This document shows positions 1 through 64,000 of a stretch of DNA of 64,000 nt, piece by piece. How positions within the stretch are numbered: position 1 is the stretch's first letter; every line of letters begins with the position of its first letter. The stretch is from a bacterium (GTDB lineage: Bacteria; Electryoneota; Electryoneia; Electryoneales; Electryoneaceae). The DNA lies in NCBI GenBank assembly GCA_963675295.2, contig CAXXKJ010000002.1:2080001-2144000 (forward strand), in the 5' to 3' direction. Made by a program: the position numbers and the translations under genes. Under the pieces are notes generated by a model, which was not told the origin of the DNA, did not search any database, and saw nothing but the letters and a program-made list of their open reading frames with translations.

Positions 1-63
1 GCGGGATCCATGGGACTTCATCATCGCCGCGGCGGTTTGCCGTTTTCTCGGTTCGGTCGTCAT
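1..63 (-). CDS. 5' fragment of a gene running off the left edge (MTTEPRKRQTAAAMMKSHGSR...)
   Basis: ATG at 63-61 overlaps the TGA of the 60..389 ORF (ATGA coupling); frame open to the edge; too short to name. Confidence 0.5.
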   Translation of the reverse strand, partial: MTTEPRKRQTAAAMMKSHGSR

Positions 64-389
64 GCGTCGCTGTCTTCTTCCGCTGGTGGGTTCAACCAAT
101 AGGGTTTGACTTCGCTAAGCTGTTTCTCGCAGAGGTCGAAGGAACTGGCGTCGATGAACAGGAACGATCCGCCCGCTCGCGCCACGACCACCCCGCCTTC
201 GTCCATCTCGCGCACGTCAACATTACAACGCCGCATCCACGCAAGAAAACCGTCTTCCGCTTCGACGACCGTCGGGTCGAGATCGAGGATCGCGATCCAA
301 TGGGCGAGGTCACGGTAGGAAGCCGCCCGCAACAGGCTCGGGTCTAGCTTCTCTTTTTTCTGCTTCGGATCGGGTTCGCCCTTGATCAC
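60..389 (-). CDS. hypothetical protein (109 aa)
   Basis: Overlaps both neighbours by 4 nt; no recognisable motif. Confidence 0.6.
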   Translation of the reverse strand: MIKGEPDPKQKKEKLDPSLLRAASYRDLAHWIAILDLDPTVVEAEDGFLAWMRRCNVDVREMDEGGVVVARAGGSFLFIDASSFDLCEKQLSEVKPYWLNPPAEEDSDA

Positions 390-1345
390 GAGTCGCCCTC
401 CCCGGCGTATTCGAGCACCGCTGCCGCGAGCAATGGAATCATGATTTCGTGATGGCCGGTGATGGCGTACCCCTTGCCGCCGGGCATGACGGGACGCTGC
501 ACCACGTTGACCGTGGGACGGTAATGCTGCAGCATGTCGAAGTTGGCAGTGGTGAAGTTGACGACCTCATGCCCGAGGTTGCGCGCGACCGCGATCGCTT
601 TCAGGAACACTTCCGGCATCACCACCGAGCTGCCGAGGTTGAGCACCACGCCGCCGTTGCCCAGCTGGGCGACGGTTGCAGTGTAGATGCGGAAATCGTG
701 CAGGCTTGCGGTGCCTATCGCGGCGCCGTCGGCGGTCGGGTGCTGGTGCACGATGTCGGTGCCGAGCGCGACGTGCAGCGTATATGGAACCTTCTCCTCG
801 TAACACTTGGCGAGCAGCGCACGGTCAAGGTGCGGCGCGTTTTCCGCGATCAGCAACATGCCGACCGCTTCGCCGAAGCCGAGATTGTCCGCTGCGGCGC
901 GTTTCGCGGCTTCATTGACCAGCGCGGCGGTGTCTGCGGCCATCCCGAACGAGCCGTCGGTGAGCTGCTCGGCGACTTCCTCGGAGGTGTGGCCGAAGCG
1001 GGCGAGTTCGGTATCATGGATCGCGGCGGAGCCGTTGGACGCGAGGTGCGTGATGAATCCGCGCTGCACGAGGTCGATCAGGATCGGCGCGCAGCCGGTT
1101 TTGATCACATGCCCGCCGATCATCGCGATCACCGGTTTGTTCGCGGATTTGGCGGCGACGATAGCGCGTGCGACCGCTTTCAGGTCGGCAGCCTTGAGGA
1201 TGTTGGGCAATCCGTCCAGCCAGTCGCGCACGCTCATCCCGGCGCGCGGCGGGAAGGCTTCCATTTTCGTCGCGACCTTGGACTGCCGGTCGCTGGCGGA
1301 GTAGGTGCGCAGCTTGCCGAGGTCGATCTCGGGGTAACGGCTCAT
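386..1345 (-). CDS. conserved hypothetical protein, deoxyhypusine-synthase-like fold
   Basis: GGHVIKTG, SNGSAAIHD, GSSVVMPEVFLKA and GHHEIMIP segments resemble DHS-like proteins. Confidence 0.6.
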   Translation of the reverse strand: MSRYPEIDLGKLRTYSASDRQSKVATKMEAFPPRAGMSVRDWLDGLPNILKAADLKAVARAIVAAKSANKPVIAMIGGHVIKTGCAPILIDLVQRGFITHLASNGSAAIHDTELARFGHTSEEVAEQLTDGSFGMAADTAALVNEAAKRAAADNLGFGEAVGMLLIAENAPHLDRALLAKCYEEKVPYTLHVALGTDIVHQHPTADGAAIGTASLHDFRIYTATVAQLGNGGVVLNLGSSVVMPEVFLKAIAVARNLGHEVVNFTTANFDMLQHYRPTVNVVQRPVMPGGKGYAITGHHEIMIPLLAAAVLEYAGEGDS

Positions 1346-1411
1346 GCGGTTCCTCGCTGTTTGCTGGCGGCAAGGTACGCATGGGGGAGGGTTGAGACGA
1401 GCGGGGTGGAG

Positions 1412-1450
1412 AAAAACTACCGCCGATTGGTATTACCCAACCGGCGGTAT
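1412..1450 (-). terminator. intrinsic terminator
   Basis: Minus strand TACCGCCGGTTGG-GTAATA-CCAATCGGCGGTA followed by GTTTTT. Confidence 0.7.
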
Positions 1451-1714
1451 CCCCTGGCCTACCGACCGAAGACGGAGCCCTTGCTCACAATCCACGCTCT
1501 TGGGGACCGATCCACCCAACGCGTTCGTAAGCAAACTTAATGTCAATCAGTGCGGTACCTCCGCTGCTGATGGCTTACGTCGTCGTTTGTCATGGATCAC
1601 GATTGTCGAGGGCGTTGCGTTGATGGGTTTGTATCGTTGTCCACCCGTCATGGTCAACGTAACAAGGGTTCCCCTCGTGTGCGTTGCCCTCAACTCATCG
1701 CTTGTCCTACCCTT

Positions 1715-1741
1715 TCTTCGGCAAACAGGCAGGGATCTTTA
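1715..1741 (-). promoter_or_regulatory. sigma-28 (FliA)-like promoter
   Basis: Minus strand TAAA-GATCCCTGCCTGTTT(15 nt)-GCCGAAGA versus consensus TAAA-N15-GCCGATAA. Confidence 0.5.
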
Positions 1742-1909
1742 GCGGTTTTGGTAGCTTCGACTCCTCGTAACATCAAAGAAAACTTAGAGTTTCACTCGAG
1801 TCTGGCGGAAAAATTAAAGTGACTCCGGATTTTTTGCAATCGGTGCTTTAAGTTTTTCTCAGGAAGCTGTTGACGTGAATTTTCTGCGGGGAGAGACGGA
1901 GGACTCTCG

Positions 1910-1944
1910 TGAGCGATGAGCCGTGAGCAATGAGCGGTGAGCAA
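1910..1944 (+). repeat. heptamer tandem array TGAGCNN x5
   Basis: tgagcga tgagccg tgagcaa tgagcgg tgagcaa. Confidence 0.8.
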
Positions 1945-2153
1945 CTGAAAAACCGCCGTCGCAGAAGACGTCAGACCTACCGCCGCCCGGCGACCGCCGT
2001 TTGACCACAACCTCCTGAGTTCAGATTGCTCAAATCCCGCACTCAGGTTGCGGGCGGGACAGGGGTGCTGTACTTTTGCGGGTCGCTGGATGGAACGTGC
2101 CGGTAACGGATGGTCGTTGCCCGTAGATCGAGCCTGTAGATAGAGAGAGACTG

Positions 2154-3437
2154 ATGGCCAACTTGTACGATGTGCTGAAGGAACGTGGTTTCGTTGAGCA
2201 ATGCACGGACGAAGACGGTGTGCGCGACTGGTTGAACACGCCGGGCCGTGCGGTCTATGTCGGGTTCGATCCGACGGCGGACAGCCTGCACTTGGGTAGC
2301 ATGATCCCGCTACTCGGGTTGGTGCATGTGCAGCTCGCGGGTCACAAGGCGCTGGCGATTGCCGGCGGTGCGACGGGCATGGTTGGCGATCCCTCCGGTA
2401 AGTCCAGCGAACGCTCGTTTCTCAATGAAGAAGATCTTGCGCACAACCTCGAGGGCATCAAGCGGCAACTGGCGCAGTTCCTCGACCTTGAGGATTCCGA
2501 CAAGGCTCCCGGTGCGAAGGTGTTGAACAACGCCGACTGGACGGTCAACATCAGCCTGATCGAATGGTTGCGTGGGATCGGCAAGATGGTCACGGTCAAC
2601 ACGATGATGGCGAAGGAAAGTGTCAAGCGCCGTCTCGAGGATCACGACCAGGGCCTGAGCTACACCGAGTTCACGTACATGCTGCTGCAGGCATGGGACT
2701 TCGTCTACCTCTATGAAACCGAGGGCTGCCAGGTGCAGATGGGCGGCTCGGACCAGTGGGGCAACATCACCACCGGCATCGACCTCATCCGCCGGCGTGG
2801 TGGGGAGCAGGGCTACGGGATCACGTTCCCATTACTGACCACGGCAAGCGGTGCGAAGTTCGGCAAGTCGGAGGGCAACGCGATCTGGCTCGACCCGCAA
2901 CGGACCAGCGTATGGGATTTTTATCAGTACCTGATCCGCACGGACGACCGCGACGTGATCAAGCACCTGAAGCTTTTCACGTTCCTCCCATTGTCGGAGA
3001 TCGCCGAACTGGAGAAGCAGCACGAAGAAAATCCGGGTGCCCGTGTCGCGCACAAGCGGCTGGCGTGGGAGGTGACGGCGTTGGTTCATGGTAGCGTGCA
3101 GGCGGACCGGATGGTCGCCGGTGCGGAGGCGTTGTACGCCGGCCGGTTGGACGAACTGGACGCTGATCTGATCCACCAGGTGTTCAAGGAAGGACCGACA
3201 TTTGAGCTGTCCCGCCAGCAGTTGGTGGACGGAGTCGAGTTGATTGATCTGGTGGCGGAGAGCGGATTGCTGAAGAGCAAGGGCGAGGCTCGCCGAATGT
3301 TGAAGCAGAATGCGCTGTATGTCAACGACCAGCGGGCTTCAGACGGCCGGGTTGTCAATGAGAATGACCTGTTGCCGAGTGGAGTTGTTGTGCTGCGCAA
3401 GGGAAAACGGGACTACCTGTTGGTGAAGATTGTGTAA
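2154..3437 (+). CDS. tyrS: tyrosine--tRNA ligase
   Basis: YVGFDPTADSLHLGS (HIGH), QMGGSDQWGNI, KFGKS (KMSKS), C-terminal S4-like domain. Confidence 0.97.
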   Translation: MANLYDVLKERGFVEQCTDEDGVRDWLNTPGRAVYVGFDPTADSLHLGSMIPLLGLVHVQLAGHKALAIAGGATGMVGDPSGKSSERSFLNEEDLAHNLEGIKRQLAQFLDLEDSDKAPGAKVLNNADWTVNISLIEWLRGIGKMVTVNTMMAKESVKRRLEDHDQGLSYTEFTYMLLQAWDFVYLYETEGCQVQMGGSDQWGNITTGIDLIRRRGGEQGYGITFPLLTTASGAKFGKSEGNAIWLDPQRTSVWDFYQYLIRTDDRDVIKHLKLFTFLPLSEIAELEKQHEENPGARVAHKRLAWEVTALVHGSVQADRMVAGAEALYAGRLDELDADLIHQVFKEGPTFELSRQQLVDGVELIDLVAESGLLKSKGEARRMLKQNALYVNDQRASDGRVVNENDLLPSGVVVLRKGKRDYLLVKIV

Positions 3438-3473
3438 GGGCGTGCGGGTTAGCTCGCATGGCTCAACGCAGTC

Positions 3474-3502
3474 TTGACAGATTGCCGGTCCGCAGCTATC
3501 TT
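3474..3502 (+). promoter_or_regulatory. sigma-70-type promoter upstream of the spoVG leader
   Basis: TTGACA-17 nt-TATCTT. Confidence 0.6.
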
Positions 3503-3861
3503 CACAACTCGTGTCAATTCCGGGAATTGCCGTCCCGGAATTGTTATTTGCAGATGCAAGTGATCGTCTCGAGCCCGCGTGGTTGGTGTGTTTTTCCATG
3601 CCTGGATGGGCTCGTTTGCTTTGCACATGGGGATGGAAACTCGTACCTTGCGCAGGATAAGCCGGGAGGGGGGTAGTAAGCCACATGGCGACCCGGCGCA
3701 TGGGACAGCGATCCGTCACGGCTTAGGGGTAGGCCGGTCGGCGAAGAGCATCGTGCCATCCACAGTCAAACCTGGTGGTCCGCGTGCTGCTGGCAGTATG
3801 GCGGAAAGTACGCTGAACACGGTTCACTGTATGCCGGTGGACGGTGTTCAAGGGGAGTTCA

Positions 3862-4155
3862 ATGAGAATTACTGAGATTAACATCAACTTGCGGGATGAA
3901 GACAAGCTGAAAGCGTTTGTCAACATCACGTTTGATGATGTGTTCGTCGTCCGTGGGCTGAAGATTATTGAAGGCGGGCAGGGTTTGTTTGTCTGCATGC
4001 CTTCGCGGAAACTGGTTGATGGGACGTACAAGGACATCGCACATCCAATCGACAATGATTTCCGCAATGACATTGAGAACAAGATTCTCGAGGTGTACGG
4101 GCGGCTGCGCGATCAGAACATGTCGGGCATGCACCGGGTTCTGGACATTCCGTAG
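3862..4155 (+). CDS. spoVG: SpoVG family nucleic-acid-binding regulator
   Basis: MRITEINI..KLKAFVNITFDDVFVVRGLKII..GLFVCMPSRK..YKDIAHPI; SD AGGGGAG upstream. Confidence 0.93.
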   Translation: MRITEININLRDEDKLKAFVNITFDDVFVVRGLKIIEGGQGLFVCMPSRKLVDGTYKDIAHPIDNDFRNDIENKILEVYGRLRDQNMSGMHRVLDIP

Positions 4156-4254
4156 GAGATCAATTCGCGCCAGAGTTAGCGGCGTGGTTGACAGATAGAC
4201 GGCGGCGTGACGGGATTCTTGTCGTAACTGTCACAGTCACGGCTTGCCGGTCAC

Positions 4255-4327
4255 TGGGGTGTCGCCAAGTGGCTAAGGCAGCGGTTTTTGGGGCCGCCAT
4301 TCGCAGGTTCGAATCCTGCCACCCCAG
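4255..4327 (+). tRNA. tRNA-Gln(UUG)
   Basis: Acceptor TGGGGTG/CACCCCA, anticodon arm GCGGT-TTTTGGG-GCCGC, T-loop GGTTCGAATCC; CCA not encoded. Confidence 0.95.
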
Positions 4328-4342
4328 CTGGGAGATAGCGTA

Positions 4343-5293
4343 GTGATCTCGGGCATCAGTCACCAGATCAAGATCTTTACCGGCAGTGCTCATCCGGCGT
4401 TGGCACAACGGATCGCCGATTATATCGGCATCCCGATGGGCAAGGCGGAAGTAGGCCGGTTCAGTGACGGTGAGATTTCGGTCAAGATCCACGAAAACAT
4501 TCGTGGATGGGATGTGTTTATCATCCAGCCGACGTTCCCGCCGGGTGACAATCTGCTCGAGTTGTTGATTCTGCTGGATGCCTGCCGTCGCGCTTCGGCG
4601 AAGCGAATAACGGCAGTCATTCCGTACTTTGGATTTGCGCGGCAGGACCGTAAGGACGAGTCGCGCGTTCCGATCACCGCGAAATTGACGGCGAATCTGA
4701 TCACTGCCGCCGGCGCGGACCGTGTGCTGACGATGGATCTGCACAGTGCGCAGATTCAGGGCTTCTTTGATATTCCGCTGGACCACATTTACGGGTCGGC
4801 GGTGTTGATTCCGGAGTTTCAGCAGCAGCGGTTCAAGGATCTGACCGTTGTGTCGCCGGACGTTGGCGGAATCAAGCTGGCTCGTGCGTATGCCCACCGT
4901 CTTGAGGCGGAGCTGGGCATTGTTGATAAGCGCCGCATCCGTGCCAATGTGGCCGAAGCGATGAATGTGCTCGGACCGGTTGAGGGACGGACGTGTCTGC
5001 TTGTGGACGATATGGTGGACACGGCTGGCACTCTCTGCGAGGCGTCTCGCGCCTTGAAAGATGCAGGTGCGGAGCGCATCTTCGCGGCATGTGTACATCC
5101 GATGTTAAGCGGGCCGGCTCTGGAACGGTTGAAGAGTAGCCCGATAGAAAAGCTGTTTGTGTTGGATACGATCCCGAAGCGTGACGATCAGGCCGGACAG
5201 GACTGGATCGAACGATTGGGAGTTGAGGAAGTGTTCGCGGAAGCGATTTTGCGCATTTACCGCGAAGAATCGATCAGCAGTTTGTTCGTTTGA
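4343..5293 (+). CDS. prs: ribose-phosphate pyrophosphokinase
   Basis: FSDGEI, PYFGFARQDRK, VVSPDVGG, DDMVDTAGT. Confidence 0.97.
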   Translation: MISGISHQIKIFTGSAHPALAQRIADYIGIPMGKAEVGRFSDGEISVKIHENIRGWDVFIIQPTFPPGDNLLELLILLDACRRASAKRITAVIPYFGFARQDRKDESRVPITAKLTANLITAAGADRVLTMDLHSAQIQGFFDIPLDHIYGSAVLIPEFQQQRFKDLTVVSPDVGGIKLARAYAHRLEAELGIVDKRRIRANVAEAMNVLGPVEGRTCLLVDDMVDTAGTLCEASRALKDAGAERIFAACVHPMLSGPALERLKSSPIEKLFVLDTIPKRDDQAGQDWIERLGVEEVFAEAILRIYREESISSLFV

Positions 5294-5306
5294 GAGGAAG
5301 TTAGAC

Positions 5307-5999
5307 GTGGCTGAAACCCAGATTACAACCCTTGCAGCGCATCTTCGCGAATCGCGCGGCAAGCAGGCGGCGAAGCACATGCGGCAGGATGGGCGTGTGC
5401 CGGCCGTACTTTATCATGCCAACGATGACAAGACGGTCACGTCGATCGCCTTGGATTTCGACGAAAAAGACATCCGCAACCTGGTTGCTCATCGTACAAC
5501 CTTGCTCAGCGTCAGCTGGGGCGAGAGCGACGATGAGTCCCGTGAGTGCATCCTGCGTGAGGTGCAGCGTCACCCGGTAACGCAGATTCCGATGCACCTC
5601 GACCTGCTGGGGATCAAGCGCGGTGTGAAGATGGATTCCACGGTGCGTATCGTTCTGGAAGGTACCCCGGTTGGTGTCAAGGACGAGGGTGGTATCCTCC
5701 AGCAGATCATGTACGAGTTCAACATCTCCTGTCTGCCGCGACACCTGCTCAATGAGTTCGTGATCGACGTGTCGGAGATGAAGCTCGGCGACTCGCTGCA
5801 CGTTTCGGATATTGAGATCGAAGACATCGAGATTAACGACGACCCGGCGCGTACGATCGTGACTGTTGTGATGCCGCGTGTCATCGAAGAGCCGACCGAT
5901 GCGGAAGAGGAAGGCGAAGAAGGTGAAGCCGCTGAAGGTGAAGAGGGTGAAGGCGGCGAAGACGGAGCCGAGGGTGGTTCCGAAGGAGACGAGGAGTAA
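5307..5999 (+). CDS. rplY: 50S ribosomal protein L25/Ctc with acidic tail
   Basis: GKQAAKHMRQDGRVPAVLY, EVQRHPV, GVKDEGG; GTG start after GAGAGG. Confidence 0.93.
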   Translation: MAETQITTLAAHLRESRGKQAAKHMRQDGRVPAVLYHANDDKTVTSIALDFDEKDIRNLVAHRTTLLSVSWGESDDESRECILREVQRHPVTQIPMHLDLLGIKRGVKMDSTVRIVLEGTPVGVKDEGGILQQIMYEFNISCLPRHLLNEFVIDVSEMKLGDSLHVSDIEIEDIEINDDPARTIVTVVMPRVIEEPTDAEEEGEEGEAAEGEEGEGGEDGAEGGSEGDEE

Positions 6000-6002
6000 C
6001 TT

Positions 6003-6626
6003 GTGGATACGCGTCTCGTGGTCGGGCTGGGGAATCCGGGTCCAGAATATGAGACGACGTGGCACAACCTCGGTTTCCACGCACTCCGCAAGCTGGCGAA
6101 GCAGCTGAAGACCAGCTTCCGGATGGCTGATGAAGCGTTAATTGCCCAGGCGAATTTCGCCCGGATGGATGTTCGGCTGCTGTTGCCGCAAACGTACATG
6201 AACCTGAGTGGCAGGCCTGTACAGCGGTTGGCAAAGAAGCTGAACCTTGACTATGAGGAGATTCTGGTCGTGTATGACGACCACGATCTTCCTCGTGGCC
6301 AGTTGCGCATGCGTGAACGTGGCGGAGACGGAGGCCATCGCGGCCTCCGCTCCGTACTTTATGAAGTCGCTAGTGAAGAAATACCACGATTACGCGTAGG
6401 AATTCGTGACGAAAATCTCGATCCCGGTGTTGGGGGGTACGAAGATCTCGCGGATCGAGTGCTCGATGAGCTGACAGAGAACGAACTTACGCATATGGAT
6501 GCGATGGCGGATGCCGCTGCGGCGGCTGCTCGCGACTGGTTGGTTCTTGGTGCAAAACGAGCGATGAACATACACAACCGCAAACGTGTACCCGCCCCGG
6601 ATCAGGGCGAGGATACACAGCCATAG
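6003..6626 (+). CDS. pth: peptidyl-tRNA hydrolase
   Basis: LVVGLGNPG..HNLGF, TYMNLSG, GGDGGHRG; prs-rplY-pth order. Confidence 0.95.
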   Translation: MDTRLVVGLGNPGPEYETTWHNLGFHALRKLAKQLKTSFRMADEALIAQANFARMDVRLLLPQTYMNLSGRPVQRLAKKLNLDYEEILVVYDDHDLPRGQLRMRERGGDGGHRGLRSVLYEVASEEIPRLRVGIRDENLDPGVGGYEDLADRVLDELTENELTHMDAMADAAAAAARDWLVLGAKRAMNIHNRKRVPAPDQGEDTQP

Positions 6627-6708
6627 TGTGAGTATTGGGAGAGGGATGAACCTCGGTGACCCCGGCGGGTTCAATCCTTAGGTTGGCTAACGGAGGGGGT
6701 GCAGGAAA

Positions 6709-8916
6709 ATGGAGATGAACGGCATCATCTGGCTGCTGCCCGCGATGGGTGTCATCGGATTGATCTTTGCTGCCATCAAATCCGGTTGGGTGAAGAAGCA
6801 GGACCCGGGCACGGAGTACATGGTTGAGATCGGTTCTCACATTCGTGAAGGCGCCATGGCGTTCCTCGGACGTGAGTATCGTGTGCTCGCGATCTTCGTG
6901 GTCCTTGTGGCCATTCTGCTTGCGATTGCGAACATGAGCAAGGCAGAATCGTCCTGGTTGATCGCGGTTTCATTCGTTGTCGGTGCGTTCTGCAGCGCGC
7001 TCGCCGGTTATTTCGGCATGCGTGTGGCGACACTGGCGAACGTGCGTACGGCCAGCGCGGCGCGTAGCGGCCTGAACAAGGCGCTCGCGGTTGCGTTCTC
7101 TGGCGGTACGGTGATGGGCATGAACGTGGTCGGTCTCGGTGTGCTTGGCATCGGCCTGCTGTTCATTGTCTACGCGCTGTATTTCGCTGGTTTCGACAGT
7201 GCATCGAACCTCGCGCGTACGTTGCAGGTCCTGTCCGGTTTCTCGATGGGCGCCTCATCGATCGCGTTGTTCGCGCGTGTCGGCGGCGGGATTTACACCA
7301 AGGCCGCGGATGTTGGCGCGGACCTGGTCGGTAAGGTTGAAGCGGGCATTCCGGAAGACGATCCGCGCAACCCGGCGACCATCGCGGACAACGTTGGTGA
7401 CAACGTGGGCGACGTGGCCGGCATGGGCGCCGACCTCTTCGAATCGTTCGTCGGTTCGATCATCTCCGCGATGATCATCGGCGCGACGGCGTGGGTGACC
7501 GCGGCGGACGCGCAGGCGGCGATGAACCTGGTGCTGCTGCCGCTGTTGTTGGCGGGTGTCGGCATCATCGTGTCGATCGTCGGCACGTTCTTCGTCCGCA
7601 CGAAGGAAGGTGGCAACCCGCAGGCGGCGTTGAACATCGGCACCTTCGGCGCGGCCGGGATCATGGTTGTCGTCAGCTGGTTCATCATTGATTTCTTCGT
7701 CCCGGATTCAGTCATGATCGGCGCGACCGAGATGACTGCGCTGGGCATCTTCGTTGCGACCATCGTCGGCCTCGCGGCGGGTGTCGCGATTGGTATGATC
7801 ACGGAGTTCTACACCGCGAAAGACAAGGGTCCGGTGCTGAACATTTCGGACCAGTCGTTGACCGGTCCGGCGACGAACATCATCGCGGGTCTGGCGACGG
7901 GTATGAAGTCGACCCTGTGGCCGCTGCTGGTGCTTGCTGTCGCGATCATCATGGCGTACGAGTTTGCCGGCCTGTATGGTATTGCCATCGCGGCGCTCGG
8001 CATGCTGTCCACCACCGGTATTCAGCTCGCGGTTGACGCGTACGGCCCGGTTGCGGACAACGCCGGTGGTATCGCGGAAATGGCGGAGCTGCCGCACGAA
8101 GTTCGTGAACGTACAGACAACCTGGACGCCGTCGGCAACACGACGGCCGCCATCGGCAAGGGCTTCGCAATCGGTTCGGCCGCGTTGACAGCCCTCGCCC
8201 TGTTCAGCGCATTCACTACCGTGATCAACGCAAAATTCCCGGAAACTCAGTTCACGATCGACATTCTCGATCCGTGGGTGATGGCCGGTATGTTTGTCGG
8301 CGGCATGCTGCCGTTCCTGTTCAGCAGCTTCGCGATGGCCGCTGTCGGTAAGGCCGCGAAGGACATGATCGAAGAAGTCCGCCGTCAGTTCACCTCGATC
8401 CCAGAGCTCAAGGCTGCTTTGGCCGTGATGAAAGTGAAGCCGGAACGCGACGACTGGGACGAGAAGGATCAGAAGATCATCGACGCCGCGCGTGGCAAGG
8501 CTGAATACGCGAAGTGCGTGGACATTTCCACCGCCGCCGCGATTCGCCAGATGGTCATGCCGGGCATGGTCGCGATCCTGACCCCGCCGATCGTTGGTTT
8601 CGTTTTCGGCGCGCAGATGCTCGGCGGTCTGTTGGCTGGTGTGACGGTTTCCGGTGTGTTGATGGCGATCTTCCAGTCCAACGCCGGTGGTGCGTGGGAC
8701 AATGCCAAGAAGCAGATCGAAGGCGGCTTCAAGGGTTCGGATGGTCAGATGTACGGCAAGGGTTCTGAGCCGCACAAGGCAGCCGTCGTGGGTGACACGG
8801 TCGGCGACCCGTTCAAGGATACGTCTGGTCCGTCGCTGAACATCCTCATCAAGCTGATGTCGGTGGTCAGCCTCGTGATCGCCCCGCTGTTGACGCTCGG
8901 CGGTTTCTTCCGCTAA
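6709..8916 (+). CDS. hppA: membrane-integral ion-translocating pyrophosphatase, K+-dependent type
   Basis: [35 protein letters not shown] (Ala marks K+ dependence), [10 protein letters not shown]. Confidence 0.96.
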
Positions 8917-8944
8917 ACCTCACGGCAGGATTTGCAGGAATTCC

Positions 8945-8982
8945 ACAGGGACCGTTCATTCGAGCGGTCCCTGTATTGTTTT
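8945..8982 (+). terminator. hairpin/terminator after hppA
   Basis: ACAGGGACCGTTC-ATTC-GAGCGGTCCCTGT then ATTGTTTT. Confidence 0.55.
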
Positions 8983-8998
8983 CACCTGGAGATGGCGG

Positions 8999-9655
8999 AT
9001 GATTCAGCGCCAGGCATACATCGACGAGGCCAACCGTGACCGCAAGGTCGCGAAGTGGCTTGAGGGAATCCATCCCAATGGGCGGACACGTGGCCCGGCT
9101 TTCGATATGCCTTGCGCTGCACTGCTGGTGCTCGACATGCAGCGGTATTTTCTCGACCCGGAATCGCATGCGTACGTGCCCGGTACGCCGTTGGTTCAAC
9201 GATCTGTCGAGCAATTGGCGGAGAAATTTCGAGCATCGGGCCGGCCAGTGATCTTCACCCGGCATGTGGATGACGACGCGGCGGATTCGCCGATGAGCGG
9301 CTGGTGGCAGGATTCGCTGCGTGCTAATGAGCCGCGTTCGCAGATCGAACCGTCGCTGCTCGCGGATACGGATCCGGTAATCGTCAAGCACACGTATGAC
9401 GCCTTCCATGAAACCGATCTCGAACAGCGTTTGCGCGATGCAGAGGTCAGGCAGGTGGTGGGGTGTGGCATGGTCACTCATCTGTGCTTGGAGACCACAT
9501 TACGCAGCGCTTTTTGCCGTGGATTTCATACATTTCTGCCTTTCGATGCGACCGCATCGTTTTCCGAAAGCCATCACCGTGCGACATTGTTGAACCTGTC
9601 GCATGGTTTCACGCGCATTACATCGGTATCAGACTTGTTGGAGGGATGTGCATGA
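8999..9655 (+). CDS. isochorismatase-family cysteine hydrolase
   Basis: ALLVLDMQRYF (Asp), VIVKHTYDAF (Lys), THLCLETTLRSAF (Cys). Confidence 0.88.
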   Translation: MIQRQAYIDEANRDRKVAKWLEGIHPNGRTRGPAFDMPCAALLVLDMQRYFLDPESHAYVPGTPLVQRSVEQLAEKFRASGRPVIFTRHVDDDAADSPMSGWWQDSLRANEPRSQIEPSLLADTDPVIVKHTYDAFHETDLEQRLRDAEVRQVVGCGMVTHLCLETTLRSAFCRGFHTFLPFDATASFSESHHRATLLNLSHGFTRITSVSDLLEGCA

Positions 9656-10536
9656 CCGATCCGTCGATCGTGATCGTTGGCGGGGGGCCAGCGGGGATTG
9701 CCGCAGCGATACAGCTGCAGCGGTATGGTCTGCATCCCGTGCTGTATGAAGCGCATGAGCTGGGCGGACTGTTGCGCAATGCCAACCTCGTTGAGAACTA
9801 TCCGGGATTCCCTGGCGGGATCACGGGCCGCGAGCTGGTCGGTTTGTTCCGGCGCCAGGTGGAACAATTCGGTGTCGATGTGCGCAATGAACGTGTTTTG
9901 ACCATCAACATTCAGCGGCAGGGCTTTGCGCTCGAGGTTGAAAACACGACACACCAGGCAGACATTGTGCTTCTGGCGACCGGCACCAACCCGATACGAT
10001 TGCCTGACGGAATGGTCGCGGAGGATTGCATCAACCTTGTCCACTGTGAAGTTATTGCGTTGAGGGAGCTGCGCGACCGTCGCGTCGCCATCATCGGGGC
10101 AGGGGATGCAGCCTTCGACTACGCATTGCAGATGGCACGGACAAACGACGTGGTCATCTATAACCGGTCGGCACGGATCAAAGCGCTGTCGCCGTTGGTG
10201 TCGCGTGTGCAGATGCATCCACACATCCAGTATGAGCTGGATCATGAATTGACCTCTCTTCGACGAATTGACGAAGACCAGCTTGAACTGACACTATCCG
10301 GACCTGATGGCGAAGTCGTGGAGGTGTTTGACCGGCTGATCTGCGCCTTGGGACGGACACCGAACCTGGATTGCATCCCGGACAACGTCGCGGAGGACAT
10401 CTCCATGCTCCGTGGTATGGACAACCTGTACGTTCTCGGCGATCTGGCGAACAACCTGTACCGGCAAACGTCGATTGCAGTGGGAAATGGGGTACAAACG
10501 GCAATGCAGATCTGGGACCGGCTGGAGTTGAAATAG
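9652..10536 (+). CDS. TrxB-like NAD(P)/FAD-dependent oxidoreductase without CxxC
   Basis: GGGPAG, VENYPGFP, ATG, GAGDAA, LYVLGD; ATGA overlap with the previous gene. Confidence 0.85.
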   Translation: MTDPSIVIVGGGPAGIAAAIQLQRYGLHPVLYEAHELGGLLRNANLVENYPGFPGGITGRELVGLFRRQVEQFGVDVRNERVLTINIQRQGFALEVENTTHQADIVLLATGTNPIRLPDGMVAEDCINLVHCEVIALRELRDRRVAIIGAGDAAFDYALQMARTNDVVIYNRSARIKALSPLVSRVQMHPHIQYELDHELTSLRRIDEDQLELTLSGPDGEVVEVFDRLICALGRTPNLDCIPDNVAEDISMLRGMDNLYVLGDLANNLYRQTSIAVGNGVQTAMQIWDRLELK

Positions 10537-11484
10537 ATGAAGGTTGTGGCGCACGCAGGCGATCCGGACCTCGCGGTGGTTTACATCGGCGAGGATGAGG
10601 CGGGACGGCGGCTGGAATTCGTTGAGTCACTGGAACCGCCCTGTCCACGTGAAGAGAAGTGGGTCAACATCATCTCAACACTCTGGGGCTGCCCGATCCA
10701 ATGCCGGTTCTGTGACGCCGGCCTGAAATACAAGGGCCGGGTCTCCTCGGAAACGATGCTGGCGCAGCTGGACGCGCTGGTGACGCGACGCTATCCGGAC
10801 CGTGTGATTCCGTCGCGTAAATGGAAGATCCAGTTCGCACGCATGGGCGAGCCGGCGTTCAACCGGGACGTAATCACCGTGTTGCGCGAACTGCCACGCC
10901 GGTATGATGCGCCGGGGCTGTTGCCTTCCGTGTCAACTGTCGCACCGAAGGGCTGCAATCGCTTTTTCAATGAACTGTTGGACGTCAAGCATGAACTGTA
11001 CCCGCACCGTTTCCAATTCCAGTTTTCGCTGCATTCGACTGATCCGCAGGAGCGACAGCACTTGATCCCGGCTCCGACGATGACGTTCGCCGAGATGGCG
11101 GAGTTCGGTGATCGCATCTATGGAGGAGAGGGGCGCAAGGTGACGCTCAACTTCGCGCTCGGAATGAGCCTGCAGGTGGACGCGAAGACTGTGCGGCGCT
11201 GGTTCAGCCCTGACACGTTCCTCATCAAGCTGACGCCGATGAATCCAACGGTTCAGGCGACACGGAACGGTCTTGTCGATCAGTCACTCGATCCGGCGAG
11301 GTTTGTATCAGAGAAGGCGGATCAGTTCCGGGATGTTGGCTTCGAGGTGATTGAATCCATCGGTGAGCTGGAAGAAAACGCCATTGGCAGCAACTGCGGG
11401 CAGTACCTCGAACGGCTGGAGTGCGAGGACGAGGCGAATGGGGCGTACACCTATGCACACGAAGAACTGACGGAGAAGGTCTGA
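10537..11484 (+). CDS. RlmN/Cfr-like radical SAM protein, truncated N-terminus
   Basis: GCPIQCRFC (CxxxCxxC), RMGEP, SLHST, C-terminal SNCGQ. Confidence 0.85.
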   Translation: MKVVAHAGDPDLAVVYIGEDEAGRRLEFVESLEPPCPREEKWVNIISTLWGCPIQCRFCDAGLKYKGRVSSETMLAQLDALVTRRYPDRVIPSRKWKIQFARMGEPAFNRDVITVLRELPRRYDAPGLLPSVSTVAPKGCNRFFNELLDVKHELYPHRFQFQFSLHSTDPQERQHLIPAPTMTFAEMAEFGDRIYGGEGRKVTLNFALGMSLQVDAKTVRRWFSPDTFLIKLTPMNPTVQATRNGLVDQSLDPARFVSEKADQFRDVGFEVIESIGELEENAIGSNCGQYLERLECEDEANGAYTYAHEELTEKV

Positions 11485-11513
11485 ACCGGACTTGTGGCAG
11501 CCAAGGCATGGAA

Positions 11514-11547
11514 GAACGGGCACTCATCGGTGGATGAGTGCCCGTTG
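11514..11547. terminator. hairpin between convergent genes
   Basis: AACGGGCACTCATC-GGTG-GATGAGTGCCCGTT. Confidence 0.6.
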
Positions 11548-11574
11548 TCGCTCTCGGAATAGCAGGGGGAAACT

Positions 11575-12111
11575 CTACTCTTCAAGCGCTTCAATCACTT
11601 TCAGGCCTTCGCGTGCTGCAGACTGTACGATCTCGGCCGGTGCGCCCTCACGGAGTTCGCTGAGCAACGGATGCATCAGTTCACGAGCCTGTTTGCCGTG
11701 CAGGTCATGCATCACATGATGCACGCTTTCGCGCAACCAGTGGGAGTCCGGGTTTTCGAGCAGGGCACGCAGTGTCGGTTTCATCGCGGGCAGTCCGATT
11801 TCGATGATACCCTCGGACGCCAGCCAGCGGATGTCGGAATCCTCATCGGTGAGGCAGTCAACCAGCAGTTCCGTGGACCGTTCCGATCCGATTTCGGACA
11901 ACGCCTTGGCCGCTTCCCAGCGCGCGGGGTTCTTCCCGTCACGCAGGATCGCCATCAGCATCGGCACCGCCGGTTCGCCGAGCACGACGAGGGATTCCCG
12001 GGCACCTTCACGTTTCATCCCGTCCTTGTGGGACAACAGGGATATCAGGGTTCTCAGCTGAGTGCGTTCGGTTGAGTCAAGTTCCGCATCAGCTTCATTG
12101 GTGGTAATCAT
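11575..12111 (-). CDS. HEAT/PBS-lyase repeat protein
   Basis: Repeated R..A..AL..IG helical units (RWEAAKALSEIG, RWLASEGIIEIG). Confidence 0.8.
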   Translation of the reverse strand: MITTNEADAELDSTERTQLRTLISLLSHKDGMKREGARESLVVLGEPAVPMLMAILRDGKNPARWEAAKALSEIGSERSTELLVDCLTDEDSDIRWLASEGIIEIGLPAMKPTLRALLENPDSHWLRESVHHVMHDLHGKQARELMHPLLSELREGAPAEIVQSAAREGLKVIEALEE

Positions 12112-12162
12112 GGTACACCTCCTTATCTGGAAAATTGTTTTGCTCTGGTTGTTTCAGGGTCT

Positions 12163-14739
12163 TCAGGCAGTCCGTGAAGCGAAGTGGATGTCTGAATGAT
12201 CCAGTAGTTTGTAAGTCTGTATCTTGAGGAAGTCGGTGATCACGAAAGTGACCAGCGCGTACCCCCAGACCATTCCCGCCAGGCCCCAGCCAATCGGGGC
12301 GATGAACCAGCCGTACACCGCGACCAGGGTTGCGAGGATTTTGGTCACAATCGCCGACCAGAACAGCAGGCCGCTCGGTTTAATCGACCAGAACGGGCCG
12401 CGTGTCCGTGTCAGGAACAGGGTGAGGTGTCCGGCGACAGCCAGCTTGAGGAAGATGAACGACTGCACCGCATCCGTGCCGAGATGCAGCACTTTCTCGC
12501 CGATGTAGAAGATGCCGAACGAGGAGAAGACACCGATTACGCCGAGTACGGTGGACAGGGTCAGCACCTCGCGCATGTTCCACTTCTCGGGGGAATTGGA
12601 GTAGCGCACATTGTCGTTCGCGATCGCCATGATCGGGGCGTCGTTGAACAGCGCCAGCAGCACGATCATCACCGCCGTCACTGGATAGAAATTGAAGACG
12701 GTGATCGCCAGCGTGATGAACAGCAGCACACGAATCGTTTCCGCGATACGATAGATCGCATAGCTGGTCATGCGCTGGAAGATCTTGCGGCTTTCCTTGA
12801 TCGCGTCGATGATGACGGACAGGCCCGGCGTGGTCAACACAATCGCGGCGGCGGATTTGGCGGCTTCCGTCGCACCGGCGACCGCAATACCAACATCTGC
12901 TTTTTTCAGCGCCGGGGCATCATTGACGCCGTCCCCGGTCATGCCGACGATGTGGTTGTTGCGTTGCAGCAGATCAACGATCTCGTGCTTGTGTTCAGGG
13001 AACACCTGCGCGAAGCCGTCGAGCTCCTCGACGGTCTGCCGGGCTTTACGGTCGGATTGGTTGGCGAATGTGTCGGCGAGCTGGATGTTGGTGCCGATCC
13101 CGATGTCGGACGCCGTCTGTTTCGCGATGGCGAGATGGTCGCCGGTGACCATTTTCACCGTCACGCCCATGTCGTGCGCCTGGTTCAGTGTTTCGGAGGT
13201 GTCGTCACGTGGCGGATCGACCAGCGCAATGATGCCCGCCAGCTGCCACGGACCGTCGCGTTTCACGCCGACCGCAAGCGAACGGTACCCTTTCGCGCCC
13301 TGATCTTCGACCACCTGCATCGCCTCGTCACGCGCGGCATCGTCGTCCTCGAGCAGCTCGAGAATCACCTGCACCGCGCCCTTGGACGTCTGGATGTCGC
13401 CGGAATCGGTGGGAATCGTCGCCTGCGTGCGTTTCTTCACCGGGTCGAACGGTTCGAAGTCGCTGACCTTTGCCTGCTGCAGGCGATCCTTGAGCCCTCC
13501 CTTATTATATGCGGCGGAAATGATCGCGCTGTCGATCGGGTCTTCGTCTTCTGCACGCGAGGCCAGCGCGGCGTAGTAGAGGATTTCCTCCTCGTCGCTG
13601 TCGCCGTACGGGCGGATATCGGTGACAGTCAGCTCATTCTTGGTCAGGGTGCCGGTCTTGTCGGAACAGAGCACGTCCATCCCGGCCATTTCCTCGATCG
13701 AGACCAGTCGGCTGACAATCGCCTGCCGTTTCGCCAGACGTGTCGCGCCGAAAGCCATCGTCACCGACAGCACCGCCGGCAACGCGACTGGAATCGCGGC
13801 GACGGTCAGCACCAGGGCAAATTCGAGTGTGTCGAGCAGGCTCTCGTTACGGAACATCGCCAGTGCGAAGATGAAGACGACGAGCACAACCGCGAACACG
13901 ATCAGGTAGTCGCCGATCTTGACGACGGCTTTCTGGAAGTGGCTGCGGGTCTTGGGGTCGGACAGCAACTGCGCGGTCTTGCCGAAGTAGGTCTTGTCGC
14001 CGGTGGCTGTGACGAGGCCGTCCATCTCGCCCTGGCGGATGTTGGCACCGGAAAACGCCTTGTCGCCGGAGTGTTTTTCGACGGGCAGCGACTCACCGGT
14101 GAGTGCGGATTCGTCGGCCGACAGGTAGTCGCCATCTGTTAAGGTGAGGTCAGCGGGGACGATGTCGCCGAGACGGACGCGGATCAGGTCGCCCGGCACC
14201 AGTTCGCTGGCGGGCAGCGTTGCCCATGATCCGTCACGTTTCGCGCGGGCTTTAAGCGCGGTTTTCTTCTTTAGCAGCTCGATGGCGTTGTCGGCCTTGG
14301 CTTCCTGCCAGAAGCCGATGACCGCATTCAACAATAGCAGCACGAGGATGATGATGAAGTCTTCCCAGTGCTGGATCACCGCCGATAGTATCATCGCGGC
14401 TTCGATCATCCATGGGATCGGTCCCCAGAAATAGCCGAGGAACTTGAGCAGCGGGTGCTTTTTCTGCTCGTGGATTTCGTTGGGACCGTACTGGTCAAGG
14501 CGTTTCGCGGCTTCGTCGCTGGACAACCCGTCGCGGGATGCGTTGAGGTCCTTCAACTGCTGCTCAACGGACGGGCCGGAGTCACTGCCTGACTTGCTGG
14601 TCTCGTTCCCGGCGGACGGTGCGGCGGTGCCGTTTCGGGCGTCGGTTCCGTTGGCTGCGGATGGTTGCTTGTTGTCGGGGGACGGCTGGCGGTTGGTCTG
14701 TCGAGTCGTCCTTTCCTGTGTATTGGTTTCTTTATCCAT
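12163..14739 (-). CDS. P3A-type proton-efflux P-type ATPase
   Basis: TGES, IPVALP, DKTGTLT, GDGVNDAP, YAIYRIAET, TM6 NDAPIM. Confidence 0.92.
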   Translation of the reverse strand: MDKETNTQERTTRQTNRQPSPDNKQPSAANGTDARNGTAAPSAGNETSKSGSDSGPSVEQQLKDLNASRDGLSSDEAAKRLDQYGPNEIHEQKKHPLLKFLGYFWGPIPWMIEAAMILSAVIQHWEDFIIILVLLLLNAVIGFWQEAKADNAIELLKKKTALKARAKRDGSWATLPASELVPGDLIRVRLGDIVPADLTLTDGDYLSADESALTGESLPVEKHSGDKAFSGANIRQGEMDGLVTATGDKTYFGKTAQLLSDPKTRSHFQKAVVKIGDYLIVFAVVLVVFIFALAMFRNESLLDTLEFALVLTVAAIPVALPAVLSVTMAFGATRLAKRQAIVSRLVSIEEMAGMDVLCSDKTGTLTKNELTVTDIRPYGDSDEEEILYYAALASRAEDEDPIDSAIISAAYNKGGLKDRLQQAKVSDFEPFDPVKKRTQATIPTDSGDIQTSKGAVQVILELLEDDDAARDEAMQVVEDQGAKGYRSLAVGVKRDGPWQLAGIIALVDPPRDDTSETLNQAHDMGVTVKMVTGDHLAIAKQTASDIGIGTNIQLADTFANQSDRKARQTVEELDGFAQVFPEHKHEIVDLLQRNNHIVGMTGDGVNDAPALKKADVGIAVAGATEAAKSAAAIVLTTPGLSVIIDAIKESRKIFQRMTSYAIYRIAETIRVLLFITLAITVFNFYPVTAVMIVLLALFNDAPIMAIANDNVRYSNSPEKWNMREVLTLSTVLGVIGVFSSFGIFYIGEKVLHLGTDAVQSFIFLKLAVAGHLTLFLTRTRGPFWSIKPSGLLFWSAIVTKILATLVAVYGWFIAPIGWGLAGMVWGYALVTFVITDFLKIQTYKLLDHSDIHFASRTA

Positions 14740-14971
14740 GGTTTCCTCCCTTGGAGCCGGAGGATACGCGATGTCTTCGTATATCCTGACCGCTGCACGG
14801 ATCAGGACGGGGATAGTTCCCTGGGTTTTTGGAGGCGGAATCCCTCTCGGGGGCGATGGCTGGCCGGAGCGGTTGGTTGGGTTCGTACGTAGCCGGGTGT
14901 TATGTTACGATATCAACTTATTTCATGATCATTATGTGGTGTGAAAAGATTCTGCGACAGGAGCGAGGGGG

Positions 14972-15883
14972 ATGAAACGGATTGCCGGTCTGCTTGTGGC
15001 CGCGCTGGCGTCGTTGACGCTGCTTGGCGCACTGCCCGAGCAGGAGAACGGTGTCTTCAGAATGGGGATGGCGCCTGTCGGTTTGAATTACGCGTTTGGG
15101 CCAGCAGGAGGCTTCATTCAATTTGATGAGCAGGAGTATGTTGACAGATTCGGCATGTTTCCGACGACCATGTTGTGGACAAACGCCGGTGGAGATTCCG
15201 TCAGCCTCAAATTGACGCTTTCCTACCGGGCGGAACCAGCCTGGCAGAAGAAATTCGAGCCGTGGGATCCTGTCCCCAAGTGGAACGAGTACGAAGACAA
15301 CCTGAACCTGATTCTGGAATCGGTCAAGACGGGGACGCGAGACACGTTGACCTGGGGCGAGATCGGCACCGGGGCGGTGAAGGTTGAGGAGCTGCCTAGC
15401 CGGGGTAACATGCTGTCAATCTATGCAAGGGCGACCATGTTCGGTCTGCGGATACCTGAAGACGGCAGCGCGTGGAAAGTGTGGACAGAACTGTGGCGCG
15501 ATGCAGGGCAGCCGGAAACGCGTGTGGATCTTGAACAGGACACGATTGTGTTTGTCCGGACGCCGATTGAGACCGCCACGGATAGCTTGAACTTCATGCG
15601 TGGTTTGAACTACACCTGGGATGATACCAGCTACTTCCAAAACGTCCAGCGGTCCTACCCGAACAGCTACATCGTAAACACCGCGCTGTTTGACTTCTAT
15701 TACCTGGAAGAAAACTGCGATTCGGTCACCGTGATCGGGAACCGGCTGATCGCGATGTGGGAGGAAGTCTATGCTGAAACGGGCGACACCACAGGGACAG
15801 GGAAGGAGCTGATCCTGGAAAAGATCCATGATATCTGTGTGGACGGGGAAGCTCAACCGCTGAAATACAAGCGCCGCCTCTGA
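14972..15883 (+). CDS. secreted hypothetical protein (303 aa)
   Basis: Signal peptide MKRIAGLLVAALASLTLLGA; SD GAGGGGG. Confidence 0.7.
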   Translation: MKRIAGLLVAALASLTLLGALPEQENGVFRMGMAPVGLNYAFGPAGGFIQFDEQEYVDRFGMFPTTMLWTNAGGDSVSLKLTLSYRAEPAWQKKFEPWDPVPKWNEYEDNLNLILESVKTGTRDTLTWGEIGTGAVKVEELPSRGNMLSIYARATMFGLRIPEDGSAWKVWTELWRDAGQPETRVDLEQDTIVFVRTPIETATDSLNFMRGLNYTWDDTSYFQNVQRSYPNSYIVNTALFDFYYLEENCDSVTVIGNRLIAMWEEVYAETGDTTGTGKELILEKIHDICVDGEAQPLKYKRRL

Positions 15884-15956
15884 TCTTGTACACCACCCCA
15901 TACCGCGTTTGATAGGGTGCGATCAGGTGTTGTGACTCTCTGCGGGTGTGGAAATC

Positions 15957-15985
15957 TTGCATTCCGGTGAAACATCGGCTATAAT
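15957..15985 (+). promoter_or_regulatory. sigma-70 promoter of the rpsF operon
   Basis: TTGCAT-17 nt-TATAAT. Confidence 0.7.
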
Positions 15986-16029
15986 CGGTGCTCTGACGTA
16001 AAGCGGTAATCCGCTCTTTGAGATGTGGG

Positions 16030-16102
16030 TTAACCTCCTGCCGGCGGGTGTGGGTTCATGGGAATCCGCGCGAACCGTTGGCCGAACAAGACCGAAGGAG
16101 AA
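16030..16102 (+). promoter_or_regulatory. probable S6:S18-binding ribosomal protein leader
   Basis: CTCCTGCC...GGCC...AGACCGAAGGAG: 5' CTCC can pair with the SD, directly upstream of rpsF. Confidence 0.55.
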
Positions 16103-16105
16103 AGC

Positions 16106-16675
16106 ATGGTTCGTCGTTACGAACTGATGGTCATCCTCGACCCGAACCAGAGTGACGAGGTGCTTCAGGAGCAGATCGACAAGATCGAAGCCCTGATCAA
16201 AGGCACCGAGGGCGGGGAGATCCTCAACCTTGACAATTGGGGCAAGAAACGCCTCGCCTATGAAATTCAGGGCCGCCCGTTCGGCGTCTACGTCGTATTC
16301 GAGTTCAACATGGATACGTCTGGCACCACCGAGCTGGAACGGCACTGCCGCCTTGACGCGTTGAATTTGCGTCACCTGTTGCTTGTCATCCCGGAAAAAG
16401 TGCTGAAGCTGAAAGAGCGGGAAAAGGAATTGAAGTCCTCGCTCGAAGAACGCCGCCGCAAGATGGCGGAGCAGTCCGAGGACGCTCCGGTGGTGGATAT
16501 GCTCAGCTCGATCGAAGAAGACGTCGACGAGTCGGACGATTCGGACGAGCAGCCGGAAGAGTCGGAAGAGAAGTCTGAAAAGCCGGCTGATGAGGCGGAC
16601 GAGAAGAAGGCCGAAGTCGCCGAAGCCGCTGAGGCGGAGGGCGAGGACGTGAAGACGGGAGGGGCTGAATCATGA
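16106..16675 (+). CDS. rpsF: 30S ribosomal protein S6 with long acidic extension
   Basis: [21 protein letters not shown]. Confidence 0.95.
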
Positions 16676-16896
16676 TGTCGATCCGCAAGAAGGTTGACCG
16701 ATTCCATGAGAACGGCATCCTCTACATTGATTACAAGGACGTGAAGTTGCTGAGTCGGTTCATCACCGAGCAGGGGAAGATCATTCCCCGTCGCATCAGC
16801 GGGACCTGTGCGAAGAACCAGCGGATGCTGGTGGACGCGATCAAGCGGGCCCGGTTCATGGCGTTGCTTCCGTATGTCTCGGACACGCCGAGGTAA
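16672..16896 (+). CDS. rpsR: 30S ribosomal protein S18
   Basis: [39 protein letters not shown]. Confidence 0.96.
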
Positions 16897-17001
16897 GTGT
16901 GGTCAACCGTCCTAAACGGTGAGCCGTTAGCAACAGCCAATATGAGGGTTGTTCGAGCTCATCCAGGCAGACTGCGTTACCGTGAAAGGTCAGATGTTTT
17001 G

Positions 17002-17029
17002 CTCAAGACTCAGGACTCAAGACTCAGGA
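17002..17029 (+). repeat. heptamer array CTCARGA x4
   Basis: ctcaaga ctcagga ctcaaga ctcagga. Confidence 0.75.
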
Positions 17030-17054
17030 CTTGAGAAGAGAGGTGGTGAAGACG

Positions 17055-17738
17055 ATGAAAGTACTTCTTCGTGAAAGTTACGAGAATCTTGGCCGCACCG
17101 GCGATATTGTCGATGTGAAGCCGGGGTTTGCGCGCAACTTTCTCGTGCCGCAGGGAATTGCGTATCCGGCGAATCCATTTTACCGGAAGCGTTTTGAGGC
17201 GGAACGGGAATCGTTGCTTCGTTTGGACGCCGAGCGTCGCAGCCGTGCCGAAGCGGTGGCGGAGCGCGCGACCGGTGCCAAGGTAGAGTTCAAGGTTCGT
17301 GTCAGCGAACGCGGGCAGATGTTTGGTGCGATTACCAACGGTAACATCGCGGACTCGTTGCACGAGCAGGGTATTGAGATCGATCGCCGGAAGATTGTGC
17401 TTCCCGCACCGATCAAGAACCTGGGTGAGCACACCGTCGTCGTGCGTCCGCACGGTGATGTCGAGTTTGATGTGCTCGTGCAGGTGATTCCGGAATCCAC
17501 GCCGGAAGCGTTGCGTGAGCTCAGCATCCGGGAGCTGGTGGAAGGTGTCTCGGAAGAAGAGCTGATGGAACAGGCAGCAGCGGAAGCCGCGGCAGAAGCA
17601 GCGGCGAATGAAGAAGCTGCCGAAGAAATGGGCGCGGAAGCCGGCGAGTCGGTTGAAATCGTTGAAATGGTGGAAGCCCGGGCAGATTCCGAGGATGACG
17701 AAGCGTCTGAGTCCGAGGAAGAGGAGAAGAAGGACTAG
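17055..17738 (+). CDS. rplI: 50S ribosomal protein L9 with acidic extension
   Basis: MKVLL..LGRTGDIVDVKPGFARNFLVP, GQMFGAIT. Confidence 0.95.
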   Translation: MKVLLRESYENLGRTGDIVDVKPGFARNFLVPQGIAYPANPFYRKRFEAERESLLRLDAERRSRAEAVAERATGAKVEFKVRVSERGQMFGAITNGNIADSLHEQGIEIDRRKIVLPAPIKNLGEHTVVVRPHGDVEFDVLVQVIPESTPEALRELSIRELVEGVSEEELMEQAAAEAAAEAAANEEAAEEMGAEAGESVEIVEMVEARADSEDDEASESEEEEKKD

Positions 17739-17777
17739 CATGCCTCGAGCATGTGGAGTCCTGCGGTCTCCTGCCAC

Positions 17778-18126
17778 TTGACGGTGCAGAATCCAGGTCG
17801 TATCATAGGCGCCGCACGACGACAGCCGGGCGCTGGAACGCCCGGTTGTTCTTTGTAAAAGCGAGGGTGGGTCGAGGTTGAGAAGAGCACGGAGGAATTC
17901 CAAATTCTTCTACTTGACTCGCTTCCGATGAGCGTCGTACCATAGATGACGCGCCGATCATCGGGTCAGTGTTCTGATGATCGGTTGTTCTGTCACATGC
18001 GGGATGGTTTTGGAAGTGAAGCCATCCACCTTCAGCTGGAAGAGCAGGTTGAAGGGACTGGGTTGCGAAGGAGGCTCCAGGGTCTCGGAGCAGCACTTGA
18101 CAGCGGGCCTCAGATAGCCGTACCGT
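17778..18126 (+). promoter_or_regulatory. three tandem rrn promoters
   Basis: TTGACG-17-TATCAT (17778), TTGACT-18-TACCAT (17914), TTGACA-18-TACCGT (18097); boxA-like TGATCTTTGACAA near 18221. Confidence 0.6.
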
Positions 18127-18313
18127 ATGGGGCTTTTGCACGGCAGGTGTTGCGAGACAAAAGCGCAACCGTTTGAGTGTAAAAGACTTCGGTGACGATT
18201 GTCACCGTTTTCATTCAGTCTGATCTTTGACAAGCGTACACGCGATAAATGTGCGGTGTCCTTGCGATCGAGAGATTGCAAACGACACAACTTACGCAAA
18301 GTGTGTCATTCTG

Positions 18314-19808
<1,495 letters not shown>

Positions 19809-19985
19809 CTAAGGAGCAGGCAGTCTTTGGGAAGCCTAGCTGGACAGAACTGGAATGACACTGCCAGGTCTGCGAAGCGAAGCTGTTGCACCCGAGGACA
19901 CTAACTGCCGAAGGTCGAACGCACATGTAAGCGTGTACGCGAAGTGTATCCCACCAATCCCGCGCTTTGCGCGGGATTGGGTTGT

Positions 19986-20059
<74 letters not shown>

Positions 20060-20113
20060 CGTAAGTGGGCTCGGCTTCGAACGGATTGAGCGCGCGGCTG
20101 TCAGGTTTTTGAC

Positions 20114-20186
20114 GGGGCGTTAGCTCAGTTGGGAGAGCACCGGCTTTGCAAGCCGGGGGTCACCGGTTCGAGCCCGGTACGCTCCA
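20114..20186 (+). tRNA. tRNA-Ala(UGC)
   Basis: GGGGCGTTAGCTCAG..CCGGC-TTTGCAA-GCCGG..GGTTCGAGCCC..ACGCTCCA; G3:U70 pair. Confidence 0.97.
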
Positions 20187-20382
20187 CAGCGGGCGTCGCG
20201 GGTAGCGAGGCCGGCATACACGGATCTTTGACAAGCGAGGTTGTAAAGAGGTCTTCCTGATTTATGCTAGTCACATGAATCAGGTCGCGGAGCGCATTTT
20301 GAGGTACAAGAAGTACATAGTAGTACAATTGAGGTTTGTAGTCCGACCTCGTCCGTTTCCTGGATAAGGAAAGAAGGATTTC

Positions 20383-23287
<2,905 letters not shown>

Positions 23288-23392
23288 GATTCTTTTTTCC
23301 TGAACCCGGAAACGGGCGAAGTCGGATTAAAGATCTGTAAGTGCGTTCTGTAGTAAAACCTCTTAACAACCTCGTTTGTTCATCGAATTTTC

Positions 23393-23511
23393 CTTTCGGT
23401 GATCATTGCGCAGGGGAAACACCTCTTCCCATTCCGAACAGAGCCGTTAAGCCCTGCTGCGCCGATGGTACTGCTTGGGTAACCTTGTGGGAGAGTAGGT
23501 CGTCACCGAGG
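23393..23511 (+). rRNA. rrf: 5S rRNA
   Basis: CCCATTCCGAAC, GCCGATGGTACT, GGGAGAGTAGGTCGTCACCG. Confidence 0.96.
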
Positions 23512-23517
23512 GACTTT

Positions 23518-23554
23518 AAACGCCCGTCGCTTTTGCGACGGGCGTTCTTTGTTT
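23518..23554 (+). terminator. rrn terminator
   Basis: AACGCCCGTCGC-TTTT-GCGACGGGCGTT-CTTTGTTT. Confidence 0.85.
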
Positions 23555-23791
23555 ATCCCCCGACCATCACACAAACTCTGACTCCTCCCGTTACCTCCGG
23601 CCAGGCTTCTCAATCCTGCCAACTCCTGATTTCGTGTGGCGTTCGCGGTTGGCGATCAGCTTCGATCCCACAACGTGATCGTCCTCCACCTCTCAGCTGG
23701 GTTTCTCAGTCAGATCATCCTTTCATCTTGCTCTATTGACTGGCAACACGTATGCTCGAACCTGGAGACATGGTTAACAAGGGGCATGACG

Positions 23792-25570
23792 ATGAAACGA
23801 CTTACTTTGTTTGCTTTGCTGTTGACGGTGCCGTTCCTGGCGCTGGGGCAGGTGGAATTTGAGATGAGTGTTGTCGGCTCAATGGACGGCGCGACGAATG
23901 TGCACGCGGCAGATGTCGATATGGATGGTGACATCGATATCCTCGGCGCGGCGGAGCTCGGGGACGAAATCGGCTGGTATGAACAGACCACCGGCGGGTG
24001 GGTGGAGCACATCCTGACCACGACGGCGGACGGCGCGACCAATGTCAACGCGGCCGACCTCAACGGTGATGGCAACATGGACATCATCGGCATGTCGTAC
24101 CAGGACATCACGATGTTGTGGTACGGCGACGGTGCCGGCGGATTCACGTACTACGAAGTTCCGGCCTATGAAGGTGCCAAAGAGCTGATCCCGTGGGATG
24201 TGGACGGCGACGACGACCTCGACCTGTTCGTTACCAACCAGGGCATTGACCAGGTTGGTTGGCTCGAGAACACAGGTGATCCAACCACCTGGCCGGTCCA
24301 CGCGATCAGCAACTCGTTCGACGGTGCCTGGGGATGCTTCGTTGGCGACCTCGACAACGATGGGGATGTGGATGTCGCCGCTGTCGCCCGCTACGGTGAT
24401 GACGTCGCGTGGTGGGAGAACATGGGTGGCGACACGTGGACCCAGCATACGCTCGACACCGACTTCGACTACCCGCATGGCATGAACGGTGCGGACATCG
24501 ACTATGACGGCGACCTCGACCTGGTTGCGGCGGCACGCAATGACGACGCGATCGCCATGTGGGTCAACGACGGCGCGGGTAACTTCACCCGCCAGAACAT
24601 CTCGCTGACGGCAGACGGCGCGGACGACGTTCATGTGGTCGATGTCGACATGGACGGCGACATGGATATCGTCGCGGCGGTTAACTACGCGGATGACGTC
24701 GTCTGGTTCGAACAGACCCCGGAAGGCTGGACCGAACACTCCATCGACGACAACATTGATGGCGCCACGGGTGTTTACGCTGCCGACGTGGATGGCGACG
24801 GCGACCCGGATTTGATGGCGGCAGGCTACGGTGCGGACGAATTCCGGCTCTATACTCAGCTCGGCGAGCCCGGCCCGGTGACGCTTACCCTGACCGGCAC
24901 CAACACTACGATCCCGGCGGCGGGCGGCACGGTCATGTATGACGCGCACCTGGTCAGCACGCTTCCCGGCACGATGCCAGGATTGCGTTTCTGGACCTAT
25001 GTCACATTGCCGAACGCTCAGGAATTCGGTCCGTTGATGAATATGCCGTTCACGCTGACGCCGTTCATGGATGTCACGGTGACCGACCTGACGCAGGACA
25101 TCCCGAATTACGCACCGGCGGGTGACTACACCTTCACCGGCTATGCCGGGGTGATGAACAACCCGAACCTGCAGATCTCGGATTCGTTCATGTTCACGAA
25201 GGAGGGCGCGGGTACGGACGCGGCGATCCCGTTCAACGCCAGCGACTGGTACGCCGCGGGCTTCTCGGTTGCTCAGGATGCCGGCTCGGTGGTCTCCTTG
25301 CCGACGGAGTTCTCGGTCAGCAGTGCGTATCCGAATCCGTTCAACCCGGAAACTCAGCTGACGGTGTACCTGCCGGAAACGGGACAGTTGACGGTACACG
25401 TGTTCAACGTGACCGGCCAGCTGGTCAGCACCCTCGCGAACGGTCAGATGAGTGCCGGACAGCAGCTGTTGACGTTTAACGGCGCGAACCTGTCCAGCGG
25501 CATTTACTTCATCCAGGCGGACTTCGCCGGGTTCGGCAGCCAGGTGCAGAAGGTGACGTTGATGAAGTAA
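23792..25570 (+). CDS. secreted FG-GAP/VCBS repeat protein with T9SS-like C-terminal sorting domain
   Basis: Signal peptide, repeated D(V/L)DxDGDxD motifs, C-terminal AYPNPFNP..LSSGIYF..QKVTLMK. Confidence 0.88.
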   Translation: MKRLTLFALLLTVPFLALGQVEFEMSVVGSMDGATNVHAADVDMDGDIDILGAAELGDEIGWYEQTTGGWVEHILTTTADGATNVNAADLNGDGNMDIIGMSYQDITMLWYGDGAGGFTYYEVPAYEGAKELIPWDVDGDDDLDLFVTNQGIDQVGWLENTGDPTTWPVHAISNSFDGAWGCFVGDLDNDGDVDVAAVARYGDDVAWWENMGGDTWTQHTLDTDFDYPHGMNGADIDYDGDLDLVAAARNDDAIAMWVNDGAGNFTRQNISLTADGADDVHVVDVDMDGDMDIVAAVNYADDVVWFEQTPEGWTEHSIDDNIDGATGVYAADVDGDGDPDLMAAGYGADEFRLYTQLGEPGPVTLTLTGTNTTIPAAGGTVMYDAHLVSTLPGTMPGLRFWTYVTLPNAQEFGPLMNMPFTLTPFMDVTVTDLTQDIPNYAPAGDYTFTGYAGVMNNPNLQISDSFMFTKEGAGTDAAIPFNASDWYAAGFSVAQDAGSVVSLPTEFSVSSAYPNPFNPETQLTVYLPETGQLTVHVFNVTGQLVSTLANGQMSAGQQLLTFNGANLSSGIYFIQADFAGFGSQVQKVTLMK

Positions 25571-25574
25571 GGCA

Positions 25575-25660
25575 GTCTCGCGTCTCTGGTCTCTCGTCTT
25601 TCGCGAGAGTCGCAACAGACGCCAAAGACGCCAAAGACGCAAAGGACGCAACGGACGCAC
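25575..25660 (+). repeat. heptamer array GTCTNNN x4 followed by nonamer array GCNANNGAC x5
   Basis: gtctcgc gtctctg gtctctc gtctttc; gcaacagac gccaaagac gccaaagac gcaaaggac gcaacggac. Confidence 0.75.
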
Positions 25661-25732
25661 CTTTGATGCGACCGCAGGAATTGAGGTGATCACTGTATCA
25701 GAAGTGACCGCCGCAACGGATGCAACAACTCA

Positions 25733-25760
25733 ATTGCCACGGACTTCGGTCCGTGGCAAT
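25733..25760. repeat. REP-like palindrome CCACGGAC-N4-GTCCGTGG, copy 1
   Basis: ATTGCCACGGAC-TTCG-GTCCGTGGCAAT; also at 27804 and 46864. Confidence 0.8.
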
Positions 25761-25918
25761 TTCTTTCCGCCGCCCGCAGTCCATAGCCCATTGTCCCCGT
25801 CTCTCTGTCTCGGGTAACAGCATTTCACGTTTTCCGAGTTCTCTTGTCCTGTCGAATTTTCGCACGTATGCTATTACTCTCGGATAGCGTGGGAGTGTAG
25901 TTACCAGAGGAGGATTTG

Positions 25919-27685
25919 ATGAAACGGTTTGCATGGTTGTTTGTGTTGTTGCTGCCGGCATTTGCGCTGGCGCAGGTTACGTTTGAGACGATCCCGGTTG
26001 GTTCTGGATTTGACGGCGCGTTGAATGTGCGGTCGGCCGACCTCGACGGTGACGGCGACATTGACATCGTCGGCGCGGCCGAATCGGCGGATGAAGCGGC
26101 GTGGTGGGAGAATACCGGCACCGGTTGGGAACAGCATTACCTCGGCACGCTCTATTGGGCGACCGGTCTCGCAACGGCGGACATGGATGGTGACGGCGAC
26201 GTCGATATCTGCGTCTCACCGGCCACGGTGGACAACGTCAGCTGGTTCGAAAATGACGGCATTGGCAATTTCACCTGGAACGAACTGGTCACCTTCGGCG
26301 GAGCGCGTGATGTTGCGGCCAGTGATATGGACGGCGACGGCGACATGGACATGATTGTCTGCGCGACCAGTTCCGGCGCGGTTTCCTGGCTCGAGAACAT
26401 CGGGGATGCGACCAACTGGCCGGAGCATGTCATCGGCACGTTCTCATATGCGTACCACGTGGACGTCGCGGACATTGACGACGACGGCGATCCGGATGTC
26501 GCGATTTGCGGCTCGAGCTCGGGCGATGTCGGCTGGTTCCAGAATGCCGGCGGCGATACGTGGACGTTGAATTATCTCAACCAGAGCTTCAGCGATGCGC
26601 GCACGGTCGCAATTGCGGACATGAACGATGACGGCCTGCTCGACATCGTTGCTACGTCTCGCGCAGACGACATCGCGTGGTGGGAGAACGGCTCGGATGT
26701 CTGGCCGATGCACTACATCACGCAGAGTTTTGACGGTGCGGACTCGGTCTGCCCGGCGGACATCGACATGGACGGCGACATGGATGTCGCCGCGGCGGCG
26801 GTGACGGCAGACGAAATCGCCTGGTTCGAACAGGACGGTGGCAACTGGATTCAGCACACCATCGACGCCACGATGGACTATGCCTCCGGTGTCTGGATTG
26901 ACGATGTCGATCAGGACGGCGACCCGGACGTTCTCGCGGCGGCGTACTACTCCGACTCGATTGTGCTCTATTCGCAGATGGGCACTCCGGAGCCGGACCC
27001 GGTGACGTTGACCCTCACGCGTCTCACCGAGACCATCCCGCCGCAGGGTGGCACGCTGCTCTACGGAGCCCACCTGGTCAGCACCTTGCCGAACACGATA
27101 CAGGGCCTGCGCTACTGGACCACGGTGATCCTGCCGACCTCGCAGGAGTTCGGCCCGCTGATGCAGCAGCCGTTCACCATGACGCCGTTCATGGACGTCG
27201 AGATCTTCAACTTGACTCAGCAGATCCCGAACTACGCTCCGGCGGGTCAGTATACCTTCATCGGGCATGTTGGCTTCCCGAACAACCCGGCGTTGCAGAT
27301 TACGGACGACTTCACGTTCACCAAGGAAGGTGCGACGGCTGACTCGTACGTGCTCGATCCGGCGGACTGGACCGGCAGCGGCTTCGACCTGACGAACGAT
27401 TCCGAATCCGCGGTGATGCTCGAAAGTGCCGTGCTGGCCTCGGTTTCGCCGAACCCGTTCAACGCTGCTACGACGGTCCGTGTACACCTGCCGCAAACGG
27501 AAGAGGTGACACTGCGTGTGGTCAACCTGCTCGGTCAGGAGATCAGCACGCTCACCCGTGGGCAGCTCAGCGCCGGTCAGCACGAGTTTCTCGTTGACGG
27601 CGGCGAGCTTTCCAGCGGCATCTACTTCCTCACCGGCGCGGTCGGGACAGAATCCGTGTCGCAGAAGCTGGTCGTGATCAAGTAG
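25919..27685 (+). CDS. second FG-GAP repeat/T9SS-like CTD paralogue
   Basis: Same architecture as 23792..25570; shared HLVSTLP, QEFGPLM, TPFMDV, IPNYAPAG; SPNPFN..SSGIYF. Confidence 0.88.
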   Translation: MKRFAWLFVLLLPAFALAQVTFETIPVGSGFDGALNVRSADLDGDGDIDIVGAAESADEAAWWENTGTGWEQHYLGTLYWATGLATADMDGDGDVDICVSPATVDNVSWFENDGIGNFTWNELVTFGGARDVAASDMDGDGDMDMIVCATSSGAVSWLENIGDATNWPEHVIGTFSYAYHVDVADIDDDGDPDVAICGSSSGDVGWFQNAGGDTWTLNYLNQSFSDARTVAIADMNDDGLLDIVATSRADDIAWWENGSDVWPMHYITQSFDGADSVCPADIDMDGDMDVAAAAVTADEIAWFEQDGGNWIQHTIDATMDYASGVWIDDVDQDGDPDVLAAAYYSDSIVLYSQMGTPEPDPVTLTLTRLTETIPPQGGTLLYGAHLVSTLPNTIQGLRYWTTVILPTSQEFGPLMQQPFTMTPFMDVEIFNLTQQIPNYAPAGQYTFIGHVGFPNNPALQITDDFTFTKEGATADSYVLDPADWTGSGFDLTNDSESAVMLESAVLASVSPNPFNAATTVRVHLPQTEEVTLRVVNLLGQEISTLTRGQLSAGQHEFLVDGGELSSGIYFLTGAVGTESVSQKLVVIK

Positions 27686-27747
27686 TTGCGAACGAAGCAC
27701 AACAAATGCGTTGGAGGTTCTTGTTTCCTCGAGCGTTGCAGGATTTC

Positions 27748-27776
27748 AAGGCGGACCAGCGCGGTCCGCCTTTTTT
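27748..27776 (+). terminator. intrinsic terminator
   Basis: AAGGCGGACC-AGCGC-GGTCCGCCTT-TTTT. Confidence 0.75.
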
Positions 27777-27803
27777 ACGTGTTACTTTTGCGCATCTTAC
27801 AGT

Positions 27804-27825
27804 ACCACGGACTTCAGTCCGTGGT
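27804..27825. repeat. REP-like palindrome, copy 2
   Basis: ACCACGGACT-TC-AGTCCGTGGT. Confidence 0.8.
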
Positions 27826-27875
27826 GGTGATAGCAATCCGTGGAAGCATGAGTTCTGGTCACACAATCCAGGAGC

Positions 27876-28595
27876 TTGCCTGTGGCGGTCATTACGGATG
27901 ACGCGATCCGTTTCATGGCGGATCTGTGGGAGAACAACAACAAGGACTGGTTCGACGCCAACCGCGAGCGGTATGAGCGGGTGCTTCGTGATCCGTTGAA
28001 AGCGTTGCGGGACGAGCTGACGACCCCGGTATCATTGCTGTTGCTGGACGCGCCGAAGCCGAAGATCTCGCGCATCAACCAGGACCTGCGGTTCCACAAG
28101 GATCGGCCACCGTACAAGGAGCACATGTGGATCTCCTGGGTGCAGCCACCGGCGGAGCTGATGGCGGCGCTCAGCCGTGACGGGTGGAGCGGAGTCGTCG
28201 CGATTGGTGGGGACAAGGACGATCTCGCAACCTGGCGGCAGAACCTGGTCACGCATCACGCTCTCTGGCGGAGCTACGCGACGGCGTTGGGTCTTGGGAA
28301 AGACGTGAACGTGCACGTTGGTAATCCGTACAAGAAGCCGTTGTTCGACGATATCCCTGAGGATGTGTCCGACCTCGTCCAGGCGCGTCAGCTTTATATC
28401 TATCCGCACGCGACTCCGCGCTTCTCAGCCTCCCCGGAATCTGATTTGCTGAAACAGATGGCGATGTTGCTTCCGGCGCATTTATTTGCCACCATTGCGA
28501 CAGCTCATCTTCCGGAGGTATTGCGGGAGCTGGCAGAGACGGTGATCCCGCCGGACAAGAGGGTGGCGAAAGTCTGGGCGGCAGCCAGACCGTAA
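27876..28595 (+). CDS. DUF2461-like protein
   Basis: F..DL.ENNNKDWFDANRERYE, RINQDLRFHKDRPPYKEH; start uncertain. Confidence 0.75.
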   Translation: MPVAVITDDAIRFMADLWENNNKDWFDANRERYERVLRDPLKALRDELTTPVSLLLLDAPKPKISRINQDLRFHKDRPPYKEHMWISWVQPPAELMAALSRDGWSGVVAIGGDKDDLATWRQNLVTHHALWRSYATALGLGKDVNVHVGNPYKKPLFDDIPEDVSDLVQARQLYIYPHATPRFSASPESDLLKQMAMLLPAHLFATIATAHLPEVLRELAETVIPPDKRVAKVWAAARP

Positions 28596-28643
28596 TCAGG
28601 TAGAACGAATACGTGGGCGACCGCGTTGCAGGGAGAGTGACCG

Positions 28644-29858
28644 ATGGCGTTTCCACGTGTGGAAAAGATCGCGGCGGTGTGGCGGAAAGAACTGCTGGAC
28701 ATAGTCCGGGACCGGCGCACGCTGATGTCGATGATCGTCGTACCGATCCTGCTGATTCCGGTGATGATGATTGTTGGGGGCGTGGTTGCCGCTTCGGCGA
28801 TGAAGTCGCTGGAGTCGAAAGAGCTGGTGATCGCGACGGTGGATTCGCAAACATCACCGCGTCTGCTGACTGTGCTGCACGACGTCGACCAGGCTACGCT
28901 CGTCGATTACACCGGCATGCCGTTGGACAGTCTTCGCGCACGCATCTCGGACAATTCGATCCAGGCGGCGGTTATTTTTCCAGATGTCGACCTCGACGAT
29001 CCATCGATACAACCGACGGTCACCGTCATGTACCGTGAGGACCGGGAGAAGTCGGAGCTCGCCAACCGCCGCATCAGCAAGCAGCTGGACGCCTTCACCG
29101 ACGAGCTCATTTCAGAGCGGCTGGTCGCGTTTAACGCGCCGGAATCGGTGGTAACTCCGTTCGTGATCGAGGAGGAGAACCTCGCCACGGACGAGCAGAT
29201 GATTCTCATGGCGCTCGCCTCGTTCCTGCCGTACATGCTGATCCTGATCACGTTTACCGGCGCGCTCTACCCGGCGATCGACATGACGGCGGGGGAAAAG
29301 GAACGTGGCACCCTGGAGACATTGCTCGCGAGTCCGGCGAGCCGGCTGGAAATCGTCTTCGGCAAATTCATGGCTGTCTTCTCAACGGCGATGATTTCCG
29401 GGATACTGTCGGTGCTCTCGTTGACTGTCGCGATTGTCTCAGGCACCTCGTGGCTCGGCACTGAAATCGGGCAGGAATTGACGCTCGAAATCAATGCCGG
29501 CGCGATCCTCGGCGCGTTGTCGATGATGATCCCGCTGGCGGCGTTGTTTGCCTCGATTCTGCTCACCGTCTGCGTGTTCGCCAAGAGTACGCGTGAGGCG
29601 CAAAGCTACGTGCAGCCGCTGGTCTTCCTGCTCATCCTGCCGGCGATGATGTCGATGATGCCCGGATCGGAGAGTGACATGGGCAGCGCGTGGACGCCGG
29701 TCGTGAATGTCTCGCTGGCCGTCGAGAGTCTGCTCACTGATCAGGCGGACCCGGCGTTCATCGGCAACACGCTGCTTTCGACCACGGTGTACGCTCTGCT
29801 CGGCATCTTGCTGACCACCCGCGTCTTTCAAAAAGAAACAGCTTTGTTCCGAGTGTAA
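28644..29858 (+). CDS. ABC-2/NatB-like permease
   Basis: KELLDIVRDRRTL, AGEKERGTLETLLASP, FAKSTREAQSY; multiple TM helices. Confidence 0.88.
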   Translation: MAFPRVEKIAAVWRKELLDIVRDRRTLMSMIVVPILLIPVMMIVGGVVAASAMKSLESKELVIATVDSQTSPRLLTVLHDVDQATLVDYTGMPLDSLRARISDNSIQAAVIFPDVDLDDPSIQPTVTVMYREDREKSELANRRISKQLDAFTDELISERLVAFNAPESVVTPFVIEEENLATDEQMILMALASFLPYMLILITFTGALYPAIDMTAGEKERGTLETLLASPASRLEIVFGKFMAVFSTAMISGILSVLSLTVAIVSGTSWLGTEIGQELTLEINAGAILGALSMMIPLAALFASILLTVCVFAKSTREAQSYVQPLVFLLILPAMMSMMPGSESDMGSAWTPVVNVSLAVESLLTDQADPAFIGNTLLSTTVYALLGILLTTRVFQKETALFRV

Positions 29859-29869
29859 CAGGACCCTTT

Positions 29870-31231
29870 GTGAACCCGACTGCTGCTTTGACTGAACTCC
29901 CGATTCCCGGCACCGTCTACATCGAGACCTACGGCTGCCAGATGAACCAGGTTGACAGCGAGATTGTGCTCTCGCTGCTGGAGGAATATGGCTACCGCCG
30001 CGCGGAGGAACCGGATCGCGCGGAAATCGTGCTGGTCAACACCTGCGCGGTACGCGAACACGCCGAAGTGAAGGCCATTTCAAACATTGGCCGCTTCAGC
30101 AAGCTGAAGCAGAACGGTCGCGAGATGAAGATCGGTGTGCTCGGCTGTTTGTCGCAGCACGCCGCCGGTGAATTGAAACAGCAGTTACCGTTCCTCGACT
30201 GGATTCTCGGCCCGGATGTCTACCGTACGCTGCCGATTCTGCTCGCGCAGGAAGGTGAGTGCGAAACCCGGATCCTCACCGACGCGCCGAAAGATGAACT
30301 CTACGACGAAGTCCTGCCCAGCCGTCGCGAGGGGATCAACGCGTGGATCACCATTTCACGTGGCTGCAACAACCATTGCGCGTATTGCGTGGTGCCGAAA
30401 GCGCGCGGACGGGAACGTCACCGTCCGGCGGATTCCATTTTGCACGAAGCCCATGAGGCGGTGCAGCAGGGGTTTGTCCAGCTCACCTTGCTCGGGCAGA
30501 ATGTCAACAGCTACCGTCACGGCGACCTCAAATTCCCCGAACTGCTTGCGCAGGTCGCGGAGGTGCCCGGCCTGAAACGGTTGCGGTTCATGACGTCGCA
30601 CCCGAAGGATTGCTCGGAAGAGTTGCTGCGCACCATGGCCGAGCACAAGACCATCTGCCCGGAGCTGCACCTTCCGTTCCAGGCGGGCAGCGACTCGGTG
30701 CTGAAGAAAATGGGCCGCCGTTACACCGCGAAACACTACCGGCACCTGGTCGAGATGGCACGTGAGATCGTTCCGAATCTGCTGCTCAGCACCGATATCA
30801 TCGTCGGTTTCCCCGGCGAGACCCACGCGGACTACCTCGAGACCGAAAAGCTGGTCAGGGATGTGCAGTACGACGACGCATTCGTGTACCGCTATTCGGT
30901 TCGTCCGGGGACACGTGCGGCGTTGAACCTCGAGGACGATGTCCCGATTGAGGTCAAGACCGAACGCCTGATGCGGATCAACGAGATCGTGCGCGAATCA
31001 GGCAAAGTGAACCGGCTGGCATTGCTCGGACAGCAGGCAGTGGTGCTGGTCGAGGGGCCGAGCCCGAAGGATCCACGCGAGAGCCTCGGCCGGACCTTCC
31101 CGGGTCACATGGTAGTCGTGCCCGGCGAGTTCGCTCCCGGAACGCTGGTTCCAGTGGAGTTAACCGAGATGCGCGGGTATACCCTGCGCGCAGAGGTGGA
31201 ACGCAGCTGGTCCCGCACACAGCGGGCGTAA
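29870..31231 (+). CDS. miaB: tRNA-i6A37 methylthiotransferase
   Basis: ETYGCQMN, NTCAVRE, GCNNHCAYC, LLGQNVNSY, C-terminal TRAM domain. Confidence 0.93.
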   Translation: MNPTAALTELPIPGTVYIETYGCQMNQVDSEIVLSLLEEYGYRRAEEPDRAEIVLVNTCAVREHAEVKAISNIGRFSKLKQNGREMKIGVLGCLSQHAAGELKQQLPFLDWILGPDVYRTLPILLAQEGECETRILTDAPKDELYDEVLPSRREGINAWITISRGCNNHCAYCVVPKARGRERHRPADSILHEAHEAVQQGFVQLTLLGQNVNSYRHGDLKFPELLAQVAEVPGLKRLRFMTSHPKDCSEELLRTMAEHKTICPELHLPFQAGSDSVLKKMGRRYTAKHYRHLVEMAREIVPNLLLSTDIIVGFPGETHADYLETEKLVRDVQYDDAFVYRYSVRPGTRAALNLEDDVPIEVKTERLMRINEIVRESGKVNRLALLGQQAVVLVEGPSPKDPRESLGRTFPGHMVVVPGEFAPGTLVPVELTEMRGYTLRAEVERSWSRTQRA

Positions 31232-31297
31232 TTGCGTTTGCTTAACGTGCCCGTGTTCGCTTGCGAACGCGGGTTGTCTCAGTTCCAATATCCCATC

Positions 31298-31969
31298 TCA
31301 CGCGCACAAACACACCGCGTCGATCTGTTTCCATCCAGCCTTACGAGCCGCGCGTGCGAGCTGGCCGATTGTCCGGCCTGTGTGTACCACGTCGTCAACA
31401 AGAACCAGCCGCGCAGATTCCGAGACATCCGCGTCCGGCGGTTTGATCTGGAACACGTCTTTCAGCGTCCGTTTGCGGGCGTCATCGGGTAGAGATGACT
31501 GGTGCGCGGTATGTTTGGTTCGGGCGGCGATGTCCGGACGGCAGGGCAGATCGAGCAGCGCCGCCAGTTCTTTCGCCAGCAGGGCGGAGGGGTTGTAGCC
31601 TCGTTCCCGCCGTCTCGCTGGGTGCGCGGGAACCGGGACGAGGACTGGTTCGAGGAAGATAAAGCCCATTTGCTCGAGACGGTCACGGAACTTTTCAGCA
31701 AGCGGACGTGCGAGGCCGGGCGCCTGCTCGAACTTGAAGCGGTGGATAATCGCACGCAGGGTGTCGTCGTAGGCGAAGCCGACCGCCATCCGGTCAACCG
31801 GTTTCGGCCGTTCCACTGCGGGCGCGGGCAGCAGGCGCCGCCAGCAGGTACCGCACACGCCACCGTCCAGTTCTCCGGCAGACGTCCCGCAGACCAGGCA
31901 TTGCGCGGGCCACAGCAGGTTCGCGACTTCACGTCCCAGCCGCCGGAGGATGGACGAACCGCCGTTCAT
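31298..31969 (-). CDS. comF: ComF family protein (Zn ribbon + PRTase)
   Basis: CLVC..CGTC, RERGYNP, LVDDVVHTGRT. Confidence 0.88.
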   Translation of the reverse strand: MNGGSSILRRLGREVANLLWPAQCLVCGTSAGELDGGVCGTCWRRLLPAPAVERPKPVDRMAVGFAYDDTLRAIIHRFKFEQAPGLARPLAEKFRDRLEQMGFIFLEPVLVPVPAHPARRRERGYNPSALLAKELAALLDLPCRPDIAARTKHTAHQSSLPDDARKRTLKDVFQIKPPDADVSESARLVLVDDVVHTGRTIGQLARAARKAGWKQIDAVCLCA

Positions 31970-33870
31970 GAAGGCGAGTCGCCGGGATCAATCACCCGTC
32001 GCACATCACCGTCACGCTGCGTGATCCCCTGTTTGTCGAACCATTCGAGCAACGGTACGCCGACCTTGCGGGACGTGCCCACGGCGGCGTTGAATTCGGT
32101 CAGCCGAAATTCTTCGGGTAGTTCAATCAGCTTCAGGAAAGCCATATCAACGGATTTTCTGGCGAGCACCAACTTGTCCTCGAGGATGACCACTCTGTCG
32201 ATGTTTTTGAGCGCCTTCAACAGCGCCCGCACACGGTTTTCCGCTAAGCCGAGATCTTCGGCGATCTTGGACGGCACCGGCGGATTCATCCCTGCATCGA
32301 CCAGCAGCGAGAGAATCCGGTCAGCGTCCGCCTGGTCCGGCTTGGCGATGGCTGGGACATGCCCCGGCAACAGTACGTATCCACTCTCCCGGATCAGTTT
32401 GTGGGAATCAACTAGTTCATGCAGCACATTGTCAGCAATCTCATAGGGTACGCCAGGACCAAAGACCTCCATGCCTAATACAGGTTCCGGCATTCCCGGA
32501 TCGTTTGGGGTGGAGTGATGATACGCCGCTACGTGCTCCGGGATGGCATCCCGCCAACGGTTGTACACCGAAACGGGTAGCAGTGTCTCGATGGATTCAA
32601 CCAGAAGCAGCGACTCTTCAGCGACGAGCTCCTGAATTGCGTGATCCAACTCCGCCCGCGACACCGGCAACATCGCCAGCAACGCCGGGATCGTCATCAG
32701 CTTTCGCGTCTCGACCAGCGTACTGAGGACGACGTTGAGGTCCTGGTGCAACGCGCTCAGCCGTTCGGCGAGTTTCGGTGCCGACCGTTTGCGGTTCACC
32801 GGGGCCGGGTCGAGAACACGCACTCCGCCCAGCGTGTCGGTAGGGGAGTAAAAGCGCAGCACGCCGAGGTCGCCGTGCATCGCGACCACCGGTTCTTCGA
32901 GCGCGAGGCGTACATCGGCGCGTTCGTCCGGCTGCAACAAGTCCCGGTCGATGAGCAGCAGCCGTCCAAGCACTTCCGCGGTGCCGAGGTGCAGCCGGAT
33001 ACGCGCGCGCTGCTTCAGCGGACGGGCGTCCGGAGCCATCGTCACCGCGACGTCAAGGAAGTCGGTGACCACTCCGCGTCCGGCGTTGACCAGCATCTGC
33101 CCGCGTTCGGGGTCAGCGTCGGTGGTCAGGTTCAGCGCGGCACGATCTCCGGCGAACACCGTGTCCACCGGCTGTTCGTGCGCCTGCAGGCCGCGCACCT
33201 TGACCTCCTGATCGCCGGGCAAAAGGCGCAGTTTGTCGCCCGCCTTCGCGGACCCGTTCCAGACGGTTCCGGTGACCACGCGTCCATGCCCCTTGATCAC
33301 GAAGGAACGGTCAATCGGCAACCGGAAGAAGTCCTCTTCGCCCGGGGGCGGCGTCTCGGCGATCAGCTTGTCGAGCTCAGCCCGAAAGTCGTCGATCCCG
33401 CGTCCGCTCAGGCTGTCCACCGCCAGTACCGGCGATCCGGCGAGTGCAGTGCCTTCCAGCAGTTCGCGTGCTTCCTCGACGACGAGATCGAGCCAGTCCC
33501 CCTCGACCAAGTCGGCCTTGCTGATGGCGACGATTCCGCGCTTGACGCCGAGCGCGTCCAGCACCGTCAGGTGTTCCCGGGTTTGCGGCATGACCCCGTC
33601 ATCCGCCGCGATCACCAACAGCGCCGCGCTCATTGCGGATGCCCCCGCGATCATCGTTTTCACCAGCTTCTCATGGCCGGGGACGTCGACAAACGCCGCG
33701 CTGTCGCCGTAAAATGCGAAGCCGAGTTCGATAGTGATCCCGCGCCGTTTTTCCTCGGCCAGTTTGTCGAGGTCACGCCCGGTCAGCGCCTTGATCAGGG
33801 AGGTCTTGCCGTGGTCGATGTGTCCGGCAGTGCCGATGACGACATGCCGTCTGCGTTCGTTCTCGCTCAT
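31966..33870 (-). CDS. selB: selenocysteine-specific elongation factor
   Basis: [31 protein letters not shown]-terminal winged helices ending SRK..PLLEWFD..T.R.GD.R. Confidence 0.93.
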
Positions 33871-33976
33871 GCAATGGAAAGTAGGATCTGGCCTCCGGGA
33901 GGGAAAGGGACGGTGGCGATTCCGGAGCGGTTTCGGGATTCGTAAGCTCTCAGACTCACCGAGGGGAGATACAATC

Positions 33977-34477
33977 ATGGATGGATTGACCATCATCGAC
34001 GCGGAAGAGCAGCACCTTGACGCCGTTGTCGAGTTGTGGAATGAGCTGATGCAGTTTCACGCCGACCGGGACGTACGCTTCACCACGCGCAAGGGTGCGC
34101 ATGTCCTTTTCCGGGAGCATGTGAAGCAGTACATCGAGCGCGACGACGGCAAACTATGGCTGGCGTTTGTGGAGGATCAGCCCGCCGCGTTTGTCTCCGC
34201 CCGCTTCTCAACCACGCCGCCGGTGTTCGTTGGGCAGGAATCGGTCATTCTCGAGGATATGGTGGTGCTGGAAGCGTTTCGCCGCATGGGCCTGGGCCGC
34301 GAGTTGACGCAACGGGTGATCGACTGGGCGCAGGCGGAGGGCCGGGATAACGTGCAGCTGCAGGTCGCCGAGTGCAATCCGGAGGGGCAAAAGTTCTGGA
34401 ATGAAATGGGCTTCCGCGACATCACACGCGTCATGCGATACGAACTCGGTATCCACAAGGGATGGGACGAGAAATGA
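33977..34477 (+). CDS. GNAT family N-acetyltransferase
   Basis: [14 protein letters not shown] acetyl-CoA motif, N..GQKFW..MGF. Confidence 0.85.
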
Positions 34478-34995
34478 AGAAGCTGCTTGTTGAAATCAAG
34501 GCGCGCTGCGCGGACCATGAACCGATCCGTGCTGAGTTGAACGAGCTCAACGCCCGCCGTGTTGGGCTCGATCACCAGGTCGACACGTACTTCCGCGTGC
34601 CGGAGAACCGGCTCAAGCTGCGTGAAGGCACGATCGAGAAAAACCTGATCTATTATCATCGTCCAAACCAGGCAGGGCCGAAACGCAGCGAGGTCATCCT
34701 GCACAAACCAGCCGAGACCGACTCACTCAAGGCAATTCTCGAGCGTGTTCACGGTATCCTCGTCATCGTCGACAAGCAACGCGAGATCTGGTTCGTGGAC
34801 AATGTCAAAATCCACCTCGACGAGGTGGATGGACTGGGGCGGTTCGTCGAAATAGAGGCTATCGGCGCGCCTGATACGCACACAGAGGACCAGCTCCGCG
34901 ATCAGTGTGAAGCTCTGATGCAGCGATTCCAGATCCGCGAGGACGATCTACTCACCTCATCCTACAGCGATATGCTGCTGGAAAAAGATGCCTGA
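34474..34995 (+). CDS. CYTH-domain protein (class IV adenylate cyclase-like)
   Basis: [40 protein letters not shown]. Confidence 0.88.
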
Positions 34996-35003
34996 ACGGC
35001 AGG

Positions 35004-35402
35004 CTACTCAGTGAGTTCCCGGGGTGCGTCCTGCTCCCGCGTCGAGTCCTTCACCGTCGGCCGTCCCAAATTACGATACTCTTCCAACTTGAACAGGAAG
35101 GCGTCAGCAGTGTCATCACCGATCGAGCGGCGCATCTCCTCGACCATCGTCCGCACTTCTGTTTCCTGTTCGGTAAGCCGCTGGACATAATCCGCGCCGA
35201 GCTTATTCTGAGCGTCTTCGGCGCTGATTTCGTTGTTACGCAGCTGGCTCATGGTGTCGGACAGTTCCATCACCATCGACCGGTACTTCTCCAGCGCGAG
35301 CTGGATTTGTTCCTCGGGCGTGTGTTCAGCGCATCCGGAAATGAAAACGAGCGAGAACAGAGCAACGACGATGAGCACATCAAAGCGGGGCAGCTTGATC
35401 AT
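35004..35402 (-). CDS. putative lipoprotein
   Basis: Hydrophobic N-terminus ending ISGC (lipobox); helical body. Confidence 0.6.
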   Translation of the reverse strand: MIKLPRFDVLIVVALFSLVFISGCAEHTPEEQIQLALEKYRSMVMELSDTMSQLRNNEISAEDAQNKLGADYVQRLTEQETEVRTMVEEMRRSIGDDTADAFLFKLEEYRNLGRPTVKDSTREQDAPRELTE

Positions 35403-35530
35403 GGGGGGGACCTCGTAGCTGGTTTTACCGCTTGCAGGATTGGCACAATGAGGGTACTTTCCCATTCATGCCAAAATGACAGTTCCTCCTCAGGTCGAAC
35501 ATCCGAGTATAAGTCATTTTTGAGGGAAAA

Positions 35531-37541
<2,011 letters not shown>

Positions 37542-37549
<8 letters not shown>

Positions 37550-37632
37550 GGTATGAGGTGTGAGGTGTGAGGTGTGAGGTATGAGTGAAACACAAGGCAC
37601 CAAGCACAAAACACAAAGCACAGAAAAACAAG
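37542..37632 (+). repeat. left flank of the four-helix-bundle gene: AGGTRTG x6, then A/C-rich heptamers
   Basis: aggtatg aggtatg aggtgtg aggtgtg aggtgtg aggtatg; overlaps the uvrB stop. Confidence 0.85.
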
Positions 37633-37689
37633 ATATTATAGTTAATTGTTATCGTATCAAATTTTTGAAACATAGAGATGGAGGGTACG

Positions 37690-38049
37690 GTGAGGGATCA
37701 TAGATCATTGAAGGCGTATCAACTAGCTGATAAACTATGTTTAGTGATATACAGAGAAACAAAGACCTTTCCGAAAGATGAGATATTCGGACTTCGATCT
37801 CAAATCCGACGCGCAGCTGTATCAGTAGTCTCAAATATCACTGAAGGCTGTGGACGCAATACAGATGCAGATTTCCTGCGCTTTCTTGATATGGCGTTCG
37901 GGTCAATTCGCGAGTTGGAATATCAGGTATCGCTCGGGAAACGTTTGACGTATTTCAACATGGATCGTATTGAAGAGGTAGAACTCATTCTTGAAGAAAC
38001 AATTCGTGTACTACGCGGATTGATCGATTCGTTTAGAAACAAGTTGTGA
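37690..38049 (+). CDS. four-helix-bundle protein (23S rRNA IVP/S23/Avd-like family)
   Basis: HRSLKAYQ..FPKDEIFGLRSQIRRAAVSVVSNITEGCGR..FLDMAFGSIRELEYQ; visibly AT-richer than neighbours. Confidence 0.92.
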   Translation: MRDHRSLKAYQLADKLCLVIYRETKTFPKDEIFGLRSQIRRAAVSVVSNITEGCGRNTDADFLRFLDMAFGSIRELEYQVSLGKRLTYFNMDRIEEVELILEETIRVLRGLIDSFRNKL

Positions 38050-38065
38050 TACCGGGTGTTTGAGG

Positions 38066-38101
38066 GTTTTACTCACACCTCACACCTCATACCTCACACC
38101 T
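38066..38101 (+). repeat. right flank: CAYACCT x4, reverse complement of the left array
   Basis: ttttact cacacct cacacct catacct cacacct. Confidence 0.85.
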
Positions 38102-38112
38102 GAGAGGTCTTG

Positions 38113-39399
38113 ATGAAAATCCTCATCATCGGCAGCGGCGGCCGTGAACACGCCCTCGCCTGGAAGATTCGCAAGAGCCCGCACGTGACGTGGGTCGGTT
38201 GCGCGCCGGGCAACGGCGGCACAACCGCCGTCGCAGAGAACGTGCAGCTCGACACGTCCAACCCGGACGCTGTCGTCAAGTACGTCATCGACAACGAGAT
38301 CGGCCTCACGGTCATCGGACCGGAAGCGCCGTTGGCGGACGGAATCGTGGACGCGTTCCCCAACGACGGCCAGCACTTTGTCTTCGGCCCCAGCGCGGGC
38401 GCGGCGAAGCTGGAAGCGTCCAAGCGCTGGGCGAAAGAGGTGATGGCGTCCGCCGGTGTCCCGACCGCACGCTGGCGTGGCTTTACCGATGCCGACGAGG
38501 CGATCCGCTACCTCAAGCAACGCAACGAGCCGGTGGTGGTCAAGGCGTCCGGCCTCGCGGCGGGGAAGGGTGTCTACGTCTGCAACAGCGCCGAGGCTGC
38601 GGTGGAAGCGGTCAAGGCGATCATGGTCGACCGTACGTACGGCGATTCAGGCGCGGAGATCATCGTCGAGGAACGCCTTGTCGGCACCGAGGCCAGCCTG
38701 ATCGCGGTGTGTGACGGCACCGATCATTTGGTGCTGGTCCCGTCGCGTGACCACAAGCGTGTTGGCGAGGGCGACACAGGCCCGAACACCGGCGGCATGG
38801 GCGCGATTGCGCCGAATCCGGCTCTCGATGCCGAGACAGTCAAGCTGTGCAGCGAAACCATCATCGCGCCGATCCTGCGGGAGTTGAAGGCGGACGGCAC
38901 CCCGTACAAGGGCGTGTTGTACGCCGGCATCATGTTGACCGAGGACGGTCCGAAAGTGCTCGAATACAACGTGCGCTTCGGCGATCCGGAGACGCAGGTC
39001 GTGCTGCCGTTGCTCAAGGTGGATCTCGTTGACCTGATGCTGCTTTCGGTCGGGGAGAAGCTCGGCCAGTTCATGCAGCAGTTCAACTTGCACAGTGAAG
39101 ACTGGCAGAGTGTCACCGAAACGAAGCATTGCGCGACGGTGGTTTTGGCGTCGCAGGGGTATCCGGGCGCATACGACAAGGGCAAGGCGATCAGCGGTCT
39201 GCCGAAAGAGCAGGACGATCTCGTCGTGTTCCACGCCGGCACAATAGCGGGGGACGGGGGCGTTGTCACCAGTGGCGGACGGGTGCTGAATGTGACCGCG
39301 CTGGGTGAGTCACTCGAGGACGCGCTCGGCAAGGCGTACGCCGCCGCCGATCAGATCCAGTTCGACGGCAAGATGCTCCGTCGCGACATCGGGAAGTGA
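38113..39399 (+). CDS. purD: phosphoribosylamine--glycine ligase
   Basis: GSGGREHALAW, GLAAGKGV, GDTGPNTGGMGA, EYNVRFGDPETQ. Confidence 0.98.
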   Translation: MKILIIGSGGREHALAWKIRKSPHVTWVGCAPGNGGTTAVAENVQLDTSNPDAVVKYVIDNEIGLTVIGPEAPLADGIVDAFPNDGQHFVFGPSAGAAKLEASKRWAKEVMASAGVPTARWRGFTDADEAIRYLKQRNEPVVVKASGLAAGKGVYVCNSAEAAVEAVKAIMVDRTYGDSGAEIIVEERLVGTEASLIAVCDGTDHLVLVPSRDHKRVGEGDTGPNTGGMGAIAPNPALDAETVKLCSETIIAPILRELKADGTPYKGVLYAGIMLTEDGPKVLEYNVRFGDPETQVVLPLLKVDLVDLMLLSVGEKLGQFMQQFNLHSEDWQSVTETKHCATVVLASQGYPGAYDKGKAISGLPKEQDDLVVFHAGTIAGDGGVVTSGGRVLNVTALGESLEDALGKAYAAADQIQFDGKMLRRDIGK

Positions 39400-39410
39400 T
39401 GCTGTAACCC

Positions 39411-39438
39411 GAGAGACGAAAGACGCGAGACGAGAGAC
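39411..39438 (+). repeat. heptamer array GNRAGAC x4
   Basis: gagagac gaaagac gcgagac gagagac; reverse-complement type of the 25575 array. Confidence 0.75.
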
Positions 39439-39439
39439 G

Positions 39440-40159
39440 ATGAGAATCCGCTTCCTCGGCACCGGCGCGGGCAATCCGCACCCCAGTCGCATGACCAGTT
39501 CGACCCTGATTGAGGGCCCGGACGGCGCGTTGTTGCTGGATGCCGGAGAGGGGTGTTCGCAGCGTCTGGTCGAACCGGACATCTGGTCACAAGAGGTGCG
39601 ATCGGTTGTGATCACGCACCGTCACGTCGACCACCTGTCCGGCCTGCCGATGTTGCTCAGCGGGTACAAGGGCGCGCAGCGACGGACGCCGTTGGAGATC
39701 CATGTGCACCCGGATCTGATGGAACCACTGCGGCGTTGGATCGATACTCTCAAGCAGGGTGATCAGCACCAGCCGTTCGAGCTGAGCTGGGTACCGTTAC
39801 ACGAGGGTGCATTTAACCCCGCCAGCGGCCACGACGGTTTCATCTGGAAGAACGATCACCTCGCGCCGGACGATCTCGGCGGCTGTCACAGCCTGGCGTT
39901 GAACCTGGATGGCGACCGTTGGGTGTTCAGCGGCGACATTGGCAGCTTCGCGTCGATCGAGCCGTACCTCGACGACACAACCGGGCTGATCGTCGAGTCG
40001 CGCCATGTCGACCCGGAGGAAAGCGTGCAGCGGGCGCGCAAGCGTGGCGTCGAGCACGTCATCCTGACTCATGTCGCCCGTGATCTGACACCGTTCCCGA
40101 TTGAGGGCGCGCGCTGGGCGAACGACAATCTGGTGCTGGATACAAAAGACTATTCGTGA
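39440..40159 (+). CDS. RNase Z-like metallo-beta-lactamase-fold hydrolase
   Basis: FLGTGAG, LLDAGEG, THRHVDHLSG (HxHxDH), FSGD, LTHV. Confidence 0.82.
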   Translation: MRIRFLGTGAGNPHPSRMTSSTLIEGPDGALLLDAGEGCSQRLVEPDIWSQEVRSVVITHRHVDHLSGLPMLLSGYKGAQRRTPLEIHVHPDLMEPLRRWIDTLKQGDQHQPFELSWVPLHEGAFNPASGHDGFIWKNDHLAPDDLGGCHSLALNLDGDRWVFSGDIGSFASIEPYLDDTTGLIVESRHVDPEESVQRARKRGVEHVILTHVARDLTPFPIEGARWANDNLVLDTKDYS

Positions 40160-40164
40160 GGATC

Positions 40165-40394
40165 GTGCCCGTGTCTAACTGCAAGTGCCCGTGTCTGCTT
40201 GCAGACGCGGACCCGGGAAGGTGACTGCAACTTGTGCCCGTGTCTAACTGCAAGTGCCCGTGTCTGCTTGCAGACGCGGACCCGGTAAGGTGACTGCAAC
40301 TTGAGCCCCGTGTCGCAGAAGATGCAGACGCGGACCAGGTAAGGTGACTGCAACTTGAGCCCCGTGTCGCAGAAGATGCAGACGCGGACCCGGA
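40165..40394. repeat. tandem composite repeat (69+69+54+38 bp) of REP-like units
   Basis: TGCAGACGCGGACC at 40200, 40269, 40323, 40377; hairpin CCGTGTCTGC-TT-GCAGACGCGG in units 1-2. Confidence 0.85.
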
Positions 40395-40430
40395 TAGACG
40401 AAAACGTTGGAACGCTGAGGTGGAGACCCA

Positions 40431-41564
40431 ATGACTCAGCAGGAAGCCAATCTGGCGGTACGTGACCGGTTGATCGGCGCGAGCGATGCGATCGAGGAGA
40501 TCCGTATCCTCGCGCGCCGTGTCGCCGGGACAAAGATCTCGGTGCTCATCATGGGTGAGAGCGGGACCGGTAAGGATGTGGTCGCGCGGATGATCCATGA
40601 CCTGAGTCCACGCCGTGACGCGCCCTTCGTGCCGGTGAACTGTGGTGCGATCCCGGAGACATTGTTCGAGTCCGAAATGTTCGGGCATGAGCGTGGATCG
40701 TTTACCGGAGCGGAGAAACAGCGCAAGGGGTTCTTCGAACAGGCGGACGGTGGCACGCTTTTCCTCGATGAAATCGGCGAGATGCCGCTCGAGATGCAGG
40801 CGAAAATGCTGCGTGCGCTCGAGACGGGGACCTATTTCCGTGTCGGCGGCAGCAAGGCGGTGAAGACGGATGTCCGGCTGCTCGCCGCGACCAACCGTGA
40901 CCTGCGCCAGGCGGTGGAACGGGCCGCGTTCCGTGAGGATCTGTACTACCGGATTCGTGCGGTAGAGATGAATTTACCGCCGTTGCGTGAACGTCCGGAG
41001 GACATCCCGCCGCTGGTCGATCACTTCGCCGATGAGTTTTTCCGCGACAACAATATTCCGCGCCAACGTATCCTACCGCGCGCGATGCGGGCGATTGTCG
41101 ATCATGACTGGCAGGGCAATGTGCGCGAGCTGAAACATTTCGTCGGCACCTTGCTGACCCTCGAGTATGACGGTCCGATCGACGAGGACGCGGTCCATCG
41201 TCACCTGCCGCAGCCGGCGTTCTCGCCGCGCAACCTGCCGGTGCTCGCAGCTCCGGAGCGCGGGTCGTTGGATGCGGACCTCATCTTGCAGCAACTTCTC
41301 GACTTGCGCCGGGATGTGGGTCAGATTCGTGACATGCTCGCGCAACTGTTGTTATGGGGTCGCATTCCGGGCCAGTTGCCGGAGAGTGTCAGCTACCATC
41401 CAATTGACGAGGAAGCACCGAAACGGCCGACGTTGGATGAAATCGAACGCGAACAGATCCGTCTCGCGCTCGAGGAATACAATGGCAACCGCCGCAAGGC
41501 CGCGAAGTCGCTCGGGATTGGTGAACGCACGCTGTACCGCAAGATCAAGGAGTACGACCTGTGA
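40431..41564 (+). CDS. sigma-54-dependent activator (AAA+ and Fis HTH), no N-terminal sensor domain
   Basis: GESGTGKD, ESEMFGHERGSFTGA, LFLDEIGE, WQGNVREL, LGIGERTLYRK. Confidence 0.92.
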   Translation: MTQQEANLAVRDRLIGASDAIEEIRILARRVAGTKISVLIMGESGTGKDVVARMIHDLSPRRDAPFVPVNCGAIPETLFESEMFGHERGSFTGAEKQRKGFFEQADGGTLFLDEIGEMPLEMQAKMLRALETGTYFRVGGSKAVKTDVRLLAATNRDLRQAVERAAFREDLYYRIRAVEMNLPPLRERPEDIPPLVDHFADEFFRDNNIPRQRILPRAMRAIVDHDWQGNVRELKHFVGTLLTLEYDGPIDEDAVHRHLPQPAFSPRNLPVLAAPERGSLDADLILQQLLDLRRDVGQIRDMLAQLLLWGRIPGQLPESVSYHPIDEEAPKRPTLDEIEREQIRLALEEYNGNRRKAAKSLGIGERTLYRKIKEYDL

Positions 41565-42067
41565 GGCAACTCGGGAAGTGGACGGGGGTTCTGGCCCTGA
41601 CTTTGCTGCTCCTGCAGGTGAGCGGTTGCGGCGTTTATTCCTTCAGTGGTGCCGCGCCGAGTCACATCAAGTCGATCGCGGTACCGCCGTTCGACAACCA
41701 GACCGCGGAGTTTGGCCTGGCGCAGGATCTGGCCGATGCATTGATTGAGGAATTCGTTGACGACAACACCTTCAAGGTGTACGATCTGCGTCAGTCGGAT
41801 TCGGTATTATACGGCACGATTGTCCGCGTCAATGACGCGCCCAACACCATTACCGCGAGTGAAGCCGTTGAGGAGTATAAGGTTACGATCACGGTTCGCG
41901 TACGGTATGAAGATCTCGTGAAAGGCAAGGTTGTATGGGAAGAGACAATCTCGGCCTTCGGCATCTTCCCCGCTGGCGGTGGGTTGGCCGAACGGGAGGC
42001 GGGGGTGGAGGAAGCTACGAAGAAGCTGACCGAAGACATTCTCAACAAGACGGTGTCGGGATGGTAA
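41561..42067 (+). CDS. lptE: LptE-like lipoprotein
   Basis: Lipobox VSGC-GVYSF, IAVPPFDNQT, C-terminal W; follows a sigma-54 activator. Confidence 0.75.
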   Translation: MRQLGKWTGVLALTLLLLQVSGCGVYSFSGAAPSHIKSIAVPPFDNQTAEFGLAQDLADALIEEFVDDNTFKVYDLRQSDSVLYGTIVRVNDAPNTITASEAVEEYKVTITVRVRYEDLVKGKVVWEETISAFGIFPAGGGLAEREAGVEEATKKLTEDILNKTVSGW

Positions 42068-43167
42068 TCGCCCAGGTAAAAGCTGGTGAGGCCCCGCCGC
42101 AGGTGGTGATGGACATCGTACGGCGTCTCGAAGCGGGACAGGTCCTCCTGTTGCCGACCGACACGGTGTACGGTCTCCACGCCCTCGCGCGCAATGCCGC
42201 GGCGGTGGATCGCATTCGCAAGATCAAGGGACTGGATGATAATCGTCCGTTCGTCAATTTGTTCGCCAGCGCCGTCGGTTTGGGCAAATATGTCCGTCTG
42301 CCTGAGGGCAAGGCAAAGCGGATGATCCTTGATGGCTGGCCCGGCTCGATCACCTGGGTGTTGCCGGCGGCGGAGGGCATGCCGAAGCATCTCGTCGGCG
42401 ACGACAACACGCTCGGCATCCGAATCCCGGACAATCAGTTGATCCGTTCCGTCTGCGCCGCATTGGAAGACCTGATCGTCTCGACCTCGGCGAACCGGCA
42501 CGGCAACCCGCCTGCATCCACCCGCAACGAGCTCGACCCGGAGATCCTGGCAGAGGTGGATGGCTCGGTGATTCAGATGGGACCGCTGTCCGGCCAACCG
42601 AGCGAAGTCAAACGCTGGACCCCGGCCGGGCCGGTGATCCTGCGTTCGCGTGACGGCAACGGCAACAATCGCAACCTGACCAAAATCCTCGTCGTCTGCA
42701 GTGGCAACATCTGCCGCAGCCCGATGGCGGAAGGCATGTTGCGTGACCGGCTCAAGAAAGTGGCGGGGGACAGGTTCGTCGTCCGCAGCGCCGGCACCAT
42801 CGCGACCGAAGGCATGCCGGCGTCGATCGCCGCCGCGCAAGTGATGGAAACGCGTGACGTGGACATCCGTTCTCATCGCAGCCGTCCCGTGTCCCGTGAA
42901 CTGATCGACTGGGCGGATGTGGTGCTGGTGATGACCAGCGACCACCTCGCCGAGCTGCACGAACGCTACGCCGATTCGACCCAGAAGGTGTTCCTCTACT
43001 CGGCGTATCCGGGAATGGACCTCGAAGGCAAGTACGGCGTCGCGGACCCGTACGGTGGCGATGTCGAGGCGTACGAACGTGTCGCGCAGGCGATCGAGAA
43101 GGAAGCCGGCCGTATTGTCGACCACCTTGCGCAGCAGGGCACGCCGGACAAACCCGAGGGAGCGTAG
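42061..43167 (+). CDS. tsaC: TsaC/Sua5 threonylcarbamoyl-AMP synthase fused to an LMW-PTP (YwlE-like) phosphatase
   Basis: PTDTVYGL, STSANRHG; then VCSGNICRSPMAEG and VADPYGG. Confidence 0.85.
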   Translation: MVIAQVKAGEAPPQVVMDIVRRLEAGQVLLLPTDTVYGLHALARNAAAVDRIRKIKGLDDNRPFVNLFASAVGLGKYVRLPEGKAKRMILDGWPGSITWVLPAAEGMPKHLVGDDNTLGIRIPDNQLIRSVCAALEDLIVSTSANRHGNPPASTRNELDPEILAEVDGSVIQMGPLSGQPSEVKRWTPAGPVILRSRDGNGNNRNLTKILVVCSGNICRSPMAEGMLRDRLKKVAGDRFVVRSAGTIATEGMPASIAAAQVMETRDVDIRSHRSRPVSRELIDWADVVLVMTSDHLAELHERYADSTQKVFLYSAYPGMDLEGKYGVADPYGGDVEAYERVAQAIEKEAGRIVDHLAQQGTPDKPEGA

Positions 43168-44220
43168 TTGGAAACGCACCAGCGGATCTTGATTCTGCAA
43201 ACCGCCTTTCTGGGGGACGTGATTCTCACGCTTCCCCTGGTCGAGGCGGTTCGCTCTCTCTGGCCGGACGCGCGGATCGACTTTCTCGTGCGCGCCTCGT
43301 ACGCCGGTTTTCTCGAGGGCCACAAGGATATCAACACCGCGATCCCGTTCGACAAGCGCAAGTCGCACAAGGGGCTGGGCGGCATGCTCAACCTCGCCCG
43401 CAAACTCAGCGCGGTGAACTATGACCTCGCGCTGATCCCGCACCGTTCCTTCCGCAGCGGCCTGATCGCGGCGATGTCCGGCATCCGCAAGCGTGTCGGA
43501 TTCAAGGGAGTTGCCGGATCGTTGTGGTACACCGATTCCGTGATACGCAAGCTGGAAGCGCACGAAGGCGAACGCAATCTCACATTGCTGGACGTTTTCG
43601 AAGGGGCACGTTCGCAGGACTGGGATGTGCGCCCGTGGCTCGACCTGGACGGCCATCCGGCCGCGAACGAGGCTGCGGAGTGGTTGGACGACGCCGAGCT
43701 GCCGCGCCAGAGACGGATCGTGGTGCTCGCGCCGGGCAGTGTCTGGGAGACGAAGCGCTGGCCGGAAGCGCACTGGACCGAGTTGGTCCAGCAGATCGAG
43801 ACCGATCCCGCGCTCGTTCCGGTGATGGTTGGCGGCCCGGAGGACCGGGACTTGTGCGTCCGCATCCGGGAGGCGTCCGGAGGGAACGTGTACAATGCGG
43901 CGGGGCAGTTGTCCGTGGCGGGCAGCGCGGCGTTGATCGCACGGGCGGATCTGTTGATCACAGGCGACACCGCGCCGTTGCACCTCGCGCAGGCGGTGCG
44001 CACGAAAACGCTCGCCATCTTCGGTCCGACGGTTCCGGACTTCGGTTTTGCTCCCACGGGCGCGGAAGACCGGATTATCGGACTGGATCTGCCGTGCCGG
44101 CCATGCGCGATTCACGGCAGCCGTGAGTGTCCGCTCGGGCACCATCATTGCATGCGCTGGCTCGACGCCGGCATGGTCTGGAAGACGGCGCAAACGATGC
44201 TCGCTGCCTCAACCACCTGA
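43168..44220 (+). CDS. waaF: LPS heptosyltransferase II (GT9)
   Basis: QTAFLGDVILTLP, APGSVWETKRWP, GDTAPLHLA, IFGPT, CRPC..HG. Confidence 0.85.
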   Translation: METHQRILILQTAFLGDVILTLPLVEAVRSLWPDARIDFLVRASYAGFLEGHKDINTAIPFDKRKSHKGLGGMLNLARKLSAVNYDLALIPHRSFRSGLIAAMSGIRKRVGFKGVAGSLWYTDSVIRKLEAHEGERNLTLLDVFEGARSQDWDVRPWLDLDGHPAANEAAEWLDDAELPRQRRIVVLAPGSVWETKRWPEAHWTELVQQIETDPALVPVMVGGPEDRDLCVRIREASGGNVYNAAGQLSVAGSAALIARADLLITGDTAPLHLAQAVRTKTLAIFGPTVPDFGFAPTGAEDRIIGLDLPCRPCAIHGSRECPLGHHHCMRWLDAGMVWKTAQTMLAASTT

Positions 44221-44319
44221 TCTCGCCTGGCACCGATCCCTCGTTGCCTCATTCCGCACAACCGCTTCGTGTTCCTATCTTCCACGTAGTTTGCTCGCAT
44301 CAGCAGCTGGGACGGACGT

Positions 44320-46107
44320 GTGACCGATCGACCTCAAACCGTTGAATCTGAAGCGACCCTGGAACTCAAATCCGGGCTGCTGGCGGAATCGCCGGATGTC
44401 ATCACCGCACTCGCGGGGAAGATGGTGTCCACGACGTTGCAGCGGCATCGTGAGTCCAACCGTCGCGGCATCATCGACCCCACCTTCGAGCGCACACATT
44501 TCATCAACCCGCGCTTCCAGGAAAACGCGCTGCTGCTGGCGTTGGCGGGCACGCACGGCGTTGCGGTGCCGGACGGCATGCGCCCGAGCGAACTGCTGAC
44601 CGTCGCGGTGCGTGTGGTTGATGTCTGGCTGCGTGAGCAGCAACGTAACGGCGCGGTGCACAGCACGTTGGAAGGTGGATCGGACCCGATGGCGACGGCG
44701 TGGGGGTTGTACGCGATCTCACGTACCCTTGGGTTGATCAGTAATCAGATCCCGACCATCATGCGCCAGCGCGCGTTGAAAGGGCTGAAGCGTGCCGCGC
44801 GTTACCTGCAACGTGCGCACAGCCTGCCGGGCCCGGAAACCCGTCCGCTCCGCGCGGCGGCGGTCAAGGCGGCGGCCGAGTACCTCGAGTCCGGATCGTT
44901 GCACAGCGTCGCCGAGAATGTCAAGCGGGATGGCGACCGGCTGCTGCACGAACAGCTGCAGCGCACGCTGTTGCCCAATGACGCCGGCGCGTACGCCATC
45001 GCGCTGGCCTACCTCACCCTAAGCACGCCGGAACCGTCCGCTGAAGATTTGGAGCTGTGGAGCACGATCATCGAACGCTGCCGTATGTCGACCACGCCGA
45101 CCGGGATCATGGGCGGCGGGGCGGAGGTCTCGATCGCCTGCCTGCCGTTGCTCACCGGCTTCGGTCTCGCGGCAAAACACATCCCGGAAGCGGACGTTCA
45201 GGTCAAATTGCTCGAACGAGCGTGGGCGTCTCACTGGTACGACGGGTTGATCGACACCGAATCGCCGTGGCTGGTGCCGATGGGCTACCTGATGCTCGAG
45301 TACCGCATCCAACGGCCCTACCAGCCACCGGAGTCCGGGCTGCTCGCGTTCGAACGCGACCGTCTGCTCGCGGAAAACGGGTCCGGCATCTGGCGCGTCG
45401 GCGACTGGTTGCTGCGTCTCGGCGCGGGCGGATCGCTGGGTTGGATGCATCATCTGCCGACCGAATCGACACGCGTCTTCGGCTCGCCGGTGGGGTCGGC
45501 GTTGCGCGAGGGACCATGGATTCTCGAAGGCACACGCATGCGTCACCCGGCGTTGACCGGCCGTTTCCAGGTGCTCGAAGAAGAGGCGCTCACCGTCGAG
45601 GGCGAACTGTTATCGACCTCGATTCCGGGTGTCCAGAACATGCCGCGCACGACCGGTTTCGCCATGTTCCGCCGCCGCTACACGCGCGATGTTATCCGGC
45701 TTACCCCGCCGCAGCAACTGCACTCGATGCGGCTCAACAACCCGTTGCCCTACCGGCGCGAGATCGAGCTCAAGGACGGCGCGTTGACCATCGAGACGAC
45801 GGTTCCGGGACGTGTCACCCACCGTCTGCCGATGATCTGGATCGGCGGACCGTACGGCGAGATGTGGATCGGCAAGAGTAAGGCCCGGGTCGGCAACATG
45901 CTGCAGGAACGGCGGGTACGGGAACTGGCGTTCAAGGGTGGTTTGTGGCCGGATTGGGTGGTGCGTTTCGACCGGCCGGTGGACATTCTCTACGAACCGG
46001 TGAATGTGGCGTTAGCGTCAAGTCCGATGCGGTATCTGAGTGCGGCCTGCGGCACCGTCGACATCATGACCGACGATCGTCTCCACATGGCCTGGCGGGT
46101 CGGGTAA
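44320..46107 (+). CDS. hypothetical protein (595 aa)
   Basis: Long ORF with host-like codon usage; no family recognised. Confidence 0.7.
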   Translation: MTDRPQTVESEATLELKSGLLAESPDVITALAGKMVSTTLQRHRESNRRGIIDPTFERTHFINPRFQENALLLALAGTHGVAVPDGMRPSELLTVAVRVVDVWLREQQRNGAVHSTLEGGSDPMATAWGLYAISRTLGLISNQIPTIMRQRALKGLKRAARYLQRAHSLPGPETRPLRAAAVKAAAEYLESGSLHSVAENVKRDGDRLLHEQLQRTLLPNDAGAYAIALAYLTLSTPEPSAEDLELWSTIIERCRMSTTPTGIMGGGAEVSIACLPLLTGFGLAAKHIPEADVQVKLLERAWASHWYDGLIDTESPWLVPMGYLMLEYRIQRPYQPPESGLLAFERDRLLAENGSGIWRVGDWLLRLGAGGSLGWMHHLPTESTRVFGSPVGSALREGPWILEGTRMRHPALTGRFQVLEEEALTVEGELLSTSIPGVQNMPRTTGFAMFRRRYTRDVIRLTPPQQLHSMRLNNPLPYRREIELKDGALTIETTVPGRVTHRLPMIWIGGPYGEMWIGKSKARVGNMLQERRVRELAFKGGLWPDWVVRFDRPVDILYEPVNVALASSPMRYLSAACGTVDIMTDDRLHMAWRVG

Positions 46108-46121
46108 AAGACGGTACACGA

Positions 46122-46184
46122 TCGGTAAACGGTTATCGGTTACCGGTTACCGACTACCGACTACCGACTACCGACTACCGACTA
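46122..46184. repeat. self-complementary heptamer array NCGGTWA x4 + CCGACTA x5
   Basis: tcggtaa acggtta tcggtta ccggtta then ccgacta x5, between convergent genes. Confidence 0.85.
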
Positions 46185-46194
46185 CCTGAAACCA

Positions 46195-46629
46195 TCACCC
46201 AACCACATCTTCCCCTTCATCATCCGCTTCGATCTGAGGAGTACCGGCCTGAGCACGAGCTTCCTCGAGACGGTCGCGCAGCAATTCCACATCCTGCCGC
46301 AGGTGTTCCTTCTCGGATTCGTTGTGCTCGGCTTCCCCGCGTAGCGTCTCCACCTCTTCCTTCAGCTCGTCCAGTTCGGTGGTCAGTTTCTTTTTCGCGC
46401 GCTTGACCCTGCCGAGTTCACTCAGGGTTTGCAGCTGTTGGAACACAGCGATCAGCAGAAACGAGATCATCCCCAGCGCAAAGGCGACGAACAGCGCGAC
46501 ATACAGCGGGATCGGGCCGGAATGCCAGTTCAACAACGTGATACCGTCGATCTGTGTCTGATTCTGCAACGAGAATCCGAGCACGGCGACGATGATAACC
46601 ACCAGCACGATCCAACGAATAATCCACAT
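46195..46629 (-). CDS. LapA-family membrane protein
   Basis: Two TM helices with FSLQN linker, then a coiled coil. Confidence 0.7.
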   Translation of the reverse strand: MWIIRWIVLVVIIVAVLGFSLQNQTQIDGITLLNWHSGPIPLYVALFVAFALGMISFLLIAVFQQLQTLSELGRVKRAKKKLTTELDELKEEVETLRGEAEHNESEKEHLRQDVELLRDRLEEARAQAGTPQIEADDEGEDVVG

Positions 46630-46820
46630 AGTCCAGCCTCCACGGGGATTGCGAGCGTTCTCGCCTAATCTAATGGATTAAACAGCCCGGAGCCTCCTTG
46701 AGTTCCCGGGCTGAGCCGTGTTCTGAAGTCATTGCACGGTCCCAAACAAACACCGTCCCCAATCAAACGCGAGCCGCAAACGGTCATCACCCAGAAACCA
46801 TCACCACCCAAAAACATCAC

Positions 46821-46889
46821 GGGGACACTTTCTCCGAAAGTGTCCCCGCTTGGGTTGCTCATTTTACCACGGACTAAAGTCCGTGGTAA
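46821..46889. repeat. GGGGACAC hairpin (46821-46847) and REP-like palindrome copy 3 (46864-46889)
   Basis: GGGGACACTTT-CTCCG-AAAGTGTCCCC; TTACCACGGACT-AA-AGTCCGTGGTAA. Confidence 0.8.
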
Positions 46890-46896
46890 GTAGTTT

Positions 46897-46966
46897 GCTC
46901 ACAGCTCACAGCTCACAGCTCACAGCTCACAGCTCACAGCTCACCACTCACCACTCACCACTCACA
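46897..46966 (+). repeat. heptamer array RCTCACM x10
   Basis: gctcaca x6, gctcacc, actcacc x2, actcaca. Confidence 0.9.
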
Positions 46967-46973
46967 ACTGCCG

Positions 46974-49607
46974 TCAATGTCCCATGCCGCCCATGCCACC
47001 CATTCCTGGCGGCATGCCTTTCGGCATCTGCATCTCGCCCTCCGGCATGCCGTACACCGTGACAACGCCGTCCGGCTGGCTGAACAGGTCGAACGCGGCC
47101 TGCTTGACATCCTCGAGCGTGACCGTGCCAAGCTGATCGTACAGCAGCCATGTCTGGTTCGGCTCGTTGTACATCACCGCATCGGTGCCCAGCGCCATCG
47201 CGAGGTTGATCCGGCTGGAGTAGCGGCGCAGCATCGACCCGCGCATGTCGTTCCGGGCGATCTCGAGCCGGTCGGCATCAAAGTCACCGTTGGCGACGGC
47301 AGCCAGATGCTCATACACTGCGGTCCGGGCTTCCTCGAGGTGTTCTTCCGGCAGCGCGACACGGCTGATCCATGCACCCCAGCCATCCCGCATCAGCAGG
47401 CTCGAGCCGGCGCCGTACGCCCAGCCCTTCTTTTCGCCGAGGTCACGGTAGATCCGGTCGGAAACCATCACGTTCGCCAGCAGCGCGGCCGCATGACGGT
47501 CGAGCGGCAACTGTTCGAGCAGGAATCCAGTCGCGAGATAGCCCTGCTGTCCGGTGGCGCGGACGGTGTCCACTCCGGGCGACGCCATCGGTGGTTCGCT
47601 CAGCGGTAGCATCGTCGAGGTGCTCGGCAGGCCACGGAACGCCGCCTCGCTGACTTCCACGATCTGCGCTGCCGGGGCCGGGGCAATTACGCTCAGCACC
47701 AGGTTGCCGGTCGCGAACACTTCCTTGCGGAATGCGCGCAGCTCCTTCGCGTCGATATCGGTCAACGATGTCGAGTCGCCGTAGATCGGGGCACGGCGGA
47801 CATTGTCACCGTACAGCAGATCGTTGAACCGCGATACCGTTTCCGAACGCACGCCGCCGCCTTCTCGTTCGCTGATGCTCAGCTGTTCCTGCGCGGCGGT
47901 GGCGATGTCCTCGTCGGTGAAGGACGCATCGCCCAGCCGTTCCGCGAGGAATTCCACCGCCTCGGCCCAGTTTTCTGAGATCACCTGGATCCGGATGAAC
48001 GAGTACTCCGGCACGGTGCGGTAATTGTCCATCGGAACACGCGGATCGTCGACAACGTCCATCTCCATCCCGATTTCGGACATCCGGTCGTCCAGCGCGT
48101 CCGCATTTTCACCGGACAGCAGCAGCCGGTGCAGCAGGTCGACCCAACCGCGCTTCTCATCGTTTTCCCATGACGACCGTCCCGCGACGGCGAGGTGAAT
48201 CCCGGCGACCGGGGCGCCGTCCAGTTCCCGCGCGACGACACGCATCCCATTCGCGAGTTGCTGATCCTCGATCGGACCGATGCTCATGCTGCCGGAATCG
48301 GTTTCCTCTTCGTCAGGGAGGTAGGCGGTCGCGATCCAGATCGGATTCTCGAACCAGAACCGGTAGGCTGTGTCCAGGTCCTCGGCGGTCAGGTTATCGC
48401 GTGCTTCTTCGAACCCGTCCCAGAATCCCCACGGCGCGACGGCCAGCTTCGGCACCAGCAGGAACGATCCGTATTGCACCTGTTCGGCGAAGAACAGTTC
48501 GCTGCGGCGTTCGTCACGCAGCGCTTCACGGATCTTCGTCATCGTCATCTCGCCCGGCACCAGCGCACGCACAGCCGCCAGCATCTGGTCGGTCACCACC
48601 TGCGGGTCAGTGCCCGGCATCAGACCGGCGTTGATGTTGAGCACGCTGAAGTCCGGATCGTGGTCGATGGACGAGTAGACATATGTGACCAGCGGCATCC
48701 CACCGCCCTGCAGGCGTTCGGTCAATTCGTCGTCCAGCAGCAGCGTCAGCGCGGAATACGCCGGCATGTCGATCGCGTCATGCCGTGGCGCGCTGAGCGT
48801 CATCGCAATCGATCCGCTGCGGCTCGCGCCGTAGCTGATGTGCAGCTGGTTGCGCCGCCAGTCGTCCAGTCCGACCGGCCACGCTTCCGTCCGTTGCGGC
48901 AAATCTTTTGGCACCAGGTCGCCATAAATCTGCTCGGCCAGGGTTTCCATCTCGGCGAAGCTGAGGTCGCCACGCAGCACCAGCGTCATGTTGTTGACGA
49001 CATACCAGTCGTCATGAAACTGCTGCACCGATTCCGCCGGGATCGCGTTGATGCCCTCGACGGTGCCGATGGTCGAGAAACCATAGCTGGACGGGGAATA
49101 CGTGTTGCGCAGGTGAATGTCCTCGGCACGGGTGGACGAGCGTTCCTGCCCCTGCTTGATCTCGTTGATCACCCGGCCCTTCTCAATCACCAGCGTGTCT
49201 GGATCGATCACCGAGTTGAGGATCATGTCCGCCTGGATGTCCATCGCGTCGAGCGCGTGTTCGACCGGTGTGACGAGGATGAAGTTGGTGTACGTTTTCG
49301 AGGTCTGGGCGTTATAGTACGCGCCCATGCGGTCGAACGAATCGTAGATCTCGTCCTGGCTGCGGTTGGTCGTGCCCCGGAAAATCATATGCTCGAGCAA
49401 GTGTGTCGCGCCGGCGGTGGCCAATGTTTCGTTGCCGGACCCGGCACGCACGATCAGCAGGCTGGAGAGCAGGGGGGTGCTGCCATCGGGCATCATCACC
49501 AGGTCGAGACCGTTCGGCAGCGTCATGCTGCGCACCGGTTGCTCGGCGAAACTGGCGGATGCAACCATCAGGATGGCGAGCGCGAGGAGCAGCGTTCGCT
49601 TGATCAT
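46974..49607 (-). CDS. secreted M16 (pitrilysin-like) zinc peptidase
   Basis: Signal peptide, GATHLLEHMIFRGT (HxxEH), degenerate second half. Confidence 0.88.
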   Translation of the reverse strand: MIKRTLLLALAILMVASASFAEQPVRSMTLPNGLDLVMMPDGSTPLLSSLLIVRAGSGNETLATAGATHLLEHMIFRGTTNRSQDEIYDSFDRMGAYYNAQTSKTYTNFILVTPVEHALDAMDIQADMILNSVIDPDTLVIEKGRVINEIKQGQERSSTRAEDIHLRNTYSPSSYGFSTIGTVEGINAIPAESVQQFHDDWYVVNNMTLVLRGDLSFAEMETLAEQIYGDLVPKDLPQRTEAWPVGLDDWRRNQLHISYGASRSGSIAMTLSAPRHDAIDMPAYSALTLLLDDELTERLQGGGMPLVTYVYSSIDHDPDFSVLNINAGLMPGTDPQVVTDQMLAAVRALVPGEMTMTKIREALRDERRSELFFAEQVQYGSFLLVPKLAVAPWGFWDGFEEARDNLTAEDLDTAYRFWFENPIWIATAYLPDEEETDSGSMSIGPIEDQQLANGMRVVARELDGAPVAGIHLAVAGRSSWENDEKRGWVDLLHRLLLSGENADALDDRMSEIGMEMDVVDDPRVPMDNYRTVPEYSFIRIQVISENWAEAVEFLAERLGDASFTDEDIATAAQEQLSISEREGGGVRSETVSRFNDLLYGDNVRRAPIYGDSTSLTDIDAKELRAFRKEVFATGNLVLSVIAPAPAAQIVEVSEAAFRGLPSTSTMLPLSEPPMASPGVDTVRATGQQGYLATGFLLEQLPLDRHAAALLANVMVSDRIYRDLGEKKGWAYGAGSSLLMRDGWGAWISRVALPEEHLEEARTAVYEHLAAVANGDFDADRLEIARNDMRGSMLRRYSSRINLAMALGTDAVMYNEPNQTWLLYDQLGTVTLEDVKQAAFDLFSQPDGVVTVYGMPEGEMQMPKGMPPGMGGMGGMGH

Positions 49608-50674
49608 CGTCGGGCTCCTTGTATCGTGTCAGGGTCGTGGATACGGAATCCAGATCCCGGATGAGTGGACTCGGTGACGTTATACTGGGATTTGAACCGG
49701 TTGACCTGATCCTGCGACCCGAGCACCAGCATCCGATCGTGGTCGTGGATTTTCTCATTGCCATCGGGCTGAACAATCAGGGTGCCATCATCGTGGAAGA
49801 TGGCCATAATCCCGAGGCCGCCGGTAACCTTACGGAAATCCAGCTCCTTCAGCGTCTTTCCGTCAAACTTGGAATGTTCCGGCACATCGAGCTGCACCAG
49901 CATCAGATCATCGCCAAACATACGGCTGAAGATGTCGATGAAATCAACAATTCCCGGCTTCACCATCAACGCCGAGATCCGGCGTCCGCTGATCTGGAAC
50001 GGCAGCTCGACCCGGTCCGCCCCCGCGCGGCGCAGTTTCGCCCGGCTGTGGGTGTCAATCCCACGCGCGACGATGTGCAACTCCGGGTTCAACTCACGGG
50101 CGGAGATGGTAACCATCACGTTCGCCGCGTCACCAGTCAGCGCCGCGATCAGGCCATACGCCTGCGAAATGTTCGCCTCTTCCAGGATGTCGTCGCTGGA
50201 TGCGTCCCCCTCGATGACGAGATGACCGTCCTCACGCGCCTGCATGGCGTGCGCCGGTTCCATCTCAATGACGCAGAACTCGCGTTTCAGCCGCTTCAGC
50301 TCATCTGCGATTTCACGTCCCAGTTTGCCGTACCCAGCGAGGATGATGTGGTTCTTCATGGATCGGATCTTCCTGTACATCCGCCGGTTGCGGATTCCCG
50401 CCACCACTTCGCCGGAGACGAAGTAGCTGGTGATGTTGGTCAGAGCATAACCGCCGACGGTGATCGACGCGATGATCAGGCCGATGGTGAGGAACCGCCC
50501 GCCCTGGGTCAGCTCACCCACCTCGCCGAAGCCGACTGTGCTGATGGTGATGAAGGTCATGTACAACGAATCAGGCAGGGTCCAGCCCTCGATCAGGGCA
50601 TAACCGACCGTGCCCGCCCCGATCACGACCAGAATGGAGATGAAACTGAGGGTGATGCGATGTTTGAGGTTCAT
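49604..50674 (-). CDS. potassium channel with TrkA-N/TrkA-C (RCK) domains
   Basis: TISTVGFGE filter, GYGKLG, GDAS, RRAGAD. Confidence 0.9.
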   Translation of the reverse strand: MNLKHRITLSFISILVVIGAGTVGYALIEGWTLPDSLYMTFITISTVGFGEVGELTQGGRFLTIGLIIASITVGGYALTNITSYFVSGEVVAGIRNRRMYRKIRSMKNHIILAGYGKLGREIADELKRLKREFCVIEMEPAHAMQAREDGHLVIEGDASSDDILEEANISQAYGLIAALTGDAANVMVTISARELNPELHIVARGIDTHSRAKLRRAGADRVELPFQISGRRISALMVKPGIVDFIDIFSRMFGDDLMLVQLDVPEHSKFDGKTLKELDFRKVTGGLGIMAIFHDDGTLIVQPDGNEKIHDHDRMLVLGSQDQVNRFKSQYNVTESTHPGSGFRIHDPDTIQGARR

Positions 50675-50788
50675 GCGCGTCTTGGCTTAGACCATGGATT
50701 CCGCCCCTGCCGGAAGATAAGACGGAGAAAGGCGTGGTGGGGTTGGTTTGACAGGGTTTGCCCCTGCTCGGGATGGGGATGGTGGTCG

Positions 50789-50844
50789 TCGGAGATCGAT
50801 AATCGGTGGTCGGTACTCGGTGAGTGGTAATCGGTGATCGGAAG
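50789..50844 (+). repeat. degenerate heptamer array TCGGTNN, about 8 units
   Basis: tcggaga tcgataa tcggtgg tcggtac tcggtga gtggtaa tcggtga tcggaag. Confidence 0.75.
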
Positions 50845-50863
50845 GTGATACATGGTGTAAGGG

Positions 50864-51026
50864 TGTCATTCTGATTGGAACGAAGTGGAATGAAGAATCT
50901 GGCAGGATATTACGGAAACACGTATGAGATGCGTCATTCTGAACGGAACGAAGAGAAGTGAAGAAGGTCCAGCTTCGATAACGGTCAAATAAGCCCGATC
51001 TTCTTCACTTCGTTCAGAATGACACC
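50864..51026. repeat. GTCATTCTGA...GAAG REP-like elements, two direct and one inverted
   Basis: gtcattctgattggaacgaagtggaatgaagaatct; gtcattctgaacggaacgaagagaagtgaagaa; ttcttcacttcgttcagaatgac. Confidence 0.75.
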
Positions 51027-51052
51027 TCAGCCTATTGCCCATAGCCAATAGC

Positions 51053-52966
51053 CTACAGCCCCAGCAATTCCATCATCTTCTCACGCACCGCCTTCGATGC
51101 CACCCGTCCGCGCACGATGTCCATCGCGTGACCCATCGCCATCGCGAACACATTCTCCGGCAACCGTGGCTGTTCACCCTGCGCAAGGTCGATGGCTTCT
51201 TTTACCACGGCGGTCAGCTCGACGTCATCAACCGGCGTCCACTCGAGGAGTTCGAGCATCTCATCCAACGACAGTTGCGGGTGATCCACCCAATGCTGCA
51301 GCAGGTCGAAAAGGCCTTCACGGTACACACGTCCCGCGCCCAGTGCCCGCACGAGATCCTCGAGCTGTTCCAGCGACAAAGCTTCCACCGGATACTCACG
51401 CCGTTGCAATGCGGTCATCATGCGGCCGAGCAGTTCGCCCGAACGCATCGGTTCGACAGCCTGCTCAGCAACCAGCTTGTCGTGCAGCGACGCGTACGCC
51501 GTGATCGGCAGCAGGTCAACGATATCCTCCGGCAGGTTCTGCTCGCGGTACATCTCCTCGCGAACCCACGGCGCGACCGGTACCTTCGCCTTCGCCGCCT
51601 CGACACGTTCCGGCGCAATCTCATGCGGCGGGCTGTCGGTGTCCGGATACATCCGGTCCGGGCCGGGGAGGACGCGTTCGAAATCGTTCCAGTTGTTGCG
51701 TAACGCCTGCCGGGTTTCGTTCGGCACGCCCGCAATCGCCTGCGCGTAACGGTCGATGATCTCGTTGGTCGCGGTCAGCGTGTCTTCCTCAGGACCCCAG
51801 ACCACCACCGCGACATCGTCCGCGCCGGCGTCCGTCAGCTTCTCAAGCAGGGCGGTGTCGGCTTCATCCAGCCCGCCGGTGGGGCCGTCAGTGTGTAACA
51901 GGTTCGGCAGCATGTCGAGGCAGGCGACGACACGCACCTGGCCGGAGATGTCGTCCGCGAACCGGCGACCGTGCAAAGGCCAGCTGAGGACGCCTTTCGC
52001 ATTCGGGAACAAAACCACGCGCACCGAATCCCGCACCTGCACCGCGGCGGCGAGATCGGGGTTGTTGAAGCGGAGGCCGTCCAGGTCGAGTTCGACGACC
52101 CGGCCCGGCTTCTCGCCCGGGGTGAATCCGCGTTTCTGCAGCTCTTCGCTTAACGCAACCAGCCCGCGCTGACGATGGGCTTCGTAATCGGTGAGTTCGG
52201 CGATGCGGCTGATCGCCGGCACGCCCTTGATCTCGACACGGGTGGTGCCTTCGATCGAGACGTTCACGTCCTGCCGTCCCGCGCCAGCGCCACGCCGCAC
52301 CATCTGCGTCGCCCGCAGCATTCGCGCGATCCGCATCGCGGCTTCCTGCGCCTCTTCCGGTGTTTCCATCTGCTTCTCAGTGACCACCTCGATCAGCGGC
52401 ATTGAAAGACGATCGGCCATGAAAACAATACGGTGCCCATTGTCCGAGACTTCGCGGCAGGAATCTTCTTCCAGCCCGAGCTGGATCACGTGGATCATCT
52501 TGCCGTTGGAGAGCGGAAACTCGCCGTCCACACCGACAATCGCGGTGCGTTGGAACCCGCCGGGGATGGACCCGTCGAGGTACTGCTTGCGGATGATGTG
52601 CAGCTCGCCGACGATCTTGCAGTTGAATGCCTGCGCGATGGTCAACGCGATGTCGATCGCCTCTTCGTTGATCAGGAACGGCGGGGTGTCGTCCATCTCA
52701 TACGTGCAGACCGTTTCCCGGTTGAGACGGTAGATGATCTCTTTCTTCGTCTTGAATTCCATCAGCGCGGTGCCATCGTACTCACCGAGTTCGCTGAGGG
52801 TCGGGCGCATGTGACGCAATACTTCGGCGTCGTAATGATCCGAGTACTTCCCCGCCGGGCAATGGCAGAACAGTTTCTTTTCCGTCAGGATCTGGTGATG
52901 AATTTCCAATCCGCACCGGAACCCGTGCTGCTTCCAGTCGGTCTGATTGCCCGAATTACCGTTCAT
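51053..52966 (-). CDS. gatE: Glu-tRNA(Gln) amidotransferase subunit E (archaeal type)
   Basis: GLEIHHQ..KKLFC, RKQYLDGSIPGGFQRT, LEEDSCR, RQDVNVSI..RVEIKGV, GVPNETR, RVLPGPDRMYPDTD; SD AAGGAG. Confidence 0.9.
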   Translation of the reverse strand: MNGNSGNQTDWKQHGFRCGLEIHHQILTEKKLFCHCPAGKYSDHYDAEVLRHMRPTLSELGEYDGTALMEFKTKKEIIYRLNRETVCTYEMDDTPPFLINEEAIDIALTIAQAFNCKIVGELHIIRKQYLDGSIPGGFQRTAIVGVDGEFPLSNGKMIHVIQLGLEEDSCREVSDNGHRIVFMADRLSMPLIEVVTEKQMETPEEAQEAAMRIARMLRATQMVRRGAGAGRQDVNVSIEGTTRVEIKGVPAISRIAELTDYEAHRQRGLVALSEELQKRGFTPGEKPGRVVELDLDGLRFNNPDLAAAVQVRDSVRVVLFPNAKGVLSWPLHGRRFADDISGQVRVVACLDMLPNLLHTDGPTGGLDEADTALLEKLTDAGADDVAVVVWGPEEDTLTATNEIIDRYAQAIAGVPNETRQALRNNWNDFERVLPGPDRMYPDTDSPPHEIAPERVEAAKAKVPVAPWVREEMYREQNLPEDIVDLLPITAYASLHDKLVAEQAVEPMRSGELLGRMMTALQRREYPVEALSLEQLEDLVRALGAGRVYREGLFDLLQHWVDHPQLSLDEMLELLEWTPVDDVELTAVVKEAIDLAQGEQPRLPENVFAMAMGHAMDIVRGRVASKAVREKMMELLGL

Positions 52967-53218
52967 GCCGCCCACTCCTTGATCTCCCAAACCCGGCGCG
53001 CGGTTGTGCGCCGGCTGAGTCCGCCAAAACGTTGAAGTATAGTGCCCTTGGCGAATTCCCGCAACGATAACCTCGCGAGTCCGGGGCGGCGTCAGCGCGA
53101 GTCGGTGTGGGTGAGGGTTGGACTTGCTCACTTCGCCTGACCGCGCTACTTTGGCTCGGCGCGGGAGTGAAAAGGGGAACGCTTTCTCAATGAAGGATTT
53201 CTCAGTATCGGAACTGCC

Positions 53219-54241
53219 ATGATACCACGGACCTCAGCAACACGTATTCTGACCACTCTGCTGGTTCTCTCGCTTCTTGCCACCGGTTGCGGTTCGACCG
53301 GCGACAGCGGCCAGCCCCGTGAATTTACCATCGCGATGACCGGGTATTTGATGGGGCAGGTAGGGCCGTGCAAATGCCCCGGCAATCCGCTCGGTGGGTT
53401 CGCCCGCCGTGTCGCGGTGATGGAACGCGATCTCGACACGAAAGATGACGTGCTCAAAGTGGACACCGGCAAGTGGGTGTCGTTGGATCCGGATCGCGGT
53501 GTTGCCGATTCCCGGATCACCGCTGCCGTGCTGGCGGAACTGGGCACGGACGCGGTTAACATCACCATGCGCGACGCCCGTCTCGGCCGTGATCTGCTCA
53601 AGGATCTGCAGAAAGACTACAAGCTGCCATTTTTGTCGGCGAACCTGATCGACATGAATTCAGAGAAGACGATCTTCCCGGCGACGAAGCGGGTGACCTT
53701 GAAGTTCGCGGACGGCGGGTCGATGGACGTCGGCATCGTCGGTGTTTGCCGCGCCGGGACGAACAACTACATGCCGCCGGAGTCCGGGCTGGCGTTCGCG
53801 GATCCCGGTCCGGCATTGCTGGAAGCCTACCGGGAGGTTATGGACGCGCCGTGCGTGGTGCTGCTGACCGATGCCGACCGTGGTATCACCGCGGACTGGC
53901 TGGCGATGCTGGAGCAGGAAACCGGGTCGCGGCCGTCTGTGATCCTGTCCAGCAACTTGCACCCGACACGGTCCGCGCGGATTCTGATTGGCCAGACACC
54001 GATGACGACCACTGGCCGCCAGGGCAAGTACACCGACATCGTCACCATGGTACCGTTGGGTGAGGACGGTTGGGACGCGCAGAAGTCTGGCGTCGCGCTG
54101 AACTCGGAATCGCCGGAGGATGCGAAGACGATCGAGCTGATCGACAAGATCCTCGCGGACTACCCGGAGCTGGAAAACACGTCGTCAGCGCAGGAGGATG
54201 ACGACGATTTCGACGAGTACAAGGACCGGATCACACACTGA
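53219..54241 (+). CDS. lipoprotein with a degenerate 5'-nucleotidase/UshA-like metallophosphoesterase domain
   Basis: Lipobox LATGC; GPCKCPGNPLGGFARR, VDTG, LPFLSANL, VGIVGV. Confidence 0.7.
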   Translation: MIPRTSATRILTTLLVLSLLATGCGSTGDSGQPREFTIAMTGYLMGQVGPCKCPGNPLGGFARRVAVMERDLDTKDDVLKVDTGKWVSLDPDRGVADSRITAAVLAELGTDAVNITMRDARLGRDLLKDLQKDYKLPFLSANLIDMNSEKTIFPATKRVTLKFADGGSMDVGIVGVCRAGTNNYMPPESGLAFADPGPALLEAYREVMDAPCVVLLTDADRGITADWLAMLEQETGSRPSVILSSNLHPTRSARILIGQTPMTTTGRQGKYTDIVTMVPLGEDGWDAQKSGVALNSESPEDAKTIELIDKILADYPELENTSSAQEDDDDFDEYKDRITH

Positions 54242-54248
54242 GGAGCGG

Positions 54249-54686
54249 ATGAGCGAGCGGAAGCAGGCGGTTGATGCCATGCCCGAGGAAGTGATGAATT
54301 TGGTGCGTTCGGCCCGGCGTGCACGCCGGAACGCGGTGGTCCCCTTGACTCACCACGCGTTCGGCGCGGCGTTGGAAGATGACGAAGGCCGGATCTGGCT
54401 CGGTTGCAACATCGAGTCGCAGTTTCCCGGTCACGGGATGACTGCCGAACGTGTAGCGTTGTACGCTGCCCTCGCTCAGGGAGCTCGTGGATTCACCCGG
54501 ATCGCCATCGTCGGTGCGGCGGGCGACATCATGCCGCGGCCGTGCGGTGCCTCGCTGCAGGCGTTGAGCGAACAGGTCCGTGACCTCGACATCATCCTCT
54601 TCAATCCGGACCAGAGTGAGTGGGCGATGTACCGGCTCAGCGAACTGCTGCCGTCGCCGGAATCCCTGTCACAGGTGGACGACTGA
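54249..54686 (+). CDS. cdd: cytidine deaminase-like protein with degenerate zinc ligands
   Basis: FGAAL..GCNIES..TAERVAL..PCGASLQ..ELLP. Confidence 0.75.
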   Translation: MSERKQAVDAMPEEVMNLVRSARRARRNAVVPLTHHAFGAALEDDEGRIWLGCNIESQFPGHGMTAERVALYAALAQGARGFTRIAIVGAAGDIMPRPCGASLQALSEQVRDLDIILFNPDQSEWAMYRLSELLPSPESLSQVDD

Positions 54687-54687
54687 G

Positions 54688-55326
54688 ATGAAACCGATCG
54701 CGCTTGTCGGGATTGCGGGCGGAACCTGCAGCGGCAAAAGCCTCGTCGCCAGACGTCTCACCGAAGAGGTGGGGGAGGAGTTCGTCCTCCGCATCAACCA
54801 GGACAGCTACTACCGCGACCTGCGCGACCTGTCGCTGGAACAGCGTGCGCGAATCAACTTCGACCATCCGGACTCATTCGCGATGGAGGAAATGGTCCAG
54901 GCGGTCGACAAACTGCTCGCCGGCAAGACGATCTACGAACCGGTCTACAACTACGCCGAACATATCCGCGAAGAGGAACCGGTCAAGCGCACGCCGCGTC
55001 CGATCATCATTGTCGAGGGCATTCTCGTGCTCGATGACGCCGAACTACGCAAACGGATGGACTACAAGGTGTTCGTCGATGAGGACGCCGACATCCGTCT
55101 CGCCCGGCGCATCCGGCGGGATGAAGTCGAACGCGGACGCAGCGCGCAGTCGATCCTGCTGCAGTACGAGGAGTCGGTGCGTCCGATGCACCTGCAGTTC
55201 GTGGAATCCAGTAAACGATACGCGGACATCATTGTTCCCGGCGGTGGTGAGAATGCGGCAGCTGTCGAGATGCTCGCCAACCATTTACACGCGCTCGTCG
55301 AGCGCCGCAGCAAGAAAACCAGGTGA
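54688..55326 (+). CDS. udk: uridine kinase
   Basis: GIAGGTCSGKS, QDSYY, NFDHPD, IIVEGIL, RRIRRD. Confidence 0.95.
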   Translation: MKPIALVGIAGGTCSGKSLVARRLTEEVGEEFVLRINQDSYYRDLRDLSLEQRARINFDHPDSFAMEEMVQAVDKLLAGKTIYEPVYNYAEHIREEEPVKRTPRPIIIVEGILVLDDAELRKRMDYKVFVDEDADIRLARRIRRDEVERGRSAQSILLQYEESVRPMHLQFVESSKRYADIIVPGGGENAAAVEMLANHLHALVERRSKKTR

Positions 55327-55940
55327 ACGACACCATGCTGAATGTGGTCCCGAAGGGTACGGGCTGGCTGGAAGTGATCTGTGGCTGCATGTTTTCCGGG
55401 AAGACGGAAGAGTTGATCCGTCGTCTCCGGCGTGCCCGAATCGCGAGATTGGATGTCGTCATCTTCAAACCGGGCATTGACGAACGCTACGAAGTGGACG
55501 ATATCGTCAGCCACAGCGAACAGCGGTTGGAATCGATCCGGGTCGAGTCCGCGCGGGAGATCGAGGAACGGGCGGGAAACGCGCAGGTTGTCGGCATCGA
55601 CGAAGCCCAGTTTATCAGCGGCGATCTGGTTGGTGTCGTGAGACGGCTGGCCAACCGTGGCAAACGGGTCATCATTTCCGGTCTCGATACCGACTATCGC
55701 GGCGTACCGTTCGAACCGATGCCGGCGTTGATCTGCGAGGCGGAAGTAGTGACCAAGCTGCTCGCGGTCTGCCACCGTTGCGGCGCACCGGCACATCGCA
55801 CGCAGCGTATCCGTGGCGGACGCGACCGTGTCCAGGTCGGTGGCCAGGGCGAGTACGAAGCCCGCTGCCGAACCTGTTTCGAGCCACCCGATGACAGCGG
55901 TGAACTCGTCGGCCAGGGCCGGTTGTTCAATGGTGATTGA
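55323..55940 (+). CDS. tdk: thymidine kinase
   Basis: GCMFSGKTEEL, IDEAQF, GLDTDYRG.PF, CHRC..YEARCRTC. Confidence 0.96.
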   Translation: MNDTMLNVVPKGTGWLEVICGCMFSGKTEELIRRLRRARIARLDVVIFKPGIDERYEVDDIVSHSEQRLESIRVESAREIEERAGNAQVVGIDEAQFISGDLVGVVRRLANRGKRVIISGLDTDYRGVPFEPMPALICEAEVVTKLLAVCHRCGAPAHRTQRIRGGRDRVQVGGQGEYEARCRTCFEPPDDSGELVGQGRLFNGD

Positions 55941-55960
55941 TGGTGCTGTGAAGTCAGGGG

Positions 55961-55986
55961 TGTCATCCTGAACGAAGTGAAGGATA
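55961..55986 (+). repeat. GTCAT-type REP-like element
   Basis: tgtcatcctgaacgaagtgaaggata; a degenerate copy lies at 57597-57620. Confidence 0.65.
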
Positions 55987-56050
55987 TGATGTGGCGTTGT
56001 GACCGAAGGTGGTGAACGGGCAATGGTATTCGGTTGGTGGTTGAAGCAGT

Positions 56051-56240
56051 GCAGTGGTCAGTGATCAGTAGTCAGTGCTCAGAAGTCAGTGGTCAGTTGT
56101 CAGCACTCAGTTGTCAGTAACTCACAACTCATCACTCACCACTCACGACCGCTGATTACCGACCACCGACCACCGACCACCGAGTACCTATAACCGGCCA
56201 TCCGCCACCGAGAGACGAAAGACCAGAGACGAGAGACGGC
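56051..56240. repeat. compound heptamer array (TCAGNNN ~x10, CTCANNA x4, CCGANNA x4, GAGAGAC-type x4)
   Basis: Period-7 units read directly between tdk and nupC. Confidence 0.85.
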
Positions 56241-56265
56241 AAACCTGCGGTTTGCCAAACCGGGA

Positions 56266-57567
56266 GTGCACGTGGAACGATTTATCGGCGTGCTTGGCGT
56301 TTTTGTCCTGATGGGGATTGCGTGGCTGTTGTCGACCAACCGTCGCGCGATCAACTGGCGTACCGTCGGCGTGGGTGTAGCCTTGCAGGTGGCGTTCGCG
56401 CTGCTGATCCTGCGCACCACCCCGGGCAAGGTGGTCTTTGAGGCGGCTCGGAGCTTCATTTCCAACATCCTCAGCTACACCGACCAGGGCGCCTATTTCA
56501 TTTTCGGCAACCTCTATCTCACCGGTGGCAACATCGCTTCGAACATCCCCGGCGCGATGCTCGACCAGGGCTTCTCGGTGCTCGATCCCCGCAGCGGCCA
56601 GATGGTCGAAATCGGGACGGTATTCGCGTTTCACGTCCTGCCGACCATCATCTTCTTCGCCTCGTTGATGGCCCTGCTGTATCACCTCGGTATCATGCAG
56701 CAGATCGTGCGCGTCTTCGCGTGGGTGATGAAGCGGACGATGAAGACCAGCGGCTCGGAATCCTTGTCGGCGGCGTCCAACATTTTCGTCGGTCAGACCG
56801 AGGCGCCGTTTGTCGTCAAGCCGTTCCTCGCGAGGATGACCAACAGCGAGATCATGGCGGTGATGACCGCCGGGTTCGCGACCGTCGCCGGCGGTGTGTT
56901 GGCGGCCTATGTTCGCTTCGGAATTGACGCCGGCCACTTGATGGCGGCCTCGTTGATGAGTGCGCCTGCTGCGCTGGTGATGGCGAAGATCATGGTCCCC
57001 GAAGTCGAGACCAGCGAAACCGCCGACTCGATGAAGATGCACGTTGAAAAGACATACAGCAATCCGATCGACGCTGCGGCGGGGGGTGCGTCCGACGGCC
57101 TCAAGCTGGCGGTCAATGTCGCCGCGATGCTGATCGCGTTCATCGCGTTGGTGGCGATGATCAACGGTCTGCTTGGCTGGGTCGGCAGCCTCTTCGGCGT
57201 CGAGAACCTGACGCTACGCCTGATCCTCGGCTACATGTTCAGCCCGCTGGCGTTCGTCATGGGTGTCGACTGGGCGGACGCGCTGGACGTCGGCTCGTTA
57301 CTCGGCGCGAAGATCACCATCAACGAGTTCCTCGCGTTCATCGACCTCGGCGCGTTGCACGGCCAGATCAGCGACCGCAGCTACATCATCGCAACGTACG
57401 CGTTGACCGGATTCGCGAACTTCTCATCGATCGCGATCCAGATCGGCGGGATCGCCACTCTGGTCCCGGAACGCCGCAAGGATCTCGCTCGCTACGGCTT
57501 GCGCGCGATGATCGCCGGTGCCCTTGCGAGCTGGCAGACTGCCGCAATCGCGGGGATTTTGTTGTAA
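56266..57567 (+). CDS. nupC: CNT-family nucleoside transporter
   Basis: LSTNRRAINWRTV, VLPTIIFF, NIFVGQTEAP, GFANFSSIAIQIGG. Confidence 0.93.
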   Translation: MHVERFIGVLGVFVLMGIAWLLSTNRRAINWRTVGVGVALQVAFALLILRTTPGKVVFEAARSFISNILSYTDQGAYFIFGNLYLTGGNIASNIPGAMLDQGFSVLDPRSGQMVEIGTVFAFHVLPTIIFFASLMALLYHLGIMQQIVRVFAWVMKRTMKTSGSESLSAASNIFVGQTEAPFVVKPFLARMTNSEIMAVMTAGFATVAGGVLAAYVRFGIDAGHLMAASLMSAPAALVMAKIMVPEVETSETADSMKMHVEKTYSNPIDAAAGGASDGLKLAVNVAAMLIAFIALVAMINGLLGWVGSLFGVENLTLRLILGYMFSPLAFVMGVDWADALDVGSLLGAKITINEFLAFIDLGALHGQISDRSYIIATYALTGFANFSSIAIQIGGIATLVPERRKDLARYGLRAMIAGALASWQTAAIAGILL

Positions 57568-57773
57568 GGCATGAAAGAGGTATAATCCAAACGAGGTGTC
57601 ACTCCGAATGCAGTGAAGGACTCTTCGTTATCAGCAATCTCAACCCGGCAACCTGATCGTTGCCGGGTTTTTCCATTCGGATCGCCGAACTCCGTGCATG
57701 TACCCGTTTTCACCGTTAGCTTTCCGCCACGGGGTTGAATCCCGGGGGGCGGTTTTTTGAGGAGGACGGGACG

Positions 57774-59675
57774 ATGCGTGGATGGATCATGGTGTTGTGC
57801 CTGTTGCTGGCAGCTGTGGCGCAGGCTGGGAATGTGACGGTATCTGAGGCAGTGCGTGTCGCGGAAAACACACTCGCCGTCAAGGCGATACAGGGCGAGT
57901 GGGATGGTGCAACCGCGCCAAGTGCGACCTTGATCCGGACGTTGAACTGGGAAGGCGAACCCACCGCCTACTACTTCGAGGTTGAGCCCACAGGTTGTCT
58001 GCTGGTATCCGCGTACCGCGAGATGCCACCGCTGCGGGCGTATTCGTCCACCTCACGGCTGACCTACGACACCCCGGAATCCGCCGGGACGATGTTCGCT
58101 GAAATGCTTGCACAGAAGGCCAAGTGGCTCGAGCTGAATCCGTCCCACCCGGAGCTGGCTGAGCGATTCGCAGACCAGTGGACCGCCTACACCGCGCCGA
58201 CGCTTGACCAGTGCCTCGCCCTGCTCAACGCCAACCAGCTCGATGAGTACACGCCCGGCACCGTCCTGCTGCCGTCGATCTGGCATCAGGAAGCGCCATA
58301 CAACAACTTCTGCCCGATTGAGGACACGGAAAACTGCAAGGTCGGCTGTGTCGCCACCGCGACGGCGCAGATCATGTACTACTGGCGCTGGCCGTTGGCC
58401 GGGACCGGATCGCACTCATACTCGTGGAACAGCCAGGTGATCACCGCGAATTTCAGCGACCCGTACGACTGGGACAACATTCTCCCTGAATACGGGCAGC
58501 CGTGGCAACATACCACAGCTGAACTGAACGCCGTCGCCGAACTGAACTTCGAGGTCGGCGTCGCCTACGAGATGAACTACGGTGTCGACGGGTCCGGCGC
58601 ATACACCGACGACGCCATCGACATCCTGCCGCAATACTTCAACTATCTCGACACGATCTACGAGCTGAACCGTGCCGATTATCCCGATGACCAGGCGTGG
58701 TTCGACATTCTGTGTACCGAGATCGACGAGGAACGTCCAATCCTCTACACCATCCGCAACGCCGACTGGGGCCATGCGATCGTAATCGACGGCTGGCGGA
58801 TCGATAATCAGGTCAACGAGATCCACGTTAATTACGGCGGCTGGGTTGACATCTTCCTCGGTTGGTATGGCATGGACGGCATCCCGTTCGCCGACTGGCC
58901 AACCTCCGAATCGGCGTATCTCGGCATCGAGCCGGACGGCGACACGCCACCCCCGCCACCGGTCGCGGTGACGCTGACTCCGTCCGAGTACCCGATCATT
59001 TTCGTCAACCAGGGGGAGGCGTTCAGCTACGATGTCACATTATCCACCTCGTTGACTCAACCCCAGTACGGCTTTGTCTGGGCAGAAACGTTGCTGCCGA
59101 ACGGCTCATGGTACGGGCCGGTTTATCGCGCACGGATGCTGTTTGTGCCGGGCATGGCGATCACGGTGCAGGATGTCGCGCAACTGGTGCCCTCGGACGC
59201 GCCGCTCGGGTATTACCAGTGGTGGGTGCACGTTGGGCCGAACACGAACACGCCGCTCTCGTCCGACTTCTTCGCGTTTACCGTGCTCAGCGGATCGGCT
59301 GACGGCGCGACGGAGTGGGCCTCATCCGGCCACGAACGGTTGAGCGACGCGCAGAGTAGCGAGTCCCTGCTATTCGCTGAAACAAGCGGTCAACATGTCG
59401 CAATTCCAGACCAGTTTACCGTCAACGATGTCTATCCGAACCCATTCAACGCGACCGCCACGATCCGTTTTAGTCTGCCGCTCGCGTCCACGGTTCAGGT
59501 CTCGGTGTACAACACGCTCGGCCAACGGGTGCATCTGCTCGCGAATGAACACTACCAACCCGGTGCACATCACCTGACGCTGGATGCATCTACATGGTCC
59601 AGCGGGATCTACTTCGTCGAAACGTGCGTCGCCGGCCAGCAACGCGACCTGCAGAAGATCGTTCTGATACGCTGA
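57774..59675 (+). CDS. secreted C10 (streptopain-like) cysteine protease with T9SS-like CTD
   Basis: WHQEAPYN, VGCVATATAQIMYYW (Cys), GHAIVIDG (His), C-terminal VYPNPFN..SSGIYF. Confidence 0.9.
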   Translation: MRGWIMVLCLLLAAVAQAGNVTVSEAVRVAENTLAVKAIQGEWDGATAPSATLIRTLNWEGEPTAYYFEVEPTGCLLVSAYREMPPLRAYSSTSRLTYDTPESAGTMFAEMLAQKAKWLELNPSHPELAERFADQWTAYTAPTLDQCLALLNANQLDEYTPGTVLLPSIWHQEAPYNNFCPIEDTENCKVGCVATATAQIMYYWRWPLAGTGSHSYSWNSQVITANFSDPYDWDNILPEYGQPWQHTTAELNAVAELNFEVGVAYEMNYGVDGSGAYTDDAIDILPQYFNYLDTIYELNRADYPDDQAWFDILCTEIDEERPILYTIRNADWGHAIVIDGWRIDNQVNEIHVNYGGWVDIFLGWYGMDGIPFADWPTSESAYLGIEPDGDTPPPPPVAVTLTPSEYPIIFVNQGEAFSYDVTLSTSLTQPQYGFVWAETLLPNGSWYGPVYRARMLFVPGMAITVQDVAQLVPSDAPLGYYQWWVHVGPNTNTPLSSDFFAFTVLSGSADGATEWASSGHERLSDAQSSESLLFAETSGQHVAIPDQFTVNDVYPNPFNATATIRFSLPLASTVQVSVYNTLGQRVHLLANEHYQPGAHHLTLDASTWSSGIYFVETCVAGQQRDLQKIVLIR

Positions 59676-59714
59676 TTGATCAGGATCTTAGATACGGCTG
59701 ATTCATCTGGCCGG

Positions 59715-60075
59715 CCGGGGTCGTCTTGCGACCCGGGTGTCATCAACCCCAACAACAATGCCCCATCCAAAATTTCTGGATGGGGCATGTTTGCATCTAT
59801 CGTCATCCGGACGGCGGGCAATGGAGGTCAAGTGGATCGCCGTCCGGTCCGTGGGTAGTGCCGGGGGCACAGTGTGGCAACTGTGCCCCCGTGGTACGGC
59901 AGACTGATCGTCGGGGGGGAGGCCGACGGTCAGGGGATTGGGACTTTCTTTGCCTGGGGACACTTTGTCCCTAAAGTGTCCCCAGGTATGTCTTTCACAG
60001 GGACACGTAGCGGAGTACGTGTCCCCTCACAGGCTTGTCTATCCGGGGACACTGACCGGAATCAGTATCCCCGGG
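59715..60075. repeat. array of about eight hairpins, four with GGG(A/G)CAC..GTR(T/C)CCC stems
   Basis: Hairpins near 59716, 59758, 59807, 59862, 59904, 59953, 60000 and 60043. Confidence 0.8.
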
Positions 60076-60111
60076 TCTTCAGGGAAGGGTAAATCAGCTC
60101 AGGGTCGTGCC

Positions 60112-60552
60112 TCAGGCTTCGACCGCGTCGATCTGGATCTTGCGCGGCTTAGCTTCCTCGACCTTCGGGAGACGAATGGTGAGGACGCCGTTGTCGAACG
60201 CCGCGTGGATCGAATCGTGCTTGATGTTGTCGCGCACGGTGAAGCGGCGCACGAACTTGCCGTAGGCGCGTTCGCTGCTGACGCAACATTCGCCTTCCTT
60301 GCTCTCCGGGGCCGGACGTTCACCGCTCAGGGTGAGTACGCCGTCCTCGAGCGTGATGTCGATGCTGTCCTTGCTCACGCCGGGCAGGTCGGCGAGCACG
60401 CGGTAATCGTGTTCATCCTCGATGATGTCGACGCGCGGACTCCAGACACGGTTGACGACCTCTTCGTCGTTCCGGACTTCGTTGATCAGGTTCATCCAAC
60501 GGGCCATTTCACGGTTCGGGGCCCACATCTGACGGTTGTGCTGGCGATGCAT
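60112..60552 (-). CDS. Hsp20/alpha-crystallin small heat-shock protein
   Basis: WSPRVDIIE, ADLPGV, ERAYGKFVRRF, FDNGVLTIRLPK..PRKIQI. Confidence 0.93.
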   Translation of the reverse strand: MHRQHNRQMWAPNREMARWMNLINEVRNDEEVVNRVWSPRVDIIEDEHDYRVLADLPGVSKDSIDITLEDGVLTLSGERPAPESKEGECCVSSERAYGKFVRRFTVRDNIKHDSIHAAFDNGVLTIRLPKVEEAKPRKIQIDAVEA

Positions 60553-60613
60553 GGGTGGTTCCTTTCGTATGATCAGCTTGAAAATGTGTTTTCGCTACTC
60601 GTCAGAAATGGAA

Positions 60614-60628
60614 GCAACCGCCGTGCCA
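60614..60628 (-). promoter_or_regulatory. sigma-54 (-24/-12) promoter of hsp20
   Basis: Minus strand TGGCACGGCGGTTGC matches TGGCAC-N5-TTGC. Confidence 0.75.
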
Positions 60629-60885
60629 TTTTTGTGCTCTCCCTCGGATTCGTAGACTATTTCATCGGATGCGGTTTCGCTTGATAGTTGCTGTCAGTAC
60701 CTTGGCATACGTGTTGGCAGGGAAATGCCGGAGTGGCAGAGGGGTGTCTGCAACATCGGCAGGCTTCCTCCGGAAGGCGGCAGAGTGGAGCGGCGAGAGC
60801 CGGTTCGGTGGGAACGCGGCGTTTTTTTCCGCGTGTACGAGCCGACGCAACCGAACCATATCCAGTTCGACAGGAGAAAAAAACC

Positions 60886-62346
60886 ATGAAATCGAGGCAA
60901 TGGGGATTGGGCATTGCGGGAACGTTGATCATTGCGATCACTGTCGGTTTGTTCGCTTTGCCGCATCCTGCGCGCACCCAGGACGTCAACCTGCAGGATT
61001 CACGCTATGTCACCTCGACGTTTGAGAGTCCGTTTGTCGCAGTCGCGGACCGGCTGAAGCCGAGTGTGGTCTTTATCAGCGCTGTACGTGAACGAGAGAT
61101 CCAGCTACCGTTTATCTTTGAGAACCATCCCTTCTTTCGTGACATGATTCCGGATCAGGGAGACGAGCCGCGCGTACAGAAGATCCCGTCCAGCGGTTCC
61201 GGCTTCATCATTGACGCCGAAGGCTACGTGCTGACAAACAACCACGTGGTGCAGGACGCGAAGGAAATCAAGGTCAAGTTGGCGGAAGGGGAAGAGCTGG
61301 ACGCTGAGGTGATCGGCACCGACCCGGAAACCGACCTCGCGCTGCTCAAGATCGACCCGGTCGATCCGGACCATGTCGCGCAGCTTGGTGACAGTGACGA
61401 TATCCGCATCGGCGACTGGGCGATCGCGATGGGCAACCCGCTCGGGTTGGACTGGACGCTTACGGTCGGCGTGATCAGTGCCAAGGGCCGCAGCAACCTG
61501 AATATCTCCGGCGGTGGTCCGATCTTCCAGGATTTCATCCAGACCGACGCTTCGATTAACTTCGGCAACTCCGGCGGTCCGCTGACCAACATTCACGGCG
61601 AAGTCATCGGCATTAATGCGGCGGTGAACGCCTCCGCGGATGGTATCGGCTTCGCAATCCCGATCAACCTCGCGAAGGAAGTCGTCGCGCAGCTCAAGGA
61701 CAGTGGACGCATCAGCCGTGGCTACCTCGGCATGATGCCGCGTCAACTGACCGGACTGCTTCGTGAAGCGCTTGAAGTGGAAGAAGGCGTGGACGGTGTC
61801 TTTGTCGAGTCAGTCGAATTGAACACCCCGGCGGCGGAAGGTGGTTTGCAGGAATCGGACATCATCATTGAGGTTGATGGCCGTCCGGTGGATGATGTCA
61901 ACGACTTCCGTTTCCGCATCGCGCGTCACGCTCCGGGCGAACGCCTCGACCTCAAGGTGTTGCGCGAAGGCCGCGAGAAGGATCTCAGCTTCACCCTTGG
62001 CGACCGTGCGGAATTCCTCGAGGTCGCCCAGACTCCGGCGGAGCAGGAAAGCCGCAGCTGGATGGGGCTGAATGTGGACAACCTGAACACGAATCGCTTA
62101 CGCCGTGGTGCGGAGCTGCAGGTCAGCTCGGGTGTGATCGTGATCAGTGTCGACAACGACAGCCCGGCGCAAGGTGTCTTGAGCCCCGGCGATGTGATTG
62201 TCGGTGTTGACCAGCAGGAGATCAAGAATCTCGGCGACTGGCGGGACGTAACCAGCAACCTCAAGGATGTCGACAAGGCGATTCTTGTCAAGTATCATCC
62301 GCAGGGCCAGGCAACGACTCGGTTCACGGCTCTGAAGAAAGACTAG
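60886..62346 (+). CDS. degP: DegP/DegQ (HtrA) serine protease with two PDZ domains
   Basis: SGSGFII, TNNHVV, TDLALLK, QTDASINFGNSGGPL. Confidence 0.92.
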   Translation: MKSRQWGLGIAGTLIIAITVGLFALPHPARTQDVNLQDSRYVTSTFESPFVAVADRLKPSVVFISAVREREIQLPFIFENHPFFRDMIPDQGDEPRVQKIPSSGSGFIIDAEGYVLTNNHVVQDAKEIKVKLAEGEELDAEVIGTDPETDLALLKIDPVDPDHVAQLGDSDDIRIGDWAIAMGNPLGLDWTLTVGVISAKGRSNLNISGGGPIFQDFIQTDASINFGNSGGPLTNIHGEVIGINAAVNASADGIGFAIPINLAKEVVAQLKDSGRISRGYLGMMPRQLTGLLREALEVEEGVDGVFVESVELNTPAAEGGLQESDIIIEVDGRPVDDVNDFRFRIARHAPGERLDLKVLREGREKDLSFTLGDRAEFLEVAQTPAEQESRSWMGLNVDNLNTNRLRRGAELQVSSGVIVISVDNDSPAQGVLSPGDVIVGVDQQEIKNLGDWRDVTSNLKDVDKAILVKYHPQGQATTRFTALKKD

Positions 62347-62390
62347 CTGGTTGATCTGAGCAGGATTCGACCACAATTTATTGCTGAGCG

Positions 62391-62421
62391 ACGCCGCTGG
62401 TGAAAATCCGGCGGCGTTTTT
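62391..62421 (+). terminator. intrinsic terminator
   Basis: ACGCCGCTGG-TGAAAAT-CCGGCGGCGT-TTTT. Confidence 0.7.
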
Positions 62422-62567
62422 GGCGTTTGCAATGCGAAGTGGCTCAAGAGGTCAGATTGCACCGGAAGCTTGCTGAAATTGCAGGAATTGCTTGCGTGCT
62501 GGAAGGGCCTGCGGTAAGTTTCAATCCACTTTGTACCTGCTTGCACAACATGAGGATTTACGTCTCA

Positions 62568-63563
62568 GTGGATTCCCTCCATACACACATTGTCGAATCG
62601 CAGTCGCATGATCCGTGGCACAATCTCGCGCTGGAGGAAGCGCTGTTGGAGGATGTGTCGCCGAACGAGATCATCCTGTACCTGTGGCAGAACCAGAATA
62701 CGGTTGTCATCGGCCGCAACCAGAATGCATGGCGTGAGTGCCGTTGGAAGGAACTGGAAGAGGGCGGCGGAAAACTCGCACGCCGGCTCAGCGGCGGCGG
62801 GGCGGTGTACCATGATCTCGGTAACCTCAACTTCACGTTCGTAATGGACAAGAAGCTGAAGGACCTGCACCGTCAGCTGAAGGTGCTGCTCAACGCCGCG
62901 AAAGCATTGGGCGTGGAGGCTGAATTCTCCGGCCGGAACGACATCGTCGCGGACGGCCGCAAGTTCTCCGGCAATGCGTTCCACACTCGCGACAACGCCT
63001 ATTACCATCACGGCACCATCCTCGTCGATGTGGATTTCGCCAAATTGGCGCAGATCCTGACCGTCGATGATTCCAAGATGAAGTCGAAGGGTGTCACCTC
63101 GGTGAAGTCGCGCGTCGTCAACCTGAAGGAGCTCAGTGATCAGGTGACGATTGACGCGTTCAAGCAGGAGCTGCGCAAGGCGTTCTGTGCCGAATACGGC
63201 GGCAGTTGTGACGAGCTGAAGCCGGCGGATGTGACCGCTGATTTATCCGTGCTGTACGACAAATACGCGTCTTGGCAGTGGCGGTATGGCCGTACACCGA
63301 ACTTCGACGTGGAGCTGACGACGCGGTTCGACTGGGGAGGGGTCCAGTTCGGCTTCAGCACCGATCAGGGGCAGGTGGAGTCCTGCACGGTGTATTCGGA
63401 CGCCATGGACGCGCGGTTCATCCAGGAAATCTCGGCTCACCTCGAGCAGATACCCTACCGCTACGATGCCATCGCCGCGAAGCTCGATGAGTTGGCGACG
63501 ACGGACGATCGTAAGCCGCTGGTTTCCGATTTGAAGAATTGGTTGCAATCGGAACAGTTGTAA
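62568..63563 (+). CDS. lplA: lipoate--protein ligase A
   Basis: NLALEE, VIGRNQN, RRLSGGGAVYHDLGN, RKFSGNA, HHGT; start could be 62550. Confidence 0.93.
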   Translation: MDSLHTHIVESQSHDPWHNLALEEALLEDVSPNEIILYLWQNQNTVVIGRNQNAWRECRWKELEEGGGKLARRLSGGGAVYHDLGNLNFTFVMDKKLKDLHRQLKVLLNAAKALGVEAEFSGRNDIVADGRKFSGNAFHTRDNAYYHHGTILVDVDFAKLAQILTVDDSKMKSKGVTSVKSRVVNLKELSDQVTIDAFKQELRKAFCAEYGGSCDELKPADVTADLSVLYDKYASWQWRYGRTPNFDVELTTRFDWGGVQFGFSTDQGQVESCTVYSDAMDARFIQEISAHLEQIPYRYDAIAAKLDELATTDDRKPLVSDLKNWLQSEQL

Positions 63564-63773
63564 GCGTAGTGCTGGGGGTTCATTCCTGACAGCTCATCAT
63601 TTATCATTCACTCAACACGGTAGTCGCGCGTGAAAATCGCCCGTGATGAACGCCGGGTTTTTATCGGCGAACAGTTTGATTGCCGCGCAGCCACGCCTCG
63701 TGGGGCTGTGCGGTTTCGTGTGCAGGTTGATTCGGTTCAGGGGAAAGTGCTGATCGCCAGAACGTCACGGAAC

Positions 63774-64000
63774 ATGGCGACAGTGTTGACCCGTGGGCAG
63801 GAAGTCATCGCGGTATTTACCCGACCGGGCAAGGCATTTCGCTTCAAGCCAAAGGTGGGGGAACTCAAAACCTCTGGCGATGCCCTGTTGATCACCTTCA
63901 CCGGTTCGTTCAACGTCGAGCAGTTCGAACGGCGGGAGTACAGGCGCGGCACGGTCAAGGGTACGCTGGTCTTCAGCGCGGACACCTCCGGCAAGCGCAC
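63774..64000 (+). CDS. 5' part of a gene running off the right edge (MATVLTRGQEVIAVF...)
   Basis: Frame open from ATG 63774 to the edge; product unknown. Confidence 0.45.
   Translation, partial: MATVLTRGQEVIAVFTRPGKAFRFKPKVGELKTSGDALLITFTGSFNVEQFERREYRRGTVKGTLVFSADTSGKR

Follow-up and report, generated by a model that had tools for sequence, protein, structure and literature searches.

An intact GatE gene in a bacterial genome that also encodes an unlinked GatD and a complete GlnRS

The window, a 64,000-nucleotide stretch of a contig of 4,539,756 bases, carries a gatE coding sequence at 51053..52966 on the minus strand, and translation of the open reading frame gives 637 codons followed by a stop codon at 51053-51055. 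The longest frame at this place begins with a GTG (51053..53131, minus strand, 692 aa). The ATG at 52966 appears to be the better start, because a Shine-Dalgarno-like AAGGAG read from the sequence (52975..52980, minus strand) lies 8 nt upstream of it and similarity to distant relatives opens about 6 residues before that methionine. A consensus scan of the minus strand found no promoter-like site upstream of gatE, and the promoter and terminator scan at the gene gave no signal exceeding the level of shuffled sequence. The same window contains a ribosomal RNA operon of bacterial type (16S-tRNAIle-tRNAAla-23S-5S, 18314-23511), in agreement with the rRNA part of the bacterial context claimed for the gene by an earlier reading of this DNA (the first-pass annotation), and a tRNA-Gln (UUG) gene at 4255..4328 on the plus strand.

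The N-terminal part of the cradle domain (residues 10-280; 52127..52939, minus strand) contains GLEIH, RKxxxDGSxxxGFQRT, EED and RQDVNVSI, and its C-terminal part (residues 401-455; 51602..51766, minus strand) contains LPGPDRMYPDTD; Pfam GatB_N matches residues 18-454. Translation and motif location confirmed the three GatE motifs that had been noticed earlier, with RKQYLDGSIPGGFQRT at residue 126, RQDVNVSI at 231 and LPGPDRMYPDTD at 433, and also the absence of the GatB motifs RKNYFYPD and YRYFPEPD from the 637-aa protein. True GatB proteins of the same phylum carry RKNYFYPD in 5 of 5 cases and YRYFPEPD in 4 of 5. The cradle is split by an insertion domain (residues 281-400; 51767..52126, minus strand). 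This domain is modelled at pLDDT 93-97; Foldseek includes it when aligning the model to 1zq1_C, and also reports weak matches to AspRS, beginning at E 3.6e-3. The central insertion described in the first-pass annotation therefore exists (approximately residues 281-400), but it is not an extra element, being the AspRS-like domain that GatE proteins normally carry at this place. The remainder (residues 456-637; 51056..51601, minus strand) forms a helical and YqeY-like tail, all-helical in the predicted model, with a Pfam GatB_Yqey match over residues 499-635 (30.1 bits, cut-off 27). This tail is a predicted binder of the tRNA D-loop, a role assigned to the domain in PMC2811023.

In an alignment of 64 GatE sequences (40 bacterial and 24 archaeal), the protein has 50 of the 50 invariant columns and is 30-39% identical to the archaeal rows. 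The invariant residues include E21, H23, R126, K127, D131, G132, F138, Q139, R140, T141, E166, E167, R231, D233, N235, S237 and K247 in the N-terminal part of the cradle, and R406, E417, R419, R431, G435, R438, Y440, P441, T443 and D444 in its C-terminal part. Mean identity to the 24 archaeal GatE proteins is 0.44 for the N-terminal cradle, 0.21 for the insertion domain and 0.23 for the tail, where the stretch MG..M...RGR is retained and G612, M615 and G620 are nearly invariant.

Profile comparison separated GatE from GatB. Both curated GatE equivalog models were passed, NF003107 with 481.5 bits (cut-off 456) and TIGR00134 with 408 bits (cut-off 319.55), the GatE-model matches spanning residues 8-633, whereas every GatB model failed, with at most 150.5 bits against cut-offs of at least 314.8 (best model, 150.5 against 338). 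The solved GatE chains 2d6f_C and 1zq1_C matched over the full length by sequence (E to 5e-90 and 2e-86), while the best GatB chain reached 66 bits, and a search of a protein-cluster atlas returned GatE clusters only, a result that decided nothing further. The fold agrees with this assignment. An AlphaFold model computed from 64 input sequences reached a pLDDT of 92.6 (a single-sequence prediction, at pLDDT 38.5, was set aside), and its top Foldseek matches were 1zq1_C (E 5e-46, TM 0.82 by target, 510 columns), 2d6f_D and 2d6f_C, compared to E values of 1e-26 to 1e-19 for GatB folds. The first-pass assignment to GatE and not to GatB is thus upheld: the gene encodes an intact GatE, with scores above the equivalog cut-offs, a split cradle with tail, the conserved residues and a GatD in the same genome, and it is a member of a large, old bacterial branch of the family.

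Compared to archaeal GatE from Methanothermobacter thermautotrophicus (2D6F) and Pyrococcus abyssi (1ZQ1), the protein has the same length, domain order, motifs and GatD partner, and it shares their fold (TM 0.80-0.82 by target); it differs in belonging to a separate, purely bacterial clade, at the 30-39% identity given above. A further difference concerns Pfam GAD, which matches most archaeal relatives but has no match by sequence in the insertion domain of the host GatE, and matches only 2 of its 120 listed nearest relatives, among which the named ones are bacterial. GatB of the GatCAB enzyme has a homologous cradle and tail (GatB_N, GatB_Yqey), and the host GatE is predicted to share its chemistry on Glu-tRNA(Gln), the kinase step as well as the amidotransferase step; unlike the host GatE, GatB lacks the insertion domain and is partnered by GatA and GatC.

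GatD and GatE form a textbook pair. No gatD lies beside gatE, as had been remarked, but the genome does carry an intact one, unlinked, on the same 4.54-Mb contig at a distance of 1.3 Mb (G000:C2:3435769-3436983, minus strand). Its product scores 510.6 bits (cut-off 324), matches 1zq1_A at 409 bits and retains the asparaginase motifs GTGGTIASR, HGTDTM and VRKMHSS. Both genes are present as single copies. At 30 of 39 loci from other bacteria gatD comes after gatE, and the linkage has been lost in the family of the host.

The genome search that had been proposed for the partners also recovered a GlnRS (727 bits), and an AsnRS is encoded as well; GatA had no match at E <= 0.001 and GatB was not found in this genome, which is 92.8% complete. 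The bacterial route to Gln-tRNA suggested in the first-pass annotation is therefore not the sole route, since the presence of a full GlnRS makes GatDE a second route at most. The candidate substrate at 4255..4328, identified by ARAGORN and by alignment with four relatives, is of bacterial type with U1-A72 and G73. A tRNA-Gln (CUG) gene was found by ARAGORN outside the window (G000:C2:633828-633901), and U1-A72 with G73 occurs in both host genes and in 33 of 34 tRNA-Gln genes of the phylum. The archaeal enzyme is described as reading A1-U72 of tRNA-Gln, and archaea as having no GlnRS, in PMC9499178; the host has neither of these two features, which belong to the archaeal system and not to the protein family. 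A division of labour in which GlnRS would serve one isoacceptor and GatDE the other was rejected on presence and absence, because both types occur in genomes with and without GlnRS: tRNA-Gln (CUG) was seen in 29 of 29 loci checked, covering genomes of both kinds, and tRNA-Gln (UUG) was matched in 36 of 41 genomes.

The single GluRS of the host has an arginine at the column that we infer to correspond to Arg358 of the Thermus enzyme, a residue associated with the enzyme's rejection of tRNA-Gln, and the GluRS of the host's family is of this Arg type. Were that rule to apply in the host, Glu-tRNA(Gln) would not be formed. Within this phylum, however, it appears unreliable, since two genomes (G017 and G029) have no GlnRS match and yet carry only Arg-type GluRS. 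A GluRS gene lies near gatE in 1 of 49 loci (L056).

The locus is native and old, not chimeric. Five other assemblies (G001, G002, G008, L023 and L028) share one gene order with the host, namely M16 peptidase, TrkA-type channel, gatE, lipoprotein, cdd-like gene, udk and tdk, which rules out a chimera at this place, an objection raised in advance by the first-pass annotation; its age follows from this gene order being kept across genera and from the occurrence of gatE in seven families of the phylum. Codon usage of gatE is near the host mean (at the 6th percentile when 398 long ORFs are ranked by how far they lie from the genome mean), as the earlier reading had judged. Purifying selection acts strongly on both genes: when the host was compared with another genome of its genus, likewise GlnRS-bearing, dN/dS was 0.075 for gatE and 0.062 for gatD, compared to 0.020 for tdk and 0.130 for the neighbouring lipoprotein gene in the same pair.

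Co-occurrence was scored across 41 genomes sampled from the phylum. Scores exceeded the cut-off in 29 genomes for GatE and in 30 for GatD. Once gene pieces at contig ends are included, 29 genomes have both subunits, 4 have just one and 8 lack both, a pattern of joint inheritance of the two genes. GlnRS accompanies GatDE in 19 of those 29, and 9 of the 10 without GlnRS have GatA. The remaining genome, G029 (93% complete), has GatDE and no GlnRS or GatA match, and GatDE appears from its gene content to be the only Gln-tRNA route found there. In G012 gatE is broken, beside an intact gatD and with GlnRS and GatA present, which shows that loss of the gene is possible. Of the 41 genomes, 39 have AsnRS (38 over cut-off), on which ground a replacement of missing AsnRS by GatDE was rejected. 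The labels of bacterial GatE records include Acidobacteriota, Aminicenantes, Ignavibacteria/Kapaibacterium, Calditrichaeota, Zixiibacteriota and Eisenbacteria, and some records are labelled Ignavibacterium; the host GatE is no isolated oddity, the bacterial group around it being very large.

Phylogenies were computed from 115 of 150 listed representatives, those of 590-700 aa, with no ORF passing the motif filter in L029 and L039; sets of 67 and 37 rows were hand-picked to span the clades. The bacterial GatE proteins formed one clade (support 100/100) with the host protein inside it, and this clade adjoined Heimdallarchaeota-type GatE (support 99/97). An AU test on the 37 rows, with an archaeal set from which P0477 had been removed after tree inspection, did not reject all archaeal rows as a single clade (p-AU 0.187), a result compatible with more than one root, and so with more than one direction and date of any transfer. 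An ancient exchange between the domains is nevertheless the best reading of these trees. The old inter-domain transfer put forward in the first-pass annotation stands as far as the position beside Heimdallarchaeota-type GatE is concerned, and not as to its direction or date.

Taken as a whole, the comparative evidence suggests that the product of gatE most likely acts within a functional tRNA-dependent amidotransferase, a bacterial GatDE, with the GatD encoded 1.3 Mb away as its partner. By homology, the asparaginase-type GatD would free ammonia from Gln or Asn, and GatE would bind Glu-tRNA(Gln), phosphorylate the glutamyl side chain with ATP and amidate it to yield Gln-tRNA(Gln). Mischarging of the bacterial-type tRNA-Gln by the single GluRS would provide the Glu-tRNA(Gln), and with U1-A72 in this substrate the enzyme lineage would have to accept that pair rather than A1-U72. 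Beside a complete GlnRS, GatDE may supply part of the Gln-tRNA or clear mischarged Glu-tRNA(Gln). A comparable coexistence is reported in PMC4206432 for Deinococcus, Thermus and Bdellovibrio, which keep GatCAB beside GlnRS and AsnRS; the host keeps GatDE instead.

We considered whether GatDE could be kept for a changed or extra job beyond that of GlnRS or GatCAB, such as another aminoacyl-tRNA, a condition-specific tRNA-Gln pool or a role outside translation. GatDE is conserved and almost never alone (28 of the 29 GatDE genomes also have GlnRS or GatA), AsnRS is nearly universal in the sample, the GluRS of the host's family is of Arg type, and the tRNA-binding insertion and tail are the most diverged parts of the protein compared to the cradle, all of which would fit such a change. 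We regard it as unlikely, however, with all invariant residues of the catalytic cradle and the MG..M...RGR stretch of the tail retained, no sign of divided labour between the isoacceptors, and G029 seemingly dependent on GatDE for its Gln-tRNA. Still less probable is that gatDE is a redundant leftover, heading for loss after GlnRS took over. The low dN/dS of both genes between two GlnRS-bearing genomes, the intact frames with their invariant residues, the 19 genomes that retain GatDE together with GlnRS and the stability of the locus across genera argue against decay, although the host does have GlnRS, gatD and gatE are unlinked in its family, gatE is broken in G012 and 8 of 41 genomes have neither gene. 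We give practically no credence to a misread GatB or to archaeal DNA misjoined into a bacterial contig, in view of the failed GatB models, the GatB motifs that are absent here and present in the GatB of the phylum, the 4.54-Mb contig with a bacterial rRNA operon in the window, the neighbours shared by five assemblies, the host-like codon usage and the fully supported bacterial branch.

Beyond the preferred reading of a working GatDE amidotransferase, a more tentative proposal, which we consider possible but on balance doubtful, is that the bacterial enzyme is a lineage of its own. It would descend from a gatE-gatD operon taken up once from an Asgard archaeon resembling Heimdallarchaeota, later re-tuned to U1-A72, passed down through Acidobacteriota and relatives of the Bacteroidota/Calditrichota group, and holding an irreplaceable role beside GlnRS or GatCAB. 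Strong selection despite GlnRS or GatCAB in nearly all carriers would point to a task that those enzymes cannot replace; candidates would be the clearing of Glu-tRNA(Gln) made by an incompletely discriminating GluRS, or service to a specific condition or tRNA pool.

Textbooks assign GatDE to archaea only. Models of the evolution of Gln-tRNA synthesis rest on this restriction, including the idea that co-evolution of GatDE with archaeal tRNA-Gln kept GlnRS out of archaea. PMC2811023 (2009) and the reviews PMC9499178 and PMC8762117 (2022) describe GatDE as an 'archaeal signature protein' and place it 'exclusively in archaea'. An intact, selected and chromosome-native bacterial GatDE beside GlnRS, with a U1-A72 tRNA-Gln, runs counter to every part of that picture and offers a natural test both of the reading of the first base pair and of the coexistence of GatDE with GlnRS. 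A full-text literature search, whose coverage largely excludes subscription journals, found no paper discussing bacterial GatE; public annotation already names the bacterial relatives GatE.

The gatE reading frame recovered by an ORF search spans window positions 51053 to 53131 on the minus strand, and the 637-aa product, P0001, is translated on that strand from an ATG at 52966. This ATG is the likely start, since an AAGGAG lies 8 nt upstream of it and similarity to more distant relatives begins about 6 residues ahead of it. The three GatE motifs quoted in the first-pass annotation were located at residues 126, 231, and 433, and a motif search confirmed that both GatB motifs it cited are missing from P0001; the latter were found in 5 of 5 and 4 of 5 GatB proteins from genomes of the same phylum. 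Pfam assigned GatB_N to residues 18 to 454 and GatB_Yqey to residues 499 to 635. P0001 passed both NCBIfam GatE equivalogs (481.5 against a curated cut-off of 456, and 408 against 319.55) and failed every GatB model by a wide distance (top score 150.5; cut-off 338). It matched two solved archaeal GatE chains over their full length (E = 4.7e-90 and 1.5e-86), and the GatB chains of solved structures scored at most 66 bits. In GatB-rooted phylogenies it branched with bacterial GatE. By every test run, P0001 is a member of the known GatE family.

A fold model built from the single sequence was not usable (pLDDT 38.5), and a model from a 64-sequence alignment reached pLDDT 92.6 and pTM 0.89. The top match of this second model was 1zq1_C (E = 5.2e-46; TM 0.82 by target length), with 2d6f_D and 2d6f_C also among the best, followed by GatB chains and then by weak AspRS matches, which fit an AspRS-like insertion domain. 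The central insertion remarked on in the first-pass annotation is present, being the normal GatE insertion domain with nothing extra, and alignment comparison found no large clade-specific insertion or deletion. P0001 carries all 50 columns that are invariant in an alignment of 40 bacterial and 24 archaeal rows; its most diverged parts are the insertion and tail regions, which bind tRNA.

The gene is real, intact, under selection, accompanied by a GatD partner, and native to a bacterial chromosome. A chimeric contig at this locus was refuted by the 4,539,756-base length of the contig, a complete rRNA operon of bacterial type some 28 kb from gatE (window 18314 to 23511; 16S, tRNA-Ile GAU, tRNA-Ala UGC, 23S, and 5S), conserved gene order, and codon usage, which is typical of the genome for both gatE and gatD, as had been proposed for gatE. 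The order M16 peptidase, TrkA-type channel, gatE, 340-aa ORF, 162-aa ORF, uridine kinase, and thymidine kinase is kept in two genomes of the same genus and a third from a different genus, and also in two public MAG contigs, of which one bears the label Calditrichaeota. The peptidase, channel, and both kinases were assigned by Pfam family search. The 340-aa ORF adjoining gatE (53219 to 54241), a predicted lipoprotein, and the 162-aa ORF overlapping it (54198 to 54686), which appears cdd-like, were read from sequence alone and had no Pfam match at E ≤ 1e-5. Against a second GlnRS-bearing genome of the genus, dN/dS was 0.075 for gatE, 0.062 for gatD, 0.020 for tdk, and 0.130 for the neighbouring lipoprotein gene; gatE is not decaying.

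The remark that no gatD is adjacent held as far as linkage goes, yet the source genome (G000) carries an intact gatD about 1.3 Mb from gatE (C2:3435769-3436983, minus strand), in one copy scoring 510.6 bits against a cut-off of 324. Its 488-aa product retains the asparaginase motifs and aligned to solved GatD with scores of 409 and 380 bits. This genome, in which the window lies at C2:2080001-2144000, comprises 4.81 Mb on two contigs and has a completeness rating of 92.8%; profile searches of it returned no match for GatA and only gatE itself for GatB, together with a complete GlnRS (727 bits), AsnRS (469.9 bits), and one copy of GluRS (527 bits). Given the intact gatD and the full GlnRS, GatDE is, to judge from its genes, complete in G000 and is not the sole possible route to Gln-tRNA.

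Within a sample of 41 genomes of the phylum, including G000 and containing kin that are not independent, GatE exceeded its cut-off in 29, GatD in 30, GlnRS in 24, GatA in 18, and AsnRS in 38. Counting pieces cut by contig ends, GatD and GatE occur together in 29 of the 41 genomes, GatE without GatD in 2 (92% and 79% complete), GatD without GatE in 2, and neither in 8. GlnRS accompanies both subunits in 19 of the 29, 3 of which have GatA too (one just below cut-off); GlnRS gave no match in the other 10, and GatA is present in 9 of these. The exception, G029 (93% complete), is unique among the 29 in having GatDE only, and there GatDE is the only route to Gln-tRNA found. GatDE is conserved although it almost always stands beside GlnRS or GatCAB. 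One of the two genomes with GatD and no GatE is G012, of the same family as G000, where the model hits gatE (locus L122; G012:C33:547245-549124) as three separate pieces that contain TGA stops; the same genome has intact gatD, GlnRS, and GatA, and its gatE appears to be undergoing loss.

Beyond the phylum, scanning a single genome of each species gave 39 GatE loci, with titles naming Acidobacteriota (Thermoanaerobaculia, Holophagales, and Terriglobales), Aminicenantes, Kapaibacterium, Calditrichaeota, Zixiibacteriota, Eisenbacteria, and one "Deltaproteobacteria" MAG. A protein search returned at least 8000 relatives at E ≤ 1e-20, the named sources among those listed including Ignavibacterium, Ignavibacteriaceae, Bacteroidota, and Candidatus Electryonea. 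The gatD gene adjoins gatE in 30 of these 39 loci; it follows gatE immediately in 29, and in L033 it is encoded on the other strand. In 5 of the remaining 9, the flanks end within about 500 bases of gatE. Because of this linkage elsewhere, the separation of the two genes in the G000 family is a derived state. In L056 (Zixiibacteriota chromosome CP070742.1), which lacks an adjacent gatD, a GluRS gene (6446 to 7456) is found no more than about 1.5 kb from where the gatE match ends, the only such case in 49 GatE loci.

P0001 is one of a large bacterial clade within an enzyme family described in the literature as archaeal. GatDE is stated to be restricted to archaea in PMC2811023 (2009), PMC9499178 (2022), and PMC8762117 (2022). 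Full-text literature searches found no paper on bacterial GatDE, with PMC13047044 carrying the term in its reference list only; most subscription journals lie outside their coverage, and a prior description is possible. What is new here is the host domain, the bacterial-type tRNA-Gln to be served, and the coexistence with GlnRS.

An all-against-all search of representatives returned 2908 proteins at E ≤ 0.001 in two groups, one at 42% to 52% identity (about 440 to 600 bits) and the other at 28% to 37% (about 250 to 340 bits). The lower-identity group is archaeal: two members score 497 to 611 bits against solved archaeal GatE, and relatives of two others are named Njordarchaeota, Heimdallarchaeota, Odinarchaeia, Bathyarchaeota, and Thermoprotei, among others. 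All trees were rooted on GatB proteins of the same phylum. With 145 rows, FastTree placed every named bacterial row in a clade of 57 rows (support 98) and recovered an archaeal clade of 82 rows (support 94). IQ-TREE under LG+C20 PMSF with 67 rows gave a bacterial clade (100) whose sister is Heimdallarchaeota-type GatE (97), and 37 rows gave the same result; the careful 37-row run supported the bacterial clade at 100/100 and its union with the Heimdall-type at 99/97.

The placement of bacterial GatE beside Heimdall-type GatE is well supported in these sequence trees. The old inter-domain transfer proposed in the first-pass annotation depends further on the root, which is not fixed, as constraining the 20 archaeal rows to monophyly cost only 4.45 log-likelihood units (p-AU 0.187); we infer that the long GatB branch does not settle its position. 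If the root lies inside the archaeal rows, bacteria received GatE through one ancient transfer, from an Asgard-like donor. If it lies between the bacterial and archaeal clades, the split is older, and Heimdall-type GatE would also be basal among archaeal GatE, a poor fit to the usual species tree. Another GatE protein, P0477, which comes from a public entry annotated as Thermoplasmata archaeon (its longest contig is 5,156,303 bases), falls within the bacterial clade despite its label and has no precomputed GAD hit; the explanation is either a wrong label on the bin or a reverse transfer, from bacteria to archaea.

In G000, the two tRNA-Gln genes carry U1-A72 and G73, and tRNA-Glu and tRNA-Asp start with G1. 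A tRNA-Gln(UUG) with U1-A72 and G73 occurs in four relatives without a GlnRS match, including G029, and U1-A72 was found in 33 of the 34 tRNA-Gln genes extracted across the phylum. In contrast, archaeal GatDE recognises tRNA-Gln by its first base pair, A1-U72, and its D-loop, according to PMC9499178 and PMC2811023. We therefore predict that bacterial GatDE must work with the opposite orientation of this pair.

In the G000 family, the sole GluRS carries Arg at a column that appears equivalent to Thermus Arg358, based on alignment to chain 8i9i, where the Arg is counted as residue 350, and on Glu334 at a specificity position of Helicobacter pylori GluRS2 (PMC2978374). Two GluRS matches occur in 19 of the 41 genomes, and the second copies (within loci L067 to L115) often have Glu, Gly, Asn, or Lys at this column, suggesting that they may be GluRS2-like or non-discriminating paralogues. 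Since G017 and G029 have no GlnRS match and their only GluRS is of the Arg type, the residue at this column is no guide to whether G000 forms Glu-tRNA(Gln). One genome, G033, has a second-type GluRS copy and GlnRS, and no amidotransferase was found in it. Outside the window, G000:C2:651625-651652 shows the pattern expected when an element has integrated into a tRNA gene.
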